A stretch of 64,000 nucleotides of DNA, from assembly GCF_013315695.1 (NCBI RefSeq), contig NZ_CP054353.1; one strand, 5' to 3'. Within the stretch, counting starts at the first letter, position 1. Each line of letters starts with the position of its first letter. A model generated the notes under the pieces. That model worked only from the letters and a program-made list of their open reading frames with translations. It ran no database searches and had not been told where the DNA came from. Shown here in pieces: positions 1 to 64,000 of this stretch. This DNA is from Escherichia coli. Its GTDB lineage: Bacteria > Pseudomonadota > Gammaproteobacteria > Enterobacterales > Enterobacteriaceae. The position numbers and the translations under genes were made by a program.

Positions 1-122
1 TGTTCAGGAAATGTTTGAAGAGACTGATATGTAGCTGTTTTCAGATTAAACGCCTTGAACCGTCACACTGATTAAGTACAATCCGGCGTGGTTGCGGCTT
101 CCAGATTATAAGAATGATTCCC

Positions 123-548
123 TTACTCACTTTTCAGCGCATTCACTTCTTCTCGTAATTCACTGAGTTCGTTCATTAGTACCAGAATCGCTTCATGATG
201 CAACGCTGCCGCAACGCCGTAAGTATCTGGAGAGAGTACTCCTTCCACCATAGTTCCATCAGGAAGTTGACGATCACCTCCCTCAGTTACTGCCTGGGGG
301 AAGATTTTCTTAACATCCTGCGCGATAAACCCAATCCCCCATTGTCCGGTATCTTTTCGCGTCCAGGAACAACCTTTTAGCATTTCCATCTTACTGAGCG
401 GGTCTCCAATTCTGGACACTCCATCTTTCAGGCGGCCATCTGAATTCGGAACCCATGCTCCAGGCGCTACAGCGTTACCAGTTGATTTCATAAAGCTCCA
501 TGTGGTTCCTGAGCTTGCGTTTGCTACCTGAATATTCCCTGATAAAGA
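123..548 (-). pseudogene. 3' fragment of a phage tail-fibre/tailspike gene (C-terminal intramolecular chaperone domain); 5' part replaced by IS
   Basis: ORF 123..599(-) translation carries NSDGRLKDGV...GIGFIAQDVKKIFPQAV...LMNELSELREEVNALK, matching the conserved C-terminal auto-processing chaperone domain of tail fibres. The first ~17 codons of the listed ORF lie inside the IS inverted repeat, so the true 5' end is missing. Confidence 0.55.
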
Positions 549-1475
<927 letters not shown>

Positions 1476-1602
1476 ATCGGTAGAAAAAAGAAACTTTACC
1501 AGCCTGACTGATCCTTGCGTTCAGCCCATGAGAATCTGAAATGGTTTCGATATCATCTCGTTTCTTGCCCAGGGACTTCCTGAGCTTTGTGTCGGTAATC
1601 AT
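1476..1602 (-). pseudogene. 5' fragment (~42 codons) of a P4-like tyrosine integrase gene, truncated by the IS
   Basis: Minus-strand translation from the ATG at 1602: [43 protein letters not shown], matching the N-terminal arm-binding motif of P4/CP4-57-type integrases (LTDxxIR...DGxGL...G.K.W.FRY). The reading frame then enters the IS right end. Confidence 0.45.
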
Positions 1603-2105
1603 TGAATGTGTACACATCTGGCTTGCGAGTACGCAAAAGTGTACACAAAACTCGTTGCTCAAAGATACCCGCAATGTAACACTTGTACTCGAAGTGTGAT
1701 GGCTTAGGGGCTGAAAGGCAGATGGCGTAAGGGTTCAACGTAACAGAACGTTTTTATGCGAAATTCTTCGAAATGGTCTGAATGACATTTTAAGAAAGTG
1801 TTCTGAATAGAAATTCAATATTTAAGGGCACGGTTTTTGCAACCGTGTTCTTGTTTGGCCTTTCCTTATAGGTCGGTCAGTGCATTCACCACCACAAGCA
1901 GATAATAACTTTATCTGTATTTCTTTATATGATGTGAACATATTCAGGAAAATGCCCTTTCCTGACGCAGAGTTGCTCACTCAAAACCTTTGATTACTGC
2001 GGATAAAGTCATCTACTATTGTTTAACACATTCACGCGCTGCATGTATGTTCAGAAAATGTGCACGTTGAGATAATTAAACAAAATTGTGGTTACAGAGG
2101 TATCA

Positions 2106-3359
2106 GTGAGTCACTGGACTACATTCAAACAAACAGCAACAAAGTTATGGGTGACCCTACGGCACGACATTCTCGCGCTGGCCGTCTTTTTAAATGGATT
2201 GCTTATTTTTAAAACAATCTATGGTATGTCGGTCAATTTGCTTGATATTTTCCATATCAAAGCATTTTCAGAGCTGGATCTCTCCTTGCTGGCAAACGCC
2301 CCACTATTTATGCTCGGCGTATTTCTTGTCCTGAACTCCATTGGCTTACTGTTCCGGGCAAAGCTCGCATGGGCAATCAGTATCATTTTGTTGTTGATAG
2401 CGCTAATTTACACTCTGCATTTTTATCCCTGGCTGAAATTTAGTATTGGATTTTGCATTTTTACGCTGGTGTTTTTGCTGATACTGCGCAAAGACTTCTC
2501 CCACAGTAGCGCAGCAGCCGGGACAATTTTCGCATTTATTAGTTTCACGACGTTACTGTTTTACTCCACTTACGGTGCGCTTTATTTAAGCGAAGGTTTT
2601 AATCCGCGAATAGAAAGTTTGATGACCGCGTTCTATTTTTCGATAGAAACCATGTCAACCGTCGGCTATGGCGATATTGTCCCTGTTTCTGAATCAGCAC
2701 GATTGTTCACTATTTCGGTCATTATTTCCGGCATTACCGTTTTTGCCACCTCTATGACCTCAATTTTTGGTCCGCTTATCCGCGGGGGATTCAACAAACT
2801 TGTAAAAGGAAACAATCATACAATGCATCGTAAAGATCATTTTATTGTTTGCGGACATTCGACTCTCGCCATCAATACGATCCTGCAACTGAATCAACGC
2901 GGACAAAACGTTACGGTTATCAGCAACTTGCCTGAAGATGATATCAAGCAACTTGAGCAACGCTTAGGCGATAACGCCGATGTTATCCCCGGTGACAGTA
3001 ATGACAGTTCAGTGTTAAAGAAAGCGGGAATCGATCGTTGCCGGGCCATTCTGGCGCTGAGTGATAACGATGCAGATAACGCGTTTGTTGTACTCTCGGC
3101 AAAAGATATGAGCAGTGATGTCAAAACAGTTCTCGCCGTCAGTGATAGCAAAAACCTGAATAAGATTAAGATGGTACATCCGGATATCATTCTCTCACCA
3201 CAACTGTTTGGCAGCGAAATTCTGGCGCGAGTTTTAAATGGTGAAGAGATTAATAATGATATGCTCGTTTCAATGTTGTTGAACTCCGGTCATGGCATTT
3301 TCAGCGATAACGATGAACAAGAAACGAAAGCTGAAAGTAAAGAATCGGCGCAAAAATAG
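2106..3359 (+). CDS. kch: voltage-gated potassium channel Kch
   Basis: ORF 2088..3359; GTG at 2106 gives 417 aa; TVGYGD K+ selectivity filter, TM segments and a C-terminal RCK/TrkA-like domain. Confidence 0.9.
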   Translation: MSHWTTFKQTATKLWVTLRHDILALAVFLNGLLIFKTIYGMSVNLLDIFHIKAFSELDLSLLANAPLFMLGVFLVLNSIGLLFRAKLAWAISIILLLIALIYTLHFYPWLKFSIGFCIFTLVFLLILRKDFSHSSAAAGTIFAFISFTTLLFYSTYGALYLSEGFNPRIESLMTAFYFSIETMSTVGYGDIVPVSESARLFTISVIISGITVFATSMTSIFGPLIRGGFNKLVKGNNHTMHRKDHFIVCGHSTLAINTILQLNQRGQNVTVISNLPEDDIKQLEQRLGDNADVIPGDSNDSSVLKKAGIDRCRAILALSDNDADNAFVVLSAKDMSSDVKTVLAVSDSKNLNKIKMVHPDIILSPQLFGSEILARVLNGEEINNDMLVSMLLNSGHGIFSDNDEQETKAESKESAQK

Positions 3360-3387
3360 AGTTTAAAGACGGAAAAGTAAACTTATT

Positions 3388-3406
3388 GGGCACCGAAATG
3401 GTGCCC
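3388..3406 (+). terminator. stem-loop downstream of kch (GGGCACC-gaaat-GGTGCCC)
   Basis: Perfect 7-bp GC-rich inverted repeat 29 bp after the kch stop; no clean T-run, so weak as an intrinsic terminator. Confidence 0.3.
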
Positions 3407-3729
3407 AGAACATTTAGATATTGTAGATCGCAAACAATAACGAGTTACGCTGTTTGTTTAGAATGCACTTCCTGATGCTGTGGATACGCATATTTCGGCG
3501 CGACTGCCCCTCAAGCCAACGCGATTTACGTCGGCTAGCCTGACGCTGCATGCGCCAGCGCCCCACTTCCGTTCTACTCCGCTTCATGTTAACTACTCTA
3601 TGCAATAACAGAATGGTCATTATACCCCCGCCCCCGACGCTGACCAGTGCTTTTCCCGCGTTTTTATTTGCCAGATGAATCCATATGCGTAAACTCATAA
3701 CAATGCGCTTTCAAAAGGATTTCTAATCT

Positions 3730-5554
<1,825 letters not shown>

Positions 5555-5577
5555 ATAATCGCTTTTGGAGTGAAAAA

Positions 5578-5597
5578 GGGCTGACAACTGTCAGCCC
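5578..5597. terminator. bidirectional intrinsic terminator between yciU and oppF
   Basis: Hairpin GGGCTGACA-ac-TGTCAGCCC flanked by an A-run upstream and T-rich sequence downstream, between convergent genes. Confidence 0.5.
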
Positions 5598-5606
5598 TTA
5601 TTGTGT

Positions 5607-6611
5607 TTAAAGCGGATCGACTTTCAGGCAAGAAACGGCGTGTCTGAAACTCCCCTCCAGCACAGGACGTGTTTTGGCACACTCCGGACCGGCAATCGGA
5701 CAACGGGTACGGAAAACACAACCGGAAGGCGGGTTGATCGGCGACGGTAATTCCCCTTCCAGTAACTGGATGGTTTTGTTCTTCTCCAGATCCGGATCAG
5801 GTATGGGGACTGCCGACATCAATGCCCTGGTGTAAGGATGTAGTGGATTGTGGTAGACCTCATCATAGGTCCCCAGTTCTACCGCATGGCCGAGATACAT
5901 CACTAACACACGATCGGAAATGTGTTTTACCACGGCCAGGTCGTGAGCGATAAAAATTAATGACAATCCCATCTCACGTTGTAACTGCTGGAGCAGGTTG
6001 ACCACCTGCGCCTGAATTGACACATCCAGCGCCGACACCGGCTCATCACAGATAATCAGCTTCGGTTCAAGAATAAGTGCACGTGCAATCCCGATACGCT
6101 GGCACTGCCCACCAGAGAACTCATGCGGATAGCGGTTAATCAGGTTAGGCAATAACCCGACTTTCAGCATCATCGCCTTCACGCGCTCGCGAACTTCCTG
6201 GCGTGACATTTTCGGATGATAAGTACGCAGTGGTTCAGCGATGATCTCGCCGATGGTCATACGCGGGTTCAGCGATGCCAACGGATCCTGGAAAATCATC
6301 TGAATATCACTGCGAACGGCACGCCATTCATCGGGCTTCATGCCCAGCAACTCTTTACCTAACCAGGCAACATGACCGTCGGTCGCCTTGACCAAACCGA
6401 TGATGGCGCGAGCAAAGGTGGACTTACCGCATCCCGATTCCCCTACCACACCTAATGTTTCCCCTTCATACAGGCGAAGAGTTACACCATCGACGGCTTT
6501 GAGCGTTTTCGGCGGTTGCCAGAACCACTGTTTGCCATCTTTGATTTCAAAGTGCACTTTCAGATCGGCGATTTCGAGGAGGACTTTTCTTCCTTCGGTT
6601 ACAGCATTCAT
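5607..6611 (-). CDS. oppF: oligopeptide ABC transporter ATP-binding protein OppF
   Basis: 334 aa; Walker A GESGCGKST, ABC signature LSGGQ; overlaps oppD by 4 nt. Confidence 0.93.
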   Translation of the reverse strand: MNAVTEGRKVLLEIADLKVHFEIKDGKQWFWQPPKTLKAVDGVTLRLYEGETLGVVGESGCGKSTFARAIIGLVKATDGHVAWLGKELLGMKPDEWRAVRSDIQMIFQDPLASLNPRMTIGEIIAEPLRTYHPKMSRQEVRERVKAMMLKVGLLPNLINRYPHEFSGGQCQRIGIARALILEPKLIICDEPVSALDVSIQAQVVNLLQQLQREMGLSLIFIAHDLAVVKHISDRVLVMYLGHAVELGTYDEVYHNPLHPYTRALMSAVPIPDPDLEKNKTIQLLEGELPSPINPPSGCVFRTRCPIAGPECAKTRPVLEGSFRHAVSCLKVDPL

Positions 6612-7621
6612 AACAGTTCCTCCACCGGTTTAAAGCAAGCACGCAGACGGCCAGGCGTAAACTCTTCCAGCGGCGGTGCGCTACTACAAATTTCCATCGC
6701 ATGCGGACAACGTGGCTGGAACGGGCAACCTTTCGGTAATCGCAGCAGGTTTGGCGGATTACCCGGAATAGTCAACATTGTTTCACCTTCCGCATCGAGA
6801 CGCGGCACCGCGTTGAGCAAACCGATAGAATAAGGATGAACGGGTTGATAAAAGACATCGCGCGCGTTGCCATATTCCATCGTGCGCCCGGCGTACATTA
6901 CCAGCACTTTGTCGCAGATCCCCGCCACCACGCCAAGATCGTGGGTGATCATAATGATGGCGGTATTAAATTCCCGCTTCAGTTCATTCAATAGCGTCAT
7001 GATCTGCGCCTGTACGGTGACGTCCAGCGCAGTAGTGGGTTCATCCGCAATCAGCAGCTTAGGTCGACATAGCAACGCCATCGCAATCATGACTCGCTGA
7101 CGCATGCCGCCAGAAAATTCGTGCGGGTACATTTTCATGCGTTTACGCGCTTCCGGCATTTTTACCGCATCGAGCATCCGCACCGACTCTTCAAACGCCT
7201 CAGCTTTGCTCATGTTCTTATGCAGCATCAGCACTTCCATCAACTGCTCACCGACGCGCATATAGGGATTCAACGAAGTCATTGGGTCCTGAAAAATCAT
7301 TGAGATTTGTTCAGCTCGCAGTTTATTGAGTTCACGCTCTGGCAAATTGAGGATTTCACGCCCATTGAAGGTTGCCGATCCGCCAATACGTCCGTTGGCA
7401 GCCAACAGGCCCATCAACGCAAATGCGGTTTGCGATTTGCCCGAACCAGACTCACCTACGATGCCCAGCGTTTCTCCGGCACGTAGGGAAAAATTCAGAT
7501 CATTGACCGCCGTGACGTCGCCGTCCGGGGTATTAAAGGTGACACGCAAATCTTTCACGTTCAGCAGTGCGTCAGCCTGTTGTTGTGCGAGCGGCACAGT
7601 TGCAGTTTCAATTACGCTCAT
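6608..7621 (-). CDS. oppD: oligopeptide ABC transporter ATP-binding protein OppD
   Basis: 337 aa; Walker A GESGSGKSQ, FSGGMRQR signature. Confidence 0.93.
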   Translation of the reverse strand: MSVIETATVPLAQQQADALLNVKDLRVTFNTPDGDVTAVNDLNFSLRAGETLGIVGESGSGKSQTAFALMGLLAANGRIGGSATFNGREILNLPERELNKLRAEQISMIFQDPMTSLNPYMRVGEQLMEVLMLHKNMSKAEAFEESVRMLDAVKMPEARKRMKMYPHEFSGGMRQRVMIAMALLCRPKLLIADEPTTALDVTVQAQIMTLLNELKREFNTAIIMITHDLGVVAGICDKVLVMYAGRTMEYGNARDVFYQPVHPYSIGLLNAVPRLDAEGETMLTIPGNPPNLLRLPKGCPFQPRCPHAMEICSSAPPLEEFTPGRLRACFKPVEELL

Positions 7622-7632
7622 GGCTGCACTCC

Positions 7633-8541
7633 TTAACGATCTTTCGGGTCGAGGGCATCACGCAAGCCATCGCCGATAAAGTTGAAACAAAATAGCGTCA
7701 CCACGAGGAATCCCGCTGGGAACAACAGTAACCATGGAGAGACTTCCATCGAGTTCGCGCCATCACTCAGCAATGCGCCCCAGCTGCTTAACGGCTCTTG
7801 CGTCCCCAACCCCAGGAAGCTAAGGAAAGATTCAAAGAGGATCATGCTGGGCACCAATAGCGATGCGTAGACCACCACCACACCGAGTACGTTCGGCACA
7901 ATGTGGCGAATAACAATGCCCGGCGTCGATACACCGCCAACTTGTGCCGCCTCAATAAACTCTTTGCGCTTCAGACTCAGGGTTTGCCCACGCACAATAC
8001 GAGCCATATCCAGCCAGGAAACCATGCCAATCGCCACGAAAATCAGCAGGATGTTTTGACCGAAAAAGGTCACCAGCAAAATGACGAAGAACATGAATGG
8101 GAAGGAGTTGAGGATTTCCAGCAGACGCATCATTACCGAATCCACTTTACCGCCCAGATAACCGGAAAGCGAACCATAAAGTGTCCCCACGACCACTGCC
8201 ACCAGTGCCGCAGCAACACCGACCATGAGTGAGATACGCCCGCCAATCGCAACGCGCACAAGCAGGTCGCGACCAGATGAGTCAGTACCAAAGTAGTGAC
8301 CGGACTCCATATCCGGGGCGCTGGACATCATCGCCCAGTCAGTATCGTCATAGGCAAACTGCGAAAGCATCGGTGCCAGGATGACAAATAACGCGATCAG
8401 CACCAGCACTATCAGACTGGCAACCGCCGCACGGTTATGCATAAAACGTCGACGTGCGTCCTGCCACAAGCTGCGCCCTTCGACCTCCAGCTTTTCACTG
8501 AAATTTTCCAGCGTCTCGCTGTTTTTCTTACTTAACATCAT
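7633..8541 (-). CDS. oppC: oligopeptide ABC transporter permease OppC
   Basis: 302 aa polytopic membrane protein; operon position. Confidence 0.92.
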   Translation of the reverse strand: MMLSKKNSETLENFSEKLEVEGRSLWQDARRRFMHNRAAVASLIVLVLIALFVILAPMLSQFAYDDTDWAMMSSAPDMESGHYFGTDSSGRDLLVRVAIGGRISLMVGVAAALVAVVVGTLYGSLSGYLGGKVDSVMMRLLEILNSFPFMFFVILLVTFFGQNILLIFVAIGMVSWLDMARIVRGQTLSLKRKEFIEAAQVGGVSTPGIVIRHIVPNVLGVVVVYASLLVPSMILFESFLSFLGLGTQEPLSSWGALLSDGANSMEVSPWLLLFPAGFLVVTLFCFNFIGDGLRDALDPKDR

Positions 8542-8555
8542 CGCGAGCTCCAGTA

Positions 8556-9476
8556 TCAGTAACGGATTTTCGGGTCGATAACCGCATATAGCACATCGAC
8601 AATGGCATTAAACAAAATGGTTAAAGCACCAACCAGGATGGTCAGGCTTAACACTAAGGAATAGTCACGGTTCAATGCACCATTAACGAACAATTGCCCA
8701 ATCCCCGGCAAACCATAAATGGTTTCGATGACCATAGAACCGGTAATAATGCCGACAAATGCAGGGCCCATATAGGAGAGCACGGGTAACAGAGCAGGTT
8801 TTAATGCGTGGCGTAAAATGATCCGCCGCATAGGTAACCCTTTCGCCCGGGCAGTACGAATAAAGTTGGAGTGTAATACTTCAATCATAGAGCCACGGGT
8901 AATACGCGCAATACTGGCGATATAGGCGAGTGACAACGCCACCATTGGCAGTATCATGAATTTAAGCGCACCACCATTCCAGCCACCGCCCGGCAGCCAA
9001 TGCAAAATGATCGCAAATATCATGACTAATAATGGCGCAACCACAAAACTGGGGATAACAACCCCGGTCATTGCCAGCCCCATCACGGTATAGTCCCATT
9101 TGGTGTTTTGTTTTAATGCGGCAATAACGCCAGCACTAACACCCAGTATTACCGCAAGGAAAAATGCTGCGGCTCCCAGTTTGGCAGAAACGGGAAAACT
9201 GGATGCAACCAGGTCATTGACCGAATAATCTTTATATTTAAACGATGGACCGAAATCGCCATGCGCCAGTTGTTTCAGGTAGCTGAAATACTGTGTCATG
9301 ATCGGATCATTAAGATGATATTTCGCTTCGATATTGGCCATCACTTCCGGTGGTAAAGTACGTTCGCCGGTAAAAGGACTGCCCGGCGCGAGGCGCATCA
9401 TAAAGAACGAAATAGTAATAAGAATAAATAGCGTCGGAATCGCTTCCAGACAGCGACGTAGAATAAATTTTAACAT
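8556..9476 (-). CDS. oppB: oligopeptide ABC transporter permease OppB
   Basis: 306 aa polytopic membrane protein; operon position. Confidence 0.92.
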   Translation of the reverse strand: MLKFILRRCLEAIPTLFILITISFFMMRLAPGSPFTGERTLPPEVMANIEAKYHLNDPIMTQYFSYLKQLAHGDFGPSFKYKDYSVNDLVASSFPVSAKLGAAAFFLAVILGVSAGVIAALKQNTKWDYTVMGLAMTGVVIPSFVVAPLLVMIFAIILHWLPGGGWNGGALKFMILPMVALSLAYIASIARITRGSMIEVLHSNFIRTARAKGLPMRRIILRHALKPALLPVLSYMGPAFVGIITGSMVIETIYGLPGIGQLFVNGALNRDYSLVLSLTILVGALTILFNAIVDVLYAVIDPKIRY

Positions 9477-9561
9477 TGCCCTACCTTCTGGCCTGTGCCT
9501 TCTGTAATGCGATAAAAATCAGACACCGTGGAGCAGGACACTCCTGCCCCACGTATTGCCA

Positions 9562-11193
9562 TTAGTGCTTCACAATGTACATATTCCGGGTGTAGGTATT
9601 ATCCAGCGGATCTTTGCCGGTATAGCCACCAACCCACGGTTTCACCAGACGCGCATTCACGTAGTAATAAACAGGAACAATGGCCGAATCCTTATCCAGC
9701 TGTTGTTCTGCTTTAGTGTACAGAGCTGTGCGCTGCGCCTCGTCAGTCGCTTTCAGCGTTTCCGCCATAATGCTGTCAAAGGCCGGGCTCTTATAATGCG
9801 CGGTATTCATCGAGCTGTTCGACAGCATGGTGTTCAGGAAGGAAGTTGGTTCGTTGTAGTCTGCACACCAGCCTGCACGGGCCACATCAAAAGTGCCCTG
9901 GTGACGGGTGTCGAGGAACGTTTTCCACTCCTGGTTAACCAGTTTGACGTTTACACCAATGTTTTTCTTCCACAATGAAGAGGCAGCAATCGCCAGCTTT
10001 TTATGCAGATCGGAGGTGTTATACAACAGGTTGATGGTTAACGGTTTGTCTGCGGTATAACCCGCTTCAGCCAGCAGTTTTTTCGCTTCTTCGTTACGTT
10101 TTTCCTGGCTCCAGCCAAACCATTCCGGCTGAGTCAATTTTGCGCCATCAGTATATGGTGGAGTGTAACCATAGGCGGGCATGTCGCCCTGCGCTTTCAC
10201 TTTATTAACAATGATATCGCGGTCCATACCCAATTTCAGTGCGGTACGCACACGCACGTCATTAAATGGCGGTTTCTGGTTGTTAATTTCGTAATAGTAA
10301 GTGCACAGGTATGGATCAACGTGAACTTCGTCCGGGATCTCTTTTTTCAGCTTCTGGAACAATTCGATCGGCATGTTGTTATAAGTCATGTCGATTTCAC
10401 CACTACGGTAGCGGTTGACATCGGTAACTTCAGAAGCAATAGGCAAATAGGTTACCTGGTTAATAACGGTTTTCGCGTTGTTCCAGTAGGTCGGGCTGCG
10501 TTCAAGAACGATTCGTTCGTTTACGACCCAATCTTTTAAGGTATAGGCACCGTTGGTGACGATATTACCAGGCTGGGTCCATTTTTCGCCGAATTTCTCG
10601 ATAGCGGCTTTTGGCACCGGTGAAGTTGATGGGTGAACAAGTAATTTATAGAAGTACGGAACAGGTTCACTTAAGGTGACTTCTAATGTGTGATCATCAA
10701 TAGCTTTCACGCCGAGATCGGTAATCGGTTTTTTCCCTTCAAGAATTTCATCAATACCGGCGATATGCCCATATTGCAGATAACTGGCATACGGAGAAGC
10801 AGTGTTTGGATCAACAGAACGTTGCCAGCTATACACAAAGTCTTGTGCTGTGACTGGCGTGCCATCAGACCATTTCGCATCTTTACGCAAATGGAAGGTC
10901 CAGACTTTCGCGTCTTTATTATCCCAGGATTCAGCGACGCCAGGTGCCGGATGGCCGTCAAGATCGCTAACCAGTAAGCCTTCAAACAGGTCTCGGCTGA
11001 TATTAGACTCCGGAACACCTTCAATTTTGTGCGGATCTAATGACTGAACTTCTGAACCATTGTTACGTACCAGCGTTTGTTTTTCCGCCAGTGTGACACC
11101 TGCGGGTACATCAGCTGCCAGCGCGACATTCCCTGCCATAAGCGCAGCCAAAACGCCAGCTGCTACTAAACTTCTCTTGGTGATGTTGGTCAT
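9562..11193 (-). CDS. oppA: periplasmic oligopeptide-binding protein OppA
   Basis: ORF 9562..11265; start at MTNITKRSLVAAGVLAALMAGNVALA (signal peptide) gives 543 aa. Confidence 0.92.
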   Translation of the reverse strand: MTNITKRSLVAAGVLAALMAGNVALAADVPAGVTLAEKQTLVRNNGSEVQSLDPHKIEGVPESNISRDLFEGLLVSDLDGHPAPGVAESWDNKDAKVWTFHLRKDAKWSDGTPVTAQDFVYSWQRSVDPNTASPYASYLQYGHIAGIDEILEGKKPITDLGVKAIDDHTLEVTLSEPVPYFYKLLVHPSTSPVPKAAIEKFGEKWTQPGNIVTNGAYTLKDWVVNERIVLERSPTYWNNAKTVINQVTYLPIASEVTDVNRYRSGEIDMTYNNMPIELFQKLKKEIPDEVHVDPYLCTYYYEINNQKPPFNDVRVRTALKLGMDRDIIVNKVKAQGDMPAYGYTPPYTDGAKLTQPEWFGWSQEKRNEEAKKLLAEAGYTADKPLTINLLYNTSDLHKKLAIAASSLWKKNIGVNVKLVNQEWKTFLDTRHQGTFDVARAGWCADYNEPTSFLNTMLSNSSMNTAHYKSPAFDSIMAETLKATDEAQRTALYTKAEQQLDKDSAIVPVYYYVNARLVKPWVGGYTGKDPLDNTYTRNMYIVKH

Positions 11194-11930
11194 TGTTTTT
11201 TGGACTCCCTCATTATAATTACTGGTATTAACCAGCATGTGTAATCCCGGATTGGGACCCTGCACAGGCTCGGAGACTTTCTGCTGTCAGGTTACTTTAT
11301 CGTTACGTATTACTATCACCGACTTTATTAATTCTGGTGATTCAGACGATCACCTTATGTCGATTCGTACTGTGTCTCCCCTGTCGAGACACATTATTCT
11401 TTCGCGACGATCTTTAATTGTTAATTATTCTCATTACCAATAAAGAATCGCCTTGCGGTTGCCCGGAAAGTACCAAATGCGGTTCTTACTCGCCAATACA
11501 TTTTGCAAAATTGTTAAGCAATTCTCTTTTATTGACCGTATCAGAATCTATAGCTTGCATCCATGCCTTAACAAACATCTTTCAATTCAATCAAATAGAG
11601 GTTGGTTAAGCATGTCTCTCTTTTCTGATTACAGTTCCAGTAGTGAAATGCACAATAATTTAACAATTGATTATTATTTAGCACTTTCCTCTGCCAAAGG
11701 CAGTGGAATTACTAATATCATTTCAATTATTCTTCAGCAAGCCCAGGATTATGATGTGGCGAAAATAACATGATGGTGAGGAGAAGCAGTTGAGGAAATC
11801 CTTATAACTAACTGTAATTTGAGAAGAATATTTTTACCTACTCCTTTTGCTTTTGATAACTGCGCAGGAACAAAGTAAAAATAATGACGAAGTAAACGGA
11901 GCATGGCAGCTCCGTTTCAATTGAAAGGAA

Positions 11931-12578
11931 TTAATTAAGCAGGCCGGGGAAAATCCCCTTAATACCAGTAACGATAAATTCAATCCCCAATGCCATCAGC
12001 AATAGCCCCATAATACGCGTAATCACGTTGATGCCGGTCTGGCGTAAAACCCGTACCAGCCACGGTGCCATGCGAAACAATCCCCAGCAACATAAAGCGA
12101 ACAATGCAATAGCCACAAAGAAACCAAACAGATAGCTAATGCTGTGATAACGCGTACCCCAGACGATGGTAGAACTGATCGCCCCTGGCCCCGCCATCAA
12201 CGGCAACGCCAATGGCACCACACCAATGCTTTCACGTACCGCGGTTTCTGATTTTTCTTGCTTGTTCTGTTTATCCTCACCAAGCTTGCCGCTGATCATC
12301 GACATCGCTATTGTCACCACCAGGATGCCCCCGGCGATACGGAATGAATCAATTGATATACCAAAAAGTTGTAGAATCGTGTCGCCGAGAAAAAGCGAGA
12401 TCCACAAGATAATGGCCACAGACAGGTTGGCTGTAAGGTTCGTTTTGTTTCGCGCTGCCGCTGTCTGATAACTGGTCATGCTGATAAAGACGGGAATAAT
12501 CCCTACCGGGTTGACCAGCGCAAATAACCCGATGAAAAATTTGAAGTAAACGGGAAAATCAAAAAGGGTCTGAATCAC
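11931..12578 (-). CDS. ychE: MarC-family inner membrane protein YchE
   Basis: 215 aa hydrophobic ORF; conserved position between oppA and adhE. Confidence 0.85.
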   Translation of the reverse strand: MIQTLFDFPVYFKFFIGLFALVNPVGIIPVFISMTSYQTAAARNKTNLTANLSVAIILWISLFLGDTILQLFGISIDSFRIAGGILVVTIAMSMISGKLGEDKQNKQEKSETAVRESIGVVPLALPLMAGPGAISSTIVWGTRYHSISYLFGFFVAIALFALCCWGLFRMAPWLVRVLRQTGINVITRIMGLLLMALGIEFIVTGIKGIFPGLLN

Positions 12579-13054
12579 GGTTAGCTCCGAAGCAAAAGCC
12601 GGATAATGTTAGCCATAAATAAGGTTGAAAAGACGCGCTGACAATACGCCTTTTGACAGCATTTTTCACCTCCTAACTACTTAAAATTGCTATCATTCGT
12701 TATTGTTATCTAGTTGTGCAAAACATGCTAATGTAGCCAACAAATCATACTACAATTTATTAACTGTTAGCTATAATGGCGAAAAGCCATGCTGAAAGGT
12801 GTCAGCTTTGCAAAATTTTGATTTGGATCACGTAATCAGTACCCAGAAGTGAGTAATCTTGCTTACGCCACCTGGAAGTGACGCATTAGAGATAATAACT
12901 CTAATGTTTAAACTCTTTTAGTAAATCACAGTGAGTGTGAGCGCGAGTAAGCTTTTGATTTCCATCGGTTAAGCAAATCATCACCGCACTGACTATACTC
13001 TCGTATTCGAGCAGATGATTTACTAAAAAAGTTTAACATTATCAGGAGAGCATT

Positions 13055-15730
13055 ATGGCTGTTACTAATGTCGCTGAACTTAACGCACTCGTAGAGCGTG
13101 TAAAAAAAGCCCAGCGTGAATATGCCAGTTTCACTCAAGAGCAAGTAGACAAAATCTTCCGCGCCGCCGCTCTGGCTGCTGCAGATGCTCGAATCCCACT
13201 CGCGAAAATGGCCGTTGCCGAATCCGGCATGGGTATCGTCGAAGATAAAGTGATCAAAAACCACTTTGCTTCTGAATATATCTACAACGCTTATAAAGAT
13301 GAAAAAACCTGTGGTGTTCTGTCTGAAGACGACACTTTTGGTACCATCACTATCGCTGAACCCATCGGTATTATTTGCGGTATCGTTCCGACCACTAACC
13401 CGACTTCAACTGCTATCTTCAAATCGCTGATCAGCCTGAAGACCCGTAACGCCATTATCTTCTCCCCGCACCCGCGTGCAAAAGATGCAACCAACAAAGC
13501 GGCTGATATCGTTCTGCAGGCTGCTATCGCTGCCGGTGCTCCGAAAGATCTGATCGGCTGGATCGATCAACCTTCGGTTGAACTGTCTAACGCACTGATG
13601 CACCACCCAGACATCAACCTGATCCTCGCGACTGGTGGTCCGGGCATGGTTAAAGCCGCATACAGCTCCGGTAAACCAGCTATCGGCGTAGGCGCGGGCA
13701 ACACTCCGGTTGTTATCGATGAAACTGCTGATATCAAACGTGCAGTTGCATCTGTACTGATGTCCAAAACCTTCGACAACGGCGTAATCTGTGCTTCTGA
13801 ACAGTCTGTTGTTGTTGTTGACTCTGTTTATGACGCAGTACGTGAACGTTTCGCAACCCACGGCGGCTATCTGTTGCAGGGTAAAGAGCTGAAAGCTGTT
13901 CAGGACGTTATCCTGAAAAACGGTGCGCTGAACGCAGCTATCGTTGGTCAGCCAGCCTATAAAATTGCTGAACTGGCAGGCTTCTCTGTACCAGAAAACA
14001 CCAAGATTCTGATCGGTGAAGTGACCGTTGTTGATGAAAGCGAACCGTTCGCACATGAAAAACTGTCCCCAACTCTGGCAATGTACCGCGCTAAAGATTT
14101 CGAAGACGCGGTAGAAAAAGCAGAGAAACTGGTTGCTATGGGCGGTATCGGTCATACCTCTTGCCTGTACACTGACCAGGATAACCAACCGGCTCGCGTT
14201 TCTTACTTCGGTCAGAAAATGAAAACGGCTCGTATCCTGATTAACACCCCGGCTTCTCAGGGTGGTATCGGTGACCTGTATAACTTCAAACTCGCACCTT
14301 CCCTGACTCTGGGTTGTGGTTCCTGGGGTGGTAACTCCATCTCTGAAAACGTTGGTCCGAAACACCTGATCAACAAGAAAACCGTTGCTAAGCGAGCTGA
14401 AAACATGTTGTGGCACAAACTTCCGAAATCTATCTACTTCCGCCGTGGCTCCCTGCCAATCGCGCTGGATGAAGTGATTACTGATGGCCACAAACGTGCG
14501 CTCATCGTGACTGACCGCTTCCTGTTTAACAATGGTTATGCTGATCAGATCACTTCCGTACTGAAAGCAGCAGGCGTTGAAACTGAAGTCTTCTTCGAAG
14601 TAGAAGCTGACCCGACCCTGAGCATCGTTCGTAAAGGTGCAGAACTGGCAAACTCCTTCAAACCAGACGTGATTATCGCGCTGGGTGGTGGTTCCCCGAT
14701 GGACGCCGCGAAGATCATGTGGGTTATGTACGAACATCCGGAAACTCACTTCGAAGAGCTGGCGCTGCGCTTTATGGATATCCGTAAACGTATCTACAAG
14801 TTCCCGAAAATGGGCGTGAAAGCGAAAATGATCGCTGTCACCACCACTTCTGGTACAGGTTCTGAAGTCACTCCGTTTGCGGTTGTAACTGACGACGCTA
14901 CTGGTCAGAAATATCCGCTGGCAGACTATGCGCTGACCCCGGATATGGCGATTGTCGATGCCAATCTGGTTATGGACATGCCGAAGTCCCTGTGTGCTTT
15001 CGGTGGTCTGGACGCAGTAACTCACGCCATGGAAGCTTATGTTTCTGTACTGGCATCTGAGTTCTCTGATGGTCAGGCTCTGCAGGCGCTGAAACTGCTG
15101 AAAGAATATCTGCCAGCGTCCTACCACGAAGGATCTAAAAATCCGGTAGCGCGTGAACGTGTTCACAGTGCAGCAACTATCGCGGGTATCGCGTTTGCGA
15201 ACGCCTTCCTGGGTGTATGTCACTCAATGGCGCACAAACTGGGTTCCCAGTTCCATATTCCGCACGGTCTGGCAAACGCCCTGCTGATTTGTAACGTTAT
15301 TCGCTACAACGCGAACGACAACCCGACCAAGCAGACTGCATTCAGCCAGTATGACCGTCCGCAGGCTCGCCGTCGTTATGCTGAAATTGCTGACCACCTG
15401 GGTCTGAGCGCACCGGGCGACCGTACTGCTGCTAAGATCGAGAAACTGCTGGCATGGCTGGAAACGCTGAAAGCTGAACTGGGTATTCCGAAATCTATCC
15501 GTGAAGCTGGCGTTCAGGAAGCAGACTTCCTGGCGAATGTGGATAAACTGTCTGAAGATGCATTCGATGACCAGTGCACCGGCGCTAACCCGCGTTACCC
15601 ACTGATCTCCGAGCTGAAACAGATTCTGCTGGATACCTACTACGGTCGTGATTATGTAGAAGGTGAAACTGCAGCGAAAAAAGAAGCCGCTCCGGCTAAA
15701 GCTGAGAAAAAAGCGAAGAAATCCGCTTAA
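13055..15730 (+). CDS. adhE: bifunctional aldehyde/alcohol dehydrogenase AdhE
   Basis: 891 aa; N-terminal aldehyde dehydrogenase and C-terminal iron-type alcohol dehydrogenase domains; C-terminal [19 protein letters not shown] tail. Confidence 0.95.
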
Positions 15731-15759
15731 TCAGTAGCGCTGTCTGGCAACATAAACGG

Positions 15760-15771
15760 TCCCTTCTGGGG
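15760..15771. repeat. IS4 target-site duplication, left copy (TCCCTTCTGGGG)
   Basis: 12-bp direct repeat immediately outside the IS4 left end; identical copy at 17198..17209. Confidence 0.8.
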
Positions 15772-17197
15772 TAATGCCAGTCAGTTAAGCAACTGACTGG
15801 CTCTTTTTCGGGGCTGTGGGGTATTTCCAGGGCCTCTCCTTTACCACTCTCGGGAAGGCCCTTTCCCTTCTTGTCGGTAATTTCACAAGTTGTCCCATAC
15901 TTGCAAGATCGCGCATCAGCTCCGGTATACGTCCCGGTGAAGCGCCCTGCAATGTCATCAGCATTCTCATCACCATTCCGCATGATTCTGAGAAACTCAG
16001 TTGATTCGGCCAGTAACCTTTCAGATGTTCCGCCATTTTAATCATCTGATATCTCACCAGATTATAAGCCAGTAAGACACCCCACAGCTCTTGCTCCACA
16101 AGCTCCGGTTTTTTACTTCTCAGCGTCAGCCTGCTCAGTTGCATCGTCTGTTTTATCTCCCTGTATCCCAGTTCGATTTCCCAGCGATGACTGTACAGAT
16201 CCGCCATTTCTCCTCCGGGGAAGCGCATGGCGTCCGTCATCGACGTCAGCAGATGGCAGACTTTTCCTTTGCGCGTCACGGTCAGCAGGCGGGCTGTCAC
16301 TTCATTTCCCAGTCCCGGCCACTTTTTTCGTGCCTGCGGGCTGGTTTTCAGCTTCACCAGATGATCGCCTTTACCCAGTTTTCTGATCTCTTCATATTGC
16401 GCTCCCTTTCTGAGAGGTATCATCCAGTGGCGGTGTTCTCCCGCCAGGCTCCAGGCATTTAACAGTCCCAGTGAGTAATAACCTTTATCCATTAACGTCA
16501 GAGTGTTATCGCCGGTTTGTTCTATAAGTTGCTCAGCAAGCTCATTTTCGCTGTTCTTCATCGTGCCGAAGGCTGCAGCCGTCAGCAGATGGCTGGTCAG
16601 TTCCATCTGGCAGACCATTTTGACCTGCGGGTAGAGCGCCGGGTTCCCGGCATGTGTCTGGCGGGGGAAGGCTGCATCGTTCTCTGGTGTATCCGGTGTG
16701 CGCCAGAACACACCATCGATGGCCAGCAGGGTCAGGCCGCACCAGTGCGGATGCGGCGTGGCGTTATGCCAGAGCTGCGCTGTTTTCGTGAACACGCGGC
16801 GGACAGCCTCACTTCCCAGGCGCTGGCGGGCCTGAATAACGGCACTGGGGGCAACGAAGGGGCGATTGCCCGGCAGCATGATGTCCAGGCGATTCACAAT
16901 CTGGTGAAGAGGTTCTTTACGCTCAAGCGCCATGCCAACAATACACCAGACCATCATTTCGAGGGGAAGACGGCGCTTGCGTAGCGTTACAGTACCTGAT
17001 TCGGCAAGGCAACGAGAGATGAGTTCGGGGTCGAGGTAATCCCCCAGAGAAGTCAGTGGGTTACGCAGAGAATCGTAACGGGATACCAGATCAAGAGCCT
17101 GTCCAATGTGCATAAAAAAATCCGGAAACAAGTGAGCGTTTCCGGATTCTTACACAGCCACTGGATCGGTCAACTGATCCTTAACTGATCGGCATTA
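15772..17197 (-). mobile_element. IS4 insertion sequence, complete (1426 bp)
   Basis: Imperfect terminal inverted repeats TAATGCC(A/G)(G/A)TCAGTTAAG at both ends, intact transposase, perfect 12-bp target duplication; length matches IS4. Confidence 0.85.
15785..17113 (-). CDS. insG: IS4 transposase
   Basis: ORF 15785..17131; start at [10 protein letters not shown] gives 442 aa; recalled as the IS4 InsG sequence. Confidence 0.85.
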
Positions 17198-17209
17198 TCC
17201 CTTCTGGGG
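17198..17209. repeat. IS4 target-site duplication, right copy (TCCCTTCTGGGG)
   Basis: Identical 12-mer abutting the IS4 right end, followed by CCGTTTTTTT. Confidence 0.8.
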
Positions 17210-17470
17210 CCGTTTTTTTGTTTTACCCAAAGCAACTTTCCCATAAACCGACAGCATTTGCCTTCATCATATTTACGGCGATGTATAACGCCTACACACA
17301 GCGATATTGTACTTTACAGGTTACAAGTCAACGTCACTGTAAAAGCGCTCTGTGAGGGGTATAGTGGCGTTAAAGAACTGTCGAGAAGGGTATATACACC
17401 GGATGAAGTGAGTAAAACGAACTGACAGGATAAAAGCGCCCTGCTCACCCTGTCAGTAAAGAAATTCTTA

Positions 17471-18088
17471 TTAATCGTGGCGATGCCTTTCCTGAATAGC
17501 CGTTAATGAGCCGACTTCTAACGCTTCTTTATAGTGTTTACGGCATACAGAAACGTAGCGTTCATTACCACCAATAACCACCTGCTCACCTTCGTTATAA
17601 GGTCTGCCTGCTTGATCAAGACGCAGCACCATGCTTGCTTTGCGGCCACAAAAACAGATGGTTTTTAATTCAACCAGTTTGTCGGACCATGCCAGTAAGT
17701 ATTGGCTGCCAATAAATAACTCACCTCGAAAATCGGTACGTAAACCATAACAAAGTACGGGTATATCGAGTTGATCGACAACCTCCGATAATTCATATAC
17801 TTGTTGTCTGGTTAAAAACTGGCATTCATCAACCAGTACGCAATGAATTGCCTGCTGTTCATGTTCCGCACGAATCTCATCAAATAATGATGAATTTTGG
17901 TTAAATAATTTTGCAGGCGATGACAAACCTATACGCGAGCTGACTTTCCCGGCACCAAAGCGATCATCAATTTCTGCCGTATATACGACAGTGCGCATGC
18001 CGCGTTCCTGGTAATTGTATGAAGATTGCAACAATGCTGTAGACTTACCCGCATTCATTGCGGAATAGTAGAAATATAGCTGTGCCAT
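17471..18088 (-). CDS. tdk: thymidine kinase
   Basis: 205 aa; P-loop GAMNAGKST; C-terminal zinc-binding cysteines. Confidence 0.92.
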
Positions 18089-18691
18089 CAGCCACAGGCC
18101 CTCAATGATATGAATTAAAGTTGGCTGGAGTTTATCATAATTCGTCAGTTTTACAGCTCAACAGTATGCACAGAAGTGGTATATGCGTTCTCCCTTACGA
18201 AGCCTTGCATAATCCTTCTGAGCTATCATTACAACTGCCTCGCTTGTTATAAGCGGGTAAATGACTGCTGGTAACTATTCACAATCTTTAACCTGTTGCG
18301 CAAGTAATAGCCCTCTGTTGACCTCCTGGAGATAGTGCAATACTAAGTCCCTGCTCTTATTGCGACTGTTCTACTTTTCATCATTCGCTTAATAGGGAAT
18401 TCTCGTAAACACGACTAATACAGAAGACTGAAAGGTCGTCAGCCTACGATAATCTCCCCATAAAATGTGACATGAATCAGGAAGTTTTAACCTCACGTGC
18501 TGCGAAATCATCGGTGCAAATAGGGCTATATGCCGCGTCTTTTCTGGCTAATTTTATGAAAAGATATTTATTGGCGGCACAAAATAAAGAACAATTTTGA
18601 ATTCCTTACATTCCTGGCTATTGCACAACTGAATTTAAGGCTCTATTATTACCTCAACAAACCACCCCAATATAAGTTTGAGATTACTACA

Positions 18692-19105
18692 ATGAGCGAA
18701 GCACTTAAAATTCTGAACAACATCCGTACTCTTCGTGCGCAGGCAAGAGAATGTACACTTGAAACGCTGGAAGAAATGCTGGAAAAATTAGAAGTTGTTG
18801 TTAACGAACGTCGCGAAGAAGAAAGCGCGGCTGCTGCTGAAGTTGAAGAGCGCACTCGTAAACTGCAGCAATATCGCGAAATGCTGATCGCTGACGGTAT
18901 TGACCCGAACGAACTGCTGAATAGCCTTGCTGCCGTTAAATCTGGCACCAAAGCTAAACGTGCTCAGCGTCCGGCAAAATATAGCTACGTTGACGAAAAC
19001 GGCGAAACTAAAACCTGGACTGGCCAGGGCCGTACTCCAGCTGTAATCAAAAAAGCAATGGATGAGCAAGGTAAATCCCTCGACGATTTCCTGATCAAGC
19101 AATAA
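18692..19105 (+). CDS. hns: nucleoid-associated protein H-NS
   Basis: 137 aa, [20 protein letters not shown]...TWTGQGRTP...; recalled H-NS sequence. Confidence 0.96.
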
Positions 19106-19133
19106 TCTTTTGTAGATTGCACTTGCTTAAAAA

Positions 19134-19157
19134 TCCCGCCATCGGCGGGATTTTTTA
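19134..19157 (+). terminator. hns intrinsic terminator
   Basis: Hairpin TCCCGCC-atcg-GCGGGA followed by TTTTTT, 29 bp after the hns stop. Confidence 0.7.
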
Positions 19158-19194
19158 TTGTCCGGTTTAAGACAATTTAATAAGAATAAGCTAT

Positions 19195-19224
19195 AAAAAA
19201 ACGGCGTCGATTGCTCAACGCCGT
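19195..19224 (-). terminator. galU intrinsic terminator
   Basis: On the minus strand, ACGGCGTTGAGCAATCGACGCCGT hairpin followed by a T-run, just downstream of the galU stop. Confidence 0.6.
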
Positions 19225-19249
19225 TTCGTGGATAACACCGATACGGATG

Positions 19250-20158
19250 TTACTTCTTAATGCCCATCTCTTCTTCAAGCCAGGCTTTAAATTCCGAGCC
19301 AAGGGTGTTATGACGAATACCGTATTCAACGAAGGCCTGCATGTAACCTAATTTATTACCGCAGTCATGGCTCTTCCCTTTCATATGATAGGCTTCCACC
19401 GTTTCTTTTTCGATCAGCATATCAATTGCGTCGGTGAGCTGAATTTCATCACCAGCACCCGGAGGGGTTTTTGCCAGCAACGGCCAAATATCCGCGCTAA
19501 GAACGTAACGACCCACAATAGCGAGATTAGACGGCGCAACATCCGCTTTTGGTTTTTCAACCACGCCAACCATCGGTACGCTTTCACCCGGCGCTAATTC
19601 AACGCCTTTGCAATCCACAACGCCATATGCGGTCACATCAGCAACCGGTTCAACCATGATCTGGCTATGACCCGTTTCATCAAAGCGGCGGATCATCTCT
19701 GCCAGGTTATCCTGTGACAAATCGGATTCATATTCATCCAGAATAACGTCAGGCAAAATAACAGCCACAGGTTCATCACCCACTACCGGGTGAGCACACA
19801 ATACCGCGTGTCCCAGGCCTTTCGCCAGCCCCTGACGAACTTGCATAATAGTCACGTGCGGCGGACAAATAGACTGCACTTCATCAAGCAGTTGACGTTT
19901 TACACGTTTTTCCAGCATTGCTTCCAGTTCAAAACTGGTATCAAAGTGGTTTTCAATAGAGTTTTTAGATGAGTGAGTAACCAGCACAATTTCAGTAATG
20001 CCAGCCGCAATACATTCATTCACGACGTATTGAATTAATGGCTTATCGACAAGTGGCAGCATCTCTTTCGGGATGGCTTTCGTCGCCGGCAACATCCTGG
20101 TTCCTAATCCCGCAACGGGGATAACGGCTTTTTTGACTTTCGTATTAATGGCAGCCAT
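19250..20158 (-). CDS. galU: UTP--glucose-1-phosphate uridylyltransferase
   Basis: 302 aa; N-terminal nucleotidyltransferase motif [22 protein letters not shown]. Confidence 0.93.
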
Positions 20159-20359
20159 TTAAATTCTCCTGGACTGTTCGTGTTTTGAACGTGTTCATAT
20201 TTCTGTATCGCATCCCAGTATATCAGTACCCCGAAGGGGCTAAGTTCTGAAAAGGAGGCGAGTTAGCATAATTAAGACAATTACTTATACGAATGGCGAC
20301 GATAGTACCACCAGCCGACATTAGCAGGTAATGCAAATTTAGCCCGCGTTATCGTTTGC

Positions 20360-21373
20360 TCATTCTGCAGACAACATCAAGCGCAGCCGACCACCGGTTC
20401 CCCATATTTGGCATTGCCAGGCATCGCATCGCTGGCTCAATTGATTCAAATAAGCGTTACCTAAAGTGCCTAACGGAACACCATTACTGATTTGTACCTG
20501 GTGTTCGCCGGTATTTAACGTCGCATTCAGACCCGCAGAAACCAGAATGAGATTTTTCAGTTCGCGATGATAATAGCCAACTAATAGCGGAAACTGCCCC
20601 GGCAGATTGGCCTGACGGAGTAAATGGTTTACCTGCTTCAATAACGCGCCCAACTCTGGCAACCGTTGATTTTGGTGTGCAAGCTGTTCCTGTAATAATC
20701 CGTTAAACAATGCGCGTAATAACAAGGCAGCAAGTACGCCATTATGTCCAGCTCGGGTGACATCAAGGCAATAAAATGCCAGATCGTTTTCCGAAAGTGC
20801 GGCAATATCAAGCACCAGGCCGGGTTTGTCCGCGGCAACCAATTGACGATAATTAACCCGGCAATGGGAAATCACCTGCTGAACCGGCGGTTGCAATTCC
20901 TGTAATAATTTCGCCGCTGCGGCAGGGTTATCAACCATTGCATCCCAGTCGCGAAAAAGCCTTTCCTCTTCCTCAACGCGGGAATTAAACATGCTGGGAT
21001 AGAGACAGGCAAAAACCATCTCGCGCAAGCGATTCAGATCTTTAACTGGTTTCAGCAAAACATCTTCAACGCCCAGACGTAACGCTTTGGCAATATCTGC
21101 CATATTTTCAGTGGCAGATATCACCAGAACCGGTGTCTGGTCACCTCTGTTGCGCATATGTTCCAGCAGTTTAAGCCCGTTCATTCTGGGCATCGCGATA
21201 TCACATATCATCAGGTCTGGAGTGAAACCTCCCAGCAACTCAAGGGCATCCACCCCATCAGCCGCCAGTACCGTTGTCGCTCCCAATGAGGAAAACCACG
21301 AATCCAGAAGCGAGCGAAATACCTGCTCATCTTCAACAATGAGAATCTGTTTTCCGACCAATGGCTGCGTCAT
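20360..21373 (-). CDS. rssB: RpoS-proteolysis adaptor response regulator RssB
   Basis: 337 aa; N-terminal receiver domain and C-terminal PP2C-like domain. Confidence 0.92.
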   Translation of the reverse strand: MTQPLVGKQILIVEDEQVFRSLLDSWFSSLGATTVLAADGVDALELLGGFTPDLMICDIAMPRMNGLKLLEHMRNRGDQTPVLVISATENMADIAKALRLGVEDVLLKPVKDLNRLREMVFACLYPSMFNSRVEEEERLFRDWDAMVDNPAAAAKLLQELQPPVQQVISHCRVNYRQLVAADKPGLVLDIAALSENDLAFYCLDVTRAGHNGVLAALLLRALFNGLLQEQLAHQNQRLPELGALLKQVNHLLRQANLPGQFPLLVGYYHRELKNLILVSAGLNATLNTGEHQVQISNGVPLGTLGNAYLNQLSQRCDAWQCQIWGTGGRLRLMLSAE

Positions 21374-21464
21374 GTTCTCTCCCCTGACTGGCTTTACTCA
21401 ATAGTGGCATGCTATTGCCACCTGCGCCTGTCAGAATTAACTTAAGTGTAGATAAAAATTCTGG

Positions 21465-22370
21465 TCAAATGTTGGTGCGTACCAACGGCAAAAGTTCGTC
21501 CATTTTCTTTTCCACTGCCAGCTGCCCAGCCGCAATGGCAGCGTGCGCGCGATGGAAATCAAGCGTAGATATTTGCGGGCAAACAGGTTGAATCAGAATA
21601 TCGGGCGGATCACCTGCCATGCGGTTCCTTTTAAGGCGGTTCTCCAGCACCTGGATAGAAGTGGTCATAATCTCTGTTGCCGTTGGCGCTGTCACCGCCC
21701 GACGTGTCGTTATGCTGCCCAACCTTTCTTTCAGACGCGCATGCCACGGCAGAGAATCACCATTCTCGCTATTTTCTTCACTGACATTAAAGGAGAGCAG
21801 ATCTTGTTGCATCAAATGAGCATCGTGCTGCAGGTCGACCGCTATCACAATATCAGCACCCAATGCACGCGTGAGCGAAATAGGAATTGGGTTAACTACA
21901 GCGCCATCAACCAGCCAGTAGCCGTTATGCGCAACGGGTGCCATTAGTCCTGGAATACTGCATGATGCACGAATAGCAAGATGGAGATCGCCTTCAGTAA
22001 ACCATAATTCGCGCCCAGTACTTAAATTGGTGGCAACAGCCGCGAAGCGACGGGAACAATTTTCGATCTCTGTTTCCGGCATTATTTCGCGATATTGATT
22101 GAAGACACGCTCGCCGCGCAGTAACCCACCGCGCTGCCAGGAGAGATCCATCAGGCGTAAAACATCCCAATAACTGAAAGAGGTTACCCAATCTTCCAGC
22201 GCAGATAATCGATCGCATGCATAGGCCGCGCCCACCAGCGAACCAATTGAGCATCCTGCAACGATATCAATTTCAATACCCACTTTTTTTAGCGCATTAA
22301 TAACGCCAATATGCGACCAACCTCTCGCCGCGCCAGATCCCAGCGCCAGCCCTATTTTTATCTTTCTCAT
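21465..22370 (-). CDS. rssA: patatin-like phospholipase RssA
   Basis: ORF 21465..22409; start at MRKIKIGLALGSGAARG gives 301 aa; patatin GxGxxG and GCSIG serine motif. Confidence 0.88.
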   Translation of the reverse strand: MRKIKIGLALGSGAARGWSHIGVINALKKVGIEIDIVAGCSIGSLVGAAYACDRLSALEDWVTSFSYWDVLRLMDLSWQRGGLLRGERVFNQYREIMPETEIENCSRRFAAVATNLSTGRELWFTEGDLHLAIRASCSIPGLMAPVAHNGYWLVDGAVVNPIPISLTRALGADIVIAVDLQHDAHLMQQDLLSFNVSEENSENGDSLPWHARLKERLGSITTRRAVTAPTATEIMTTSIQVLENRLKRNRMAGDPPDILIQPVCPQISTLDFHRAHAAIAAGQLAVEKKMDELLPLVRTNI

Positions 22371-22482
22371 TATTCCCGCAAGATTCCCCTGGAATGCAAT
22401 CGTAGCCACATCGCTACTGCTCGGTTAACATAGTGCTACTCAGGCGGTTAATACGCCGTTATTGTTTCCAGGGAGATTATTT

Positions 22483-22941
22483 GTGTCTCAGCTTTGTCCC
22501 TGTGGTAGTGCTGTCGAGTATAGCCTATGTTGCCACCCTTATGTGTCTGGTGAAAAGGTTGCACCTGATCCAGAACATCTCATGCGTTCGCGTTACTGCG
22601 CTTTTGTGATGCAAGACGCAGATTATTTAATAAAGACCTGGCATCCATCTTGTGGAGCAGCGGCGTTACGTGCCGAATTGATGGCCGGATTTGCGCATAC
22701 TGAATGGTTGGGATTGACCGTATTTGAACATTGTTGGCAGGACGCCGACAATATCGGATTTGTCAGTTTTGTTGCTCGATTTACCGAAGGTGGCAAAACA
22801 GGTGCAATCATTGAACGTTCGCGATTTTTGAAAGAAAACGGTCAATGGTACTATATTGACGGTACACGTCCGCAGTTTGGCCGCAACGATCCCTGCCCTT
22901 GTGGTTCAGGTAAAAAATTTAAAAAGTGCTGCGGCCAATAA
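22483..22941 (+). CDS. ychJ: UPF0225 protein YchJ (SEC-C motif protein)
   Basis: ORF 22462..22941; GTG at 22483 gives 152 aa; N- and C-terminal CPCGSG SEC-C metal-binding motifs. Confidence 0.85.
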
Positions 22942-22990
22942 TGGTTGACGGTACGGTTTAGCAAACACTCTCAACAAGGTTTTTCCAGCA

Positions 22991-23833
22991 ATGCATTCAC
23001 TCCAACGTAAAGTTCTGCGTACTATTTGTCCGGACCAAAAAGGTCTGATCGCACGTATCACCAATATTTGCTACAAGCACGAGTTAAATATCGTACAGAA
23101 CAATGAATTTGTTGATCACCGTACCGGGCGCTTTTTTATGCGCACGGAACTGGAAGGGATTTTTAATGATTCCACCCTGCTGGCGGATCTCGATAGCGCA
23201 TTGCCAGAAGGCTCCGTACGTGAGCTGAATCCTGCCGGTCGTCGCCGGATAGTGATTCTGGTCACTAAAGAGGCGCATTGCCTTGGCGATTTGTTGATGA
23301 AAGCCAATTACGGCGGCCTGGATGTCGAAATCGCGGCAGTTATTGGTAACCACGATACTTTACGTTCTCTGGTTGAGCGTTTTGATATTCCGTTTGAGCT
23401 GGTAAGCCATGAAGGGTTAAGCCGCAACGAGCACGATCAAAAGATGGCGGATGCCATTGATGCTTATCAGCCTGACTACGTGGTGCTGGCGAAGTATATG
23501 CGGGTATTAACGCCAGAATTTGTGGCACGCTTCCCGAATAAGATCATCAATATTCACCATTCATTCCTGCCAGCGTTTATCGGCGCACGTCCTTATCACC
23601 AGGCCTATGAACGTGGCGTGAAGATTATTGGCGCAACCGCTCACTATGTGAATGACAATCTGGACGAAGGTCCAATCATCATGCAGGACGTTATTCATGT
23701 CGATCATACCTACACAGCTGAAGATATGATGCGCGCAGGTCGTGACGTCGAGAAAAACGTCTTAAGTCGCGCACTCTACAAAGTACTGGCGCAGCGCGTC
23801 TTTGTTTACGGTAATCGGACGATTATTCTTTAA
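22991..23833 (+). CDS. purU: formyltetrahydrofolate deformylase
   Basis: 280 aa; N-terminal ACT domain and C-terminal formyltransferase domain. Confidence 0.92.
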   Translation: MHSLQRKVLRTICPDQKGLIARITNICYKHELNIVQNNEFVDHRTGRFFMRTELEGIFNDSTLLADLDSALPEGSVRELNPAGRRRIVILVTKEAHCLGDLLMKANYGGLDVEIAAVIGNHDTLRSLVERFDIPFELVSHEGLSRNEHDQKMADAIDAYQPDYVVLAKYMRVLTPEFVARFPNKIINIHHSFLPAFIGARPYHQAYERGVKIIGATAHYVNDNLDEGPIIMQDVIHVDHTYTAEDMMRAGRDVEKNVLSRALYKVLAQRVFVYGNRTIIL

Positions 23834-23914
23834 TCGCCAGCAAAAATAACTGGTTACCTTTAATCCGTTACGGATGAAAATTACGCAACCAGTTCATTTT
23901 TCTCAACGTAACAC

Positions 23915-23942
23915 TTTACAGCGGCGCGTCATTTGATATGAT
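23915..23942 (+). promoter_or_regulatory. tyrT: tyrT sigma70 promoter
   Basis: -35 TTTACA (23915..23920), 16-bp spacer, -10 TATGAT (23937..23942), GC-rich discriminator GCGCCCCGC; predicted start ~43 nt upstream of the mature tRNA 5' end. Confidence 0.75.
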
Positions 23943-23992
23943 GCGCCCCGCTTCCCGATAAGGGAGCAGGCCAGTAAAAAGCATTACCCCGT

Positions 23993-24076
<84 letters not shown>

Positions 24077-24110
24077 TCTCAAGCATTACCTCAAAATTTG
24101 AATTACCCTT

Positions 24111-24195
<85 letters not shown>

Positions 24196-24378
24196 TTACT
24201 TCCTGAAATACTCAAAACCTGTTACTCCGAGCTAATTCTGCCCGATGGCACCGCGTTTACCGGACCTAAAATATCCTCCCCTGAAGTTCGGATAAGCGAA
24301 GCGCATCCGACAACTCACCCCGCACCGTGCCCATAAAAAAACCCCGCCGAAGCAGGGTCTGTGTGAACTAAAATTCGC

Positions 24379-25056
24379 TTAGTGACGAGCGCGCACCAGC
24401 TGGTACTTACGTGTCAGATACTCCACCGGGACGCTCCAGATGTGTACCAGACGTGAGAACGGGAACAGCAGGAATAACGTCATCCCCAACACCAGGTGCA
24501 GACGGAAGATAAATGCCACACCATCAAGATGTTGAGAAGCACCACCGTGGAAGGTCACTACCGACTGCGCCCAGCCAACCAGTTTCATCATCTCGCTACC
24601 GTCCATATGCTGGGCTGAGAACGGAATGGTCAGCAAGCCCAGCGCGCACTGGATAACGAGCAGCGACAGGATCAGGATATCCGCTCCGGTAGTGGTTGCA
24701 CGCACGCGTGGGCTGAACAGACGACGCTTCAGCAACAGCACGCCGCCAATCAGACACAGCACACCGCTGGCACCACCAGCAAACATCGCCATTTTCTGTT
24801 TCACTTCAATCGGCAGCCAGGCTTCATACATCCAGTGCGGCGTCAGCATACCGAAGAAGTGACCGACAAAAATCCCCAGAATACCGATATGGAACAGGTT
24901 CGACGCCAGGTTCATCCCTTTGCGATCCAGCATCTGGCTGGACGCCGCGCGCCAGGTGTACTGCCCGTAGTCATAACGCAGCCAGCTACCAATCAGGAAG
25001 ACCGCCCCGGCTATGTACGGGTAGATATCAAAGAAGAACATATTCAGGAATTGCAT
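24379..25056 (-). CDS. narI: respiratory nitrate reductase A gamma subunit
   Basis: 225 aa dihaem b membrane subunit; last gene of narGHJI. Confidence 0.93.
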
Positions 25057-25766
25057 TAGTGCTGTCCTCCGGTGGTGATATTCAGATATTGCGGCGCGAC
25101 GGCACCGGCAAAGCGACGCTGATGAGCAGTGATTGCTGAATCACCGCAGCCTTTGTCAGCAAAGAATTTAACCTGCTCTTCTTCCCAGACGGCATCCAGC
25201 GCCTGCGGCGTATCGTCGCGCGCTTCGTCGGCAATTTTTTCCGCCACTTTGTCGCTGTCGATAGCGGTATTCGCCAGTTTCAGCAGCAGATCAAACAGCA
25301 CGGCATAACGGCTTTCACGCTGTTGCAGACGCGCACTCAGCAATGCCAGAATCGGCGCAATATCTTTCAAACCCTCCACGGCTTCGCTTTGCGGCAGCTG
25401 CGCCAGGTACTCCAGATACAGCGGCAGATGGTCGGGCAATTCGCGGCTGTTTAACTGCAAACCGTGCTGCTCATACTGCGCCAGCAGGTCTACCATCGCC
25501 TGACCGCGGTCGCGGGATTCACCGTGCACATGTTCAAACAGCAACAGTGACGTGGCACGGCCACGGTCGAACAGTTCGCTGTACTGGGCCTGAGCATCGA
25601 GCGGATCCATCGCCGTTAAATCGCGCAGGAAAATGCCCAGCGCATGGGCATCTTCTTTCGACAGATTTTTCGACGCGGCAATCGCCTCAAACATCTCTTG
25701 TTGATGCTGCCATAAGGCAGCATCCGGATATTCAAGGAGACGCGATACAATCACGAGTTCGATCAT
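25056..25766 (-). CDS. narJ: nitrate reductase assembly chaperone
   Basis: 236 aa; operon position. Confidence 0.92.
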
Positions 25767-27301
25767 GGGTGCGGCTCCGTTTTGCTGGTTACGTCGATGG
25801 CATCGATACGGCGGCTGTTGAACAGATTGAATTTGGTATCTGAACCGTGGCAGCCATCACCAAAGGTAAAGCCGCAGCCATTTTTCTCCGGGAAGGCTTC
25901 CCGCGCCAGTTCACGATGACTACTCGGCACCACAAAGCGATCTTCGTAGTTAGCAATCGCCAGATAACGGTACATCTCCTGTGCCTGGGCTTCGGTCAGA
26001 CCGACCTCTTCCAGCGCACGGGTATCCACTTTCCCGTCAACGGTTTCAGCACGTTTATAATGACGCATCGCCAGCATACGTTTCAGCGCGCGCAGTACCG
26101 GTTTGGTATCACCGGCGGTCAGCAGATTCGCCAGATACTGTACCGGAATACGCAGGCTTTCGACGTCTGGCAGAATGCCGTTGCTGCCCAGCTCACCCGC
26201 ATCTGCTGCAGACTGAATCGGAGACAGAGGCGGCACGTACCAGACCATCGGCAGTGTGCGATATTCCGGATGCAGCGGCAGCGCCAGTTTCCATTCCATC
26301 GCCATTTTATAAACCGGCGACTGCTGTGCGGCTTCAATAACGCTCAGCGGAATACCGTCTTTAATCGCCTGCTCGATGACTTTCGGATCGTTCGGATCGA
26401 GGAACACGTCCAGCTGACGCTGGTAAAGATCTTTCTCGTTCTCAGTGCTGGCTGCACGTTCAATAGCGTCGGCATCGTACAACAGCACGCCGAGATAACG
26501 GATACGACCGACACAGGTTTCTGAGCACACGGTCGGCTGACCCGCTTCAATACGCGGATAGCAGAAGATGCACTTCTCAGACTTACCGCTCTTCCAGTTG
26601 AAATAGATTTTTTTGTACGGGCATCCGGTGATGCACATACGCCAGCCACGGCATTTATCCTGGTCGATCAGAACGATGCCATCTTCTTCACGCTTGTAAA
26701 TCGCACCGCTCGGGCAGGTCGCCACACATGCCGGGTTCAGGCAGTGTTCGCACAGGCGCGGCAAATACATCATGAAGGTGTTTTCGAACTGGCTATACAT
26801 CGCCTTCTGGATGTTGTCGAAGTTCTTGTCTTTCGCCAGCTTGTCGAACTCACCGCCCAGGTCATCTTCCCAGTTCGGCCCTTTTTCGATTTTCGCCATC
26901 CGTTCGCCGGTAATCAGCGAACGCGGACGGGCAATCGGCTGCGACTTGCTGCCTTCCGGCGCGGTATGCAGGTTCTGATAGTCAAAATCGAACGGCTCGT
27001 AATAATCGTCGATCCCCGGCAGATGCGGGTTAGCGAAGATTTTACCCAGCAGCATGGCGCGGTTACCCATGCGCGGCTGCAGTTTGCCGTTGATTTTACG
27101 GATCCAGCCGCCTTTGTATTTTTCCTGGTTTTCCCAGTCAGTCGGGAAGCCCTGGCCCGGCTTGGTTTCCACGTTGTTGAACCACGCGTATTCCACGCCT
27201 TCGCGGCTGGTCCAGACGTTTTTACAGGTAACTGAACAGGTGTGGCAGCCGATGCACTTATCGAGATTCAGCACCATGCCGACTTGTGAACGAATTTTCA
27301 T
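25763..27301 (-). CDS. narH: respiratory nitrate reductase A beta subunit
   Basis: 512 aa; multiple Cys clusters (CxxCxxCxxxCP) for Fe-S centres. Confidence 0.95.
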   Translation of the reverse strand: MKIRSQVGMVLNLDKCIGCHTCSVTCKNVWTSREGVEYAWFNNVETKPGQGFPTDWENQEKYKGGWIRKINGKLQPRMGNRAMLLGKIFANPHLPGIDDYYEPFDFDYQNLHTAPEGSKSQPIARPRSLITGERMAKIEKGPNWEDDLGGEFDKLAKDKNFDNIQKAMYSQFENTFMMYLPRLCEHCLNPACVATCPSGAIYKREEDGIVLIDQDKCRGWRMCITGCPYKKIYFNWKSGKSEKCIFCYPRIEAGQPTVCSETCVGRIRYLGVLLYDADAIERAASTENEKDLYQRQLDVFLDPNDPKVIEQAIKDGIPLSVIEAAQQSPVYKMAMEWKLALPLHPEYRTLPMVWYVPPLSPIQSAADAGELGSNGILPDVESLRIPVQYLANLLTAGDTKPVLRALKRMLAMRHYKRAETVDGKVDTRALEEVGLTEAQAQEMYRYLAIANYEDRFVVPSSHRELAREAFPEKNGCGFTFGDGCHGSDTKFNLFNSRRIDAIDVTSKTEPHP

Positions 27302-30300
27302 TTTACGCTCTCCTGTACCTGGTCATTGCCTTCGCCATCTAACCAGTCAATGTTCTTCATCTTACGCACTACAACAAACTCATCGCGGTTAGAACCTACG
27401 GTGCCGTAGTAGTTAAAGCCGTATGCCAGATGGGCATAGCCGCCGATCATATGCGTCGGTTTCGGCGTGATACGGGTGACCGAGTTATGGATACCACCAC
27501 GCTGTTGGGTAATTTCCGAACCAGGCAGGTTAACGATACGTTCCTGCGCGTGGTACATCATGGTCATCCCTGCCGGAACACGCTGGCTGACAACCGCACG
27601 GGCAGTCAGAGCACCGTTGCTGTTGAAGACTTCAATCCAGTCGTTATCGGCAATGCCCAGATCTTTGGCATCGGCTTCACTCAGCCAGACCACCGGACCA
27701 CCGCGACCTAAAGTCAGCATCAGCAGGTTGTCGCTGTAGGTGGAGTGGATACCCCACTTCTGGTGCGGCGTCAGGAAGTTGAGCGCTTTTTCCGGGTTGC
27801 CGTTGGATTTCTGCCCCATCACTTCTTTCACCGAACGGGTGTCGATCGGCGGACGATAAACCAGCAGGCTTTCACCGAAATCACGCATCCACTGGTGATC
27901 CTGATACAGTTGCTGACGACCAGAGAGCGTACGCCATGGGATCAGCTCGTGAACGTTGGTGTAACCGGCGTTGTAAGAAACGTGTTCATCTTCCAGACCA
28001 GACCAGGTCGGGCTGGAGATAATTTTGCGCGGCTGTGCCTGAATATCGCGGAAGCGGATCTTCTCGTCTTCTTTATTCAGCGCCAGATGCGTATGGTCAC
28101 GACCGGTAAATTCGCTCAGGGCAGCCCAGGCTTTTACAGCTACCTGACCATTGGTTTCCGGTGCCAGCGTCAGGATCATCTCTGCTGCATCAATTGCGGT
28201 ATTGAGCATCGGCTGACCTTTTGCCGGACCTTCCGCTTTGGTGTAGTTGAGCTTACGCAGCAGATCCATCTCGCTCTGGGTGTTCCAGGCAATCCCTTTA
28301 CCGCCATTACCGATTTTCTCCATCAGCGGGCCGATAGAGGTAAAGCGTTCGTAAGTCGCCGGATAATCGCGCTCTACGACCATAATGTGCGGTGCAGTTT
28401 TACCTGGGATCAGGTCGCATTCGCCTTTTTTCCAGTCTTTCACATCCAGCGGCTGTGCCAGTTCAGCGGCAGAGTCGTGCTGGATAGGCAGCGTGACGAT
28501 GTCGGTTTCTTTACCCAGATGACCAACGCACACTTCGGAGAATTTCCTGGCGATGGCTTTGTAGATTTCCCAGTCGCTTTTCGCTTCCCAGGCCGGATCG
28601 ACCGCCGCAGACAGCGGGTGAATAAACGGATGCATATCCGAAGTATTCATGTCGTCTTTTTCGTACCAGGTCGCCGTCGGCAAAATGATGTCGGAATAGA
28701 GACAGGTGCTCGACAGACGGAAGTCCAGCGTCACCACCAGATCCAGCTTGCCTTCCAGACCATTGTCCTGCCAGTCCACTTCTTCCGGCTTCACGCCGCC
28801 CTGCTGCCCCAGATCTTTACCCTGGATACCGTGCTCCGTCCCCAGCAGGTACTTGAGCATAAACTCATGACCTTTACCGGAAGAACCGAGCAGGTTAGAA
28901 CGCCAGATGAACAGGTTACGCGGGTGGTTTTTACCGTTTTCCGGCTGTTCCGCAGCGAAACGGATAGAACCCTCTTTCAGGGATTTCACCGTATAGTCCA
29001 CCGGATTCATCCCGGCTTTTTCTGCTTCGCGAGCGATAGTCAGCGGGTTAGTGCCTAACTGCGGTGCAGACGGCAGCCAGCCCATGCGTTCCGCACGGAC
29101 GTTAAAGTCGATCAGGTGTCCGGTATAACGGGATTTATCCGCCATCGGTGACAGCAACTCTTCCGCCGTGACGGTTTCATAACGCCACTGGCTGGAGTGG
29201 TTATAGAAATAAGAAGTGCTGTTCATGTGACGCGCCGGACGCTGCCAGTCAAGGGCAAACGCCAGCGGCTGCCAGCCGGTTTGCGGACGCAGTTTTTCCT
29301 GACCTACATAGTGCGCCCAGCCACCCCCGCTCTGACCGACACAGCCGCAGAAAATCAGCATGTTGATCAGACCACGATAGTTCATGTCCAGGTGATACCA
29401 GTGGTTCAGTCCCGCACCGACGATAATCATCGAACGACCGTGCGTTTTATCAGCGTTATCGGCAAATTCACGGGCGATGCGAATAATCTGGCTGCGAGAA
29501 ACGCCAGTGATTTGCTCGGCCCACGCCGGAGTGTAAGCTTTCACATCGTCATAGCTGGCTGCACAGTTAACGTCGTTCAGGCCACGTTCCAGACCATAGT
29601 TTGCCAGCGTCAGATCATAAACGGTGGTCACCAGGGCGGTGCTGCCATCAGCCAGTTGCAAGCGTTTCACCGGCAGCTTGTGCAGCAGCACGTTTTCCAG
29701 TTCCACTTTGTTGAAGTGTTCCGTGCCGTCGCCACCAAAGTACGGGAAGCCCACCTCAGCGATCTCATCCTGGCTACCCAGCAGGCTCAGTTGCAGCTCG
29801 GTTTCTTCGCCAGTTTTGCCGTCGCGCTGCTCAAGATTCCATTTGCCCTTCTCGCCCCAGCGGAAGCCAATAGAACCGTTCGGCGCAACCATTTCGCCAT
29901 TGGTATTAAAGGCGACAGTTTTCCATTCCGGATTGTTTTCCTGGCCCAGCGCATCCACCAGATCGGCAGCGCGCAGCATACGACCTGCGGCGTAGTAACC
30001 GTCGCGTTCTTCCAGCATCACCAGCATCGGCATGTCGGTGTAGCGACGCACATAGTCGGTGAAATACTGGCTTGGGTTGTCGAGGTGGAATTCACGCAGC
30101 ATTACGTGACCCATTGCCAGCGCCATTGCCGCATCGGTGCCCTGTTTCGGTGCCAGCCACAGATCGCACAGTTTGGCGATTTCAGCGTAGTCTGGTGTGA
30201 CGGCAACAGTTTTGGTGCCTTTGTAACGCACTTCAGTAAAGAAGTGAGCATCCGGGGTACGCGTCTGCGGCACGTTTGAACCCCAAGCGATGATGTAGCT

Positions 30301-31041
30301 GGAGTTGTACCAGTCAGCAGATTCCGGTACGTCAGTTTGCTCGCCCCAGGTTTGCGGAGACGCAGGAGGCAGGTCGCAGTACCAGTCGTAGAAGCTTAAG
30401 CAAGTACCGCCAATCAGCGAAAGATAGCGTGCACCCGATGCGTAAGAAACCATCGACATTGCCGGAATTGGCGAGAAGCCAGCGACGCGGTCCGGGCCGT
30501 AGTTTTTGATGGTGTAAACGTTAGAGGCGGCGATCAGTTCATTCACTTCCTGCCAGGAAGAACGAACAAAACCACCGCGTCCACGCGCCTGCTTAAAGCT
30601 TTTCGCTTTATCGGCGTCTTCAATGATAGAAGCCCATGCCTCAACCGGATCGCTATGCAGCGCCTTCGCTTCACGCCACATTTTCATCAGGCGTTTGCGC
30701 ATCATTGGGTATTTCAGGCGGTTGGCGCTGTAAAGATACCAGGAGTAGCTGGCACCGCGCGGGCAGCCGCGAGGTTCATGGTTTGGCAGGTCCGGGCGAG
30801 TACGCGGATAGTCAGTCTGCTGGGTTTCCCAGGTCACCAGACCGTTTTTGACGTAGATTTTCCAGCTGCAGGAGCCGGTGCAGTTTACCCCGTGGGTAGA
30901 GCGGACGATTTTGTCATGCTGCCAACGCTGGCGATATCCATCCTCCCAGTCACGGTTGGTATTGAGAAGCTGGCCATGCCCATCGGCAAAGGTTTCACCC
31001 TTCTGTTTGAAGTAGCGAAACCGGTCCAGGAATTTACTCAT
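27298..31041 (-). CDS. narG: respiratory nitrate reductase A alpha subunit
   Basis: 1247 aa molybdopterin oxidoreductase; N-terminal HGVNCTGSCSWKIY FS0-cluster motif. Confidence 0.96.
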   Translation of the reverse strand: MSKFLDRFRYFKQKGETFADGHGQLLNTNRDWEDGYRQRWQHDKIVRSTHGVNCTGSCSWKIYVKNGLVTWETQQTDYPRTRPDLPNHEPRGCPRGASYSWYLYSANRLKYPMMRKRLMKMWREAKALHSDPVEAWASIIEDADKAKSFKQARGRGGFVRSSWQEVNELIAASNVYTIKNYGPDRVAGFSPIPAMSMVSYASGARYLSLIGGTCLSFYDWYCDLPPASPQTWGEQTDVPESADWYNSSYIIAWGSNVPQTRTPDAHFFTEVRYKGTKTVAVTPDYAEIAKLCDLWLAPKQGTDAAMALAMGHVMLREFHLDNPSQYFTDYVRRYTDMPMLVMLEERDGYYAAGRMLRAADLVDALGQENNPEWKTVAFNTNGEMVAPNGSIGFRWGEKGKWNLEQRDGKTGEETELQLSLLGSQDEIAEVGFPYFGGDGTEHFNKVELENVLLHKLPVKRLQLADGSTALVTTVYDLTLANYGLERGLNDVNCAASYDDVKAYTPAWAEQITGVSRSQIIRIAREFADNADKTHGRSMIIVGAGLNHWYHLDMNYRGLINMLIFCGCVGQSGGGWAHYVGQEKLRPQTGWQPLAFALDWQRPARHMNSTSYFYNHSSQWRYETVTAEELLSPMADKSRYTGHLIDFNVRAERMGWLPSAPQLGTNPLTIAREAEKAGMNPVDYTVKSLKEGSIRFAAEQPENGKNHPRNLFIWRSNLLGSSGKGHEFMLKYLLGTEHGIQGKDLGQQGGVKPEEVDWQDNGLEGKLDLVVTLDFRLSSTCLYSDIILPTATWYEKDDMNTSDMHPFIHPLSAAVDPAWEAKSDWEIYKAIARKFSEVCVGHLGKETDIVTLPIQHDSAAELAQPLDVKDWKKGECDLIPGKTAPHIMVVERDYPATYERFTSIGPLMEKIGNGGKGIAWNTQSEMDLLRKLNYTKAEGPAKGQPMLNTAIDAAEMILTLAPETNGQVAVKAWAALSEFTGRDHTHLALNKEDEKIRFRDIQAQPRKIISSPTWSGLEDEHVSYNAGYTNVHELIPWRTLSGRQQLYQDHQWMRDFGESLLVYRPPIDTRSVKEVMGQKSNGNPEKALNFLTPHQKWGIHSTYSDNLLMLTLGRGGPVVWLSEADAKDLGIADNDWIEVFNSNGALTARAVVSQRVPAGMTMMYHAQERIVNLPGSEITQQRGGIHNSVTRITPKPTHMIGGYAHLAYGFNYYGTVGSNRDEFVVVRKMKNIDWLDGEGNDQVQESVK

Positions 31042-31132
31042 CGGTTTTCTCCTGTGGGAGCCTGTCGGCCCTCTGATAAATCGACATTGCTAATGTTTAA
31101 GGGCAAAGTAACGCTCTGAAACAGCGTGAGAA

Positions 31133-31146
31133 TTGATAACGATCAA
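31133..31146. promoter_or_regulatory. FNR box (TTGAT-AACG-ATCAA) in the narG promoter
   Basis: Perfect TTGAT-N4-ATCAA palindrome ~90 bp upstream of the narG start codon. Confidence 0.65.
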
Positions 31147-31183
31147 GAGTGATGGGGATGAAAAATAAAGTAAATTCCTAAGA

Positions 31184-31190
31184 TACCCCT
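31184..31190. promoter_or_regulatory. NarL heptamer (TACCCCT) in the narG upstream region
   Basis: Exact TACCCCT heptamer ~145 bp upstream of narG in an AT-rich control region; single-site call. Confidence 0.4.
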
Positions 31191-31434
31191 TTAGGATAAT
31201 TAGCAGTTACAGCATAACACGCTGTAAATTAAGACGTTTTATACCTGTAGTTATTTAAACTATTAAGATTTTTATGCAGATGGGTATTAAGGAGTATTCC
31301 CCATGGGTAACATATTAATGGCTCTTAATGAAATCCGGCGAAATAAGCCAATATAATATGAGTATGTTGTAACTAAATGACGCATAAAAAAAGCGCGACA
31401 TCATGCCGCGCAAAGGATAATCAAATATTAAGAT

Positions 31435-32826
31435 TTATTTTTTAGAATGCCGACCATATACCGCCCAGGTAATCACCACGCAGGCGATATAGAAAATCAA
31501 AAATACTTTCATTGCGCCGACTGGCGAACCCGTTAATGCCAGCGAGCTACCAAACGCTTTCGGGATAAAGAAGCCACCAATCGCGCCAATCGCAGAGATG
31601 AAACCCAGCGCCGCCGCCGTGTCGGTTGCCGCTTCACGCATCGCACGTTCGTCAGAACCCCCTTCTGCTTTCACGCGATCCATTGTCAGTTTACGGAAGA
31701 TCACGGAAATCATCTGGAAAGTGGAACCACTACCCAGCCCAGCTGTCAGGAACAGCGCCAGGAAGACTGCGAAGAACGCCATGAAGCTTCCGCCCTGTCC
31801 GTCAGTCGGTAAGGTCAGGAACAGCAGGCCGCTGAAAATCGCCATCAGGATAAAGTTCACCAGCGTGACACGAGTTCCGCCCAGACGGTCAGATAATGCA
31901 CCACCTGCAGAACGCGCCAGCGCACCAATAAACGGCCCGAAGAAAGCGTATTGCAGAATCTGAACATCCGGGAACTGCGTTTTTGACAGCATCGCAAAGC
32001 CCGCGGAGAAGCCGATGAAGGAGCCGAAGGTTGCCAGATACAGCAGGCTCATAATCCACAGATGACCCCGTTTGAGTACCGGCAACTGCTCCTTGATGGA
32101 GGCTTTCGAGGTAGCAAGATCGTTCATGCCAAACCACGCTGCAATGGTGAAGATGGCAAGGAACGGCACCCATACCCAGGACGCATTCGCCAGATACAGC
32201 TCAGTCCCATCCGGCTGTTTGACACCCTGGCTACCAAATACTGCGAAAATCGACAGTGATACCACCAGCGGAGCAACCAACTGCATGACGCTGACGCCCA
32301 TGTTGCCCAGACCACCATTCAGACCCAACGCGCCACCCTGCTTCTGTTTCGGAAAGAAGAAGCTGATGTTTGCCATACTGGATGCGAAGTTCGCGCCAGC
32401 AAAGCCGCACAGCAGAGAGATGATGATGAAGACGCTATAAGGCGTGGAGGTATCCTGCACGGCAAAACCCAGCCAGACGCAAGGAATAATCAGAATACCG
32501 GTGCTGAACGCCGTCCAGCGACGACCACCGAAGATAGGAACCATAAAGGAGTATGGAACACGTAATAACGCGCCAGAAACCGAAGGCAGCGCAGTCAACA
32601 TAAATAGCTGATCGGTCGTAAAATTAAAACCGACTTTCGGTAAGTTCACCGCAACAGCGCTGAACAACATCCATACGCAAAACGCCAGCAGCAGACAGGG
32701 AACGGAAATCCACAGGTTGCGGCTGGCAATACGTTGACCGCGTTGTTGCCAGAACGCAGGATCTTCCGGTCGCCAATCTGTAATGACAGCTCCAGTAGCC
32801 CTTTCGGGGGCGGATGAGTGACTCAT
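31435..32826 (-). CDS. narK: nitrate/nitrite transporter NarK (MFS)
   Basis: ORF 31435..32832; start at MSHSSAPERATG gives 463 aa; 12-TM MFS protein. Confidence 0.92.
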   Translation of the reverse strand: MSHSSAPERATGAVITDWRPEDPAFWQQRGQRIASRNLWISVPCLLLAFCVWMLFSAVAVNLPKVGFNFTTDQLFMLTALPSVSGALLRVPYSFMVPIFGGRRWTAFSTGILIIPCVWLGFAVQDTSTPYSVFIIISLLCGFAGANFASSMANISFFFPKQKQGGALGLNGGLGNMGVSVMQLVAPLVVSLSIFAVFGSQGVKQPDGTELYLANASWVWVPFLAIFTIAAWFGMNDLATSKASIKEQLPVLKRGHLWIMSLLYLATFGSFIGFSAGFAMLSKTQFPDVQILQYAFFGPFIGALARSAGGALSDRLGGTRVTLVNFILMAIFSGLLFLTLPTDGQGGSFMAFFAVFLALFLTAGLGSGSTFQMISVIFRKLTMDRVKAEGGSDERAMREAATDTAAALGFISAIGAIGGFFIPKAFGSSLALTGSPVGAMKVFLIFYIACVVITWAVYGRHSKK

Positions 32827-32885
32827 AGACACCTCTGATACTCGTTTCGATGTCTGCCACCTTAGTGTCTGTAGCTAAAGGCAAT

Positions 32886-32899
32886 TTGATGTAAATCAA
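32886..32899. promoter_or_regulatory. FNR box (TTGAT-GTAA-ATCAA) in the narK promoter
   Basis: Perfect TTGAT-N4-ATCAA palindrome ~60 bp upstream of the narK start codon. Confidence 0.6.
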
Positions 32900-33164
32900 A
32901 CGATAAGATAACTTTATCTATCATTGATATTTATCATTACCCATAGTGAGTACAGTGATTTCATAAAAATTATGAGATTTTTCACGGTGCTGTAAAATCC
33001 CTCCCCTTACCGATGTAAAGCGACTAACCACGCGGCAAATAAGGAGTAACTCTTTCCGGGTATGGGTATACTTCAGCCAATAGCCGAGAATACTGCCATT
33101 CCAGAATGTATCGTCACATTCATTAAGGTTATTGCTCATTTAAAGCCTGAAGGAAGAGGTTTAC

Positions 33165-34961
33165 ATGCTTACACGTTGTCTCTCTCCGCTCACCCTGGTT
33201 AATCAGGTTGCGCTTATTGTGTTGCTTTCTACTGCTATTGGACTGGCAGGGATGGCAGTTTCTGGCTGGCTAGTGCAAGGAGTTCAGGGCAGCGCCCATG
33301 CGATCAACAAAGCGGGATCGCTGCGCATGCAAAGTTACCGTCTGTTGGCGGCAGTGCCATTAAGCGAGAAAGACAAGCCCTTAATTAAAGAAATGGAACA
33401 AACGGCATTTAGCGCCGAGTTGACTCGAGCAGCGGAACGAGACGGACAACTGGCGCAATTACAGGGTTTACAAGATTACTGGCGTAATGAACTGATCCCT
33501 GCGCTGATGCGTGCACAAAACCGCGAAACGGTGTCAGCGGATGTCAGCCAGTTTGTTGCCGGGCTTGATCAGCTGGTATCTGGTTTTGACCGCACCACGG
33601 AAATGCGCATTGAGACAGTGGTACTGGTCCATCGGGTAATGGCGGTATTTATGGCACTTTTACTGGTGTTCACTATTATCTGGTTGCGGGCGCGACTGCT
33701 ACAACCGTGGCGGCAACTGCTGGCAATGGCGAGTGCCGTCAGCCATCGCGATTTTACCCAACGCGCAAACATCAGCGGGCGCAACGAAATGGCGATGCTT
33801 GGAACTGCATTGAACAATATGTCTGCAGAACTGGCCGAAAGTTATGCCGTACTTGAGCAGCGGGTTCAGGAGAAAACTGCCGGGCTGGAGCATAAAAATC
33901 AGATCCTCTCTTTTTTATGGCAGGCTAACCGCCGTTTGCATTCCCGCGCCCCGCTGTGTGAACGCCTGTCACCGGTACTCAACGGCTTACAGAATTTAAC
34001 CCTGCTACGTGATATCGAACTGCGGGTGTATGACACTGATGATGAAGAGAATCATCAGGAGTTTACCTGCCAGCCAGATATGACTTGTGATGATAAAGGC
34101 TGCCAGCTCTGCCCGCGCGGCATATTACCCGTTGGCGATCGCGGCACAACCCTGAAGTGGCGGCTGGCTGACTCTCATACGCAGTACGGTATTTTGCTGG
34201 CGACCCTGCCGCAGGGGCGTCATCTTAGCCATGATCAACAACAACTGGTGGATACCCTGGTTGAACAACTCACCGCCACGCTGGCGCTGGATCGGCATCA
34301 GGAACGTCAGCAACAGTTGATCGTGATGGAAGAGCGTGCCACCATTGCGCGCGAACTGCATGATTCTATTGCCCAATCTCTCTCTTGCATGAAGATGCAG
34401 GTGAGTTGTTTACAGATGCAGGGCGATGCGCTGCCAGAAAGCAGCCGCGAACTGTTAAGTCAGATCCGTAACGAACTGAATGCATCCTGGGCGCAGTTGC
34501 GTGAATTGCTCACTACATTCCGCTTGCAGCTCACCGAGCCTGGATTACGTCCGGCGCTGGAGGCGAGTTGCGAAGAGTACAGCGCCAAATTTGGCTTCCC
34601 GGTGAAGCTGGATTATCAATTGCCGCCTCGTCTGGTGCCTTCGCATCAGGCAATCCACTTGTTGCAAATTGCCCGTGAGGCATTAAGTAACGCCCTCAAA
34701 CATTCGCAAGCGAGTGAGGTCGTGGTGACGGTGGCGCAAAACGATAATCAGGTCAAACTGACCGTCCAGGATAACGGCTGCGGCGTGCCTGAAAATGCCA
34801 TCCGCAGCAATCACTACGGCATGATAATAATGCGCGACCGTGCGCAAAGTTTACGAGGCGATTGCCGCGTCCGCCGTCGTGAATCAGGTGGCACCGAAGT
34901 GGTTGTCACCTTTATTCCCGAAAAAACTTTCACAGACGTCCAAGGAGATACCCATGAGTAA
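33165..34961 (+). CDS. narX: nitrate/nitrite sensor histidine kinase NarX
   Basis: 598 aa; two TM segments, HAMP, H-box ELHDSIAQ, HATPase domain. Confidence 0.94.
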
Positions 34962-35604
34962 TCAGGAACCGGCTACTATCCTGCTGATCGACGATCACCC
35001 GATGCTGCGAACTGGCGTAAAACAGCTTATCAGTATGGCACCAGATATCACCGTGGTTGGCGAAGCGAGTAATGGCGAACAGGGTATTGAACTGGCGGAA
35101 TCTCTTGATCCCGATCTGATCCTGTTAGATCTCAATATGCCCGGCATGAATGGTCTGGAAACGCTGGATAAACTCCGCGAAAAGTCCCTCTCAGGGCGCA
35201 TTGTGGTATTCAGCGTCTCTAACCATGAAGAAGATGTGGTCACCGCACTGAAACGCGGCGCGGATGGCTATCTGTTAAAAGATATGGAACCGGAAGATCT
35301 GCTGAAAGCGTTACATCAGGCAGCTGCTGGCGAAATGGTATTAAGCGAAGCATTAACGCCTGTTCTGGCCGCCAGCTTGCGCGCAAACCGTGCCACTACT
35401 GAGCGCGACGTTAACCAGTTAACCCCACGCGAGCGCGATATTCTCAAGCTGATTGCCCAGGGTTTGCCGAACAAGATGATTGCCCGCCGCCTGGATATCA
35501 CCGAAAGCACAGTAAAAGTGCACGTCAAGCACATGCTGAAGAAAATGAAGCTCAAGTCTCGCGTGGAAGCTGCGGTATGGGTGCATCAGGAGCGCATTTT
35601 CTGA
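34954..35604 (+). CDS. narL: nitrate/nitrite response regulator NarL
   Basis: ORF 34840..35604; start at [19 protein letters not shown] gives 216 aa; receiver plus LuxR-type HTH; start overlaps the narX stop by 8 nt. Confidence 0.94.
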
Positions 35605-36999
35605 TTACGGTTCCCAGCGCAGTTCGTCGTTTGACAATGCGTCGAACGGTTCGACAAGCGTTAGCGTGATCTCATTGGAGGAGACACGCTGCCCCTGGTT
35701 ATCTTCCACCACCACCGACAATCGCCAGTGATTGCTCGCCCCTTCCCTGTTCTGCCAGTCAGGCATGATCAGCGTCCAGCCCTCCACGCTGTTGGCTTGT
35801 GCGCCCGGCGTCAAACTTAATATCTGCGTATCGCCCTGCCAAATCAGTTGCCGAATACCGTAACGACTGCGGATTTGTAATTTCAGCGGCACTGTTTCGC
35901 CTGGTTTTAGATCCCACGGCGGTGTCGCCAGAAACACCGTTAAGGTTTTTCGCTGTCGGTACTCAAGAGTCGGAAGATTATTTCGCTGCGGATTGTCATA
36001 GCGACTACCACGTAACGACTGACTTTCGGCAACTTCGCCCGCAGAAAGTTGTTTTTTGAGCGGTACACCAAAGCGGTAGTTAAGATTCAGCCCGAGGTTA
36101 TTTTGATTCTCGCCACTTTCACCCTGTTTATGCTGAGCCGTCACAGTGACTAATGGCACTGGGGTATAATTTAATCCCAGACTCAACGCGACGGGATTGT
36201 GATAACCCGTACCAGAGTTAAATAAATCAACACGATCACCAAAATACTGTTCTACGCTGACACTGGTATTGAGGTGTTGATAGAACGGCATGCGCATTCG
36301 GGCTGTCAGGTCGTACCCGCGCGCCATCCGTTGTTCCTGCGTGGCTGTCTGTTCATGCCATGCAGCAAACGGCTGATAAAAGTTTGCCGATAGTCGCAAA
36401 TATTCGCCCCACGCTTCGGCACCGAAGCCCGCTCGCTGAAGATTTTCGTCCAGCAAGTTGTCATAAAAAGTGTTATAACCCACCAGCCAGCTGCCGCGCG
36501 CCCAGCGTTGCCCAACGCCCACATTGCTCACCAGCCCATCATCCTGCTGAGTAAGACCAAGCTGGCTCCAGGTGAGATAACGATCATTATCTTGTAACGG
36601 CACAAACCAGCTTCCACGACTGCCGGTGAAATGTCCTTCGTTACCCACTTTGACGTCAACACTGGCATTTCCCCACGGTGATAGCCAGGACTCTACGTGC
36701 TGATTAACCTGTTGACTAAGCGCGTCGCGGACTTTTCCCAATGCGAAAGCTTTTGCCTGCTCGCCAGTATCCAGCCCGTTATCATTCATACTGGTTTCGC
36801 CGAAATCTTTCACAATTTCAGCAAAGTGTTTTTCCCCATCATGATTTTCGGGTGCCATGCCTAAATCCGGCAGACCATCATTGTTATTATCAAAGGGATT
36901 CGCCGCTTTTTGCTCGAAGGTAGATTGTGCGTTAGCTGTACCGCCTGCCGCCAGCAAGAGTAAATAAAGCGGAATAATGCGAGGAACGAAACGGCTCAA
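35605..36999 (-). CDS. ychO: invasin/intimin-like outer membrane protein YchO
   Basis: 464-aa ORF with N-terminal signal peptide (LLLLAAGGTANAQ); conserved position after narL. Start codon not refined. Confidence 0.8.
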   Translation of the reverse strand: MSRFVPRIIPLYLLLLAAGGTANAQSTFEQKAANPFDNNNDGLPDLGMAPENHDGEKHFAEIVKDFGETSMNDNGLDTGEQAKAFALGKVRDALSQQVNQHVESWLSPWGNASVDVKVGNEGHFTGSRGSWFVPLQDNDRYLTWSQLGLTQQDDGLVSNVGVGQRWARGSWLVGYNTFYDNLLDENLQRAGFGAEAWGEYLRLSANFYQPFAAWHEQTATQEQRMARGYDLTARMRMPFYQHLNTSVSVEQYFGDRVDLFNSGTGYHNPVALSLGLNYTPVPLVTVTAQHKQGESGENQNNLGLNLNYRFGVPLKKQLSAGEVAESQSLRGSRYDNPQRNNLPTLEYRQRKTLTVFLATPPWDLKPGETVPLKLQIRSRYGIRQLIWQGDTQILSLTPGAQANSVEGWTLIMPDWQNREGASNHWRLSVVVEDNQGQRVSSNEITLTLVEPFDALSNDELRWEP

Positions 37000-37008
37000 A
37001 ACGTCGGT

Positions 37009-37061
<53 letters not shown>

Positions 37062-37062
37062 A

Positions 37063-37166
<104 letters not shown>

Positions 37167-37183
37167 GAATACAGGAGTAAATA

Positions 37184-37537
37184 ATGCAAAAAATCGTGAT
37201 CGTTGCCAATGGCGCACCTTACGGGAGCGAATCCTTGTTTAACAGCTTGCGGCTGGCCATTGCGTTACGAGAGCAGGAGAGCAATCTGGATCTGCGTCTG
37301 TTCCTGATGTCTGATGCGGTCACAGCCGGGTTGCGCGGGCAAAAACCAGGGGAAGGCTACAACATTCAGCAAATGCTGGAGATCCTTACCGCTCAGAATG
37401 TACCGGTGAAATTGTGCAAAACCTGTACTGACGGACGCGGGATTAGCACACTTCCTCTGATTGATGGGGTGGAAATCGGTACTCTTGTGGAACTGGCGCA
37501 ATGGACACTGTCAGCCGATAAAGTGCTCACATTTTAA
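37184..37537 (+). CDS. ychN: DsrE/DsrF-like protein YchN
   Basis: 117 aa, MQKIVIVANGAPYGSE...; conserved position. Confidence 0.88.
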   Translation: MQKIVIVANGAPYGSESLFNSLRLAIALREQESNLDLRLFLMSDAVTAGLRGQKPGEGYNIQQMLEILTAQNVPVKLCKTCTDGRGISTLPLIDGVEIGTLVELAQWTLSADKVLTF

Positions 37538-37580
37538 TGTTTGAGGGGGCGTCTGACGCCCCACTATGCGAAAAGTTTAC

Positions 37581-38276
37581 TCAGGCGAATCCCGGCCGTA
37601 ACACAGCATCCGGATAATTCTCCGCCAGCAGTTTTTTTACCGATACCAGCAAATCATTCAGCCCATCGTCCTGCATTCCCAGTTTGATAAGCTCCTGTTC
37701 CAGTGAAAACAGGTATTGTGCATTGGTTCCCAGCGGACCGCTCGCCGCCGCAATCAACGGCGCGATGACCTGAGCACGAGTGTCAGATTCATATTCTGGA
37801 TGTCGCGGGTCCATAATAAACACAATGGCGTTTACTGTGCGTCCATCATCAAGATCAAGCTGACACCAGGTTGGCAGATAACAGCCGGTAATCATCTCAC
37901 GCTTCCACAGCAGGGTTAGTTCCTGCTCCAGCGTCTCTTCTGGCAGTCGATAGGCGACGCCTGTGGTGCGTCCGCCCTCTTTCAGTGCAAGCATTCGTCC
38001 CGGCTGGTGCGCAGTCCCGCGCCCGGCGGTCAGACGCAGGCAAAACGCGCGATGCCATCCAACCAGTGTACCGGTGCACGACTCGGTAAACTCCAGTGCC
38101 GGATTCCACATCAACGATCCATAACCGAAGATCCACACCGGTCCCTCATCAGGTCGACAAGCCAGCGTCGCCGCCAGCGAAGCCGCCCGTTGTTCTGCTG
38201 ACCATAAGAGTGATTCTTCAATGGCACCAAATGCCGTTTTACAATCGGCATTCATCAAGAAATCACGCGTTATCAC
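37581..38276 (-). CDS. chaC: glutathione-specific gamma-glutamylcyclotransferase ChaC
   Basis: ORF 37581..38312; start at (V)ITRDFLMNAD gives 231 aa; YGSLMWNP motif. Confidence 0.85.
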   Translation of the reverse strand: MITRDFLMNADCKTAFGAIEESLLWSAEQRAASLAATLACRPDEGPVWIFGYGSLMWNPALEFTESCTGTLVGWHRAFCLRLTAGRGTAHQPGRMLALKEGGRTTGVAYRLPEETLEQELTLLWKREMITGCYLPTWCQLDLDDGRTVNAIVFIMDPRHPEYESDTRAQVIAPLIAAASGPLGTNAQYLFSLEQELIKLGMQDDGLNDLLVSVKKLLAENYPDAVLRPGFA

Positions 38277-38433
38277 CTTACACCTCCGCCACTGCATACT
38301 TCCCTGCGACAACTTTTTGGTGTCTTCCGGACATTTTTACTGCTCATTTTGAAACCACTAACGGGACAATATGCAATCCACGGACCACTTGCAAGGCAAC
38401 ACCGCACGAATAGCTTTAACTAAGCTACCGGTT

Positions 38434-38664
38434 TTACGATTTTTTATGCCATTTATCATCATCCCCTTTGGCATATTCATGCTTCACAGCAGCCCAGGCC
38501 ACTTTATGCGCGGTTTCTTCGCGACTGGCGTCATCACGCCGATCTTCTTTATCTTTATATTGATCCCATGCGCTGTTGAACGCTTCTTTATAGATATCCT
38601 GGGCATGAGACGGAAGCACGTGCTTTACGCTTTCCGGCAGATCGCTTTTCGTTTTATACGGCAT
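38434..38664 (-). CDS. chaB: cation transport regulator ChaB
   Basis: 76 aa, MPYKTKSDLPESVKHVLPSHAQDIYKEAFN... Confidence 0.9.
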   Translation of the reverse strand: MPYKTKSDLPESVKHVLPSHAQDIYKEAFNSAWDQYKDKEDRRDDASREETAHKVAWAAVKHEYAKGDDDKWHKKS

Positions 38665-38933
38665 CGTTGACTCCTTTTACAAAGTTGAACATTAAGTGTG
38701 GTCAACAACATCTACTCTTGCCAAAACATAAGAATTTTCATGTCAGACTCTTCTTAAGAAGTGCTAAAACAAACATTGTCTAAACGCATTGCTTATTTTT
38801 ATGGCCCGATGAGTAAAAAATCGACAGCGGGGTAAAAATTCGTAAAATGTTACCGATATCCAGACACTTTCTGTTATTTTTCCTACCTATTTTTTACATT
38901 TTCGATAAATTCATCTGCAAAGGGATAACCATA

Positions 38934-40034
38934 ATGTCAAATGCTCAAGAGGCGGTAAAAACCCGCCACAAGGAGACTTCGCTTATTTTCCCGGTTCTGG
39001 CGCTGGTAGTGCTGTTCCTGTGGGGAAGCAGCCAGACACTACCAGTGGTCATTGCCATCAATCTTCTTGCTCTAATTGGTATTTTAAGTAGCGCCTTTAG
39101 TGTTGTCCGTCATGCGGACGTATTAGCCCATCGCCTGGGAGAACCTTACGGTTCGCTTATTCTTAGCCTTTCAGTGGTTATTCTTGAAGTCAGTTTGATT
39201 TCAGCTTTAATGGCAACCGGCGACGCCGCGCCAACGCTAATGCGTGATACGCTCTATTCAATCATTATGATTGTTACCGGTGGGCTGGTTGGCTTTTCAT
39301 TATTGTTGGGCGGACGCAAGTTTGCCACCCAATATATGAATCTGTTTGGTATCAAGCAGTATTTAATTGCGCTGTTCCCCCTGGCGATAATCGTACTGGT
39401 ATTTCCAATGGCTCTGCCTGCGGCGAATTTTTCAACCGGTCAGGCGTTACTGGTAGCATTAATTTCTGCGGCAATGTATGGCGTATTTTTGCTGATCCAG
39501 ACCAAAACGCATCAAAGTTTGTTTGTCTACGAGCACGAAGATGACAGTGATGATGACGACCCGCACCACGGTAAACCGTCTGCCCATAGCAGCCTGTGGC
39601 ATGCTATCTGGTTGATTATCCATCTGATTGCCGTTATTGCAGTCACCAAAATGAACGCCAGCCCGCTGGAGACATTGCTCGACAGCATGAATGCCCCTGT
39701 CGCCTTTACTGGCTTCCTGGTGGCTCTGTTGATTCTGTCGCCGGAAGGTTTAGGTGCGTTAAAAGCAGTGTTGAACAACCAGGTCCAGCGCGCGATGAAT
39801 CTGTTCTTTGGTTCAGTGTTAGCAACCATTTCGCTTACCGTACCTGTCGTCACGCTAATTGCCTTTATGACGGGTAACGAATTGCAGTTTGCACTTGGTG
39901 CGCCAGAAATGGTGGTGATGGTGGCCTCTTTAGTGCTGTGCCATATCTCCTTCTCCACCGGACGTACTAACGTGCTCAATGGCGCAGCGCATCTGGCACT
40001 GTTTGCCGCCTATTTGATGACGATATTTGCCTGA
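38934..40034 (+). CDS. chaA: Ca2+/Na+:H+ antiporter ChaA
   Basis: ORF 38847..40034; start at MSNAQEAVKTRHK after GGGATAACC gives 366 aa; polytopic CaCA-family membrane protein. Confidence 0.9.
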   Translation: MSNAQEAVKTRHKETSLIFPVLALVVLFLWGSSQTLPVVIAINLLALIGILSSAFSVVRHADVLAHRLGEPYGSLILSLSVVILEVSLISALMATGDAAPTLMRDTLYSIIMIVTGGLVGFSLLLGGRKFATQYMNLFGIKQYLIALFPLAIIVLVFPMALPAANFSTGQALLVALISAAMYGVFLLIQTKTHQSLFVYEHEDDSDDDDPHHGKPSAHSSLWHAIWLIIHLIAVIAVTKMNASPLETLLDSMNAPVAFTGFLVALLILSPEGLGALKAVLNNQVQRAMNLFFGSVLATISLTVPVVTLIAFMTGNELQFALGAPEMVVMVASLVLCHISFSTGRTNVLNGAAHLALFAAYLMTIFA

Positions 40035-40163
40035 CAGTTATATCTCCTCCGATGACGAAAATCGGGGGAGATAATATAAATTCCTGCTTATTGTATTTCT
40101 TCATACTACCTGAACAGGTCGTTAATCAGAATTGCGAGCCTGTACCAGAACCTGCACGAAACC

Positions 40164-40698
40164 ACTGCAACAGCTGTTGAAAAGCCGGAATGTACTCTTT
40201 ATTGCAAACATTTCAGGGATGAAGTGAAGATGAATTGAGACGTAGTATCCACACCAAGCCGGCGTTATCCGGTGAGGCGCAATGTTGCGGGGGCTTTATC
40301 CCTGGTGGCATTGGTTGCTGGAAAGAGAAAACCCCCGCACGTTGAGAGGTACAACCTGACAACAGAACGGGGGCTAATCTTGAACCACAACAATTCAAGA
40401 ATAGCCGCAAAATGTTGTCCTTACAACAAGGCGGCTATATGACGCTCGCGCAGTTTGCCATGATTTTCTGGCACGATCTGGCAGCACCGATCCTGGCGGG
40501 AATTATTACCGCAGTGATTGTCAGCTGGTGGCGTAACCGGAAGTAAGGTGAAAACGGGCGTCAGGCTGCCGTGATGGCAATATGCGCCCGAAACCGGCCG
40601 CAGGGGTAACAGCCTGCGGCCCTTTTTGTCTTTATCTCTTCTGCAAGTAAATATTGGCAACCCGAGCTGGAAGCATCATCCAGAGCACTCATGAAACG
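40164..40698 (+). repeat. LDR (long direct repeat) unit 1, ldr/rdl type I toxin-antitoxin locus
   Basis: 535-bp unit nearly identical to 40699..~41166 (a few SNPs); contains the ldr ORF and its terminator. Unit boundaries approximate. Confidence 0.8.
40439..40546 (+). CDS. ldr: Ldr small toxic peptide (35 aa), type I toxin
   Basis: Encodes MTLAQFAMIFWHDLAAPILAGIITAVIVSWWRNRK; below the length cut-off of the ORF track; followed by hairpin plus T-run terminator (40596..40627). Confidence 0.85.
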   Translation: MTLAQFAMIFWHDLAAPILAGIITAVIVSWWRNRK

Positions 40699-41166
40699 AC
40701 TGTAACAGCTGTTGAAAAACCGGAATGCACTCTTCATTGCAAACATTTCAGGGATGAAGTGAAGATGAATTGAGACGTAGTATCCACACCAAGCCGGCGT
40801 TATCCGGTGAGGCGCAATGTTGCGGGGGCTTTATCCCTGGTGGCATTGGTTGCTGGAAAGAGAAAACCCCCGCACGTTGAGAGGTACAACCTGACAACAG
40901 AACGGGGGCTAATCTTGAACCACAACAATTCAAGAATAGCCGCAAAATGTTGTCCTTACAACAAGGCGGCTATATGACGCTCGCGCAGTTTGCCATGATT
41001 TTCTGGCACGATCTGGCAGCACCGATCCTGGCGGGAATTATTACCGCAGTGATTGTCAGCTGGTGGCGTAACCGGAAGTAAGGTGAAAACGGGCGTCAGG
41101 CTGCCGTGATGGCAATATGCGCCCGAAACCGGCCGCAGGGGTAATAGCCTGCGGCCTTTTTTGTAT
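40699..41166 (+). repeat. LDR unit 2, ldr/rdl type I toxin-antitoxin locus
   Basis: Second tandem copy; ends just past the terminator hairpin (41131..41162), where sequence diverges towards kdsA. Confidence 0.8.
40974..41081 (+). CDS. ldr: Ldr small toxic peptide (35 aa), second copy
   Basis: Identical 35-aa peptide to the first copy, 535 bp downstream. Confidence 0.85.
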   Translation: MTLAQFAMIFWHDLAAPILAGIITAVIVSWWRNRK

Positions 41167-41228
41167 CCGGCCCCATGAAAAAAGTCTTAACGCAGAACGC
41201 TAAGACTTTATTTTTCAAGCAAAAAAGA

Positions 41229-42092
<864 letters not shown>

Positions 42093-42118
42093 TTAATCTT
42101 GAGTAAAATGTCGATTAA

Positions 42119-42928
42119 TTAATGCAGCACAATATGTTTATGCGCGATGTTATTTATTTGCGCACGGATCATTTCGCTGATCGGGTCTTCCGGACACTGT
42201 TCAACGAAATAACTTAAATCGTTCAACGCAACGTGTTCGCAATCCAGTTGCGCATAAATCAACCCGCGATCGCGAATTTCATAGGGATCTTCCGGGTTGA
42301 ATTGTAATAAAGCTTCGCTGGTGCGTAACGCCAGCTCCATCTGATTTTCTTCCATCAACGAAGCTTTGAGTGTATCCAGCAATTTGCGGATTACCTCAAT
42401 GTTATCAGCTTCATCAAGGTCTTCATAAAACAGTTCCGCCGACGGGCTGATATTTCCCTTTAACCACACATCCAGCATATGTTCGCTTAACGATTCACCG
42501 TTAAAAGGATTAATCAGCCAAATTTCGCCATCCGGACATTCAATGCGCAATATCAGCTGCGTAGGGAAAATCACCGGCAGCAGCGGCAAATCGAGACGAT
42601 TCGCGACCCATAATAAAACCGCACCTAATGATACCGCACTGCCCTGTCGATTCTTTAACACCTGGTCCAGCCATAATGCATCGGAAAGACGATAAACGCC
42701 GCGTGAGGCTTTAAATCCCCAGTCGCCGTAAAACAGCGCGATCAGTTTTTCCAGCTGCTCTTCTAAAGGCAGAAGCTGGCTGATTTCTTCCTTAGCCAGA
42801 CTAACGAGACGCTCCAGTTCGTCGTAAACATCTTGCGAGGGAAAATCGCGGCGGATTGCTTCGCAAGCCAGGATCATGCCTTCGCACAATGGCGCTTTAT
42901 TAAATTCGAAATCAGCTAACGATCTCAT
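42119..42928 (-). CDS. sirB1: SirB1 family protein (YchA)
   Basis: 269 aa; transglutaminase-like/TPR-type fold by sequence; conserved position upstream of kdsA. Confidence 0.85.
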   Translation of the reverse strand: MRSLADFEFNKAPLCEGMILACEAIRRDFPSQDVYDELERLVSLAKEEISQLLPLEEQLEKLIALFYGDWGFKASRGVYRLSDALWLDQVLKNRQGSAVSLGAVLLWVANRLDLPLLPVIFPTQLILRIECPDGEIWLINPFNGESLSEHMLDVWLKGNISPSAELFYEDLDEADNIEVIRKLLDTLKASLMEENQMELALRTSEALLQFNPEDPYEIRDRGLIYAQLDCEHVALNDLSYFVEQCPEDPISEMIRAQINNIAHKHIVLH

Positions 42929-42931
42929 GAC

Positions 42932-43324
42932 TTACCCCAGTAACGGTACTTTTGTGGTGGCGAGTTTAATGATGATGTACAGCACCACCAACGCCAGCGG
43001 GAAGGCAATAATGCGCGCCTGCTGACTGTGCATACGACGATAATCGAGTGCAATAAAACCCAAAACGATATAAATGATAACTCCAAACAGCTTTTCAGTC
43101 AGCCACTGTGCCTGCCCGGAAAATGGCAGGATGTGCGCTTTAGCCATCAACGCAATGCCGCTTAACAATAACACCGTATCGACAACCGGCGGCACAATGC
43201 GCGTCCAACGAGCAAATGCCTGTGGATGCTTCTGATAACGTAGCCAGAAACGTAAGGTTAATAGCCCTACAGAAAGCGCAATGCTAATGAGATGAACGCT
43301 AAGCAGTGTAGAAAAACTTGTCAT
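42932..43324 (-). CDS. sirB2: SirB2 family inner membrane protein (YchQ)
   Basis: 130 aa, four predicted TM helices; conserved position. Confidence 0.85.
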   Translation of the reverse strand: MTSFSTLLSVHLISIALSVGLLTLRFWLRYQKHPQAFARWTRIVPPVVDTVLLLSGIALMAKAHILPFSGQAQWLTEKLFGVIIYIVLGFIALDYRRMHSQQARIIAFPLALVVLYIIIKLATTKVPLLG

Positions 43325-44154
43325 TGATAATAGCGGCCGAGCGTGACGCGCTCGTTATCACCATAGTCCCGACAGGTTTCGACGTCATGATATCCCGCGT
43401 GGATAAATGCCTGTCGCACCGCTTCGCCCTGCTGCCAGCCATGTTCCAGAAGCAGAAAGCCGCCGGATACCAGCGCGTTACGCGACTGTTCGATGATATG
43501 CACGATGTCGGCCATTCCACTGTCAGCCGCAACCAGTGCAGTGAGCGGCTCAAAGCGGACATCGCCTTGTTGAAGATGTGGGTCCTGCTCGTCAATATAC
43601 GGCGGATTGCTGACAATCATCGCAAACTGCTGCCCGGCTAGCGCGCTAAACCAGTCACTTTGCAGAATGTGGATATTTTTGATCGCCAGATTCTGGGCAT
43701 TACGTTGCGCCAGAGAGACAGCATCGGGCATACAATCTACAGCGGTAATTTCGCAGTCCGGACGCTCGCTGGCAAGCGCCAGCGCAATCGCCCCGGTACC
43801 CGTCCCGAGATCGAGAATACGGCAAGGCTGTTCAGGCAACCGCGCCAGTGCCTGCTCCACCAGACACTCCGTATCCGGGCGCGGAATTAAGGTCGCTGGC
43901 GAAACAAATAACGGCAACGACCAGAATTCTCGCACCCCGGTTAAATGAGCAATGGGTTCACCATCGCGACGACGCGTCAGTAGCGCATCAAGTTGCTGAC
44001 ATTGTTCGTCAGTCAGCTGCGTTTCACCAAAGGCGAGAATAAAAGTACGCCCTCTGCCGGTAACATGCTCCAGCAGGATTTCAGCATCACGCCGCGGGCT
44101 TTCGCTCGCCTGAAGTTGGCTTATTGCTTCACGTAACCAGTGTTGATATTCCAT
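43321..44154 (-). CDS. prmC: release factor glutamine N5-methyltransferase PrmC (HemK)
   Basis: 277 aa; SAM-binding LDLGTGTG and catalytic NPPY motifs; overlaps the prfA stop. Confidence 0.93.
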   Translation of the reverse strand: MEYQHWLREAISQLQASESPRRDAEILLEHVTGRGRTFILAFGETQLTDEQCQQLDALLTRRRDGEPIAHLTGVREFWSLPLFVSPATLIPRPDTECLVEQALARLPEQPCRILDLGTGTGAIALALASERPDCEITAVDCMPDAVSLAQRNAQNLAIKNIHILQSDWFSALAGQQFAMIVSNPPYIDEQDPHLQQGDVRFEPLTALVAADSGMADIVHIIEQSRNALVSGGFLLLEHGWQQGEAVRQAFIHAGYHDVETCRDYGDNERVTLGRYYQ

Positions 44155-45236
44155 TATTCCTGCTCGGACAACGCCGCCAGTTGGTCGGCCTGATGTTCCT
44201 GGATAATCGGTTCAATCAGCATATCCAGCTTACCTTCCATCACTTCATCCAGGCGGTAGAGCGTCAGGTTGATGCGGTGATCGGTAACGCGCCCCTGCGG
44301 GAAGTTGTAAGTACGGTTACGGTCGCTGCGATCGCCACTCCCCAGCAGGTTACGACGGGTAGACGCTTCGGCCTGTTGCCGTTTTGCCATTTCAGCAGCG
44401 TGGATGCGAGCACCGAGTACAGAAAGTGCTTTAGCTTTGTTTTTATGTTGTGAACGTTCGTCCTGACATTCAACAACAATTCCGGTCGGCAAGTGAGTAA
44501 TACGAATTGCCGAATCGGTGGTGTTAACGTGCTGCCCTCCCGCCCCTGACGAGCGGAAAGTATCAATGCGCAAATCTGCTGGGTTGATGTCCGGCAGTTC
44601 TGCATCAGGCAGTTCTGGCATTACCGCAACGGTACAAGCGGAAGTATGAATTCGACCCTGCGATTCCGTAGCAGGCACACGCTGCACGCGATGACCGCCA
44701 GATTCGAATTTCAAACGACCATATACACCATCACCGCTAATTTTGGCGATGATCTCTTTATAACCACCATGTTCACCCTCGCTGGCGCTCATGATTTCTA
44801 CACGCCAGCGGCGGGCTTCGGCGTAACGGCTGTACATACGGAACAGATCGCCTGCGAACAGCGCCGCTTCGTCGCCGCCGGTTCCGGCACGGACTTCGAG
44901 GAAGGCGTTACGTTCGTCATCAGGATCTTTTGGTAGTAACAGAACCTGTAATTGCTGTTCCAGTTGCTCGCTTTTTTCTTTAGCTTCGCGCAGTTCATCC
45001 TGCGCCATCTCACGCATTTCAGGCTCATCGAGCATCATCTGTGCGGTTTCGATATCTTCCTGAACCTGTTGCCAGTCGGTAAAACAGCGCGAAACATCAC
45101 TTAACTGCGCATATTCACGAGATAATGCGCGAAAACGTTCCTGGTCAGCGATGGTTTGCGCATCACCCAACAACGCCTGAACTTCTTCATGGCGTTCATG
45201 CAGGGCTTCCAGTTTGGCAACGATAGAAGGCTTCAT
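44154..45236 (-). CDS. prfA: peptide chain release factor 1
   Basis: 360 aa; GGQ motif ([14 protein letters not shown]) and PAT tripeptide region. Confidence 0.95.
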
Positions 45237-45277
45237 AGGCGTAAATGCACCCTGTAAAAAAAGAAAATGATGTACTG

Positions 45278-46534
45278 CTACTCCAGCCCGAGGCTGTCGC
45301 GCAGAATATTCAGGCGTTCGTTATCCCCGTCACGGGCAGCCTGTTGAAGTGATTTTGTTGGTGCATGGATCAGGCGGTTAGTCAGTTTCCATGCCAGATC
45401 CTGCATAATGGCTTGGGCGTCGCCGCCCTGCTCAAGGGCCGCTAACGCTTTGGCGGTTAACTCATCGCGAACGTGCTCTGCCTGGCTGCGATACTCGCGA
45501 ATGGTCTCGCTGGCGCTTTGTGCACGCAACCACGCCATAAATTCGCTGGTTTCCTGAGCGACTATAGTTTCCGCCTCAACTGCTGCGGCTTTACGCTGCG
45601 CCAGATTGTGCGAAATAATGCTTTGCAGATCGTCAACGCTATAAAGATAAGCATTCGCCAGTTTACCAACTTCCGGCTCAACATCGCGCGGAACGGCAAT
45701 ATCCACCAGCAGCATTGGTTGATTGCGACGGCTTTTTAATGCGCGCTCCACCATGCCTTTACCGATAATAGGCAACGGGCTGGCGGTGGAACTGATGATG
45801 ATATCGGCTTCGCGCAGACGCTCGTCGATATCGCTCAGGGCAATCACTTCCGCGCCGACTTCATCTGCCAGAATTTGGGCACGTTCGCGAGTGCGGTTGG
45901 CGATAATCATCTTCTGTACTTTGTGTTCACGCAGATGACGCGCCACCAGCTCGATGGTTTCGCCCGCACCCACCAGCAGTACCGTCACCGTAGAGAGCGA
46001 TTCAAAGATCTGCCGCGCCAGCGTACAAGCCGCAAAAGCGACAGACACAGCACTGGCACCGATATCTGTTTCAGTGCGAACGCGTTTCGCTACAGAGAAA
46101 GATTTCTGAAACATGCGTTCCAGTTCGCTGGCCTTCATATGACCTTTTTGCGAATCGGCAAACGCTTTTTTCACCTGACCGAGGATCTGCGGCTCGCCAA
46201 GGACGAGAGAATCAAGCCCACTGGCAACGCGCATTAAATGACTGACCGCATCGTTATCCTGATGCCAGTAGAGGCTATTACGCAGATCGTCTTCGTTGAG
46301 ATTATGGTAATCACACAACCAGCGAATGAGCGCCTCTTGCAGGTCATCCCGTTCTTCAACGCTGAGATAAAGTTCTGTGCGGTTACACGTCGACAGCACC
46401 ACACCGCCCTGCACCATCGGCTGCGCAAGCAGGCTGTCAAGCGCCTGATCGAGCTTATCCGGCGAAAACGATACACGTTCTCGCAGCGATACAGGTGCCG
46501 TTTTATGGTTGATACCGAGTGCTAAAAGGGTCAT
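45278..46534 (-). CDS. hemA: glutamyl-tRNA reductase
   Basis: ORF 45278..46732; start at [15 protein letters not shown] gives 418 aa. Confidence 0.92.
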
Positions 46535-46678
46535 GTCTGCGGGAAATAATACCAACGTTGATAGGGTTAGTCTGCTTGCATCATACAGGATGCGTAAGAT
46601 CAATAAAAGAGAGCGCCCCCTTTTGGAGTAATTGCCGAAAGCCGTTAGATTCTGGCAATTAAGACAACGTGAACATAG

Positions 46679-47370
<692 letters not shown>

Positions 47371-47371
<1 letters not shown>

Positions 47372-48222
47372 TGCGGACACAGTGGCCCTCTCCGGCAAAA
47401 CTTAATCTGTTTTTATACATTACCGGTCAGCGTGCGGATGGTTACCACACGCTGCAAACGCTGTTTCAGTTTCTTGATTACGGCGACACCATCAACATTG
47501 AGCTTCGTGACGATGGGGATATTCGTCTGTTAACGCCCGTTGAAGGCGTGGAACATGAAGATAACCTGATCGTTCGCGCAGCGCGGTTATTGATGAAAAC
47601 TGCGGCAGACAGCGGGCGTCTTCCGACGGGAAGCGGTGCGAATATCAGCATTGACAAGCGTTTGCCGATGGGCGGCGGTCTCGGCGGTGGTTCATCCAAT
47701 GCCGCGACGGTCCTGGTGGCATTAAATCATCTCTGGCAATGCGGGCTAAGCATGGATGAGCTGGCGGAAATGGGACTGACGCTGGGCGCAGATGTTCCTG
47801 TCTTTGTTCGGGGGCATGCCGCGTTTGCCGAAGGCGTTGGTGAAATACTAACGCCGGTGGATCCGCCAGAGAAGTGGTATCTGGTGGCGCACCCTGGTGT
47901 AAGTATTCCGACACCGGTGATTTTTAAAGATCCTGAACTCCCGCGCAATACGCCAAAAAGGTCAATAGAAACGTTGCTAAAATGTGAATTCAGCAATGAT
48001 TGCGAGGTTATCGCAAGAAAACGTTTTCGCGAGGTTGATGCGGTGCTTTCCTGGCTGTTAGAATACGCCCCGTCGCGCCTGACTGGGACAGGGGCCTGTG
48101 TCTTTGCTGAATTTGATACAGAGTCTGAAGCCCGCCAGGTGCTAGAGCAAGCCCCGGAATGGCTCAATGGCTTTGTGGCGAAAGGCGTTAATCTTTCCCC
48201 ATTGCACAGAGCCATGCTTTAA
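47371..48222 (+). CDS. ispE: 4-diphosphocytidyl-2-C-methyl-D-erythritol kinase
   Basis: 283 aa; GHMP kinase motif [14 protein letters not shown]. Confidence 0.93.
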
Positions 48223-48246
48223 GCCGGGCAAGCTGAGTTTCGGTGA

Positions 48247-49320
<1,074 letters not shown>

Positions 49321-49337
49321 TCGAACCCGGCTCAAAG

Positions 49338-49359
49338 ACCCGCTGCGGCGGGTTTTTTT
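49338..49359 (+). terminator. prs intrinsic terminator
   Basis: GC-rich hairpin (CCCGCTGCGGCGGG) followed by TTTTTTT directly after the prs stop. Confidence 0.65.
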
Positions 49360-49444
49360 GTCTGTAATATCCATTTGTATGACCTATGCCTCCTTCACCT
49401 GCCATTTAGTTGACAGATGATGCGCTCACGGATGAAACATTATT

Positions 49445-51124
49445 GTGAACAAAATATTTTCCTCACATGTGATGCCTTTCCGCGCTCTGATCGACGCTTG
49501 CTGGAAAGAAAAATATACTGCCGCACGGTTTACCCGTGACCTGATTGCCGGGATAACCGTCGGGATTATTGCTATCCCGCTGGCAATGGCGTTGGCTATT
49601 GGTAGTGGTGTGGCACCCCAGTACGGTTTATATACCGCAGCCGTTGCGGGGATTGTCATTGCTCTGACGGGTGGGTCACGCTTTAGCGTTTCCGGTCCGA
49701 CTGCGGCATTTGTGGTAATTCTCTATCCCGTTTCGCAACAGTTTGGACTGGCAGGACTGCTGGTTGCGACCTTGCTGTCGGGGATCTTTTTGATTCTGAT
49801 GGGGCTGGCACGCTTTGGGCGCCTGATTGAGTATATTCCGGTTTCCGTCACCTTAGGTTTCACCTCGGGTATCGGGATCACCATCGGTACCATGCAGATT
49901 AAAGATTTTCTCGGTCTGCAAATGGCCCATGTCCCGGAACATTATCTACAAAAAGTCGGCGCATTATTTATGGCGCTGCCGACCATTAATGTGGGTGATG
50001 CAGCCATTGGCATTGTGACGCTTGGCATTCTGGTTTTCTGGCCGCGTCTGGGCATTCGTTTGCCTGGTCACCTTCCGGCCTTGCTGGCTGGTTGCGCGGT
50101 GATGGGGATTGTTAACCTGCTCGGCGGACATGTTGCTACCATCGGTTCGCAATTCCACTACGTTCTGGCCGATGGTTCTCAGGGTAACGGTATTCCGCAA
50201 TTGCTGCCACAACTGGTGCTGCCGTGGGATCTACCTGATTCAGAATTCACGCTAACCTGGGATTCTATTCGCACACTGCTGCCTGCGGCATTCTCAATGG
50301 CAATGCTCGGCGCAATCGAATCTCTGCTCTGCGCCGTGGTGCTGGATGGTATGACCGGGACGAAACACAAGGCGAACAGCGAACTGGTTGGACAGGGATT
50401 GGGGAATATCATCGCCCCGTTCTTTGGTGGTATTACCGCTACAGCTGCCATCGCGCGCTCTGCCGCTAACGTCCGTGCCGGGGCAACTTCCCCTATCTCG
50501 GCGGTGATCCACTCTATTCTGGTTATTCTTGCCCTGCTGGTACTGGCACCGCTGCTCTCCTGGCTGCCGCTTTCCGCCATGGCTGCCCTGCTGTTGATGG
50601 TGGCGTGGAACATGAGTGAAGCGCACAAAGTGGTCGACTTGCTGCGTCATGCACCGAAAGATGACATCATTGTCATGCTGTTGTGCATGTCGCTGACCGT
50701 GCTGTTTGATATGGTTATTGCCATCAGCGTGGGGATCGTGCTGGCATCGCTGCTGTTTATGCGTCGTATCGCACGTATGACTCGCCTGGCACCGGTAGTC
50801 GTAGATGTTCCAGACGATGTCCTGGTACTGCGCGTTATTGGCCCGCTGTTTTTTGCTGCTGCTGAAGGCTTATTCACAGACCTGGAGTCACGTCTTGAAG
50901 GCAAACGGATTGTGATTCTGAAGTGGGATGCCGTTCCGGTACTTGATGCTGGTGGTCTTGATGCGTTCCAGCGTTTTGTGAAGCGTCTACCCGAAGGATG
51001 TGAACTGCGCGTGTGCAACGTGGAATTCCAGCCACTGCGCACGATGGCTCGCGCAGGCATTCAACCGATCCCGGGCCGCCTTGCTTTCTTCCCGAATCGT
51101 CGCGCGGCGATGGCGGATTTATAA
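49445..51124 (+). CDS. dauA: C4-dicarboxylic acid transporter DauA (SulP family, STAS domain)
   Basis: 559 aa; SulP membrane domain plus C-terminal STAS domain. Confidence 0.9.
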
Positions 51125-51178
51125 GTACGAGATTGACCAGTCAGAGCAAACTGACTGGTCAGTAAACTGCAGTATTTG

Positions 51179-51457
51179 TTAGCTATGACGGCGATTATCG
51201 CTACGGCGGCAACGTTTGTCATAGTGGCGAACCCACCAGTAACGGTCGCACACCTGTTCATGCCCGCCAACACGGGCACCCGCCAGCCAGAGAATGGCAC
51301 CGACGAAAATACTTAGCACTGCACCATGTGAGAAATACTGGGGCATATTAAACTGTGGTAACTGGTTGAGGATTGAATACCCCACACCGACCACCATTAC
51401 CACCAGACCCAACCCCATGAGCACGTTACCGAGTAACGAAGCGTTTTTGCGTTTCAT
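51179..51457 (-). CDS. ychH: small inner membrane protein YchH
   Basis: 92 aa with two hydrophobic segments; conserved position between dauA and pth. Confidence 0.8.
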   Translation of the reverse strand: MKRKNASLLGNVLMGLGLVVMVVGVGYSILNQLPQFNMPQYFSHGAVLSIFVGAILWLAGARVGGHEQVCDRYWWVRHYDKRCRRSDNRRHS

Positions 51458-51734
51458 ATGTCACCTCCGGAACTTTCTGGGTTGTAACAGGGAATACCCC
51501 TCTTCCTTATGTGTAAAGTATAGACAACACCCTGTGGGTTATGTGCGGGCGTGATCACAATTACAACCCTTATTTCAACAAAACTTTACAAATAAACGCC
51601 TGAACACCTTGGCTTTCTAATAGTCCACTCAGGCAATTATTGCGTTATCTGCATTTGATACGCAGTTTTTTGTCAAGCGGGGCCGCAACCAGTAAACTAC
51701 GCGCCAGTTATGTACACACTCAGGACAAAAAAAC

Positions 51735-52319
51735 GTGACGATTAAATTGATTGTCGGCCTGGCGAACCCCGGCGCTGAATACGCCGCAACGCGACATAAT
51801 GCTGGTGCCTGGTTCGTTGACTTACTGGCAGAGCGATTGCGCGCTCCGCTGCGCGAAGAGGCTAAATTCTTTGGTTATACTTCGCGAGTCACCCTTGGAG
51901 GCGAAGATGTCCGCCTGTTAGTCCCGACTACATTTATGAATCTCAGCGGCAAAGCCGTTGCGGCGATGGCCAGTTTTTTCCGTATTAATCCGGACGAAAT
52001 TCTGGTGGCCCACGACGAACTGGATCTGCCTCCTGGCGTCGCCAAATTTAAGTTGGGCGGTGGCCATGGTGGTCACAATGGACTGAAAGACATCATCAGT
52101 AAATTGGGTAATAACCCTAACTTTCACCGTTTACGCATCGGAATTGGTCATCCAGGCGATAAAAATAAAGTTGTCGGTTTTGTGTTAGGCAAACCGCCTG
52201 TTAGTGAACAGAAGTTAATTGATGAAGCCATCGACGAAGCGGCACGTTGTACTGAAATGTGGTTTACAGATGGCTTGACCAAAGCAACGAACCGATTGCA
52301 CGCCTTTAAAGCGCAATAA
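51735..52319 (+). CDS. pth: peptidyl-tRNA hydrolase
   Basis: 194 aa, [32 protein letters not shown]... Confidence 0.94.
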
Positions 52320-52435
52320 GTCGTTGTCTGCGGCATTTTTGCCGAGTGCCGTGTATAATAGGCAAAGTTATTTCCATTTCTGCAATCTGTTAGCAATAAC
52401 AGGTTGATTATTAAGATATTAAGGTGATTTAAATC

Positions 52436-53527
52436 ATGGGATTCAAATGCGGTATCGTCGGTTTGCCCAACGTCGGGAAATCTACCCTGTTCAACGCGCT
52501 GACCAAAGCCGGTATTGAAGCGGCCAACTTTCCATTCTGTACCATTGAGCCGAACACAGGCGTCGTACCAATGCCTGACCCTCGCCTGGATCAACTGGCT
52601 GAAATCGTAAAACCGCAGCGTACGCTTCCCACGACCATGGAATTTGTCGATATCGCCGGTCTGGTAAAAGGCGCATCGAAAGGCGAAGGTCTGGGTAACC
52701 AGTTCCTGACCAACATCCGTGAAACCGAAGCGATCGGTCACGTTGTTCGCTGCTTTGAAAATGACAACATCATTCACGTTTCCGGCAAAGTTAACCCGGC
52801 GGATGATATTGAAGTTATCAACACCGAACTGGCGCTGGCGGATCTCGACACCTGTGAACGTGCGATTCATCGCGTACAGAAGAAAGCCAAAGGTGGCGAT
52901 AAAGACGCGAAAGCTGAGCTGGCGGTCCTGGAAAAATGCCTGCCCCAGCTGGAAAACGCAGGTATGCTGCGCGCGCTGGATTTAAGCGCTGAAGAGAAAG
53001 CGGCTATTCGTTACCTGAGCTTCCTGACGCTGAAACCAACAATGTACATCGCCAACGTCAACGAAGACGGTTTTGAAAACAACCCGTATCTTGACCAGGT
53101 GCGTGAAATCGCGGCGAAAGAAGGTTCTGTTGTGGTTCCGGTTTGTGCTGCTGTTGAAGCAGACATTGCCGAACTGGACGACGAAGAACGTGACGAGTTT
53201 ATGCAGGAGCTTGGGCTGGAAGAGCCGGGCCTGAACCGTGTGATCCGTGCCGGTTATAAGCTGCTGAACCTGCAAACTTACTTCACCGCTGGGGTGAAAG
53301 AAGTACGTGCATGGACCATTCCGGTTGGTGCAACCGCGCCGCAGGCCGCTGGCAAAATCCATACTGATTTTGAAAAAGGCTTTATCCGTGCACAAACCAT
53401 CTCGTTTGAAGATTTCATCACTTACAAAGGTGAACAAGGCGCGAAAGAAGCAGGCAAAATGCGTGCAGAAGGCAAAGATTACATCGTTAAAGATGGCGAT
53501 GTAATGAACTTCCTGTTCAACGTCTAA
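52436..53527 (+). CDS. ychF: ribosome-binding ATPase YchF (Obg-family GTPase)
   Basis: 363 aa; G1 motif [16 protein letters not shown]-terminal TGS domain. Confidence 0.94.
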
Positions 53528-53718
53528 TTCCGCTAATACTACTCTGGCGGTTAATAACGAGCCATTATGTGAGTTGCACGTAATGGCTTTTTTACGCCTG
53601 CTACGCGTCTTCTTTCAATTCTGAGTTACCAAAACTCATAATCAGACTCCTGACAATATTAACAATGCAGCTTTTATGTGATAACAATCACAGTGCATTA
53701 ACCGTTCAAGAGTTTGTC

Positions 53719-53895
53719 ATGAAAAAAACATTTACCTTCAGCCTGTTAGCAATTGTCTTTGCAAGCCTGTTGAGTGCTTGTGTTCCCCACCATCATCACC
53801 GCCACAGCGATGGCCCTCGTGGTCCTGCGCCCTCCGGTAAGCCAATGCCACCTTCAAATGGTGGACCAAATCACGGCAGTCATGGTCGCTATTAA
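53719..53895 (+). CDS. hypothetical small lipoprotein, His/Pro/Gly-rich (58 aa)
   Basis: ORF 53665..53895; ATG at 53719 preceded by AAGAG at -8; MKKTFTFSLLAIVFASLLSAC signal peptide with lipobox LSAC; mature part CVPHHHHRHSDGPRGPAPSGKPMPPSNGGPNHGSHGRY. Product not recognised. Confidence 0.5.
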   Translation: MKKTFTFSLLAIVFASLLSACVPHHHHRHSDGPRGPAPSGKPMPPSNGGPNHGSHGRY

Positions 53896-53931
53896 TTAGC
53901 AATTCATAGCGGGAAAGTACATACTCTCCCG

Positions 53932-55851
53932 CTATCCACGGCGCTTAAACTGCCCTGCATCAATGCCATGTTGCTTCATTTTCCGCCACAGCGTAGTGCG
54001 GCCGATTCCAAGTAAAGCCGACATTTCCTGAATGCGACCGCCTGTGACCTGGGCTGCGTTAATAATTGCCTCTTTTTCAACTTCCGCAAATGACAGACTG
54101 GTGGAAAGACGGGTGGCGCTGACATCATCTGTCGCCTGCTCGGTAAACAGATGTTCAGGTAAATCACTGACGCGAATGCGCCCGTTATCACTACTCAGAG
54201 CAAGATTCTCGATGACGCTGTAAAGTTCAAAATCGTTGCCTGGCCATGCACAAGAAACCAGGCGAGCGAGGGCATCGTCATCAATTTTCAGCCGCGTAGA
54301 GAAGCGTTTTTCAAGGCTGCGTAATTTGTTATTCACCAGCGCCGGAATGCTGCCACGCCGCATACGCAGTGGCGGGATGGTAATTTCAAATGCATGCAGC
54401 GCGTAATACAGCTGGCGACTAAAACGATTTTGTTCCACCAGCATTGCCAGGTCCGCGGTCGTTGTGGCAATCACTTTGACATCAATGGGTATTAAACGCC
54501 GCGCATCCAGTCGCGTGATAACCCCCTGCTTGATAACCTGAAGCAAAGCAGACTGTAACTCCACCGCCAGATATTCAATCTTTTCAAGAAACAGCGTGCC
54601 GCCGTGCGCCAGTTCCAGCCGACTCAGACGACCATTTTCATTGTCCGTGCGATCGCCGCCAATAAATTCTTCCGCCAGCGCCGCATCACCATATAACTCA
54701 CAATTGACGGCGATATAAGGCCCCGCTGCACGCTCACTTTCATTATGAATTGCCTGACTTAGCAGTGCCTTGCCCACGCCCTCTTCTCCACAAAGCAGGA
54801 CAGGAAGGCTACTGCGCGCCGCCTGGCGACCAAAATGAATCAAGCGGCGGGTTTGCGGATCGTCCTGTGGCATATGAGCGAAAGTATGGCTGACTTTTCC
54901 TAATTGACTGGTCATTAACTGCCGCATCTGTTCCACAGGATGGAGCAACAAAATAAAGCTGGTTCCCTGCGTTTCTATTATCGGTTTAAGGGTTATCACC
55001 GCATCAATAAACTGGTGCTGACTTTCAAAGGTTGCTTCTACGTGTTTGAGCGGATGTGCCTGTTTTATTGCTTGTTGCAATACGGCGGGTAACGTTAAGA
55101 GTTCAGTGATCGCCCTTCCCTGACTTGCCGTCGCGTCAAGGCGCAAGACCCGCGCCGCCTGGGCATTGATAAATTGCAAATTACCCTGCTCGTCCCAGCT
55201 AATCACACCATCATCCATACTTTCTAACAGGGCATTAAGTTGATTTAAATGACGGTTAGTTTCAGCGAGCAAACTGTCCGTCAGCAGTAAATTTCCGACC
55301 TCGCGTGCGATTGCCAACGTCAACGGCAAATCAGCTGCGGTAGTTTGCTCAACCGGACACGCCAGCGCTATTGTTCCCGTCAATCGGCCCTTGCTGTCAA
55401 ACAACGGCGTTGCACAAAAGGCCCAGTTCCAGAGTGCCTGTTTGAAATGTTGATCGGCCATCGTTTTCACGGCCTGACCAGAGATAGCCGCTAATGATAG
55501 CGCACAAGTACCAATAATTCCCTCGGCGCAATACGTGCCGTCATTGAATCCCAGTGCACTTAGCTGCTGCAAGGTTTGCGGATCGCCATTACGGCTGAGA
55601 ATGCAGGCGGTTTCATCGAGGATAAGCAACGCACACTCTCGCGGTGCCATATATTCCCAGGCATCTTCCAGCGCAGCCTGCCCGAGCGTCAGCATCGCTT
55701 TCTTACGCCGATAAATAGAAGCAAATGTCACGCCCTGGGCCTGGTGTGGTACGTTCCATGTCTCCCGTTTCATCAGCTTAATGCATCGCTCCCAGGAGGT
55801 TGCAATTAAGGGAGATATGTCCCGACCATCGTTGTTAAAAGCGCCACTCAT
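53932..55851 (-). CDS. dhaR: dihydroxyacetone kinase operon activator DhaR (sigma54-type EBP-like AAA+ regulator)
   Basis: ORF 53932..55860; start at MSGAFNNDGR gives 639 aa; GAF/PAS N-terminal region, AAA+ core, C-terminal Fis-type HTH. Confidence 0.92.
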   Translation of the reverse strand: MSGAFNNDGRDISPLIATSWERCIKLMKRETWNVPHQAQGVTFASIYRRKKAMLTLGQAALEDAWEYMAPRECALLILDETACILSRNGDPQTLQQLSALGFNDGTYCAEGIIGTCALSLAAISGQAVKTMADQHFKQALWNWAFCATPLFDSKGRLTGTIALACPVEQTTAADLPLTLAIAREVGNLLLTDSLLAETNRHLNQLNALLESMDDGVISWDEQGNLQFINAQAARVLRLDATASQGRAITELLTLPAVLQQAIKQAHPLKHVEATFESQHQFIDAVITLKPIIETQGTSFILLLHPVEQMRQLMTSQLGKVSHTFAHMPQDDPQTRRLIHFGRQAARSSLPVLLCGEEGVGKALLSQAIHNESERAAGPYIAVNCELYGDAALAEEFIGGDRTDNENGRLSRLELAHGGTLFLEKIEYLAVELQSALLQVIKQGVITRLDARRLIPIDVKVIATTTADLAMLVEQNRFSRQLYYALHAFEITIPPLRMRRGSIPALVNNKLRSLEKRFSTRLKIDDDALARLVSCAWPGNDFELYSVIENLALSSDNGRIRVSDLPEHLFTEQATDDVSATRLSTSLSFAEVEKEAIINAAQVTGGRIQEMSALLGIGRTTLWRKMKQHGIDAGQFKRRG

Positions 55852-56078
55852 ATCCCGCATCCCTTATGACAAAAGGTGTTCCGGCTCGCAATTTTAAGTA
55901 TTAATACACGTAAAAGTTTCAATATGGAACATTCATTAAAGAATATGTTTCACTATGAAACATAATTTGGGCTAATTTTCTTTTCCCTTGCCTGATGCAC
56001 AATGGATTCATCGGCAGTCAGTGGTCGCCGTGTCGTTGAACATCATCCATGCCCTACCGTAATTGCTGGAGCAAAATA

Positions 56079-57149
56079 ATGAAAAAATTGATCAATGATG
56101 TGCAAGACGTACTGGACGAACAACTGGCAGGACTAGCGAAAGCGCATCCATCGCTGACACTGCACCAGGATCCGGTGTATGTCACCCGAGCTGATGCCCC
56201 CGTTGCAGGTAAAGTCGCCCTGCTGTCGGGTGGCGGCAGCGGACACGAGCCGATGCACTGTGGCTATATCGGTCAGGGGATGCTTTCGGGAGCCTGTCCG
56301 GGCGAAATTTTCACCTCACCGACGCCCGATAAAATCTTTGAATGCGCCATGCAAATTGATGGCGGCGAAGGTGTACTGTTGATTATCAAAAATTACACCG
56401 GCGATATTCTTAACTTCGAAACAGCAACCGAGTTACTGCACGATAGCGGCGTAAAAGTGACCACTGTGGTCATTGATGACGACGTTGCAGTAAAAGACAG
56501 TCTTTATACCGCCGGGCGGCGCGGCGTTGCCAACACCGTATTAATTGAAAAACTCGTAGGTGCAGCGGCGGAGCGTGGCGACTCACTGGACGCCTGTGCG
56601 GAACTGGGGCGTAAGTTGAATAATCAAGGCCATTCAATAGGTATCGCTCTCGGTGCCTGTGCTGTTCCTGCCGCGGGCAAACCTTCTTTTACCCTGGCGG
56701 ATAATGAGATGGAATTTGGCGTCGGCATTCATGGTGAGCCAGGTATTGACCGCCGCCCCTTCTCTTCCCTTGATCAAACCGTCGATGAAATGTTCGACAC
56801 CCTGCTGGAAAATGGCTCATACCATCGCACTTTGCGTTTCTGGGATTATCAACAAGGCAGCTGGCAGGAAGAACCACAAACCAAACAACCGCTCCAGTCT
56901 GGCGATCGGGTGATTGCGCTGGTTAACAATCTTGGCGCAACTCCGCTTTCTGAGCTGTACGGCGTCTATAACCGCCTGACCACACGTTGCCAGCAAGCGG
57001 GATTGACTATCGAACGTAATTTAATTGGCGCGTACTGCACCTCACTGGATATGACCGGTTTCTCAATCACCTTACTGAAAGTTGATGACGAAACGCTGGC
57101 ACTCTGGGACGCCCCGGTCCACACCCCGGCCCTTAACTGGGGTAAATAA
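56079..57149 (+). CDS. dhaK: PTS-dependent dihydroxyacetone kinase, DHA-binding subunit DhaK
   Basis: ORF 56049..57149; start at MKKLINDVQDVLDEQ gives 356 aa. Confidence 0.93.
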   Translation: MKKLINDVQDVLDEQLAGLAKAHPSLTLHQDPVYVTRADAPVAGKVALLSGGGSGHEPMHCGYIGQGMLSGACPGEIFTSPTPDKIFECAMQIDGGEGVLLIIKNYTGDILNFETATELLHDSGVKVTTVVIDDDVAVKDSLYTAGRRGVANTVLIEKLVGAAAERGDSLDACAELGRKLNNQGHSIGIALGACAVPAAGKPSFTLADNEMEFGVGIHGEPGIDRRPFSSLDQTVDEMFDTLLENGSYHRTLRFWDYQQGSWQEEPQTKQPLQSGDRVIALVNNLGATPLSELYGVYNRLTTRCQQAGLTIERNLIGAYCTSLDMTGFSITLLKVDDETLALWDAPVHTPALNWGK

Positions 57150-57159
57150 GGAGATAGCT

Positions 57160-57792
57160 ATGTCACTGAGCAGAACTCAAATTGTTAACTGGCTCACTCG
57201 TTGTGGCGATATTTTCAGCACCGAGAGCGAGTATCTTACCGGACTGGATCGCGAAATTGGCGACGCTGACCACGGGCTAAATATGAACCGAGGCTTTAGC
57301 AAAGTGGTGGAAAAACTCCCTGCTATCGCAGATAAAGATATCGGTTTCATTCTTAAGAATACCGGTATGACGCTACTTTCCAGCGTCGGAGGTGCCAGTG
57401 GTCCGCTGTTCGGTACCTTCTTTATCCGCGCCGCACAGGCGACCCAGGCACGGCAAAGCCTGACGCTGGAAGAGCTTTATCAGATGTTCCGCGATGGCGC
57501 GGACGGCGTAATCAGTCGCGGTAAAGCCGAACCTGGCGATAAAACCATGTGTGATGTCTGGGTGTCGGTGGTGGAATCGTTACGTCAGTCCTGCGAGCAA
57601 AATCTTTCTGTTCCGGCGGCCCTCGACACTGCCAGTAGCATCGCCGAATCCGCTGCACAAAGTACGATTACGATGCAAGCCCGCAAAGGCCGCGCCAGTT
57701 ATCTCGGTGAACGCAGTATTGGTCACCAGGATCCCGGCGCGACCTCGGTGATGTTTATGATGCAAATGTTGGCGTTAGCCGCAAAAGAGTAA
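57160..57792 (+). CDS. dhaL: PTS-dependent dihydroxyacetone kinase, ADP-binding subunit DhaL
   Basis: ORF 57082..57792; start at MSLSRTQIVNWL after AGGAGATAG gives 210 aa. Confidence 0.93.
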   Translation: MSLSRTQIVNWLTRCGDIFSTESEYLTGLDREIGDADHGLNMNRGFSKVVEKLPAIADKDIGFILKNTGMTLLSSVGGASGPLFGTFFIRAAQATQARQSLTLEELYQMFRDGADGVISRGKAEPGDKTMCDVWVSVVESLRQSCEQNLSVPAALDTASSIAESAAQSTITMQARKGRASYLGERSIGHQDPGATSVMFMMQMLALAAKE

Positions 57793-57802
57793 GGAATTGG
57801 TG

Positions 57803-59221
57803 ATGGTAAACCTGGTCATAGTTTCACATAGCAGCCGACTGGGAGAAGGTGTCGGTGAACTAGCCCGTCAGATGTTAATGGGTGATATTTGTAAAATCGC
57901 CATTGCCGCGGGAATTGACGATCCACAAAATCCCATTGGTACCGATGCCGTCAAAGTGATGGAGGCCATCGAATCTGTTGCTGATGCCGACCATGTGCTG
58001 GTCATGATGGATATGGGTAGCGCATTATTGAGTGCTGAAACTGCGCTGGAATTGCTGGCTCCCGAGATCGCCGCAAAAGTACGTTTGTGTGCTGCGCCGT
58101 TGGTCGAAGGTACACTGGCAGCAACGGTCAGCGCGGCCTCGGGGGCGGATATCGACAAAGTCATCTTTGACGCCATGCATGCCCTGGAAGCCAAACGTGA
58201 ACAACTGGGTTTACCGTCCTCCGACACTGAAATCTCTGACACATGTCCTCCGTACGATGAAGAAGCCCGTTCTCTGTCGGTGGTCATAAAAAACCGTAAC
58301 GGCCTGCATGTACGTCCGGCCTCCCGGCTGGTTTATACCTTATCGACATTTAATGCCGATATGTTGCTGGAGAAAAACGGCAAATGCGTTACACCGGAGA
58401 GTATTAACCAGATTGCGTTACTACAAGTTCGCTATAACGATACGCTGCGCCTGATTGCGAAAGGACCAGAAGCTGAAGAGGCACTGATCGCTTTCCGTCA
58501 GCTGGCTGAAGATAACTTTGGTGAAACGGAGGAAGTTGCTCCACCTACTCTGCGTCCCGTTCCGCCTGTTTCGGGTAAAGCCTTTTATTATCAACCTGTT
58601 TTATGTACGGTACAGGCAAAATCAACCCTGACCGTGGAAGAAGAACAAGAACGATTACGCCAGGCCATTGACTTCACGTTATTAGATCTGATGACGTTAA
58701 CAGCGAAAGCAGAAACCAGCGGGCTTGACGATATTGCCGCAATCTTTTCTGGTCACCATACACTGTTAGATGATCCGGAACTGCAGGCGGCGGCAAGCGA
58801 ACTCCTTCAGCATGAACATTGCACGGCAGAATATGCCTGGCAGCACGTTCTTAAAGAACTTAGCCAGCAATACCAACAACTGGATGATGAATATCTACAG
58901 GCTCGCTATATCGATGTGGACGATCTTCTGCATCGCACCCTGGTCCACCTGACCCAAACGAAAGAAGAACTCCCGCAGTTTAACTCGCCAACTATTCTAC
59001 TGGCGGAGAACATTTATCCCTCCACAGTACTGCAACTGGATCCAGCAGTTGTAAAAGGTATCTGCCTTAGCGCCGGAAGTCCGCTATCCCACAGTGCCCT
59101 GATCGCCCGTGAACTAGGGATTGGCTGGATTTGCCAGCAGGGTGAGAAACTGTATGCGATACAACCAGAAGAAACGCTAACGCTGGACGTTAAAACGCAA
59201 CGTTTCAACCGTCAGGGTTAA
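57803..59221 (+). CDS. dhaM: PTS-dependent dihydroxyacetone kinase, phosphotransferase subunit DhaM (EIIA-HPr-EI fusion)
   Basis: ORF 57797..59221; start at MVNLVIVSHSSRLGEG gives 472 aa. Confidence 0.93.
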   Translation: MVNLVIVSHSSRLGEGVGELARQMLMGDICKIAIAAGIDDPQNPIGTDAVKVMEAIESVADADHVLVMMDMGSALLSAETALELLAPEIAAKVRLCAAPLVEGTLAATVSAASGADIDKVIFDAMHALEAKREQLGLPSSDTEISDTCPPYDEEARSLSVVIKNRNGLHVRPASRLVYTLSTFNADMLLEKNGKCVTPESINQIALLQVRYNDTLRLIAKGPEAEEALIAFRQLAEDNFGETEEVAPPTLRPVPPVSGKAFYYQPVLCTVQAKSTLTVEEEQERLRQAIDFTLLDLMTLTAKAETSGLDDIAAIFSGHHTLLDDPELQAAASELLQHEHCTAEYAWQHVLKELSQQYQQLDDEYLQARYIDVDDLLHRTLVHLTQTKEELPQFNSPTILLAENIYPSTVLQLDPAVVKGICLSAGSPLSHSALIARELGIGWICQQGEKLYAIQPEETLTLDVKTQRFNRQG

Positions 59222-59536
59222 ACCACCGTTCGGATGGCATCATTCTGATGTCATCCGGCAATTTACTCTGCACTGATGTTTTTAACTACCTGTTATATTT
59301 TTCACCAAATTATGATGATTTTTCTTCGCTAATCGCGAACCCAACGTCGCTGGCTGGCTAATAAACAGACGTTATTTAATCACTCTATTTCGCCGTTATT
59401 TATCCCTTTAATTCCCTTTTCTAAAATGCCTGTCAGTTCGCAGAATGTGATTTCGATCATGCAGCTAGTGCGATCCTGAACTAAGGTTTTCTGATACTTG
59501 AATACCGTTTTATTCGGTTTCGCCAAAGGAGAATGA

Positions 59537-61236
59537 TTGATGAAATCCCCCGCACCTTCTCGCCCGCAAAAAATGGCGTTAATTCCAGCCTGCATCTTTT
59601 TGTGTTTCGCTGCGCTATCGGTGCAGGCAGAAGAAACATCGGTAACACCACAACCGCCTGATATTTTATTAGGGCCGCTGTTTAATGATGTGCAAAACGC
59701 CAAACTTTTTCCGGACCAAAAAACCTTTGCCGATGCCGTGCCGAACAGCGATCCGCTGATGATCCTTGCTGATTATCGGATGCAGCAAAACCAGAGCGGA
59801 TTTGATCTACGCCATTTCGTTAACGTCAATTTCACCCTGCCGAAAGAGGGCGAGAAATATGTTCCGCCAGAGGGGCAATCACTGCGCGAACATATTGACG
59901 GACTTTGGCCGGTATTAACGCGTTCTACCGAAAATACCGAAAAATGGGATTCTCTGTTACCGCTGCCGGAACCTTATGTCGTGCCGGGCGGACGTTTTCG
60001 CGAGGTATATTACTGGGACAGTTACTTCACCATGTTAGGGCTTGCCGAAAGCGGTCACTGGGATAAAGTCGCGGATATGGTGGCCAATTTTGCTCATGAA
60101 ATAGACACTTACGGTCATATTCCCAACGGCAACCGCAGTTACTATTTAAGCCGCTCGCAGCCGCCCTTCTTTGCCCTGATGGTAGAGTTACTGGCGCAGC
60201 ATGAAGGCGATGCCGCGTTGAAACAATACCTGCCGCAAATGCAAAAAGAATATGCTTACTGGATGGACGGTGTTGAAAACCTGCAAGCCGGACAACAGGA
60301 AAAACGCGTTGTCAAACTTCAGGATGGTACCCTTCTCAACCGCTACTGGGACGATCGCGATACGCCACGACCAGAGTCATGGGTGGAAGATATTGCCACC
60401 GCCAAAAGCAATCCGAATCGACCTGCCACTGAAATTTACCGCGACCTGCGCTCTGCCGCTGCGTCTGGCTGGGATTTCAGCTCGCGCTGGATGGACAATC
60501 CGCAGCAGTTAAATACCTTACGCACCACCAGCATCGTACCGGTCGATCTGAACAGCCTGATGTTTAAAATGGAAAAAATCCTCGCCCGCGCCAGCAAAGC
60601 TGCCGGAGATAACGCGATGGCAAACCAGTACGAAACGCTGGCGAATGCCCGTCAAAAAGGGATCGAAAAATACCTGTGGAACGATCAACAAGGCTGGTAT
60701 GCCGATTACGACCTGAAAAGTCATAAAGTGCGCAATCAGTTAACCGCGGCCGCCCTGTTCCCGCTGTACGTCAATGCGGCAGCGAAAGATCGCGCCAGCA
60801 AAATGGCGACGGCGACGAAAACACATCTGCTGCAACCCGGCGGCCTGAACACCACGTCGGTGAAAAGTGGACAACAATGGGATGCGCCAAACGGCTGGGC
60901 ACCGTTGCAGTGGGTCGCGACAGAAGGATTACAAAACTACGGGCAAAAAGAGGTGGCGATGGACATTAGCTGGCACTTCCTGACCAATGTTCAGCACACC
61001 TATGACCGGGAGAAAAAGCTGGTGGAAAAATATGATGTCAGCGCCACCGGAACGGGGGGCGGGGTGGCGAATATCCATTACAGGATGGCTTTGGCTGGAC
61101 CAATGGCGTGACGCTGAAAATGCTGGATTTGATCTGCCCGAAAGAGCAACCGTGTGACAATGTTCCGGCGACGCGTCCACTCAGTGAATCAACAACACAA
61201 CCGCTAAAACAAAAAGAGGCGGAACCTACGCCTTAA
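59537..61236 (+). pseudogene. treA: periplasmic trehalase treA, disrupted by a 1-nt frameshift near the 3' end
   Basis: ORF 59537..61111 (524 aa) ends ...[20 protein letters not shown]. The +1 frame from ~61069 continues for 55 codons as [37 protein letters not shown]... to a TAA at 61234..61236, which is the expected trehalase C-terminus. The shift lies in the G-rich tract 61055..61069. Confidence 0.6.
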
Positions 61237-61551
61237 CTTTACTGTATATCGAGCAATGCCATTACATGCATAAAATTGGCATTGCTCTTTCTTCACCACG
61301 AAATACCACTCTTTCTACGGTCTATGCCTTTATTTTCTTTTATTAGAGAAGATTTTAATTTTATTTTATCAACTTGTTAATCATTACACCTCTATTTATA
61401 TTTTCCCCCACTCCCCATTCTCCCTGACAATTTTCTTGTGGAACAAAGTGTTATTTAAGCAACAAGCAAATCATTCTGTCTCTTTAGACAAATTTTGGTG
61501 ATGCTGCCAACTTACTGATTTAGTGTATGATGGTGTTTTTGAGGTGCTCCA

Positions 61552-61827
61552 GTGGCTTCTGTTTCTATCAGCTGTCCCTCCTGTTCAGCTACTGACGGGG
61601 TGGTGCGTAACGGCAAAAGCACCGCCGGACATCAGCGCTATCTCTGCTCTCACTGCCGTAAAACATGGCAACTGCAGTTCACTTACACCGCTTCTCAACC
61701 CGGTACGCACCAGAAAATCATTGATATGGCCATGAATGGCGTTGGATGCCGGGCAACAGCCCGCATTATGGGCGTTGGCCTCAACACGATTTTACGTCAC
61801 TTAAAAAACTCAGGCCGCAGTCGGTAA
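61552..61827 (+). CDS. insA: IS1 InsA
   Basis: 91 aa, [43 protein letters not shown]... Confidence 0.9.
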
Positions 61828-62249
61828 CCTCGCGCATACAGCCGGGCAGTGACGTCATCGTCTGCGCGGAAATGGACGAACAGTGGGGCTATGTCGGGGC
61901 TAAATCGCGCCAGCGCTGGCTGTTTTACGCGTATGACAGGCTCCGGAAGACGGTTGTTGCGCACGTATTCGGTGAACGCACTATGGCGACGCTGGGGCGT
62001 CTTATGAGCCTGCTGTCACCCTTTGACGTGGTGATATGGATGACGGATGGCTGGCCGCTGTATGAATCCCGCCTGAAGGGAAAGCTGCACGTAATCAGCA
62101 AGCGATATACGCAGCGAATTGAGCGGCATAACCTGAATCTGAGGCAGCACCTGGCACGGCTGGGACGGAAGTCGCTGTCGTTCTCAAAATCGGTGGAGCT
62201 GCATGACAAAGTCATCGGGCATTATCTGAACATAAAACACTATCAATAA
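61746..62249 (+). CDS. insB: IS1 InsB (transposase reading frame, expressed as InsAB' by -1 frameshifting)
   Basis: 167-aa ORF overlapping the insA 3' end in the -1 frame; recalled InsB sequence. Confidence 0.88.
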
Positions 62250-62341
62250 GTTGGAGTCATTACCCAAATTTTGACATCAAACATGATCTTTTTCGCTATA
62301 TGTGTAAGTATATAGCGGTTTTAATTATCAGGATATTACTT

Positions 62342-63364
62342 ATGTCACTAACCAGACGGAGGTTTACACAGATTCTTGCGTCGACATTGTTCCTGCATCA
62401 TCTGCCGTCCTTTGCACAATCAGTCAAATTCTGGGCCTCACTGACGCTTCCCGAAGCCCAAAACATTACACGCATCGTCAGCGCAGGCGCGCCCGCCGAT
62501 TTACTATTGCTGGCTGTCGCGCCAGAAAAAATGGTCGGTTTTTCCTCTTTTGATTTTGCCCGTCAGGCATTAATTCCATTGCCAGAGCACATTCGCCAGT
62601 TCCCCAGGCTGGGACGACTCGCCGGGCGCGCCAGCACACTCTCGCTGGAAGGGCTTATGGCGTTACATCCCGATTTGGTCGTTGATTGCGGCAATACGGA
62701 TGAAACCTGGATCTCCCAGGCACGGCAGGTTAGCGAACAGACACAAATACCCTGGTTATTGCTTAACGGGAAACTGGAACAATCAGCAGAACAGTTAACA
62801 ACGCTTGGCAAAACGTTAGGCGAAGAGCACCGCGCCACAGAACAAGCCAATCTCGCCAGCCGCTTCGTTGGTGAAGCTCAGGCATTCGCCACCTCACCCG
62901 CCGCTAACCTCAGCTTTTATGCTGCGCGCGGTCCTCGAGGGCTGGAAACGGGCTTACAGGGTTCGTTGCATACCGAGGCGGCAGAATTATTAGGTTTGCA
63001 TAACGTCGCGCAAATAGCCGATCGCCACGGTCTGACACAGGTTTCCATGGAAAATCTCCTGCGCTGGCAGCCGGATATTATTCTGGTTCAGGAGGCCGTT
63101 ACTGCAGATTTTATTCGTCGTGATCCTCTCTGGCAGGGCGTGAAAGCGGTTGCGGAACAACGCATCTTATTTTTAAGTGGCCTGCCCTTTGGCTGGCTGG
63201 ATGCCCCGCCGGGAATCAACCGTCTTCTGGGATTACGCAGACTTCACGCCTGGCTGGATCCCGCCATCAATCGTCAGTTTAAAAGTGACATGCAGCATTA
63301 TGCCCAACTGTTCTGGCATTGTTCACTCAGTGACGCCGACTATCAAAAATTGGTGGCGAGCTAA
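62342..63364 (+). CDS. ABC transporter periplasmic substrate-binding protein, iron-siderophore/cobalamin (TroA-like) family, Tat-type signal
   Basis: ORF 62300..63364; start at MSLTRRRFTQILASTLFLHHLPSFAQ (twin-arginine-like motif); general resemblance to FecB/FhuD/BtuF-class binding proteins; directly followed by a FecCD-type permease. Family assignment is from sequence character only. Confidence 0.6.
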   Translation: MSLTRRRFTQILASTLFLHHLPSFAQSVKFWASLTLPEAQNITRIVSAGAPADLLLLAVAPEKMVGFSSFDFARQALIPLPEHIRQFPRLGRLAGRASTLSLEGLMALHPDLVVDCGNTDETWISQARQVSEQTQIPWLLLNGKLEQSAEQLTTLGKTLGEEHRATEQANLASRFVGEAQAFATSPAANLSFYAARGPRGLETGLQGSLHTEAAELLGLHNVAQIADRHGLTQVSMENLLRWQPDIILVQEAVTADFIRRDPLWQGVKAVAEQRILFLSGLPFGWLDAPPGINRLLGLRRLHAWLDPAINRQFKSDMQHYAQLFWHCSLSDADYQKLVAS

Positions 63365-64000
63365 TGAGAACCGTAAACGGATGTATTTTGCTGCTGGCAG
63401 CTATCAGTATCACTTTTGCCGCCGTAAGTGGGGCTTATCATCTCGATATGCAGCAATTGCTGGCGCTCATTCTTCGTCAAGAAAATGTTCCTGTGCAGGA
63501 ACAAATTGTCTTCTGGCAAATCCGCGTGCCGCGTATTCTTGCTGCGCTGTTTCTGGGCGCGGCGCTGGCAGGGGCCGGAACCACCTATCAGGGAATGTTC
63601 CGTAATCCCTTAGTGTCACCGGATATTTTAGGCGTCTCCGCCGGTGCCGGACTTGGTGCCTGCGCGGCAATCCTGTGGGGATTATCCATTGTTTACATCC
63701 AGCTGTACGCATTTTGCGGCGGGCTGATGGTGGTCGCGGGCGTCTGGTTGATTACGCGTCGGGTGACCCGCCACGATCCGATCTTAACCCTGGTGCTGGT
63801 AGGTATTGCGTTAGGCACGTTGTGCGGAGCGGGGATATCGCTAATAAAAACGCTGGCCGATCCTTACACCCAGTTACCGTCAATTACCTTCTGGTTGCTG
63901 GGGGGGCTGTCCACCGTGACCTTACGCGATCTCTGCTATGCTGCACCGATCATTCTCATAGGCTCCTTGCCCCTGTTTTTTCTCCGCTGGCGCATGAATT
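63364..64000 (+). CDS. ABC transporter permease, FecCD family (partial; runs off the window end)
   Basis: ATG at 63364 overlaps the upstream stop (TAATG); translation MRTVNGCILLLAAISITFAAVSG...RVPRILAALFLGAALAGAGTTYQGMFRNPLVSPDILGVSAGAGLGA... is typical of FecCD/BtuC permeases. Not in the ORF track because it is truncated by the window. Confidence 0.6.
   Translation, partial: MRTVNGCILLLAAISITFAAVSGAYHLDMQQLLALILRQENVPVQEQIVFWQIRVPRILAALFLGAALAGAGTTYQGMFRNPLVSPDILGVSAGAGLGACAAILWGLSIVYIQLYAFCGGLMVVAGVWLITRRVTRHDPILTLVLVGIALGTLCGAGISLIKTLADPYTQLPSITFWLLGGLSTVTLRDLCYAAPIILIGSLPLFFLRWRMN

Follow-up and report, generated by a model that had tools for sequence, protein, structure and literature searches.

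The window, i.e., the whole 64 kb stretch of E. coli DNA analysed here, begins within a decayed prophage that lies between yciI and kch, and this locus is what remains of a phage-phi80-like prophage, integrated where phi80 itself attaches, i.e., in the 3' end of yciI upstream of kch. The host junction is placed at ~1789, given that core-genome homology begins there. The sequence rightwards from this position, which comprises the yciI 3' end and the region upstream of kch, is matched in 5,421 of 5,426 complete E. coli genomes, and the matches in non-lysogen genomes carry the yciI annotation, while the sequence to the left of it is present in only 202 complete E. coli genomes. In the laboratory strain CM5, the same yciI/kch site is occupied by a lambdoid prophage that is intact, and its arm and int 5' end share 87% DNA identity with the window, its integrase of 397 aa being 100% identical to phi80 Int (X04051).

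Given that the prophage remnant occupies the phi80 attachment site, the segment at 1603..1787 (minus strand), which aligns with phi80 attP and with the CM5 prophage from the int start to the core, is the integrase-proximal (P'-type) arm of a phi80-type attachment site, and now forms the prophage-host junction. The attachment-site core, TTTTAAGAAAGTGTTCT, is found at 1788..1804, where 16 of its 17 bases match the annotated phi80 core (JX871397), and it overlaps the displaced original 3' end of yciI on the plus strand (1789..1806), which reads TTT AAG AAA GTG TTC TGA, i.e., FKKVF-stop. A second copy of the core is present in the yciI 3' end on the yciI side of the remnant, in the genome of the window's strain (L002). 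The phi80 genome record JX871397 annotates a 17-bp attP core, IHF and a “possible” int promoter, pI, and in this record int is transcribed away from the core.

An alignment of eight arms of the phi80 clade reveals conserved islands in the core-proximal part of the arm (1739..1773, minus strand), which consist of TTTCGAAGAATTTC (1773-1760), with two TTYCG units 10 bp apart, and AAAAACG..GTTACG (1755-1739). Accessory proteins, for instance excisionase or IHF, might bind at these blocks. The block GTGTTACAT (1674..1682, minus strand), which is listed among the direct repeats as D4 and is repeated as TGTTACGT at 1745-1738, is also invariant in this alignment. All three blocks are of a non-GTGTAC type and differ in the clade with 44-52% Int identity. 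The middle of the arm, which is poorly conserved, also contains an 18-nt direct repeat (GATGGCTTAGGGGCTGAA / GATGGCGTAAGGGTTCAA, 1698-1738, copies 23 bp apart) that is common to phi80 only in part.

The integrase itself is reduced to its first 43 codons (1474..1602, minus strand), which cover a portion of the arm-DNA-binding domain at the N-terminus of a tyrosine integrase of the phi80 type. A tblastn comparison of this fragment with phi80 Int returned 78% identity (E 3e-21) over 54 aa, an alignment that extends beyond the 43 int codons into the end of the neighboring insertion sequence, and the match of the fragment to PF13356 (E 7e-5) reached 23.3 bits, under the 27-bit Pfam gathering cut-off. 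Full-length phi80 Int matches the same family, the Arm-DNA-bind_3 N-terminal domain, with an E of 1e-18, and this domain of phi80 Int has solved structural homologues (3JTZ, 3JU0). In an identical locus, RefSeq labels the fragment as an “Arm DNA-binding domain-containing protein” pseudogene.

The reading frame is interrupted after codon 43 by an IS3-family insertion sequence (549..1475, plus strand) that is bounded by terminal inverted repeats of 28 nt (549-576 and 1448-1475) and whose ORF at 587-1465 is annotated as “IS3 family transposase” in the identical RefSeq locus. In this single ORF of 292 aa, the DDE transposase part is preceded by a fused N-terminus of the OrfA-like helix-turn-helix type, and such a fusion suggests an internally deleted or fused copy of the insertion sequence, which also adjoins a fragment of a tail-fibre gene (123-599, minus strand). 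No further match to a phi80-type Int was found anywhere in the 64 kb window, and what stands beside the att arm is an int of 43 codons, with xis lost. Given that Int is cut after codon 43 by the insertion sequence and that xis is gone, the recombination system is dead in the window, and the sites described below are a functionless relic in this genome.

The integrase start codon (ATG at 1602-1600, minus strand) lies 4 nt away from the first of two palindromes, TGTGTACACA at 1607-1616, and the second, GTGTACAC, is found at 1639-1646. Only two copies of the motif GTGTACAC are present in the whole window of 64 kb (1608-1615 and 1639-1646), and the centres of the palindromes (1611.5 and 1642.5) are 31 bp apart. 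A degenerate middle copy lies between them, with GAGTACGCA on the plus strand (1627-1635), which is TGCGTACTC in the int sense. The three copies, all of which are read on the minus strand, make up an array formed by the site P'1 (1638..1647; TGTGTACACT in the int sense, which includes the second palindrome), the site P'2 (1626..1635; TGCGTACTCG in the int sense, the degenerate copy, which starts 12 bp past the start of P'1) and the site P'3 (1607..1616; the first palindrome, which starts 19 bp past the start of P'2). Together, the sites occupy the last 45 bp preceding the int start codon, and their consensus is about WTGYGTAYNY. Dinucleotide shuffles of the window contained a mean of 0.57 copies of GTGTACAC, and at least three same-strand GYGTAC motifs within 45 bp arose in one of 200 Markov simulations.

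A previous reading of the letters without database searches (the sequence-only reading) had described palindromes at 1607..1616 and 1639..1646, directly upstream of the truncated integrase ATG on its coding strand, and both the coordinates and the position are borne out here. Its distance of 32 bp from centre to centre is corrected to 31 bp, and its description as a pair of repeats holds for the two copies, which are real, but falls short of the actual unit, a three-site array with a conserved middle copy that had been missed.

The array is not peculiar to this remnant. A scan of one genome per species provided 14 enterobacterial loci with integrases 44-87% identical, from Kluyvera, Citrobacter, Pluralibacter, Enterobacter, Ewingella, E. 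albertii, Buttiauxella, Klebsiella, Salmonella and Hafnia, and all 14 carry the array GTGTACAC-N4-GYGTAY-N9-16-GTGTAC, two of them as single-base variants, with its end 4-8 bp ahead of the int start. The array was also found in phi80, a Klebsiella phage and Stx2a phages, and it thus stands upstream of int in phi80 and in relatives with 44-100% identical integrases from at least nine enterobacterial genera. The proximal arm of phi80, in the int sense, reads TTTGTGTACAC-TTTTGTGTACCC-N11-ATGTGTACCC-ATTCA-ATG, i.e., three copies, whose starts are spaced by 12 and 20 bp and of which the first alone is palindromic. The corresponding sites are GTGTACAC / GCGTACTT / GTGTACTC in the Klebsiella phage (Int 77% identical) and GTGTACAC / GTGTATAC / GTGTACAC in the Stx2a phages (Int 52% identical).

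The individual sites differ in the manner in which they are kept. The site P'1 is invariant in the eight aligned arms of the phi80 clade, where it falls within TTTGTGTACACTTTTG, which, followed by GTAC, makes up the longest run of invariant arm sequence across these eight lineages (P'1-P'2), and it is also present in the clade with 44-52% identity, with single-base variants in two lineages (L096 and L097). The position of P'2 is kept as TG(C/T)GTA(C/T)NN in all the relatives, and P'3 is kept as ATGTGTAC-N-CA in the eight-arm alignment of the phi80 clade, with last bases that vary across the relatives (CC, TC, TT, CT or AC). A stretch of ~55 bp in the arm, which separates the sites from the core-proximal blocks, is without conservation in the same alignment.

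A reverse search of IMG/VR with the array pattern given above led back to the integrase, given that 71 of the 80 array loci analysed directly precede a phi80-type integrase in the same orientation, and the remaining nine loci form three unrelated groups. Most of the IMG/VR relatives start exactly at the int start, and those with flanks, being prophages, gave access to the proximal arm alone. Three IMG/VR contigs from unrelated phages (L118, L180 and L181) contain five copies of GTGTACAC in an intergenic region of ~200 bp with no phi80-type integrase downstream of the cluster, which may be another element that uses the same motif. Another contig (L184) encodes a distant P4-like integrase, 26% identical to phi80 Int, with four GTGTAC-type repeats (GTGTACAC, GTGTACCC, GTGTACAT and GGGTACAC) 55 bp upstream of the int start, and the motif may thus be in wider use among the P4-like integrases.

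Copies of the motif are also found in the opposite (distal) arm, at 80-100 bp from the core in the relatives, the sites of the proximal arm being 141-197 bp away from it. The distal copy TGTGTACTT is shared by phi80, the window's strain and the Klebsiella phage, in the same orientation as the proximal sites, and in phi80 it lies 89 bp across the core, within the phage-derived terminator hairpin that follows yciI. In the phi80 clade, the distal arm has this one clear copy, followed 12 bp on by a weak second one (GTGCCC / GCGCCC / GTGTCC). For the clade with 44-52% identity, the distal arm was read from the lysogen E. coli ML35, and the Stx2a record LC727874 ends short of the att arm. The ML35 prophage, with an Int 52% identical, a sapB/sapC junction, the core TATCGTAAGGCAT and a different phage backbone, carries two tandem copies of TGTGTATATA in this arm, 12 bp apart and ~97 bp from the core, again in the same orientation. 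When the IHF consensus was searched for, the distal arm of phi80 gave two perfect sites, and its proximal arm gave none.

Two further observations concern the insertion sites. The distal GTGTAC copy lies within a terminator-like hairpin directly behind yciI at two loci outside the window (L002, 1655-1710; L004, 1390-1425), and the phage also brings replacement last codons for yciI. Given that the phage supplies both the last codons and the hairpin, yciI is left intact and terminated after the integration. At sapB/sapC, on the other hand, a lambdoid family with the core TATCGTAAGGCAT is found that includes Stx2a-converting phages (L187/L188, from E. coli ML35; L006, LC727874), and this type of prophage is carried by six complete E. 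coli genomes.

Taken on these comparisons, the palindromes are probably two of the three arm-type integrase-binding sites on the proximal side of a phi80-type attachment site. They and their counterparts fall inside the attP footprint of ~300 bp and away from the crossover core, in the att arms, and they form several copies, on both arms, of a short consensus unlike that of the core. The cognate integrase has a separate N-terminal arm-binding domain, as represented by phi80 Int and PF13356, and the motif follows the integrase regardless of the core, be it that of yciI or that of sapB/sapC, and of the phage backbone.

The integrase domains have diverged unequally, given that phi80 Int and the sapB/sapC-type Int are 71% identical in the N-terminal domain, 49% in the core-binding region and 46% in the catalytic region, and that the most conserved peptide patterns, picked for the locus search, both fall in the N-terminal domain. 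As this domain is the most conserved and the cores differ, the motif tracks the most conserved DNA-binding module of the protein while the core specificity has changed. A conserved N-terminal domain and arm motif alongside diverged catalytic domains and cores is what the arm-type model would predict, and the presence of copies on both arms, together with the conservation of the N-terminal domain, favors arm-type sites over either an excisionase site or the operator of a dimeric repressor.

The sequence-only reading had suggested an operator or a recombination-directionality site of the former mobile element. The assignment to that element is upheld, given that the sites belong to its recombination module, in the att arm upstream of int, but the arm sites of Int are favored here over the excisionase site or the operator. 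The same reading had proposed a motif search upstream of related integrases, and had named as its refutation a background frequency of the motif without enrichment near integrase genes; the enrichment observed, in the genomic relatives and the IMG/VR loci alike, is strongly positive.

We infer from the sequence comparisons both the identity of the binding protein and its effect on its own gene. In the intact phage, the N-terminal domain of Int (Arm-DNA-bind_3) would dock on P'1-P'3 and on the one or two distal copies, while its C-terminal domains would hold the core of 17 bp in the yciI 3' end. Int with IHF, plus Xis for the excision, would then bridge the arms to the core, which would give rise to the recombination complex. 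Probably, Int bound at these sites would also repress its own gene, as is the case for KplE1 IntS and P4 Int. Such autorepression is proposed because the sites fill the last stretch before the int start, including a proposed -10 element, given that the hexamer TACACT within P'1 is marked in the phi80 record (JX871397) as the -10 of a promoter, “possible pI”. This step is, however, weakly founded, because a sigma-70 consensus scan of 1400-2150 returned no match on the int strand. A manual inspection of the -10-like hexamers, i.e., TACACT in P'1 and TAAAAT, CATAAT and TATAAT 5' of P'1 in the clade with 44-52% identity, found no convincing -35 element.

Several points count against the reading as arm sites. 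Xis is conserved along with Int, so that the covariation may also accommodate Xis, and the 8-bp palindromic core of the motif makes the orientation of the sites ambiguous. In addition, P'1 and P'3 are inverted repeats in the clade with 44-52% identity, and the phi80 clade has a single clear copy in its distal arm. The repeats might, in fact, be the binding sites of the phage excisionase, an AlpA/Xis-like directionality factor that bends the arm in excision and represses int, although this is unlikely. In phi80, in the Klebsiella phage and in the phages of the Stx2a/ML35 type, int faces a homologous Xis gene in convergent orientation, and Xis is a component of this module everywhere. Copies of GTGTAC on both arms fit poorly, given that excisionase sites are normally restricted to one arm, as in lambda. 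The Xis proteins of the phi80 and sapB/sapC types are, furthermore, 50% identical between clades with a near-identical motif, against 71% for the N-terminal domain of Int, and the core-proximal conserved blocks, which differ between the clades, are a better fit to a more diverged protein such as Xis. In favor of an excisionase, TorI, the directionality factor of KplE1, binds the int-proximal arm and represses intS (PMC2951348).

The palindromy of the sites raises a different question, which concerns the RNA. In the phi80 clade, palindromy is kept at P'1 only, with P'3 being GTGTACCC, GTGTACTC, GTGTACTT or GTGTACCT almost throughout, and the window departs from this rule, its P'3 being a perfect palindrome. 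In the clade with 44-52% identity, by contrast, P'1 and P'3 are inverted repeats of 10-12 bp, rather than direct ones (TGTGTACACT ... AGTGTACACA). It is conceivable, but quite unlikely, that P'1 and P'3, which as copies of a single palindrome are inverted repeats of each other, pair in the leader RNA of int, in a hairpin that would mask the first bases of the start codon as well as the spacer separating this codon from the ribosome-binding site, limiting translation. In the clade with 44-52% identity, the perfect inverted repeat formed by P'1, P'3 and their flanks is accompanied by a GGAG ribosome-binding site just 5' of P'3 and by a TTG/ATG start that overlaps the stem, the ML35 leader folds with -22.9 kcal/mol (z = -5.4), and two lineages (L097 and L187) have G-U-compatible changes.

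Other observations count against the hairpin. The proposed phi80 -10 lies inside P'1, which may thus escape transcription, the fold of the window is not significant (z = -1.35), and that of phi80 pairs differently. In the phi80 clade, the variants of P'3 disrupt one and the same pair with no compensating change, two mismatches in L096 are likewise uncompensated, and the P'2 and distal-arm copies are left unexplained. In more general terms, the palindromes of P'1 and P'3 might have been selected beyond the docking of Int, either because a leader hairpin occludes the start or because the N-terminal domain of Int binds in either orientation, which is a model that we regard as improbable. If the hairpin were real, a single DNA element would act as a recombination arm site and as a translational throttle on the integrase.

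Dyad symmetry also speaks for an operator, in which the palindromes would be bound by a dimeric repressor, either the phage immunity repressor or a host transcription factor, that controls int. The symmetry is perfect in sites of 8-10 bp, which are located about three helical turns (31 bp) apart at the int 5' end, and the P'1 palindrome is invariant in nearly all the relatives. Palindromy is lost, however, at P'2, at the P'3 of the phi80 clade and in the distal copies, and abutting half-sites of 4-5 bp are atypical for helix-turn-helix dimers. The motif also follows int across unrelated immunity and early regions, the phi80/CM5 and ML35 prophages having no annotated repressor or neighboring early product in common, and across many host genera and integration sites. 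Neither a conserved dyad symmetry nor a link to one repressor was thus found, and the operator of a host factor or immunity repressor, which is very improbable, was rejected, given that the motif goes with int whatever the host, the insertion site or the immunity type. Finally, a functionless chance occurrence of the pair, for which the motif is short enough that at least two copies appeared somewhere in the window in 8 of 100 shuffles, has a negligible probability and is already refuted by the tests of conservation and specificity, given that a pair within 40 bp arose in none of the 200 Markov simulations, that the array is kept at one position down to 44% Int identity with diverging flanks, and that its loci in IMG/VR so consistently precede phi80-type integrases.

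The array is, then, an ordinary feature of phi80-like phages, an element of a textbook kind in an attP whose sequence has long been public. The GenBank record of phi80 has no Int arm sites annotated, and among the papers searched, none maps the arm sites of phi80 Int or links GTGTACAC to a phage integrase. For the genome of the window, there is little consequence, given that the sites are a fossil left by a phi80-like prophage where phi80 classically integrates, and the identity of the locus accounts for them. The comparison nevertheless yields a candidate arm-type recognition sequence (WTGYGTAY, five sites) for the integrase of phi80 and its enterobacterial relatives, which also covers the integrase of the Stx2a phages that insert at sapB/sapC. 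The CRIM integration vectors make wide use of phi80 Int/attP, and the phage itself is a frequent contaminant in laboratories. Knowledge of the arm sites would aid the design of a minimal attP and the annotation of prophage ends.

The closest known system is that of phi80 itself (attP/int-xis; X04051, JX871397), which integrates at the same site, the yciI 3' end near tonB-trp, and has the same arm organization. The three GTGTAC sites follow the same order, with a spacing of 12/20 bp in phi80 and 12/19 bp in the window, and the Int N-terminus is orthologous. The DNA of the window is about 87% identical to that of phi80, and differs in its P'3, which is GTGTACAC where phi80 has GTGTACCC, the P'2 of the window being GCGTACTC. 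Unlike in phi80, the Int of the window is truncated at codon 43 by the insertion sequence, xis is lost and the other parts of the prophage have decayed.

In lambda, the arm-type sites of Int are P1 and P2 on one arm and P'1, P'2 and P'3 on the other, and the arms are bridged to the core. As in lambda, the sites described here are short non-core repeats on both arms, three of them int-proximal and one or two distal, and they are presumed to be bound by the small N-terminal domain of a heterobivalent tyrosine integrase. The consensus, WTGYGTAY, is unlike that of lambda (C/AAGTCACTAT), as is the spacing of 12 and 19-20 bp, and the N-terminal domain comes from another Pfam family (Arm-DNA-bind_3, P4-like). 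In addition, int is transcribed away from the core, so that the sites lie at its 5' end rather than at its 3' end, and the phi80-type sites are, unlike those of lambda, predicted from sequence.

This last arrangement recalls KplE1 (CPS-53) IntS and P4 Int, in which the arm-type sites overlap the int promoter in attL and underlie negative autoregulation (PMC2951348). For the phi80-type int, such autorepression would be an operator-like side effect that is plausible by analogy. The phi80-type site also differs from them in its insertion in the 3' end of a protein-coding gene, rather than a tRNA gene, and in its motif. As in KplE1 IntS/TorI and P4 Int/Vis, however, int points away from the att core, so that the region upstream of the gene is the recombination arm, the putative arm-type sites are found where the promoter and leader must be, and the integrase has a P4-like N-terminal domain.

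Follow-up and report, generated by a model that had tools for sequence, protein, structure and literature searches.

In the malEFG operon, a stem-loop in the malE-malF spacer blocks 3'-to-5' exonucleases once the downstream RNA has been cleaved, according to the Newbury/Higgins model as summarised by Dar and Sorek (2018). The same authors report that substrate-binding-protein genes of ABC operons, malE among them, are selectively stabilised by 3' hairpins, and that trimming by PNPase/RNase II leaves Rho-terminated Escherichia coli transcripts ending at stable stem-loops that lack U tracts (Dar and Sorek, 2018, NAR). A different arrangement is found at gltI-gltJ, where a leaky terminator gives rise to a monocistronic gltI mRNA and to the SroC sRNA (Miyakoshi et al., 2015). 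In Vibrio cholerae, OppZ, an sRNA cut from the oppF 3' UTR, blocks translation of oppB (Hoyos et al., 2020).

Here we describe a hairpin between oppA and oppB of E. coli that is a well-supported example of the well-known kind represented by malE-malF and gltI-gltJ. The specific element is newly described: in the searchable literature we found no earlier description of the hairpin, of a monocistronic oppA transcript, or of sRNA pairing at E. coli oppB. Covariation supports the hairpin, an RNA end maps to the same place, and a Rho-sensitive stretch of oppB lies downstream. We regard it as real and, in all likelihood, functional, though as a device it is unsurprising. At the level of sequence, it offers an account of how a single promoter can yield far more OppA than OppBCDF in enterobacteria.

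The oppA-oppB spacer and its hairpin

The DNA analysed is a 64-kb stretch of E. coli, here called the window. Gene names were taken from the RefSeq annotation of 100%-identical E. coli DNA and mapped onto the window, and were used together with a list of its open reading frames. The opp genes lie on the minus strand in the order oppA, an 85-nt spacer, oppB, oppC, oppD and oppF. RefSeq and the reading-frame list place the coding sequence of oppA, the periplasmic oligopeptide-binding protein, at 9562-11193, with its UAA stop codon at 9562-9564, and that of the permease gene oppB at 8556-9476; the spacer occupies 9477-9561. Read as RNA, 5' to 3', the spacer is UGGCAAUA-CGUGGGGCAGGA-GUG-UCCUGCUCCACG-GUGUCUGAUUUUUAUCGCAUUACAGAAGGCACAGGCCAGAAGGUAGGGCA, and it is identical in the window and in K-12 MG1655. 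Of 5426 complete E. coli genomes, 5422 contain a single copy of a 285-nt stretch around the hairpin at an identity of at least 95%, and in those genomes it is flanked by genes annotated as oppA and oppB. RefSeq carries no annotated feature under the hairpin itself.

Folding and covariation both define a core hairpin at 9527-9553 on the minus strand, consisting of a 5' arm CGUGGGGCAGGA (9542-9553), a 3-nt GUG loop (9539-9541) and a 3' arm UCCUGCUCCACG (9527-9538). Its helix has 12 bp, including 9 G-C pairs and one G.U, all of them standard in RNA, and a predicted energy of -21.0 kcal/mol. An earlier note, made from the sequence, had remarked on an inverted repeat in this spacer (9477-9561), and the 12-bp minus-strand RNA helix bears this out. 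The details needed correction. The repeat had been placed at ~9516..9537, about 14 nt away from the quoted letters, which occupy 9530-9550; moreover, those letters (GGAGCAGGA-cac-TCCTGCCCC) had been presented as the minus strand and are in fact the plus-strand reading, the RNA being GGGGCAGGA-GUG-UCCUGCUCC. The description of the repeat as imperfect is right for the DNA, which has a single mismatch, and not for the RNA, in which this position forms a G.U wobble and the helix is longer than had been described.

The hairpin is also predicted when the whole spacer is folded, a check that had been proposed along with the repeat. The minimum free energy of the spacer is -33.7 kcal/mol (z = -3.82), and only 1 of 200 dinucleotide shuffles folded equally well. 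Taken alone, the 27-nt hairpin has an energy that is reached by just 2 of the 127,948 27-nt segments on both strands of the 64-kb window, which makes it the second most stable hairpin of this size; the other is a terminator at 41131-41157. None of 10 dinucleotide-shuffled whole windows contained a segment reaching -21.0 kcal/mol, the best being -20.2 kcal/mol. Both the minimum-free-energy and the centroid structures add a candidate outer helix of 4 bp, in which GGCA (9557-9560) pairs with UGUC (9522-9525), with a small internal loop between it and the core (9522-9560 overall, minus strand). The pair probability of this outer helix is 0.78 in E. coli and averages 0.31 across species; its four pairs are all invariant in the alignment, which leaves no covariation to score. 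Three variants sampled within E. coli carry changes in the stop codon (UAA to UGA), the internal loop or the two apical pairs, and leave the core and its flanks unaltered.

Several other structured RNAs are encoded in the window. The hairpin at 41131-41157 (plus strand), the most stable of its 27-nt size, reads GGCCGCAGG-GGUAAUAGC-CCUGCGGCC followed by U6 and is a canonical intrinsic terminator. At the far end of the operon, a hairpin at 5576-5599, AAGGGCUGACA-GUUG-UGUCAGCCCUU, begins 10 nt past the oppF stop. There are U runs on both strands, and the hairpin resembles a bidirectional terminator, one that yciU would share. Rfam and ARAGORN further identified the isrC sRNA (619-741, plus), two rdlD antitoxin RNAs in the ldr/rdl repeat region (40326-40391 and 40861-40926, minus) and two tandem tRNA-Tyr(GUA) genes (23993-24075 and 24111-24195, plus).

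Conservation across Enterobacteriaceae and beyond

We extracted oppA-oppB spacers from 80 oppB loci, one genome per species. A hairpin is present at the same position in 78 of them, across Enterobacteriaceae from Escherichia to Cedecea, Kosakonia and Siccibacter, and these 78 spacers share a common architecture. UGGCAA comes right after the stop codon and is followed by the GC-rich hairpin, whose top is variable, sometimes branched and up to ~100 nt long; then come GUGUCU, usually a U-rich linker, optional insertions (a second hairpin or an ERIC-like element) and the oppB leader. Total spacer length ranges from 82 to 233 nt. In the window, all on the minus strand, the 5' flank UGGCAA (spacer nt 1-6, 9556-9561) is invariant or at least 97% conserved in 78 of the 80 Enterobacteriaceae spacers, and the 3' flank GUGUCU (spacer nt 36-41, 9521-9526) is invariant in the alignment. 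Column conservation over 79 spacers and alignment A2 define a nearly invariant oppB leader, AUUACAGAAGGCACAGGCCAGAAGGUAGGGCA (9477-9509), which contains AGGCAC (9495-9500), GCCA (9489-9492) and the Shine-Dalgarno-like GAAGG (9484-9488); its consensus across species is AAGGCAC-AN-GCCAGAAGGUACGGGCA-AUG. Flanks and the ~30-nt leader are thus invariant across genera, while hairpin tops and linkers diverge freely.

Covariation was counted on the named hairpin structure in alignment A1, which comprises 65 distinct short modules. Changes on both sides that keep the pair were found in 11 of 12 helix pairs, compared with 5.6 +/- 1.1 after shuffling, and the observed count was reached in 0 of 500 shuffles. 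All 10 core pairs show compensatory changes among the 65 distinct sequences, and 90.3% of cells in this alignment are paired, a share that drops to 49% or less once the partner is shifted by 1-3 columns. RNAalifold independently recovers the same 10-bp core helix. The Salmonella stem, GGGAUAAC/GUUAUCCC, is wholly different in sequence and occupies the same position. As judged from these alignments, the hairpin structure is under selection, its pairing being maintained by compensatory evolution across Enterobacteriaceae.

Outgroups were taken from the loci of OppB relatives in Dickeya, Lonsdalea, Edwardsiella, Xenorhabdus, Providencia, Morganella and Pantoea. In all seven of these Enterobacterales genera the spacer is unrelated in sequence and has a strong GC hairpin a few to ~23 nt past the oppA stop; a U6 tail follows this hairpin only in Pantoea.

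The spacers also differ in what they have acquired. Some Citrobacter spacers (loci L007, L041, L052 and L053, upstream of oppB at ~2270-2500 per locus) are 223-233 nt long and hold an insert of ~110 nt that resembles the core of the ERIC/IRU repeat (GAATCGCCAGGAGCTTACTTAAGTAAGTGACGGGCGTGAGCG), and the Morganella spacer (L090, 743-900) has a comparable long palindromic insert. In every case the insert is placed downstream of the U-rich tract and upstream of the conserved oppB leader. Spacers of ~120 nt (L020, L035 and ~30 other loci) instead carry a second, sequence-variable hairpin between the U-rich tail and the leader, and in Siccibacter/Franconibacter (L009, L030, L013) the sole U5 tail sits on this second hairpin. 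In Pectobacterium sp. B1J-3 (L088, 276-900), no oppA is called upstream of oppB, and ~625 nt of AT-rich non-coding DNA lie between oppB and adhE; its oppA may have been lost or relocated.

The mapped RNA end and its possible origins

A Term-seq study of E. coli reports a 'primary' oppA 3' end at MG1655 1302856(+), with a read count of 3660 in LB at OD 0.4, and calls this end in one of three growth conditions only (Adams et al., 2021, eLife 10:e62438, Supplementary file 1). The oppA stop ends at MG1655 1302813, which puts the mapped end at spacer nucleotide 43, or window position 9519 on the minus strand. This in vivo RNA, ending ...CCACGGUGUCUGA-3', stops 8 nt past the core stem and directly before a U5 run, in the context ...CCACGGUGUCUGA/UUUUUAUCG (the slash marks the end). 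Its last nucleotide is the A preceding U44-U48, so that it retains no U of the run; canonical terminators in the same table, for example sgrS, end inside the U run (Adams et al., 2021). The earlier note had taken uniform transcript coverage of the spacer with no mapped 3' ends as the observation that would speak against its proposal, a partial terminator or mRNA-stabilising hairpin. Term-seq does map one there, at 9519, and this end together with the compensatory pairing supports the proposal.

The bicyclomycin experiment of the same study lists a Rho region whose best position is MG1655 1303199 (Adams et al., 2021, Supplementary file 2), corresponding to window 9176, 300 nt into oppB. DirectRNA-seq coverage, compared in 800-nt windows, fell from 532 to 303 without the drug and from 691 to 644 with it, giving downstream/upstream ratios of 0.57 and 0.93, respectively (p = 4e-8); the Rho score at oppB, likewise computed with 800-nt windows, is a modest 1.64 (Adams et al., 2021). 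These values suggest polarity exerted by Rho in E. coli, at the same junction on which the OppZ sRNA acts in Vibrio. The first ~240 nt of oppB have a mild C-over-G skew of 1.1-1.4, compared with 0.89 for the operon, and the skewed stretch at 9238-9445 lies just upstream of the Rho peak at window 9176. In Salmonella, TIER-seq assigns 15 RNase E sites to the 346 nt that precede oppB, far above neighbouring entries. The TIER-seq table treats these 346 nt (SL1344 1796340-1796685) as a 5' UTR, which implies an annotated transcription start within the 3' part of Salmonella oppA.

Given these data, the reading we favour, and consider rather probable, is that the hairpin is an exonuclease-blocking stem-loop that defines the 3' end of an oppA-only mRNA. 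RNA polymerase would usually pass through the spacer into oppB. A fraction of the transcripts would then lose their downstream part, either through Rho stopping transcription in the first few hundred nucleotides of oppB, through RNase E cutting the single-stranded AU-rich linker at GA/UUUUU, or through both. RNase E prefers sites of the form RN/WUU, which the GA/UUU junction at the mapped end fits. PNPase and RNase II would trim the remaining RNA from 3' to 5' and stall a few nucleotides from the very stable GC stem. We propose that the hairpin-capped oppA segment would outlive the oppBCDF RNA and that, therefore, the binding protein would exceed the membrane and ATPase subunits. With this hairpin the cell can probably produce the peptide-binding protein in excess of the membrane transporter, a protein ratio that we infer from this scheme. 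Such an element, unannotated in RefSeq, could be flagged as the 3' boundary of the oppA transcription unit, and it may find practical use as a natural intercistronic 'valve', with no general principle altered.

As in known protective stem-loops, a stable hairpin is here accompanied by a precise steady-state 3' end a few nucleotides downstream. Three points tell against this reading: the U-rich tail past the outer helix, which in most Enterobacteriaceae looks like selection for termination; the detection of the 3' end in one condition; and the modest Rho score. The oppA-oppB pair is also absent from the list of differentially decaying gene pairs of Dar and Sorek (2018), though the operon was in the input set; one exclusion criterion of that analysis was a terminator-like Term-seq site.

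Other explanations ascribe the conserved spacer to something else entirely. It is barely credible that the hairpin plays no part in opp and is incidental or selfish sequence, whether a chance palindrome or a repeat of the REP/BIME/ERIC type. REP elements do fill such a role in malE-malF, and some Citrobacter oppA-oppB spacers do contain ERIC-like inserts, but the opp hairpin is single copy (a median of one place per genome in the 5422 E. coli genomes and, with up to 3 mismatches allowed, a single match in the window), has no Rfam match, is stable far beyond chance and is conserved in position with compensatory changes. A dispersed REP/BIME/ERIC repeat is effectively refuted by this copy number. 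Searches of Rfam 15 at E <= 1 over window 5000-13500 returned nothing except a spurious snoRNA match elsewhere, and at the gathering score there was no match at the hairpin site in the window or in three related loci (L020, L041, L090). The spacer might alternatively code for a small protein, or for a re-initiation frame, with the hairpin as part of its coding sequence. An AUG does overlap the oppA stop in 78 of 80 species (UAAUG, window 9561-9564; UGAUG in O157:H7), and the E. coli frame runs for 30 codons to a UAA overlapping the AUGUUAA of oppB. Yet neither the frame nor the length of this ORF is conserved (7 to 49 codons), its stop often lies within the hairpin, the frame is not preserved by spacer lengths of 82-233 nt, oppB is reached in only 18 of 78 cases, and there is no amino-acid conservation past the flank-encoded MA(I/M)RGA. 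With frame and length varying in this way, a conserved coding unit was rejected, and we hold a coding role to be highly improbable. A more elaborate possibility arises from the flanks, which can take part in two incompatible pairings, namely the local 4-bp helix and a long-range set joining UGGC to GCCA (P1) and GUGUCU to AGGCAC (P3). The whole spacer could then be one structured, switchable module, in which the flanks pair either with each other, lengthening the hairpin into a protective or terminator-like stem, or with the oppB leader, and a three-way junction, alternating with the local helix, brings the oppA stop next to the oppB ribosome-binding site. If this were true, a ribosome terminating at oppA would open the junction and so set oppB initiation against Rho exposure. 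RNAalifold on 34 short spacers (alignment A2) returns exactly this three-way junction, closing the spacer up to the oppB Shine-Dalgarno sequence, and the Pantoea minimum-free-energy fold likewise closes its spacer up to that sequence. Flanks and leader are invariant in 78 species where the hairpin top and linker vary; all insertions, whether second hairpins or ERIC-like elements, fall in the would-be P3 loop; G36, U41 and U1 are invariant though unused by the local helix; and two one-sided consistent changes turn a U.G into U-A (Siccibacter) or C-G (Franconibacter). We nonetheless think such a module unlikely. The junction positions are all invariant, which makes covariation impossible to count there, and the predicted probabilities are low and mixed on average (P1 0.11, P3 0.34, local helix 0.31) and favour the local helix in E. 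coli (0.03, 0.13 and 0.78, respectively). In addition, Siccibacter and Franconibacter lack an intact terminal U41-A pair, the leader variation is accounted for just as well by a small local GGC-ACAN-GCC hairpin, and the outgroup spacers cannot be aligned.

The closest rival is a leaky Rho-independent terminator, in which the hairpin, the GGCA/UGUC helix and the U-rich tract would stop some polymerases within the spacer, and the end at 9519 would be a terminated RNA from which a few unpaired U residues had been nibbled off. Tails were scored in the style of TransTermHP, on a scale where 1.9 is the median and 3.2 the 95th percentile for random 15-mers and where the canonical terminator at 41131-41157, our positive control, scores 5.0. 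Measured from the core stem, the E. coli U5 run (9514-9518, minus strand) begins after 9 nt and the tail scores 2.1; measured from the outer helix, the values are 3 nt and 3.3. Across 79 species the score past the outer helix has a median of 3.9, being at least 2.5 in 71 and at least 3.5 in 48 of them; Citrobacter reaches 5.1-5.6, and Citrobacter and Salmonella together span 4.8-5.6, comparable to the positive control. A terminator would likewise account for Siccibacter and Franconibacter, which have no tail on the first hairpin and a second hairpin followed by U5, for the U6 tail of the Pantoea hairpin, and for the invariant GUGUCU and UGGCA flanks as the base of its stem. The spacing of 8 nt between stem and 3' end agrees with the geometry of termination, and gltI-gltJ provides a precedent for a leaky terminator behind a binding-protein gene. 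The site does have the GC-rich stem-loop of a terminator (12 bp, 9 G-C, -21.0 kcal/mol), but the RNA ends at the A before U44-U48 rather than within a U tract, and a consensus terminator scan did not call it. The U5 run starts 9 nt past the strong stem, the outer helix is weak (mean probability 0.31), and the final 8-nt hybrid, GUGUCUGA, contains only 3 U. The hairpin is, moreover, conserved in lineages without any U tract, such as Lelliottia and Enterobacter, which have UAACCAACG; six of the seven outgroup genera have no U tract either, and the downstream drop in coverage is mostly bicyclomycin-sensitive. For the element as a whole we consider leaky termination possible, if on the doubtful side. 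Its likelihood rises in lineages whose U tract is contiguous, and it probably also operates in Citrobacter, Salmonella and Pantoea, where the U run directly follows the stem.

We return to the protective stem-loop as the preferred reading. In E. coli, the mapped oppA end probably arose after Rho termination in oppB, through 3' trimming or RNase E cleavage. We favour this route over termination at the hairpin because the mapped end keeps no U, because the final 8-nt RNA:DNA hybrid is U-poor, because the hairpin is conserved in lineages that have no U tract, and because most of the downstream loss of coverage is Rho-dependent. The two routes are mutually compatible, and the product either way is a hairpin-capped oppA mRNA.

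Comparison with known systems

Among the described systems, malE-malF resembles opp in that the first gene encodes a periplasmic binding protein and a stable stem-loop precedes the permease gene. The mRNA of the mal binding protein exceeds that of the permease, and on the shared arrangement of genes and hairpin opp may, by analogy, behave alike; differential decay was measured for mal, whereas for opp we infer the mRNA excess. The elements differ in kind, the mal element being a pair of dispersed REP sequences and the opp hairpin a unique, single-copy one. The protective stem-loops of Rho-terminated transcripts share with opp a stable hairpin, a 3' end just downstream that lies outside a U tract, and C-over-G enrichment with bicyclomycin-sensitive readthrough further downstream. 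Unlike them, the opp hairpin is internal to its operon instead of terminal, with a U5 run a few nucleotides further on.

The gltI-gltJ hairpin likewise lies directly 3' of the gene for an ABC binding protein, with a short mRNA beside the full operon transcript. It is a canonical Rho-independent terminator with an Hfq-bound sRNA as its product, whereas the opp 3' end lacks the U tail of an Hfq-type sRNA terminator. In Salmonella, oppA is absent from the table of 3'UTR-sRNA candidates.

OppZ of V. cholerae acts at the same operon junction, where it uncouples oppA from oppBCDF, and there too the loss of downstream RNA is Rho-dependent. An E. coli analogue in the oppF 3' UTR was considered and rejected: only 10 nt separate the oppF stop codon from its terminator, and therefore there is no room for an OppZ-type sRNA. 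The complementarity found was no better than in shuffled sequences (duplex energy -21.9, against -24.3 +/- 4.1). The E. coli hairpin, unlike OppZ control in Vibrio, needs no sRNA. The opp operon can thus be seen as a comparative case, in which a Vibrio sRNA and an enterobacterial hairpin address one stoichiometry problem at the same junction.

Follow-up and report, generated by a model that had tools for sequence, protein, structure and literature searches.

The window analysed here, a stretch of 64,000 nucleotides from Escherichia coli (contig NZ_CP054353.1), carries a complete IS4 that splits the terminator between the convergent genes adhE and tdk. This arrangement very probably arose through an ordinary cut-and-paste insertion of IS4 into a preferred target, the adhE/tdk terminator, with hairpins borne by the element replacing the lost one and leaving the insertion near neutral. 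The location of the insertion is dictated by the target preference of IS4, and the terminator that it occupies is a species-wide hotspot for IS4-type elements.

Structure of the locus and identity of the element

The features of the locus are listed below in window coordinates, with the basis of each assignment in brackets.

13055..15730, plus strand: adhE coding sequence, 891 aa (open reading frame list; adhE annotation in the near-identical genome MSB1_4I)
15754..15771, plus strand: left half of the split adhE/tdk terminator, AAACGG + TCCCTTCTGGGG (reading, repeat search, script; natural empty allele)
15772..17197, minus strand: complete IS4, 1426 bp (repeat search, script, genome comparison)
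15776..15808, plus strand: terminator-like element facing adhE (consensus scan; folding, -18.7 kcal/mol, z = -5.4)
15785..17113, minus strand: IS4 transposase, 442 aa from ATG, without internal stop (open reading frame list, profile search, comparison with K-12 InsG)
17114..17151, minus strand: hairpin AAGAATCCGGAAAC / GTTTCCGGATTTTT + U7, immediately upstream of the transposase AUG (inverted repeat; folding)
17146..17173, minus strand: candidate transposase promoter TTGACC-16-AAGAAT, extended TG (consensus scan only)
17198..17219, plus strand: right copy of the target duplication, TCCCTTCTGGGG (17198-17209), and terminator right arm with T-run, GGGGCCGTTTTTTT (17206-17219) (reading, repeat search, script)
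17471..18088, minus strand: tdk, 205 aa, convergent with adhE and in the same direction as the IS4 transposase (open reading frame list and annotation)

By direct reading and by script, the TAA stop codon of adhE was located at 15728-15730, 23 nt ahead of the first A of the terminator stem. The left copy of the target duplication TCCCTTCTGGGG occupies 15760-15771 and is preceded by AAACGG from 15754, while CCGTTTTTTT directly follows the right copy and reaches 17219. In a repeat search, the 12-mers formed an exact direct repeat at a spacing of 1438 nt, and the probability that an exact 12-mer would abut both IS4 ends by chance is about 4^-12. When the element and one 12-mer were taken out, the sequence became AAACGGTCCC-TTCT-GGGGCCGTTTTTTT, which folds into a 10-bp stem with a 4-nt loop and U7 (-16.4 kcal/mol, z = -5.4) and thus displays the G+C-rich stem-loop, the immediate U-run and the position after a stop codon that characterize an intrinsic (Rho-independent) terminator. 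The orphan left arm, in contrast, reached only -4.6 kcal/mol. This empty allele also exists in nature: strain 7/2 carries ...AACATAAACGGTCCCTTCTGGGGCCGTTTTTTTGTTTTACCC... between adhE and tdk, exactly as reconstructed, and 2200 of the 5426 complete E. coli genomes are empty at this site. The first-pass annotation had predicted that removal of the element would restore a textbook terminator and had proposed a comparison with genomes lacking the insertion as well as folding of the flanks, and on each of these points it was borne out. Its placement of the terminator after the adhE stop was right, whereas the distance of 25 bp should read 23 nt; likewise, the terminator is indeed split, but not within the loop alone, the duplicated segment comprising the loop together with the top four stem pairs.

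The element itself showed all of the tested defining features of IS4. Its ends, TAATGCCAGTCAGTTAAG and TAATGCCGATCAGTTAAG, are imperfect 18-bp inverted repeats (15772-15789 and 17180-17197, 16 of 18 positions matching) that start with TAATGCC as IS4 requires, and the 12-bp duplication lies within the 11-13 bp range of IS4 (10-13 bp for the IS4 subgroup; PMC2266710). The transposase scored 304.5 bits against the NCBIfam profile NF033592 (cut-off 115), covering profile positions 3-332 of 332, and carries the Y-(2)-R-(3)-E-(6)-K (YREK) signature at residue 307; profile and signature together identify it as the single-ORF DDE transposase of the IS4 family. RefSeq starts the same protein at a TTG at 17131, giving 448 aa. 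At the nucleotide level, the copy was 100% identical to many copies annotated as 'IS4-like element IS4 family transposase' and identical to that of IAI39 over 1426 of 1426 positions. A search for further IS4 ends in the window returned two, both belonging to this single copy. The complete 1426-bp IS4 with its 12-bp target duplication, as first described, was therefore confirmed by the coordinates, the exact 12-mers and the near-identity to IS4, and so was the integrity of the transposase frame (442 aa, uninterrupted) and of both ends. In this orientation it is tdk, and not adhE, that points sense-wise into the transposase gene.

Among the 5426 complete E. coli genomes, 2686 contain IS4 matches, the median number of places per genome being one. 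The closest relatives of the window (MSB1_4I, OZ547117, MS 21-1, OZ546925 and OZ546911; 99.9-100% identical over 15 kb) each carry IS4 at 12-18 places, as against that median of one, which fits recent IS4 activity in the lineage of the window. Considering the intact reading frame and ends, the commonest sequence variant and the IS4-rich nearest genomes, it is reasonable to regard this copy as potentially active. In mutation-accumulation lines of K-12, the IS4 transposition rate was low, with 8 new insertions, and ISZ gave none (PMC5009759).

An Rfam scan of the whole window returned no RNA family in 15500-17500. Elsewhere it gave a match to the sRNA isrC (145 bits, 619-741, plus strand) inside the reading frame 587-1465, which is annotated as an IS3-family transposase in MSB1_4I and adjoins prophage remnants (tail-fibre and DinI-like genes). 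Two identical matches to the antitoxin RNA rdlD (40326-40391 and 40861-40926, minus strand), 535 bp apart, correspond to tandem Ldr/Rdl type I toxin-antitoxin repeats. In addition, two tandem tRNA genes, tRNA-Tyr in the MSB1_4I annotation, lie downstream of purU at 23993-24192 (plus strand).

IS4-borne hairpins and the fate of flanking transcripts

Four bases inside the left end of IS4, a hairpin facing adhE was identified that gave the best terminator-like site of the region in the consensus scan. It consists of a perfect 11-bp stem (15776-15786 / 15791-15801) with a 4-nt loop followed by TCTTTTT, that is, GCCAGTCAGTT-AAGC-AACTGACTGGC and then TCTTTTTC, and the stop codon of the transposase gene sits at its loop edge. 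With a stable stem-loop and a U-rich tract (tail UCUUUUUC, 6 U in the next 8 bases) that ends 78 nt past the adhE stop, 15776-15808 has the hallmarks of an intrinsic terminator, and its folding energy of -18.7 kcal/mol, compared with -16.4 kcal/mol for the lost terminator, makes it at least as strong as the latter. The transcripts of adhE would accordingly be expected to stop at 15776-15808, and, judged from the position of the U-tract, they probably end about 78 nt past the stop codon, which would extend the native 3' UTR by about 30 nt.

The reading that competes best with this one, although we consider it unlikely, is that loss of the terminator abolishes adhE termination, the anaerobically abundant adhE transcripts then entering IS4 antisense to the transposase gene; if so, the adhE 3' UTR would be lengthened and the transposase silenced by antisense transcription. 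The destruction of the original hairpin speaks for such read-through, as do the orphan left arm, which folds no better than shuffled sequences, and the consensus scan, which found no other terminator-like site between the stop codon and 15772. The U-tract of the IS4 hairpin is moreover imperfect, and the UCUUUUUC tail, less long and less continuous than the original U7, is a point against termination within IS4. Some longer folds also pair the orphan left arm with 15810-15815, a pairing that could compete with the IS4 hairpin, which itself recurs in the longer folds. Against read-through stand the stronger hairpin lying only 4 nt inside the element and the presence of an IS4-type element, including old decayed copies, at this site in about 59% of complete genomes, which argues against a costly effect on adhE. 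The proposal of read-through made in the first-pass annotation is thus weakened, and it is probably wrong or describes a minor effect.

At the other end of the element, another hairpin faces tdk: AAGAATCCGGAAAC-GCTCACTT-GTTTCCGGAT followed by U7 (-23.3 kcal/mol, z = -6.9). The -10 element of the candidate transposase promoter overlaps the 5' arm of this hairpin, and a transcript from 17140 was predicted to be unstructured. These predictions suggest that the hairpin would form only in transcripts arriving from outside, as a self-protection against tdk read-through, which would then stop at 17151-17114, ahead of the transposase AUG. The inward-facing hairpins just inside each IS4 end would probably thereby replace the split terminator functionally. 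As termination would be replaced at both ends, the insertion may be near neutral for its neighbours and the transposase gene shielded from outside transcription.

Target choice and occupancy of the adhE/tdk terminator

To define the sequence recognized by IS4, the target was reconstructed at 13 independent sites, namely, that of the window and 12 from other genomes and K-12. The duplications measured 11-13 bp at these sites. In 9-10 of the 13, the duplication was preceded, at about 3 nt, by the end of an A-run and followed, at 3 nt, by the start of a T-run, and the inner AAA...TTT spacing of the sites in this register was mostly 18-19 bp. The adhE site is exactly in register (AAA-CGG-[TCCCTTCTGGGG]-CCG-TTTTTTT). 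Given a background of 8.5e-4 per position for AAA-N18/19-TTT in the restored window, the occurrence of 9 sites in register among 13 corresponds to a binomial P of about 1e-25. Only one arm matched at three sites (ygeA, PTS-IID and NCTC86), so that the rule is a preference and not absolute.

Most of the 13 sites lie at gene 3' ends, three between convergent genes (feaB/tynA, degS/mdh and treF/yhjB) and three between codirectional genes (yihL/typA, raiA/bamD and ycaL/aroA). The repeated occurrence of IS4 in bidirectional intrinsic terminators follows from the shape of a terminator, which is itself an A-run/T-run target. At a site within the php gene, both the A and T arms were retained without any hairpin, which suggests that IS4 recognizes the arms rather than an RNA-type structure. 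The transposase would thus pick a roughly symmetric site, in which about 18-19 bp separate an A-run from a T-run, and make staggered cuts 11-13 bp apart centred between both runs. Three further AAA-hairpin-TTT sites that fit the rule lie unoccupied in the window, at 11894-11917, 19129-19153 and 49334-49358; the first is located after ychE, another is the terminator shared by the convergent genes hns and galU, and the third is situated further downstream.

Junction searches against the 5426 complete E. coli genomes, in which a site was counted as 'empty' when 80% or more of the reconstructed sequence was matched, distinguished four states of the adhE/tdk terminator, which sum to 5412 genomes.

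Empty: 2200 genomes
IS4 oriented as in the window: 189 genomes
IS4 or its remnants in the opposite orientation: 1138 genomes
ISZ (the K-12 insZ remnant): 1885 genomes

An IS4-type element hence occupies this hairpin in about 59% of complete E. coli genomes, K-12 included. The degS/mdh terminator, by comparison, carries IS4 in only 12 genomes, being free of it in IAI39, CE10 and also MSB1_4I; set against the high occupancy at adhE, this points to recurrence together with old, vertically inherited copies at the latter. The flanks of the degS/mdh spacer (MS 21-1, L017) fell into two identity classes across the 12 genomes, 100% and 99.0-99.3%, which hints at recurrent IS4 insertions there, too.

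The occupied alleles at adhE/tdk differ from one another. The window allele has a 12-bp duplication, with the transposase gene antisense to adhE, while the ST648 allele shares its orientation and carries an 11-bp duplication, CCCTTCTGGGG, and 2 private SNPs within the element. Three alleles have the opposite orientation: that of IAI39, with a 12-bp duplication and an IS4 identical to the window copy; that of CFSAN061763, with an 11-bp duplication and the K-12-type variant of IS4; and that of LF82, an old event, whose IS4 is 97.5% identical and has lost 270 bp internally and whose duplication is CCCCTTCTGGGG. An assignment of the LF82 element to ISZ was considered and rejected, as it is a true IS4 with the 270-bp deletion. 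The duplication that flanks ISZ in K-12, CCCTTCTGGG, measures 10 bp and has its centre at the same terminator dyad. Duplication length, orientation and the few SNPs in these six sequenced examples suggest about six separate insertions, although some of the 'separate' events might instead reflect a 1-bp indel or exchange between alleles by recombination. IS4 and the related ISZ-type element would accordingly have inserted into the terminator many times and in either orientation, and the window copy would be one such insertion in an IS4-rich, MSB1_4I / MS 21-1-like lineage, separate from the ST648-like 11-bp event.

The IAI39 allele bears on another reading, namely, that no fresh insertion took place and that an ancestral, oppositely oriented copy was inverted in place, or exchanged by allelic replacement, to give the orientation in the window. 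The two alleles share the flanking repeats and an IS4 identical at all 1426 positions, both lineages are IS4-rich (15 places in IAI39, 12-18 in the window lineage) and the flanks are fairly close, with 16 and 4 differences. With a symmetric target, however, independent insertions are expected in either orientation at the same cuts, and the shared IS4 sequence is uninformative, being the commonest variant in the species. Furthermore, a mechanism that would invert an element with 18-bp repeats and leave both flanks in place is not known, and the window flanks resemble those of IAI39 no more than those of ST648. We therefore judge inversion or replacement to be quite improbable. A chance origin of the flanking 12-mers, or an error of assembly, which would mean that the element had not truly inserted here, deserves practically no credence and is refuted by the exact 12-mers abutting both IS4 ends, the natural empty allele and the same junction in 189 independently assembled complete genomes.

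Returning to the ordinary insertion into a preferred target, the junction of the window stands annotated in 189 RefSeq genomes, with related occupants in about 3000 more, including K-12, and the adhE-tdk spacer constitutes a polymorphic four-state marker (empty, IS4 forward, IS4 reverse and ISZ) whose states partly track lineages (ST648-like, B2 and K-12-like). In work on adhE 3' ends or tdk expression, the K-12 arrangement should hence not be assumed. We put forward more tentatively, as an idea that may well prove wrong, that IS4 is a self-insulating, terminator-homing element, which recognizes A/T-run geometry and carries an inward terminator inside each end. Were this so, IS4 would restore termination for both neighbours wherever it lands while shielding its own transposase gene, and terminator homing would explain why adhE/tdk serves as a species-wide landing pad, about 59% occupied through roughly six insertions. 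The site offers a convenient natural test bed for two questions, the terminator activity of the IS4 ends and the recognition of A/T arms as opposed to DNA structure.

Comparison with known elements and targets

IS4 and its family are already known, as are the length of its duplication and its arm-specific choice of target. The IS4 of K-12 (insG, b4278; IS4 in ISfinder, the type element of the IS4 family) resembles the window copy in its length of 1426 bp, its identical 18-bp ends, its 442-aa transposase, its 12-bp duplication and its AAA...TTT target arms. Unlike the window copy, it resides at another chromosomal site, between yjgZ and nanX, and the two sequences agree at 1422 of 1426 nucleotides, with 2 amino acid differences in InsG; the window copy represents the WP_000483766-type sequence, which is commoner than the K-12 variant.

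The K-12 tdk-adhE spacer is instead occupied by ISZ (insZ pseudogene, b4573), which, like the window IS4, is seated on the dyad of the same terminator hairpin. Its ends are of the IS4 type, 33 of 35 end bases matching the transposase-start end of IS4, and it is classed as IS4-like. In contrast to the window copy, ISZ is internally deleted, frameshifted, oppositely oriented and inactive, its remnant lacking the catalytic C-terminal region. It is a different IS4-family element, the remnant being 31% identical to the IS4 transposase. Intact relatives of 1432 bp were found on IncF plasmids. Their transposase, of 445 aa, shares 39% identity with the IS4 protein, and duplications of 11 bp, situated in small hairpins, flank the elements. 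The corresponding coordinates are given below.

K-12 ISZ: L001, 1916-2906
IncF relatives: L021, 301-1732; L022, 301-1730

The possibility that ISZ is a decayed IS4 was rejected on the basis of an interior without DNA similarity, the 31% protein identity and the intact plasmid relatives. At the transposase-start end, the 33/35-bp identity contrasts with the distance between the ISZ-type and IS4 proteins.

As for the target, a literature search returned no relevant report on IS4 at adhE/tdk, the pheS attenuator, galT or intrinsic terminators. IS4 was reportedly found in the pheST attenuator by Mayaux et al. in 1984 (in Gene), with an AAA-N20-TTT consensus, and Klaer et al. are said to have described in 1981 repeated IS4 insertions at one galT site. 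These reported cases share with the 13 sites the A-run and T-run arms flanking an 11-13-bp duplication and the splitting of a terminator hairpin. The target pattern measured here thus agrees with the reported pheST consensus, the spacing being mostly 18-19 bp as compared with 20 in the latter.

With regard to the tdk-facing hairpin, the transposase genes of IS10 (Davis, Simons and Kleckner, in 1985) and IS50 (Krebs and Reznikoff, in 1986) are reportedly protected from outside transcription. The IS4 hairpin can be likened to the structures reported for these two elements in that it would form only in transcripts entering from outside, the element's own promoter starting within it, and in that the structure covers the ribosome-binding region before the transposase start, a likeness that for IS4 is predicted from its sequence. 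Unlike in IS10 and IS50, the IS4 hairpin with its U7 resembles a full terminator and not only a translational block.

Follow-up and report, generated by a model that had tools for sequence, protein, structure and literature searches.

What promoter transcribes the two tRNA-Tyr genes that stand in tandem downstream of purU in this Escherichia coli genome, and what does this imply for the first of the two genes, which lacks a base of its acceptor stem? The promoter tyrTp is among the first promoters ever sequenced, and has become a standard model of stringent control, supercoiling sensitivity and activation by FIS. I examined a 64-kb stretch of DNA (hereafter the window), and in particular the region between purU and the first tRNA gene, for which the first-pass annotation had proposed a canonical tyrT promoter, formed by TTTACA, 16 bp, TATGAT and a GC-rich discriminator about 43 nt upstream of the first tRNA. 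All of these elements were recovered, at the following positions:

23834–23992, + strand: purU-tyrT intergenic region, between the stop codon TAA of purU (also + strand, 23831–23833) and the first tRNA-Tyr(GUA) gene, which begins at 23993

23915–23920, + strand: −35 hexamer TTTACA, positions −35 to −30, read from the bases, identical in K-12 and present in 48/48 species loci

23921–23936, + strand: spacer GCGGCGCGTCATTTGA, 16 bp, likewise in 48/48 loci, with TGn at 23934–23936 directly 5′ of the −10 hexamer

23937–23942, + strand: −10 hexamer TATGAT, positions −13 to −8, read from the bases, present in 48/48 loci

23943–23949, + strand: discriminator GCGCCCC, positions −7 to −1, 7/7 G/C, with C23949 at −1

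The TGn at the end of the spacer (TGA, 23934–23936) resembles an extended −10 motif. Together with G23950 and C23951, the discriminator GCGCCCC forms GCGCCCCGC, the string that had been given as the discriminator previously.

I aligned this region to that of E. coli K-12 MG1655. From the purU stop codon through the tRNA start the two are 100% identical, and the sole two mismatches in the alignment, at 23791 and 23818, are both within purU. The tyrT upstream and promoter sequence is also matched by four other E. coli genomes, and the gene order (purU, the tRNA-Tyr pair, convergent narI) is annotated identically in K-12 and in four further genomes. In addition, the sequence found here is that of the tyrT UAS/promoter fragment used experimentally in PMC5418058 and given in its methods section. 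Since no base of this interval differs from the K-12 promoter, the region is in all probability (roughly 0.96) tyrTp, the sigma-70 promoter of the E. coli tyrT-tyrV tRNA-Tyr operon, in line with the original proposal, and no sequence evidence against this identification was found. The promoter itself is already known, is the type specimen of its kind and holds nothing new; the copy described here is an unchanged one of a standard model promoter, and its value lies mainly in annotation.

The weight of this call comes from the K-12 identity and from the conservation across genera, and not from generic promoter scanning. TTTACA-N16-TATGAT has a single exact match in the 64-kb window, where 0.02 would be expected, and a consensus promoter scan lists the tyrT site with 10/12 matches plus the TG. 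For the region as a whole the same scan returned 7 sites, against 3.5 ± 2.0 in shuffled sequence, which is regionally not significant. Such a rate, only about twice that of the shuffles, would suit a chance match of TTTACA and TATGAT to the consensus, with the tRNA-Tyr genes transcribed by read-through from purU or from some other start, and it also speaks for this explanation that purU is followed by no T-run terminator, only by a short palindrome at 23864–23876. The complete identity of the region to an experimentally dissected promoter stands against this coincidence, as do the near-invariance of the core in about 20 genera while its flanks drift, and the 43-nt pppG leader, which was determined on the RNA itself (PMC11143913); I regard it as so improbable that it carries practically no weight.

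In order to evaluate this conservation, a bait was used that excluded the promoter, consisting of a tRNA-Tyr 3′ end, a gap of 20–50 nt and the 5′ half of a second tRNA-Tyr gene. Applied to the GTDB species representatives, it returned 48 loci from about 20 genera of Enterobacteriaceae, including Citrobacter, Enterobacter, Salmonella, Kluyvera, Kosakonia, Lelliottia, Leclercia, Atlantibacter, Trabulsiella, Yokenella, Cedecea, Superficieibacter, Silvania and Pseudocitrobacter. TTTACA, the 16-bp spacer, TATGAT and a GC-rich discriminator are present in all 48. The discriminator reads GCGCCCC in 37 of the 40 loci that fit the core regular expression (GCGCCGC in 2, GCGTCCC in 1), and is GC-rich as well in the other 8 loci, which fall outside that expression. 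Apart from three positions in the spacer, identity reaches 90% or more at each position between −35 and +6; the table was anchored on the hexamer pattern, so that its values of 100% for the hexamers are circular and the unbiased figure is that of the 48/48 loci with the pattern. Identity ranges from 10% to 90% per position in the sequence that flanks the core, with drift both in the upstream region and in the leader past +6. A conserved core with drifting flanks is the footprint that would be expected of a functional promoter under selection.

The transcription start was then placed using two lines of published information. The E. coli tRNA-Tyr precursor carries a 5′-pppG and has a leader of 43 nt, after an initial count of 41 (PMC11143913). 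The FIS sites I, II and III of tyrT are centred at −71, −91 and −122, as given in PMC2885671 after Lazarus & Travers (1993). Each position from 23946 to 23954 was taken in turn as +1, and the 15-mers around the published FIS centres were checked for the form G-N13-C. Position 23950 is the only one tested that places all three centres on such 15-mers, and G23950 lies exactly 43 nt from the tRNA 5′ end at 23993, such that the FIS register and the leader length agree. This leads to the following assignments:

23950, + strand: predicted transcription start (+1), a G, from the 43-nt pppG leader (PMC11143913) and the FIS-site register

23950–23992, + strand: 5′ leader of the primary transcript, 43 nt, identical to K-12, removed by RNase P

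23872–23886, + strand: putative FIS site I GGATGAAAATTACGC, centre −71, G/C ends kept in 42/48 species

23852–23866, + strand: putative FIS site II GGTTACCTTTAATCC, centre −91, G/C ends kept in 42/48 species

23821–23835, + strand: putative FIS site III GATTATTCTTTAATC, centre −122, A/T-rich core, ends kept in 34/48 species

Transcription in this strain would thus be expected to begin at 23950. Across the genera, the leader is conserved from +1 to +6 and variable beyond, with a length of 39 to 48 nt. All three FIS centres are found in the sequence at their published distances, as predicted sites. Site III overlaps the purU stop codon (23831–23833), and the regulatory region therefore runs 13 bp past the left edge of the interval 23834–23992, used for the locus previously, which cuts this site. 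For annotation, the gain is a start site predicted at 23950 and a regulatory region that reaches into purU, to 23821.

The palindrome mentioned above, ATCCGTTACGGAT at 23864–23876, is perfect, lies between FIS sites II and I and is partly conserved across genera. It is also all that underlies an Rfam tmRNA match at 23831–23879, which I attribute to chance (10.9 bits, gathering score 47, E = 0.2).

How such a promoter is regulated has been described in detail for K-12. tyrT serves as a model promoter in which the GC-rich discriminator imposes a dependence on negative supercoiling; GC-rich discriminators are also linked to the stringent control of stable-RNA promoters, of which those repressed by ppGpp are marked by a C at −1 (PMC8422995). 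Both features are seen here, with a GC-rich stretch between the −10 hexamer and +1 and C23949 at −1, and stringent control of the tyrTp in the window would match the treatment of the K-12 promoter in the literature (PMC8422995). I infer the activity, start site, strength, ppGpp response and FIS binding in this strain by transfer from K-12. On this basis, RNA polymerase holoenzyme would recognise the near-consensus TTTACA and TATGAT over a short 16-bp spacer, and would have to melt GCGCCCC, with its C at −1, before initiating at G23950. The GC-rich discriminator would make for a short-lived open complex, and this in turn for a dependence on negative supercoiling and a sensitivity to ppGpp/DksA, that is, stringent and growth-rate control. 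FIS, bound at three sites in helical phase (−71, −91 and −122, of which that at −122 extends into the end of purU), would raise initiation in early exponential growth.

Does this promoter serve both tRNA genes? In K-12, tyrT and tyrV are treated as one transcription unit from tyrTp. The corresponding features in the window are:

23993–24076, + strand: tRNA-Tyr(GUA) copy 1 (tyrT position), 84 nt by ARAGORN, with one C of C71/C72 missing between 24072 and 24073

24077–24110, + strand: intergenic spacer, 34 bp, equal to the last 34 bp of the 209-bp K-12 spacer except for C to T at 24109

24111–24195, + strand: tRNA-Tyr(GUA) copy 2 (tyrV position), intact, identical to K-12 tyrT and tyrV

A scan of the + strand found no promoter-like site in 23943–24244, an interval that includes both tRNA genes, and no terminator-like site from the promoter to the end of copy 2 (24195). 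With no such motif between the two genes, one promoter, tyrTp, should therefore drive both, a well-founded conclusion from the layout of the locus. The earlier claim that the promoter drives the tandem pair accordingly holds up, given the absence of intervening + strand signals, the 34-bp spacer and a layout that is kept in 48 species. That copy 2 has a promoter of its own, in the spacer or inside copy 1, such that the pair is not a single unit, is suggested only by the separate annotation of the two genes, and I found no positive evidence for it. With 34 bp between the genes and the + strand free of promoter-like sites over 23943–24244, with the tight tandem layout conserved in 48 species, and with RtT annotated as 'processed from tyrT transcript', this explanation is very improbable. 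Transcription from tyrTp alone would yield a single RNA comprising the 43-nt leader, tRNA-Tyr copy 1, the 34-nt spacer and tRNA-Tyr copy 2, from which RNase P and 3′-end nucleases would release the tRNAs.

Further downstream, two candidate signals were rejected. A promoter-like site on the + strand at 24245–24272, beyond tyrV, has 9/12 matches and nothing to drive before the convergent narI, and is attributed to chance. A hairpin at 24339–24360 has good pairing and a T-run on the − strand only, and is the narI terminator; as a + strand terminator of the tRNA operon it is unconvincing, with two mismatches and no T-run.

The two tRNA genes differ at their 3′ ends. Copy 1 ends in ...CCCCCACACCA, while copy 2 and every relative in the alignment end in ...CCCCCACCACCA, that is, CCTTC CCCCAC ACCA compared to CCTTC CCCCACC ACCA. 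Copy 2 has a canonical cloverleaf with a 7-bp acceptor stem including G1-C72, followed by A73 and an encoded CCA, as in a functional gene. In copy 1, a 6-bp acceptor stem with G1 unpaired is predicted (−28.1 vs −31.7 kcal/mol), and its Rfam tRNA score is 41.2 bits, with a non-canonical 1-72 pair flagged, vs 53.4 bits for copy 2. Copy 1 thus departs from the functional tRNA-Tyr pattern of a 7-bp stem, G1-C72, A73 and CCA at 74–76, provided that the base was called correctly. To call the first copy defective, as the first-pass annotation did, is reasonable in view of the missing C, the 6-bp stem and the Rfam flag. With the promoter unchanged and the deletion 122 nt further downstream, it is fair to infer that this copy would still be transcribed at a high level. 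The claim of a transcribed defective copy nonetheless depends on one base call being real.

I therefore searched for the same allele elsewhere. A BLAST search of 5,426 complete E. coli genomes did not recover it (best match 98.9%, with one gap), nor did exact-match scans of the GTDB species representatives and of the JGI metagenome contigs. Found in the window alone, the deletion allele is either a private mutation or an error in the sequence; both fit equally well, and the odds are near even.

Under the second of these, the promoter is as described and the deletion results from sequencing or assembly, so that copy 1 would read as the intact CCACCACCA and the locus would be an ordinary tyrT-tyrV operon with both tRNA-Tyr genes intact. 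The absence of the allele from all three collections speaks for this, and the nearest genome, MSB1_4I, with 15 differences in 64 kb, has an intact gene. The deletion also lies in a tandem repeat with a third copy of the gene elsewhere, a setting where read mapping or polishing can fail. Against this, the window is not indel-prone, with only three indels relative to MSB1_4I in 64 kb, of which one is MSB1_4I's own (24342) and one is in an ldr repeat that looks recombined (40387). The missing base is in a CC dinucleotide and not in a long homopolymer, and, because E. coli has three tRNA-Tyr genes, losing one should be tolerated. Taken together, I consider an error to be a serious contender, at a little under an even chance.

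The same near-even estimate applies to the deletion being real. In that case, a pre-tRNA with a 6-bp stem and an ACCA shifted by one position would be made at stable-RNA rates ahead of the operon's only intact gene. Changes at G+1, G+2, C+71 and C+72 affect the processing of pre-tRNA-Tyr by RNase P, and broken stems lower both cleavage and the level of mature tRNA (PMC11143913). Counted from the 3′ end, A-CCA still follows a 6-bp stem in copy 1, and RNase P could, in principle, cut one position late and release a short-stem tRNA. A real deletion would thus remove one of the cell's three tRNA-Tyr genes with its transcription intact, and would provide a natural test of how RNase P chooses its cut site (stem measuring vs CCA pairing), of the clearance of defective tRNA, and of whether a bad upstream unit lowers the yield of the tRNA downstream.

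A separate variant of the first tRNA-Tyr copy was seen in Escherichia sp. MOD1-EC7003 (L048), which has GAGTGG for GAGCGG in the D-loop region, with a canonical second copy.

Comparison of the window to its closest genomes yielded several further observations. Codon 3 of narX (33172) is ACA (Thr) in the window and AAA (Lys) in the two closest genomes, such that NarX here starts MLTRC. At 40352–40501, six substitutions and one indel relative to both of these genomes coincide with the first of two Ldr toxin gene copies, a cluster that looks like an exchange between Ldr repeats. In the two closest genomes, adhE and tdk are separated by an IS4 transposase gene, at coordinates that correspond to approximately 15785–17131 of the window, which is near-identical there. 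The last 16 kb of the window are identical to MSB1_4I. The trehalase gene treA (window approximately 59100–60800, corresponding to L056 3170–4866) carries a frameshift annotation in MSB1_4I, to which the window is 100% identical here; the same apparent frameshift is therefore present in the window.

The tyrT-tyrV locus is present in its compact form in the window: the spacer is 34 bp long, and copy 2 is not followed by an RtT repeat (24196–24380). In K-12, a 175-bp RtT-like unit precedes these 34 bp, which brings the spacer to 209 bp, and tyrV is followed by rttR; the window lacks both. Some other E. coli possess one RtT unit after the second tRNA-Tyr gene. An 801-bp query around the locus has matches in 5,425 of 5,426 complete E. 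coli genomes, and the compact layout is matched over at least 80% of the query in 1,863 (about one third). The compact form is probably the older arrangement, because a tandem pair with a short spacer is what the other genera have. The literature was also searched for the 178-bp repeats of tyrT/tyrV/rtT, but no useful paper turned up.

Representatives of Citrobacter, Kosakonia and Trabulsiella have an RtT element downstream of the conserved tyrT promoter and ahead of the first intact tRNA-Tyr gene. The promoter-proximal matches to RtT (Rfam RF00391, 69–77 bits) are:

L016, 9854–9998, − strand: promoter-proximal RtT

L043, 1919–2064, + strand: promoter-proximal RtT

L011, 1025–1165, − strand: promoter-proximal RtT

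A similar promoter-proximal, RtT-like layout was also observed in L008, L045, L050, L052 and L055. The Rfam scan covered L016, L043, L011 and L045, and gave no promoter-proximal match for L045. The 5′ end of the RtT element in these loci resembles tRNA-Tyr (GGTGGGGTTCCCGAGCGA...), and its position before the first tRNA-Tyr gene makes them natural examples in which the unit transcribed first would not be a tRNA. The number of tRNA-Tyr genes at the locus also varies among genera, with four in tandem in Citrobacter sp. MGH106 (L054, 7057–7400) and three in Trabulsiella odontotermitis (L029).

Finally, the locus can be set against known systems. Between the K-12 tyrTp and that of the window there is no difference in the −35 hexamer, spacer, −10 hexamer, discriminator, 43-nt leader or FIS sites I–III. 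The rrnB P1, hisR and fis promoters have in common with tyrTp a GC-rich discriminator, a 16-bp spacer, a non-consensus −35 element and upstream FIS sites, and the stable-RNA promoters share with it a supercoiling sensitivity and a stringent control that are tied to the discriminator (PMC8422995). The spacing of the FIS sites differs: tyrT sites I and II are 20–21 bp apart and cooperative, whereas those of rrnB P1 are at −71, −102 and −143 (PMC2885671). tyrTp also drives tRNA genes only, and no rRNA operon. For the deletion in copy 1, the closest parallel is with the acceptor-stem mutants of su3 (the phi80 psu3 series of Altman, Smith and Brenner), in which C71 and C72, one of which copy 1 has lost, were affected too. 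However, the su3 mutants are laboratory-selected base substitutions in a suppressor gene, whereas copy 1 has a 1-nt deletion with a wild-type anticodon and a shifted ACCA.

Follow-up and report, generated by a model that had tools for sequence, protein, structure and literature searches.

Promoter, replication terminator and small-RNA terminator in the narK-narG spacer of Escherichia coli

The window analysed here is a stretch of 64,000 nucleotides of Escherichia coli DNA (contig NZ_CP054353.1), and the interval of interest, 31042-31434, is the 393-bp gap from the narG start codon to the narK stop codon. As both flanking genes lie on the minus strand, the spacer is to be read on that strand; the gene order narX, narK, narG is that of the IAI39 and K-12 annotations. 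Beyond the narK/narG pair lies a divergent ORF of 598 aa.

27298-31041, minus strand: narG ORF, 1247 aa
31435-32832, minus strand: narK ORF, 465 aa

The original prediction had described this interval as an AT-rich region of about 390 bp which controls narG through an FNR box and a NarL heptamer, and had called it ordinary biology. The composition agrees, with 36.6% GC in the spacer against 50.1% for the window, and a string check found the FNR box at 31133-31146 and the heptamer TACCCCT at 31184-31190, where both had been placed. The 393-bp spacer was found in 5415 of 5426 complete E. coli genomes, and the 393 bp are 100% identical in E. coli IAI39, SMS-3-5, CE10 and others.

Positions relative to the narG transcription start were assigned through the published primer numbering of a later Busby-lab paper, which is derived from K-12. 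The fragment called the full-length narG promoter in that work runs from -223 to +70, with both primers given (PMC9314961 supplement). In the window -223 corresponds to 31321 and +70 to 31029, and both primer ends agree in placing narG +1 at 31098 (A). To follow the region across species, we scanned species-representative genomes by pattern for the narG N-terminus, which gave at least 120 loci, and aligned 108 upstream regions among the loci listed to the window, with a median identity of 58%. The islands conserved in the alignment, across about 108 species listed, were the FNR half-sites, the TAC of the -10 hexamer, TACnCCTTAATACC, the GGTA at -89, the IHF columns, the Ter core and the 5' UTR. 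The analysis itself covers sequence identity, motif positions, orientation, cross-species conservation and RNA complementarity, while protein binding and regulatory outcomes are taken from the literature or inferred.

Read from narK towards narG, the spacer begins with three features.

31386-31446, minus strand: NarS sRNA in its short, ERIC-free form, about 61 nt, with ends mapped from RefSeq narS b4813 and the seed at 31411-31429
31386-31411, minus strand: narK intrinsic terminator, with the hairpin GCGCGGCATGATGTCGCGC at 31393-31411 followed by a run of seven Ts at 31386-31392
31357-31379, plus strand (the G6 strand): TerD, TATGAGTATGTTGTAACTAAATG, a 23-bp Ter site, Tus-binding by equivalence with K-12

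NarS overlaps the last 12 nt of narK, including the stop codon, and the RefSeq K-12 narS likewise runs from 12 nt before the narK end to just past the terminator. Among the loci listed the narK terminator is conserved across species and the NarS seed, TTGATTATCC, across genera. The seed can form a 19-bp perfect duplex with the Shine-Dalgarno sequence of K-12 nirC, at -22.7 kcal/mol compared with -11.2 +/- 2.7 for shuffles. For Salmonella NarS, RNase E processing and Hfq binding have been shown (PMC7038943). The terminator would form two 3' ends, that of the narK mRNA and that of NarS, the sRNA which represses nirC. An Rfam scan of 30500-33500 returned sub-threshold chance matches only, with none at the NarS position at E <= 1. 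One of the Rfam matches, to L20_leader, reached 24.9 bits where the gathering score is 58.7; it is really the narK terminator.

By alignment, a 123-bp insertion found in K-12 is absent from the window, and the spacer thus has no ERIC/IRU, an imperfect palindrome of about 125 bp, directly behind the narK stop codon. The insertion is present in 2457 of the 5426 complete E. coli genomes; about 55%, including the window, are without it. We take it to be an ERIC, as part of it matches the ERIC2 primer sequence. The strain thus carries a short, Salmonella-like NarS and not the ERIC-expanded form of K-12.

Next to the terminator, the alignment exposed an invariant 15-mer, TAGTTACAACATACT (31375 to 31361, minus strand), with unconserved flanks. 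Considered as a transcription factor site, it misfitted every motif that we could recall (NarL 7-2-7, OmpR, ArcA, ModE, NsrR and the sigma-S -10). Searched for as literal text, the string came up in Tus-Ter papers only; it is identical to positions 5-19 of the Ter core, which are the same in K-12 TerA, TerB and TerD. The Ter core has been defined as position 6 and positions 8-18 (PMC8347550), and both G6 and the 8-18 core, ATGTTGTAACT, are exact at 31357-31379. K-12 terD is an intergenic, fork-blocking site at 1.28 Mb which varies by 1-2 SNPs per 23 bp across E. coli, and the K-12 evidence for Tus occupancy and fork arrest comes from ChIP-seq and 2D gels (PMC10331603). Between narK and narG, a Ter site with exact G6 and core 8-18 was present in 80 of 111 species, counted among the loci listed with enough upstream sequence. 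A second Ter-like 12-mer at 31205-31216, inverted and matching 11 of 12 core positions, was treated as chance because it is without G6 and lies in spacer that is hypervariable within Escherichia.

The orientation of the site allows a prediction about replication. The trapped helicase runs 5'-to-3' on the G6 strand (PMC4499146), and as this is the plus strand here, forks moving toward higher window coordinates would be blocked. GC skew on the plus strand is negative in all eight 8-kb bins, and the normal fork thus runs to lower coordinates; with G6 on the same strand, it meets the permissive face, in keeping with a fork-trap site. Bound by Tus, TerD would arrest only forks leaving the terminus region. 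In K-12, TerD has G6 on the minus strand and blocks the anticlockwise fork, in agreement with the published set, in which TerA, D, E, I and H block that fork and TerA-E and G are bound by Tus in vivo.

The constancy of this arrangement raises the question of whether TerD, the narK/NarS terminator and the region upstream of narG form an ancient, syntenic and functionally coupled module in most Enterobacteriaceae, TerD then being more than a redundant back-up at a random place. The terminator might shield the permissive face of Tus from strong anaerobic narK transcription, as transcription reportedly displaces Tus (Mohanty et al. 1996), or a Tus roadblock might set the NarS 3' end and insulate the narG promoter. 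Several observations point this way. In 74 of 77 species listed, 5-7 bp separate the end of the terminator T-run from Ter position 23; of the species sampled among the loci listed, about 72% have TerD at 5-7 bp behind the narK terminator. The site always has the same orientation (80 species listed as TerD, none opposite), and K-12 TerC is likewise abutted by a terminator, that of uxaB, which ends 4-6 bp away. Expression of narK is induced more than 3000-fold (PMC7038943), and the Tus-Ter literature calls the need for TerD enigmatic. How the ter sites of Salmonella and Klebsiella are related to the E. coli ones is described as unclear in the same literature (PMC8347550), and we found in it no mention of TerD/narK-terminator synteny.

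Other observations, however, make such a module unlikely. K-12 TerA, TerB and TerE have no such terminator, TerE lying inside the efeUOB operon, and shielding by a terminator therefore fails as a general rule, holding for K-12 TerC and TerD only. The narK-narG arrangement is kept without any Ter in 28 of the 111 species listed, and the fixed spacing is perhaps the mere inheritance of a short ancestral spacer. Because of these exceptions and the Ter-less species, the coupling stays speculative. The positional conservation of TerD beside the narK terminator could be of interest to specialists in replication termination.

A different reading would make the whole 393 bp narG control DNA, with the invariant distal block as a further transcription factor site. 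The main attraction of this idea is spacing, as the distance between TAGTTACAACATACT and the FNR box hardly varies (224-228 bp in most species listed). We nevertheless regard it as very improbable. The block is a Ter core, identical to that of K-12 TerA, TerB and TerD, and its conservation profile across the listed species, fixed at positions 5-19 and free at 1-4 and 20-23, closely resembles the one published for Ter sites (PMC8347550), from which it differs in that positions 5, 7 and 19 are nearly fixed as well. TerD spans -259 to -281 relative to the narG start, while the promoter fragment begins at -223 and the narG footprinting fragment covers -236 to +155 (PMC4549865). As TerD lies outside both fragments, it is not narG control DNA. 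The original description of the interval as the narG control region therefore holds for the promoter and leader, but not for 31357-31434, where about 90 bp belong to TerD and the narK terminator with NarS.

On the narG side of TerD, the interval is indeed control DNA, and the promoter elements are as follows.

31303-31309, minus strand: NarL heptamer TACCCAT, centre -208, curated; part of the distal NarL region, 31280-31309
31290-31296, minus strand: NarL heptamer TACTCCT, centre -195, curated; distal NarL region
31280-31286, minus strand: NarL heptamer TACCCAT, centre -185, curated; distal NarL region
31215-31227, minus strand: predicted IHF core TTACAGCGTGTTA, centre -123, two mismatches to WATCARNNNNTTR
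31196-31202, minus strand: NarL heptamer TAATTAT, centre -101, curated; poorly conserved
31184-31190, plus strand: NarL heptamer TACCCCT (AGGGGTA on the narG strand), centre -89, inverted relative to narG, curated
31174-31180, minus strand: NarL heptamer TAGGAAT, centre -79, curated
31166-31172, minus strand: NarL heptamer TACTTTA, centre -71, curated
31152-31158, minus strand: NarL heptamer TCCCCAT, centre -57, curated; conservation weak
31133-31146, minus strand: FNR site TTGATcgttATCAA, -48 to -35, centre -41.5, the class II position; the plus strand reads TTGATAACGATCAA
31105-31110, minus strand: -10 hexamer TACTTT, -12 to -7; TACCTT in K-12

The motif list of the original prediction was correct yet incomplete, as the promoter has eight curated NarL heptamers instead of one, together with a predicted IHF site. 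The curated NarL sites for narG (b1224) are eight heptamers from -208 to -57 (PMC2718512 supplement), and all eight are present in the window and identical to K-12. Four fit the consensus (31184 on the plus strand; 31280, 31290 and 31303 on the minus strand) and four are curated variants. MotifAdjuster has re-read the -79 heptamer as the inverted AATTCCT. For the -71 heptamer, the flanks recorded in the database map instead to the copy in the K-12 ERIC. Matches to TACYYMT number 44 in the window (30.6 expected) and five in the 393 bp (0.19 expected; Poisson P about 2e-6), and only 0.04% of composition-matched shuffles of the 393-bp region reached five. The fifth of these, 31358-31364, corresponds to Ter positions 2-8 and is probably not a NarL site.

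The heptamers differ in how well they are kept. Published DNase I footprints lie at about -89 and -195, with -89 the high-affinity NarL-phosphate footprint (PMC4549865), and the centres at -89 and at -208/-195/-185 coincide with them. Among the loci listed, a consensus heptamer stands at exactly -195 in 80 of 108 species, the segment TACnCCTTAATACC (-198 to -185) is about 90% conserved, and the GGTA core of the -89 heptamer keeps its position across species. The individual importance of the -57, -71, -79, -101 and -208 heptamers is uncertain, as they are poorly conserved between genera.

The IHF core is less close to consensus in E. coli than in many relatives. Among the loci listed, 65 of 109 sequences have at most one mismatch to WATCARNNNNTTR, in the sense orientation and centred between -125 and -121, while E. 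coli itself has two; the core columns C, A and TT are conserved across the species loci listed. An antisense candidate centred at -135, AATTAAGACGTTT, had been considered first and was dropped, the sense core at -123 being backed by the 65 sequences. We take the narG IHF footprints to lie at about -110 to -140, which matches a core at -123. IHF is required at the narG promoter (PMC4549865, PMC3688515), and a bend at about -123 would enable the distal NarL cluster to act on the promoter.

The FNR box matches the consensus TTGAT-N4-ATCAA perfectly, at 10 of 10 positions. Two perfect boxes occur in the window where 0.13 were expected, a number reached in 1 of 100 shuffles. The second, at 32886-32899, lies upstream of narK, whose promoter in the window combines this box with three consensus NarL heptamers. 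An FNR ChIP table gives narGHJI and narK with FNR at -41.5 in both cases (PMC3688515). At nearly every one of the 120 loci listed, a single perfect FNR box stands at 93-102 bp from the ATG, its half-sites invariant and its four central bases variable. The -10 hexamer is TACCTT in 56 and TACTTT in 13 of the species loci listed. A sigma-70 consensus scan found no -35/-10 pair for narG; no consensus -35 is expected in a class II FNR promoter, because the activator sits there. The narG promoter thus has the consensus match, the -41.5 position and the -10 without a -35 that belong to this class.

Measured from the mapped narG start, the FNR box is at -41.5 and the heptamer of the original prediction at -89. 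Both fit the start site, and the reading that FNR and NarL control narG therefore stands. That the FNR box and TACCCCT are instead chance matches in AT-rich DNA, without a regulatory role, we consider practically excluded: a single TACYYMT is common, and the match inside TerD is indeed chance, but the heptamers cluster far beyond expectation, each of the two perfect FNR boxes stands at -41.5 of a ChIP-listed FNR promoter (PMC3688515), both motifs keep their positions in about 100 species listed while the spacers vary, and both are curated, footprinted K-12 sites (PMC4549865, PMC2718512).

With narG control by FNR and NarL as the preferred reading, the promoter may be pictured as follows. Under anoxia, an FNR dimer would occupy TTGATcgttATCAA at -41.5 and contact RNA polymerase, which would use the weak -10 TACTTT with no usable -35. 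When nitrate is present, NarX would phosphorylate NarL, and NarL-phosphate would fill the heptamers around -89 (-57, -71, -79, -89 and -101) and around -195 (-208, -195 and -185). Full induction of narG would require FNR, NarL and IHF together. The FNR dependence and anoxia response of narG transcription are known for K-12 (PMC4549865, PMC3688515), and NarL-phosphate binding and nitrate induction at narG are known from the literature (PMC4549865).

The transcribed leader contains four features.

31042-31098, minus strand: narG 5' UTR, 57 nt, from +1 up to, but not including, the ATG at 31041
31082-31091, minus strand: putative RyhB pairing block AGCAAUGUCG, +8 to +17, invariant across the species listed
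31058-31071, minus strand: predicted small hairpin, +28 to +41, with a 5-bp stem and 4-nt loop, shortly before the Shine-Dalgarno sequence
31049-31053, minus strand: Shine-Dalgarno sequence AGGAG of the narG leader

From +8 to +57 the leader is about 90-100% identical in 109 sequences among the loci listed. Strong RNA structure is not supported as the cause, as the minimum free energy is -12.5 kcal/mol with z = -0.86. The stem at +28 to +41 keeps its sequence among the species listed; a single compatible change, at +29, turns A-U into G.U, and there is no true covariation. A 17-codon upstream ORF, MSIYQRADRLPQEKTDE, which overlaps the narG ATG, was also rejected: 70 of 118 sequences listed have no in-frame ATG, 43 of these 70 are also without the stop, and third codon positions show no excess of variation.

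A third candidate explanation is pairing with RyhB. The block AGCAAUGUCG is a perfect 10-nt complement of RyhB nt 37-46, a length reached in 0.5% of shuffled leaders in what was a post hoc test with a single sRNA, and it lies 30-40 nt upstream of the narG Shine-Dalgarno sequence. Published work names narG as a predicted RyhB target with translational repression in Ribo-seq (log2 1.07, P 0.022) at an unchanged RNA level (PMC4666370), and narGHJI as a RyhB candidate under anaerobiosis (PMC4676285). Given the complementarity and these data, it is reasonable, if unproven, to suggest that RyhB pairing explains part of the leader conservation. The leader carries the ribosome-binding site and, on this reading, a RyhB site that would spare iron.

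We put the probability at about 95% that this is the narK-narG intergenic region of E. coli, in which the narGHJI promoter and its leader (31042 to about 31310) share the spacer with TerD, the narK terminator and NarS. The narG result re-identifies one of the best-characterised co-activated promoters of E. coli and agrees with the literature in all tested respects. Everything in the interval is already known, as the description "ordinary biology" implied, and the adjacency of TerD and the terminator is the only mildly novel point. The lesson is one of annotation hygiene: a "promoter region" recognised by two motifs turns out to hold four independent known elements, namely the promoter itself, TerD, the terminator of NarS and a likely site for RyhB, and one of its NarL-like heptamers is really part of TerD.

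Compared with the narGHJI promoter of K-12 MG1655, the locus is the same, with no change in the FNR box, the eight heptamers, the IHF consensus positions or the 5' UTR. By alignment, the two promoters differ at only nine positions, all within -123 to -9 and none in a curated site: one at -9 (TACTTT for TACCTT), one at -31 and seven in -123 to -105, where they affect unconstrained positions of the IHF core and the stretch that separates it from the -101 heptamer. The FNR half-sites, the NarS seed, the narK terminator and the Ter core are likewise free of differences. As -9 (T for C) and -31 differ from K-12, the strength of the narG promoter could be somewhat different. This stretch from the IHF core to the -101 heptamer is hypervariable among E. 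coli genomes, and its exact haplotype here occurs in 37 complete genomes only. With the narK, nirB and fdnG promoters narG shares the class II FNR site at -41.5 and upstream NarL heptamers; it is without a 7-2-7 inverted pair and has two separated heptamer clusters bridged by IHF (PMC4549865).

The two elements on the narK side have equally close counterparts. TerD is identical to K-12 TerD, CATTAGTATGTTGTAACTAAATG (1279527-1279549), at 21 of 23 positions and has the same intergenic position and orientation; the differences, T and G here for C and T in K-12 at positions 1 and 4, fall in the variable part. NarS of K-12 is about 230 nt, longer through an insertion near the stop codon, while NarS-S of Salmonella is 63 nt (PMC7038943). 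The much greater length in K-12, where the annotated, ERIC-expanded form is 184 nt, is due to the element inserted near the narK stop codon, and the window has the short form without the insert. At about 61 nt, it shares with NarS-S its origin from the narK 3' end and the layout of a seed followed by a terminator.

The Tus-binding replication terminator TerD lies on the plus strand in the gap between narK and narG, and this placement recurs well beyond E. coli. The features discussed here are as follows.

31042-31098, minus strand: narG 5' UTR
31107 and 31129: narG promoter positions -9 and -31
31357-31379, plus strand: TerD, narK-narG gap
31386-31446, minus strand: NarS, the sRNA from the narK 3' UTR, short form of about 61 nt
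32886-32899: perfect FNR box TTGATGTAAATCAA, narK promoter
32938-33068: three consensus NarL heptamers, narK promoter
L001:5338-5521: NarS in the K-12 narK-narG locus
1609157-1609179 (L125): TerC, K-12

Among the matches listed for narG loci of species-representative genomes (L003-L122), 80 of 111 enterobacterial species carry a Ter with an exact core (G6 plus positions 8-18) in the identical place and orientation, 5-7 bp past the narK terminator T-run. A one-mismatch derivative was found in three of these 111, and a narK-narG Ter was absent from 28. The distance from the narG FNR box to Ter is 224-228 bp in most species.

In K-12, NarS carries a 123-bp ERIC-like insertion, whereas the window has the short form. 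The insertion lies directly past the narK stop codon in K-12 and occurs in 2457 of the 5426 complete genomes of E. coli. ERIC-like sequence also lies directly upstream of the NarS seed in several Citrobacter species (L003, L028, L031, L072 and L114). The narG NarL heptamer TACTTTA is given the database context TCACTTACTTTAGTAAG (PMC2718512 supplement), which maps into the K-12 ERIC element (about L001:5400) rather than to promoter position -71; the source database appears to have mapped it wrongly.

The narG -10 hexamer is TACTTT in the window and TACCTT in K-12, the former being one step nearer TATAAT; among the matches listed, sampled species carry TACTTT in 13 cases and TACCTT in 56. This change falls at -9, and position -31 differs from K-12 as well. 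The spacer separating the IHF core from the -101 heptamer holds seven further substitutions relative to K-12, packed into 19 bp (31203-31221), an exact haplotype seen in only 37 complete E. coli genomes. This allele yields a 12-mer (31205-31216) matching the Ter core at 11 of 12 positions, inverted and without G6, which is probably a chance match in a hypervariable spacer.

The only other perfect FNR box in the window, that of the narK promoter, lies with its NarL heptamers within the divergent narX-narK region.

Positions +8 to +57 of the narG 5' UTR are near-invariant (109 sequences, among the matches listed), and a small conserved hairpin lies upstream of the Shine-Dalgarno sequence. The RyhB core has a perfect 10-nt complement at +8 to +17; the conserved leader also includes +18 to +27, beyond it. 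A perfect 11-nt inverted repeat, AGGAATTTACT / AGTAAATTCCT, joins narG codons 2-5 (31028-31038) and the -79/-71 NarL heptamer region (31169-31179). Transcription covers only one arm, so an RNA hairpin between them is impossible.

In K-12, TerE lies between efeU and efeO. TerA follows the stop codon of lapB at 17 nt and has no accompanying hairpin. At TerC the uxaB intrinsic terminator adjoins the permissive face and ends 4-6 bp off, the same arrangement as that of TerD and narK.

Follow-up and report, generated by a model that had tools for sequence, protein, structure and literature searches.

Between the divergent genes narK and narX of Escherichia coli lies a 14-bp inverted repeat that matches the FNR consensus perfectly. 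Which protein uses this repeat, which of the two genes does it serve, and what else in the spacer may contribute to the control? We addressed these questions in a stretch of 64,000 nucleotides of E. coli DNA (NCBI RefSeq assembly GCF_013315695.1, contig NZ_CP054353.1), hereafter called the window. An earlier note, made from the letters alone, had described the spacer as a narK-narX control region with a perfect FNR box, and had called the arrangement the expected architecture.

The nitrate/nitrite antiporter gene narK occupies 31435..32826 on the minus strand (an open reading frame of 463 aa, 99.8% identical to K-12 NarK), and the nitrate sensor kinase gene narX occupies 33165..34961 on the plus strand (598 aa, from the open reading frame and annotation comparison). 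The two genes are divergent, as the earlier note had stated, and the spacer between them, 32827..33164, is 338 bp long, exactly as in K-12 MG1655. The longest narK open reading frame has 465 aa and opens with a GTG at 32832; K-12 and strain AF3 have the start annotated two codons further in, at the ATG of 32826 (MSHSS...). In AF3, which is near-identical to the window, the annotated narK is equivalent to 31435..32826, and narX begins at the equivalent of 33165. Of the limits previously given for the region, 32833-33164, the one on the narX side holds, while the one on the narK side had followed the GTG frame and has to be moved to 32827. An open reading frame at 32624..32899 (minus strand, 91 aa, TTG start), which overlaps the narK start out of frame, was taken as a chance frame, and Rfam at gathering thresholds placed no RNA family in the spacer. 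A 601-bp query over the region returned matches of at least 95% identity, with narX and narK annotated, in 5415 of 5426 complete E. coli genomes. Matches to the spacer were found on plasmid-labelled records in 13 of 5421 cases, and some E. coli genomes held up to three copies.

Across the aligned spacer, the window differs from K-12 by four substitutions, and the stretch from the FNR box to the narK ATG is free of them, the two sequences agreeing there in every base. The third codon of narX holds one substitution, two are in a non-conserved stretch between the distal NarL heptamers and a conserved block at -110 to -135 of narK (both described below), and the last is between this block and the proximal NarL pair. 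No functional effect of these substitutions is evident from the sequence, and they appear to be strain-level differences.

The primary FNR box, TTGATGTAAATCAA, lies at 32886..32899 and was assigned to the minus strand, where it reads TTGATTTACATCAA in the direction of narK. Both the reading of the sequence and a pattern search bore out the perfect TTGAT-GTAA-ATCAA that had been noted at this place: 10 of the 10 core positions of TTGAT-N4-ATCAA are identical. Counted from the A of the narK ATG at 32826, its nearest edge (32886) is at 60 bp, in agreement with the distance of about 60 bp noted before, and its centre (32892.5) at 66.5 bp. The surroundings are indeed AT-rich, with a G+C content of 38.8% in the spacer 32827..33164 and 28% around the box (32860..32980), against 50.1% in the window. 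In DNA of this kind a perfect match could be a functionless product of chance: TTGAT- and ATCAA-like words are enriched in AT-rich spacers, and the two perfect boxes that the window holds on both strands were also reached in 1 of 100 shuffles of it. Nevertheless, the expectation from the shuffles was 0.13 perfect boxes per 64 kb, from which about 7e-4 (less than 1e-3) follows for a given 338-bp stretch. Both boxes of the window precede nar genes known to be FNR-dependent, narK and narG.

The distribution of the box among genomes bears on the same question. Within E. coli, a 60-mer spanning it has a match in 5415 of the 5426 complete genomes, with 4557 records showing 100% identity. A scan for NarK with one genome per species gave 80 loci, among them 46 with narX divergently upstream and 27 without an adjacent narX. 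A perfect TTGAT-N4-ATCAA lies upstream of narK in all 46 narX-linked loci, from Escherichia to Rahnella and Limnobaculum, with a distance from box centre to ATG of 64.5 to 68.5 bp in 39 full-length Enterobacteriaceae loci and of 88.5 bp in three Rahnella loci. The loci without an adjacent narX are mostly narU-type paralogues, and 26 of these 27 carry no site with one mismatch or fewer in the 400 bp upstream. In an alignment of 24 sequences, most of the spacer has diverged freely and discrete blocks have been kept: ATCAGAGGTGTCT, CTAAnGT, the FNR box together with runs of T and A on its flanks, TACTCAY-T-AWGGGTA, CGTGAAAAAYCWCA..TTTTT, and ATACCCATACC...TTACYYCTTAATTGCC. That the box stays perfect in 46 of 46 orthologous loci, while the flanking sequence outside the blocks has diverged, is not what a functionless match would be expected to do, and for the identical K-12 sequence both FNR occupancy and FNR-dependent expression have been published (PMC3688515). 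Conservation and ChIP data together refute the chance explanation in practice, and we assign it virtually no probability.

The published evidence on K-12 comes largely from Myers et al. 2013 (PMC3688515). According to their Table S6, the exact 14-mer TTGATTTACATCAA is listed for 'narX/narK' at 1277107, with a PatSer score of 17.06 (ln p -16.52) and a '+' for its position under a ChIP-seq peak; the same table has it overlapping IHF ChIP-chip enrichment. The coordinate 1277107 is 73 bp before the K-12 narK ATG, the same distance as separates the distal edge of our box, 32899, from the ATG in the window. FNR ChIP-seq and ChIP-chip peaks for the narK site are at 1277080-1277082, and Table 1 of that study gives narK as under direct activation by FNR, together with a ChIP-seq peak at 1,277,082, one site, and the top site at -41.5; sigma-70 occupancy and expression of narK both rise without oxygen. 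In agreement with this, narK is 'Activated' in the wild type versus the fnr mutant (Table S8), and its ratio in the aerobic versus the anaerobic wild type is 0.068 (Table S12). Within the part of Table S6 examined, only nirB reaches the score of 17.06 and only yfiD (17.25) surpasses it, and the strict conservation of the box fits the place of narK among the highest-affinity FNR targets. A review also describes direct control of narK by FNR and NarL (PMC8139620). The comparison to the mapped narK promoter suggested in the earlier note thus came out in favour of its reading: the site is the published K-12 14-mer, with its centre at -41.5 and a Table S6 score of 17.06 (PMC3688515), and the architecture is as expected, with a sequence from box to ATG identical to that of K-12.

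A second FNR-like site, TTGATATTTATCAT, lies at 32924..32937, 38 bp upstream of the primary box and centred at about -79.5 of narK. It carries one mismatch, and in the alignment it is present only in some Escherichia sequences (E. coli, E. albertii), without conservation beyond them. It is below the threshold of Table S6, and Table 1 counts a single narK site (PMC3688515).

The published data also bear on the possibility that the main user of the primary box is not FNR but some other protein of the CRP/FNR family, for example CRP. CRP and FNR recognise related inverted repeats, and both proteins bind to some of the sites. The half-sites TTGAT and ATCAA with a 4-bp spacer are nevertheless the FNR-specific form, whereas the CRP form is TGTGA-N6-TCACA, and it is FNR that gave the ChIP-seq signal and fnr on which the change in narK expression depends (PMC3688515). 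We consider principal use by another family member extremely improbable, and take FNR to be the protein that acts here.

How is the narK promoter built around this box? The K-12 narK promoter is the same locus, with the same 14-mer, flanking genes, orientation and 338-bp spacer, and four substitutions. Its FNR site at -41.5 was reportedly described by Bonnefoy and DeMoss 1992 and by Kolesnikow et al. 1992, and these two papers, together with that of Li, Kustu and Stewart 1994, are the primary ones on the mapping of the promoter. With the position transferred from K-12 (PMC3688515), the box spans -48 to -35 with its centre at -41.5, which falls within the range of class II FNR promoters (about -41.5, +/- 4, over the -35 region). 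Counting back from the published -41.5, the transcription start would be at 32851 on the minus strand, at an A after a C, leaving a 5' UTR of 25 nt. The putative -10 element is the hexamer TAAGGT at 32859..32864 (minus strand), 21 bp from the FNR box, which would lie at -13 to -8 if transcription starts at 32851. It matches TATAAT at 3 of 6 positions, among them the A of position 2 and the T of position 6, which are the key ones, and it belongs to the CTAAnGT block of the alignment, reading TAAnGT / TAATGT in other genera. The Shine-Dalgarno sequence of narK, AGAGG at 32832..32836 (minus strand), lies within the conserved ATCAGAGGTGTCT-ATG, and AGAGGT is nearly invariant across genera.

No recognisable -35 hexamer is present at the narK promoter, because the FNR box occupies its place. 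Class II activator-dependent promoters are normally laid out in this way, and on account of it a scan for sigma-70 consensus promoters did not call the narK promoter. A possible second promoter in the narK direction, TTTACA-16-CATAAT (32996..32969, 10 of 12 positions), was rejected: one such match was found against 1.1 expected by chance, and its part of the spacer lacks conservation beyond Escherichia. Inspection by eye for ModE-like (TAYAT-N7-TAYAT) and NsrR-like motifs gave nothing convincing; narXL is a target of ModE control.

Upstream of the FNR box, the spacer holds conserved blocks that go beyond what the earlier note had read from it, and we regard the part of NarL and IHF described below as a refinement of that reading. 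Matches to the NarL heptamer TACYYMT number three in 338 bp, or 8.9 per kb against 0.69 per kb in the window, a density 13 times higher; three were reached in 1.3% of shuffles, and all three lie within conserved blocks. The proximal one is part of an inverted pair, TACCCAT-A-GTGAGTA, at 32938..32952 (-87 to -101 of narK), conserved as TACTCAY-T-AWGGGTA. The spacer of this pair is 1 bp, and not that of the canonical 7-2-7 arrangement; in a 7-2-7 reading, which we rejected, the second heptamer would match at only 3 of 7 positions, compared with 6 of 7 when the spacer is 1 bp. Binding of NarL to the proximal pair seems probable from the consensus (PMC7419079) and from the parallel with the -89 site of narG (PMC4549865). 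Further upstream are two heptamers on the minus strand: TACTCCT at 33042..33048 (-191 to -197 of narK), within the conserved TTACYYCTTAATTGCC block, and TACCCAT at 33062..33068 (-211 to -217 of narK), within ATACCCATACC, a block that does not vary in 40 of the 41 Enterobacteriaceae sequences examined. Predicted NarL heptamers are found, in other words, near -90 and near -200, as in a composite control region of the nar type.

Between the proximal and distal NarL sites, the conserved block CGTGAAAAAYCWCA..TTTTT at 32961..32986 (-110 to -135 of narK) is a candidate for a bending site of IHF. The IHF ChIP-chip region given by Myers et al. as U00096.2 1276940-1277493 in their supplementary data (PMC3688515) corresponds to 32513..33066 of the window and covers this block. 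The match of the block to the IHF consensus WATCAANNNNTTR is weak (6 of 9 by eye), and we propose it as an IHF site tentatively.

The neighbouring narG promoter offers the closest comparison within the window. Its FNR box is also perfect, reads TTGATCGTTATCAA on the narG strand, and lies at 31133..31146 (minus strand), with its centre 98.5 bp upstream of the narG ATG at 31041. Like that of narK, it is placed at -41.5 (Table 1 and the Table S6 entry; PMC3688515). The two boxes differ in their central 4 bp (CGTT in narG, TTAC in narK) and in their scores (14.78 against 17.06), the narG leader is longer (98.5 bp from box centre to ATG, against 66.5 bp), and narG, unlike narK, is not divergently paired with a regulator gene. 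At narG, NarL-phosphate is reported to leave footprints at about -89 and -195; IHF is needed there, and a 7-2-7 site is absent (PMC4549865). The heptamer words TACCCAT and TACTCCTTA of the distal block are common to narG and narK, and the upstream NarL heptamers of narG, TACCCATGGGGAATACTCCTTAATACCCAT, are visible in the K-12 alignment. A second useful comparison is nirB, whose FNR site shares with that of narK the 14-mer TTGATTTACATCAA, the PatSer score of 17.06 and the centre at -41.5 (PMC3688515). It differs from narK in the part of NarL, which at nirB displaces IHF and so overcomes repression by IHF and Fis (PMC3688515), and does not act from about -200.

If the box is the FNR operator of narK, does it also serve narX? 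The label 'narX/narK' which Myers et al. (PMC3688515) gave to the ChIP peak leaves room for a bifunctional operator, shared by the two genes, from which FNR would activate narK and repress the divergent narXL. Repression of narXL by FNR is stated in a paper (PMC1805755) which cites Takahashi et al. 1994, reportedly on the repression in vitro of fnr and narX transcription by FNR, and the only FNR-like sites with two mismatches or fewer in the whole spacer are the box and its one-mismatch neighbour. The geometry, however, speaks against a shared operator. Between the centre of the box and the narX ATG there are 272.5 bp, with no better FNR-like site closer to narX and none with two mismatches or fewer near the narX promoter element; some 200 bp separate the box from TGGGTA-17-GAnAAT, the one conserved promoter-like element that faces narX, and a relaxed scan of the plus strand over the box gave at best 7 to 8 of 12 promoter positions, none of them convincing. 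For FNR to repress narX, one would look for an FNR site by the core promoter or the start, and none lies by the proposed ones. In addition, a narL mutant is complemented by a narXL clone that carries only 226 bp of sequence before the ATG (PMC7419079); this clone starts at about 32939, and is without both FNR-like sites. Neither narX nor narXL is in the list of FNR-dependent operons of Table S8 (PMC3688515). We consider the bifunctional operator improbable, and assign the box to narK alone, a role at narX being unlikely as judged from the sequence. The reading of the earlier note is upheld for narK, and a role of the box at narX finds no support in the sequence.

The element that does face narX deserves a description of its own. 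The proposed narX core promoter, TGGGTA-17 bp-GAGAAT, lies at 33063..33091 on the plus strand, with a predicted start at about 33098, which would leave some 67 nt of 5' UTR. GAnAAT follows TGGGTA after exactly 17 bp in 39 of 41 Enterobacteriaceae spacers, the other two having CAGAAT in its place, and the intervening bases vary. We preferred GAnAAT to an alternative -10 element, TATACT at 33067..33072, which reads TATACC in several genera and so loses the T at position 6. The -35 hexamer TGGGTA coincides with the invariant NarL heptamer, that is, the distal TACCCAT overlaps the proposed -35 element, and the distal TACTCCT is at about -53 of the proposed promoter. This arrangement invites the tentative suggestion, which we hold to be possible though not the likelier outcome, that the distal NarL module (33042..33048 and 33062..33068) serves both divergent promoters. 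For narK, it would be a far-upstream activating site (-194/-214), which an IHF bend would bring to the promoter; for narX, it would present two heptamers at about -53 and -33 of the core promoter at 33063..33091. Activation of narXL by NarL is reported (PMC1805755), and narXL autoregulation is also mentioned elsewhere (PMC9436347).

Taken together, we propose that FNR almost certainly uses the 14-bp inverted repeat as its operator at a class II FNR-dependent sigma-70 promoter which drives narK. Without oxygen, dimeric [4Fe-4S]-FNR would occupy the box at -41.5, overlapping the -35 region, and would recruit and activate RNA polymerase at a weak core promoter that has the -10-like TAAGGT and no good -35 hexamer. 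Transcription of narK would then begin near 32851, 25 nt before the ATG. Nitrate would add a second layer, in which phospho-NarL binds the heptamers near -94 and near -194/-214, and the conserved block at -110 to -135 between the NarL sites is probably bent by IHF, in an arrangement like that described for narG.

The same promoter would, through narK, also drive the 3'-UTR sRNA NarS. In Salmonella, both FNR and NarL are required for the narK-derived NarS, which also depends on the promoter of narK (PMC7038943). The end of narK differs between the window and K-12. In K-12 (L001:4850..4976) an ERIC/IRU-like element of about 123-127 bp, containing CACCCCAGTCACTTACTT and GTAAGCTCCTGGG, lies directly after the narK stop and inside the sRNA gene narS (b4813), and the corresponding sequence of the window (31375..31434) is without this element. 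The narK-narG spacer is 393 bp in the window versus 515 bp in K-12, and the narK 3' UTR of the window runs for about 60 nt to a terminator hairpin. Since the element is absent from the window, the annotated 184-nt narS of K-12 includes a strain-variable insertion.

Other differences from K-12 were seen along the window. The first 1788 positions have no K-12 match at the locus and look like a prophage or IS remnant next to kch; the collinear AF3 annotation there consists of a tail-fibre fragment, an IS3-family transposase and an integrase Arm-domain fragment, and a strong Rfam match to isrC (619..741, plus strand, 145 bits) overlaps the start of the IS3-family transposase gene. A copy of IS5U between ychE and oppA in K-12 is absent from the window (about 11680), and between adhE and tdk an IS4-family transposase (about 15785..17131) stands where K-12 has an ISZ remnant. 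Two tandem tRNA-Tyr(GTA) genes lie at 23993..24075 and 24111..24195, with Rfam scores of 41 and 53 bits respectively. The first has 83 nt and a 1-nt deletion in the 3' acceptor strand (CCCCCAC-ACCA vs CCCCCACCACCA). About 800 bp of the K-12 tyrT-tyrV/rttR/tpr region are missing from the window, and AF3 has a single tRNA-Tyr there. Of the ldr/rdl type I toxin-antitoxin units the window has two (rdlD Rfam matches at 40326..40391 and 40861..40926) and K-12 three (ldrABC/rdlABC), the alignment offset between them amounting to one 534-bp unit. In place of a 3.7-kb K-12 segment with the autotransporter adhesin gene ycgV, the window has about 410 bp (53529..53939), where AF3 has a small hypothetical gene annotated. 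The treA reading frame (treA, 59537..61237) stops early, at 61111, giving 524 aa versus 565 aa in K-12, which fits the frameshifted treA pseudogene annotated in AF3. Beyond treA (61238..64000), IS1A and iron ABC transporter genes are found instead of the K-12 ycgY.

Our analysis concerns a window which carries the nar regulatory hub of E. coli, namely narXL, narK and narGHJI. The FNR site of narK was already known and is one of the textbook FNR sites. That a validated operator was found from the sequence alone, and correctly interpreted, makes it a positive control for reading regulation from the letters. The conserved promoter-like element of narX, lying over a NarL heptamer, is a modest and testable by-product; if the dual use of the distal NarL module is true, the known autoregulation of narXL by NarL would be tied to a definite site. 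A small comparative addition is that the full FNR consensus has been kept in every narX-linked narK promoter examined across the Enterobacterales.

Follow-up and report, generated by a model that had tools for sequence, protein, structure and literature searches.

Between chaA and kdsA, the Escherichia coli window analyzed here (the whole stretch of 64,000 nucleotides from contig NZ_CP054353.1) carries what are very probably two tandem LDR copies, each of them a type I toxin-antitoxin module whose antisense RNA, Rdl, would block synthesis of the Ldr toxin. Every feature of the Ldr/Rdl family that can be checked in a sequence is present: the toxin profile, the antitoxin RNA model together with its position, the repeat unit and its locus, and the terminators. 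On these sequence grounds, the identification of the region as Ldr/Rdl is supported, with no observation at odds with it. The locus, the toxin, the antisense RNA and the variable copy number have been described already (since 2002), and the toxin is already annotated in RefSeq; the K-12 copies LDR-A, LDR-B and LDR-C are reportedly those described by Kawano et al. in 2002. As a discovery, the locus matters little, and its practical value lies in annotation. Mildly new, as hypotheses rather than discoveries, are a gene conversion tract, a toggling of the frame of a leader ORF, and pairing between the ldr ribosome-binding site and the 3' UTR.

When overproduced, LdrD and LdrA of strain K-12 are toxic, with a drop in ATP, nucleoid condensation and growth arrest. 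Both proteins are single-pass helices of the inner membrane, and co-expression of the cognate Rdl relieves their toxicity through a block of translation (PMC4147584, PMC8309996, PMC12643268). Expression of K-12 ldrD/rdlD is documented, and the two RNAs form a duplex in vivo, which RNase III cuts (PMC7373196). The way in which Rdl represses ldr is still open according to a review (PMC8309996); the standing proposal invokes a mok-like leader ORF, called 'ldrX' (PMC4147584, PMC8167048). Enterobacterial genomes contain 2 to 10 Ldr/Fst genes each, as tabulated by Fozo et al. 2010.

Comparison of the window with itself revealed that segments 40201-40609 and 40736-41144 match at every base over 409 bp, at an offset of 535 bp, and a repeat search of the window returned the same 535-bp spacing between the two LDR units. 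Such a repeat cannot be a product of chance. The identity profile at offset 535 extends the similarity beyond these cores, with 12 mismatches over the 485 bp of the two units. At the spacer of ~50 bp between them, which occurs once and resembles the internal junctions of K-12, identity collapses. The period of 535 bp, the homology to K-12 and the synteny of chaA and kdsA all correspond to an LDR repeat unit of ~530 bp. A sequence-only reading of the region had placed two near-identical 535-bp units between chaA and kdsA, starting at 40164. The placement holds, chaA ending upstream on the plus strand and kdsA lying downstream on the minus strand, and so does the number of units. The value of 535 bp, however, is the period and not the length of a unit, of which ~485 bp are conserved, and the high-identity zone of unit 1 begins ~19 bp earlier, at 40145. 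All features are listed in Table 1.

Table 1. Features of the chaA-kdsA region, in window coordinates, with the basis of each assignment
Feature	Position	Strand	Basis or remark
chaA (Na+/K+:H+ antiporter), left flank	38934..40034	+	ORF; mapped annotated chaA of NZ_LR898874.1
LDR unit 1	40145..40629	+	offset-535 identity profile; alignment with K-12 LDR-A/B/C
candidate ldr-1 -10 hexamer TAGTAT	40243..40248	+	by-eye inspection; inferred transcription start ~40255-40257
rdl-1, 66-nt antisense antitoxin RNA	40326..40391 (5' end 40391, 3' end 40326)	-	Rfam RF01813 rdlD
candidate leader ORF (ldrX-like), unit 1	40380..40442	+	TTG start, 20 codons, TGA overlaps ldr ATG (ATGA)
candidate rdl-1 promoter	40398..40426	-	-35 TTGTAA (40426-40421), 17-nt spacer, -10 TATTCT (40403-40398); by eye, 8/12
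ldr-1, 35-aa toxin CDS	40439..40546	+	Pfam PF13940; identical to WP_000170956.1
ldr-1 intrinsic terminator	40596..40629	+	stem 40596-40621, then T-run
inter-unit spacer, ~50 bp	40630..40679	.	offset-535 identity collapses; resembles K-12 internal junctions
LDR unit 2	40680..41164	+	offset-535 identity profile; alignment with K-12 LDR-A/B/C
candidate -10 hexamer TAGTAT, unit 2	40778..40783	+	by-eye inspection
rdl-2, 66 nt, same as rdl-1	40861..40926 (5' end 40926, 3' end 40861)	-	Rfam RF01813 rdlD
candidate leader ORF, unit 2, same as in unit 1	40915..40977	+	sequence inspection
ldr-2, 35-aa toxin CDS, same as ldr-1	40974..41081	+	Pfam PF13940; RefSeq peptide match
ldr-2 intrinsic terminator	41131..41164	+	stem 41131-41156, then T-run
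kdsA, right flank	41229..42083	-	ORF list; nearest RefSeq record

The toxin ORFs of the two units, ldr-1 and ldr-2, are identical, 108 bp each, and both translate to MTLAQFAMIFWHDLAAPILAGIITAVIVSWWRNRK. This peptide matches the Pfam profile PF13940 (Ldr_toxin) with an E-value of 2.9e-24, its residues 1-35 aligning with model positions 1-35 of 35, and it is 97% identical to K-12 LdrA/C, the sole difference named being A26V. When a 44-aa in-frame extension of the peptide served as the query of a homologue search, all 177 of the 177 named matches (E <=0.001) were Ldr proteins of Escherichia or Shigella. By analogy with the published work on K-12 LdrA and LdrD, the A26V peptide would be toxic as well. 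A more distant likeness exists to Fst, encoded by the RNAI-RNAII (par) locus of pAD1, which is likewise a small toxin made of one helix, in which a conserved Trp precedes a cluster of basic residues at the C-terminus; Fozo et al. 2010 suggested that Fst and Ldr are homologous. The antitoxins differ in their sites of pairing, which is the 5' leader for Rdl and the 3' ends for the Fst antitoxin. Membership in the Fst subfamily itself was considered and rejected (NCBIfam NF033608, 15.6 bits against a cut-off of 26), and the two toxins are related at the level of the superfamily only.

Both ldr ORFs are followed by an intrinsic terminator whose stem contains 9 pairs, 8 of them G-C. The terminator scan returned 6 matches against 1.7 expected from shuffles, and four of these are located at the positions expected for the ends of ldr and Rdl. 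The promoters suggested here for ldr and rdl were found by eye and lie below the scanner cut-off of 9/12, the sigma-70 consensus scan of the region having returned no site at >=9/12. The counterpart of the candidate ldr -10 hexamer in LDR-D is TAGAAT, and it is at this hexamer that the homology between A-type and D-type units starts. The predicted ldr mRNA of ~373 nt would consist of a ~180-nt leader, the 35-codon ORF and the intrinsic terminator, and its predicted fold is unusually stable (z = -5.85). Expression of the two RNAs in this strain, expected for the family as a stable ldr mRNA and a labile Rdl, is presumed from that of the K-12 copies.

On the opposite strand, the Rfam model RF01813 (rdlD) was found twice, scoring 85.9 bits (gathering score 50) over model positions 1-66 of 66, with an E-value of 7.8e-18 for rdl-1. 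The rdl RNAs are perfectly complementary to the leader stretch that lies 48-113 nt ahead of the ldr ATG and leave the ldr ribosome-binding site uncovered. The fold of rdl-1 (-26.7 kcal/mol, z = -4.75) is the long imperfect hairpin typical of the family, with a free 5' tail, and the terminator scan places a terminator-like stem followed by a T-run at 40350-40331. Between the candidate rdl-1 promoter and the 5' end of rdl lie 6 nt, and the promoter overlaps the area just upstream of the ldr Shine-Dalgarno sequence. Since the two rdl genes are identical, either Rdl RNA should be able to silence both ldr mRNAs. Three elements anticipated in the sequence-only reading, namely a 35-aa hydrophobic peptide ORF, a hairpin/T-run terminator 3' of it and, opposite the 5' leader of ldr, a small antisense RNA, were found in each unit, and the rdl RNAs, left unmapped at that stage, now have coordinates on the minus strand.

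A megablast search with segment 39900-41400 found matches in 5,425 of 5,426 complete E. coli genomes. The nearest record is that of strain MSB1_4I (NZ_LR898874.1), with 99.6% identity. Its RefSeq annotation shows two Ldr-family toxin CDSs between chaA and kdsA, both assigned to protein WP_000170956.1, which is identical to the peptide described here, and no rdl gene at the locus. In K-12 MG1655 the chaA-kdsA locus is annotated with three pairs, ldrA/rdlA, ldrB/rdlB and ldrC/rdlC, in agreement with the sequence-only reading. The alignment with K-12 that this reading had suggested for counting the units gave two here against three in K-12, with a mean column identity of 97% over the two window units and LDR-A/B/C. 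Position between chaA and kdsA, the 535-bp period, gene order, strands, terminators and the location of Rdl relative to ldr are all common to both strains. Besides their number, the units differ in that the K-12 copies diverge from each other at several positions, whereas the cores in the window are 100% identical.

Copy number was surveyed in 60 evenly spaced records out of 5,440 matching E. coli records. A single unit is present in 14 of the 60 (~23%) and two units in 17 (~28%), one of the latter with an IS insertion. Three or more units were deduced for 27 (~45%), which were counted in this way because the match reaches no further than the second unit and does not extend to kdsA, as is the case in K-12; the remaining 2 records are laboratory strains with rearrangements. 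The suggestion that copy number varies between strains is borne out by this sample, which includes records with a single unit, with two and with at least three. Unit 1 resembles K-12 LDR-C at its chaA-proximal 5' edge and an internal K-12 junction at its 3' end; unit 2 resembles an internal K-12 junction at its 5' end and the kdsA-proximal edge of LDR-A at its 3' edge. The two-copy state corresponds to K-12 minus one unit, and it fits unequal recombination between units, which could have proceeded in either direction.

Each unit contains a candidate leader ORF whose stop codon overlaps the start of ldr. In unit 1, the Shine-Dalgarno-like GGGGG (40370-40374) and the TTG start (40380-40382) both lie within the segment complementary to Rdl, and the TTG faces the single-stranded 5' tail of the antisense RNA. 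Across all eight A-type and D-type units compared, ACGGGGGC and CTTG are unchanged. The TTG frame is open as far as the ldr start in every unit examined, being either coupled to ldr through ATGA or fused with it. Coupling of the leader stop to the ldr start through ATGA is seen in this window and in K-12 A/B/C; independent 1-nt insertions bring the TTG in frame with ldr in LdrD-type units, in unit 1 of MSB1_4I and in one further E. coli unit. Such fusion predicts an extended Ldr of 55 aa, and Ldr proteins of 55 aa have been annotated by database gene callers. Another leader candidate is the in-frame ATG at 40412, which would give a 44-aa product; its codons correspond in LdrD-type units to an out-of-frame TTG ORF overlapping the ldrD start. 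The leader-ORF reading has its weaknesses: the TTG start is weak, the frame relative to ldr is not conserved, and the sequence of the peptide is variable.

The experimentally characterized member of the family and source of RF01813, E. coli LDR-D (ldrD/rdlD), has the same architecture as the units described here. Its Rdl stem, GGGGG/TTG leader motif, ribosome-binding-site region and 3'-UTR element are conserved. It differs in being a single copy at yhjV-bcsG, in its peptide, which is 57% identical, and in a 1-nt insertion by which the leader frame becomes continuous with ldrD and is not coupled to it through ATGA. A-type and D-type units share 77-90% identity in their non-coding parts and 68.5% in the CDS, and this excess of non-coding over coding identity argues for constraint at the RNA level. 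The consensus fold predicts pairing of alignment columns 161-196, which hold the ribosome-binding site and AUG, with columns 304-330 of the 3' UTR. The 3'-UTR segment of this pairing is nearly invariant between the paralogue groups, its substitutions all preserve pairs, and a compensatory change occurs in three sequences; covariation within the ldr mRNA fold is thin, with double changes at 2 of 107 pairs among eight closely related sequences. An exact 17-nt pattern from the ldr 3' UTR was too short for comparison with genome contigs and gave mostly chance matches in unrelated phyla, at least three useful loci (one from E. albertii and two E. coli-like) being present among the matches listed.

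We propose that Rdl would pair with the leader motif GGGGG-N5-TTG through its single-stranded 5' tail and the first strand of the Rdl stem. The TTG would open the leader ORF, which is 20 codons long and overlaps the ldr start with its stop (ATGA), and the invariant 3'-UTR segment is predicted to keep the ldr ribosome-binding site and AUG locked by base pairing. With the ldr start locked by the 3' UTR and overlapped by the TTG leader ORF, ribosomes would therefore gain access to ldr mainly through translation of the leader ORF, and Rdl would close that entry. Cutting of the Rdl-ldr duplex by RNase III probably contributes. Together, the leader ORF, its frame and the pairing of the ldr start agree with the mok/hok-like 'ldrX' model of Gerdes and Wagner, which amounts to a fit and not to proof.

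The model has its precedent in hok/mok/sok (plasmid R1 and chromosomal), likewise type I, where the antisense RNA is directed against the leader and not against the toxin ribosome-binding site. Common to both are the proposed upstream overlapping frame that delivers ribosomes and the long-range pairing predicted to hide the toxin start. The hok systems differ in their unrelated toxin family (Hok is ~50 aa long) and in 3'-end processing, which is not known to play a role in ldr. Membership of the units in hok/sok was rejected: on the ldr leader strand, Rfam RF01794 (sok) reaches 29.3 bits against a gathering score of 59, and the peptide is an Ldr.

Alternatively, Rdl might act mainly via RNase III cleavage and decay, or might block a 5' processing or standby step as in zorO or tisB, the leader ORF being idle. 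A ~21-nt product of RNase III has been mapped to the overlap of rdlD and ldrD; in rnc mutants the two RNAs are slightly more stable, and a shorter ldrD species is seen there only (PMC7373196). Control of zorO through processing of its 5' UTR (PMC5397157) provides a parallel for the second variant, and the lack of a conserved leader frame relative to ldr would be expected of an idle ORF. The shifts of half-life in rnc mutants were, however, termed slight (PMC7373196), and reviews list inhibition of protein synthesis as the mode of action of Rdl. The invariance of GGGGG and TTG within the Rdl target, and a frame that has no stop ahead of the ldr start in any unit examined, also speak against an idle leader ORF. 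We regard a mechanism of this kind as unlikely, although it deserves appreciable weight beside the closure of leader-ORF entry by Rdl.

The proposed entry through the leader ORF gains a further aspect from comparison with MSB1_4I. Over 41.5 kb, the window differs from this strain at 12 positions, and six of them fall inside 150 bp of unit 1 (40352, 40387, 40420, 40477, 40483 and 40501). At each of the six, unit 1 of the window has the state of unit 2, and in MSB1_4I the two units differ from each other at exactly these six core positions. Because the six changes cluster and all lead from the unit 1 to the unit 2 state, they bear the signature of a short and recent gene conversion tract, at least 150 bp and at most ~409 bp long, that would have made unit 1 match unit 2.

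The identical 409-bp cores might instead be an artefact of assembly or polishing, in which reads of two slightly different units were merged. Consensus errors classically arise in tandem repeats of ~500 bp, the window departs from MSB1_4I exactly at those six core positions at which the two units of that strain differ, and a suspicious 1-nt deletion is present in a tRNA-Tyr gene elsewhere in the window. Merged reads, however, leave unaccounted the unit-specific flanking positions (40150-40200, 40610 and 40622), which remain distinct. The changes are moreover unidirectional within a contiguous 150-bp tract, as gene conversion yields, and the high similarity among the K-12 copies agrees with concerted evolution of LDR copies. 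We assign the artefact a low probability.

Gene conversion, if accepted, could also have had a regulatory consequence. Should the Rdl-masked TTG be the true ribosome entry, 1-nt indels would toggle a unit between the ATGA-coupled state and the fused 55-aa Ldr, and conversion would have switched unit 1 from fused to coupled. The proposal in this full form is rather doubtful. If it were true, the amount or the form of toxin made from unit 1 would change, and comparison of natural variants could settle how Rdl represses ldr. The frame-toggling leader ORF, the sequestration of the ldr start by the 3' UTR and the conversion tract thus present testable handles on the Rdl block of Ldr synthesis.

Two further views of the region deserve mention. 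The first is that the LDR units are decaying relics, transcribed little or not at all and devoid of toxin-antitoxin activity in this strain. It could draw on the failure of the scan to find a strong sigma-70 consensus and on a literature that is unclear about the physiological role of chromosomal Ldr. Decay is nevertheless hard to reconcile with the intactness of both ORFs, of both rdl genes (full model, 85.9 bits) and of all four terminators, or with regulatory non-coding parts that, across paralogue groups, are better conserved than the CDS; copies that share these promoter regions are expressed in K-12 (PMC7373196, PMC12643268). The probability of this view is very low.

The second, that the two identical 65-aa ORFs of the minus strand (40213-40410 and 40748-40945) encode real proteins, has a negligible probability: in every LDR unit examined their frame is open, with 73-103 codons between stops, which is ascribed to conservation of the opposite strand at the RNA level, but NCBIfam gave no match, RefSeq annotates them neither in K-12 nor in MSB1_4I, and a 1-nt deletion in K-12 LDR-C replaces the entire C-terminal half. 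Because the TTG start at 40410 precedes the 5' end of rdl (40391), and this RNA ends at ~40326 with a terminator that falls inside the ORF, the ORF is contained in no known transcript. These ORFs, whose coordinates are as originally reported, are by-products of the repeat, as had been supposed, and should not be called genes. PGAP did not annotate the two rdl genes in the nearest strain; their exact positions are now available.

Over 41.5 kb, the window and MSB1_4I, the nearest Escherichia coli strain, differ at 12 positions, half of which fall inside 150 bp (40352-40501) of LDR unit 1, the first of two tandem ldr/rdl type I toxin-antitoxin repeats between chaA and kdsA. All six of these differences turn unit 1 into the sequence of unit 2. 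The cluster indicates a putative gene-conversion tract or a repeat-polishing artefact.

A further difference from MSB1_4I lies in a tandem pair of tRNA-Tyr(GTA) genes. In the first copy, a C is missing from the 3' acceptor strand, which there reads CCCCCAC-ACCA, whereas the second copy and MSB1_4I have CCCCCACCACCA. Rfam scored the second copy at 53 bits and the first at 41 (Table). Either one tyrT/tyrV copy is truly defective, or the C was lost through a sequencing error.

The LdrD group is single-copy in K-12, whereas the genome labelled E. coli SCPM-O-B-8794 (L061, 7977-8834), a GTDB species representative, carries two LdrD-type units in tandem, 484 bp apart; this group has therefore been tandemly duplicated in some lineages as well. 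In one E. coli strain (NZ_CP148461.1, 2384293-2386894), the two-unit chaA-kdsA locus is broken by an insertion with an "integrase core domain" gene (an IS element), and the match is split into three pieces over 2.6 kb.

Within each LDR unit of the window, an in-frame ATG lies nine codons 5' of the accepted ldr start, with a predicted product composed of MLSLQQGGY followed by Ldr. Because Ldr calls of 44 and 55 aa are many in public databases, start-site annotation of the family is inconsistent. The ldr 5' leader weakly matches the Rfam "sok" model, at 29.3 bits (E 8.5e-4 in a 5-kb search), below the gathering score of 59. This match could be due to chance, or could be a faint remnant of a leader organisation that ldr shares with hok/mok/sok.

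Features located in the window
Feature	Position	Strand	Basis
Alternative ldr start, in-frame ATG, 44-aa product	40412-40546; 40947-41081	+	ORF reading
Sub-threshold "sok" match, ldr 5' leader	40289-40441; 40824-40976	+	Rfam RF01794
tRNA-Tyr(GTA), first of tandem pair	23993-24075	+	Rfam match, 41 bits
isrC Hfq-binding sRNA, full length	619-741	+	Rfam RF01387, 145 bits

The isrC gene sits within a prophage remnant adjoining kch (context 1-2500), with genes for tail-fibre, DinI-like and Arm-type integrase proteins and IS3. Among 5,426 complete E. coli genomes, only 26 contain 80% or more of these 2.5 kb.
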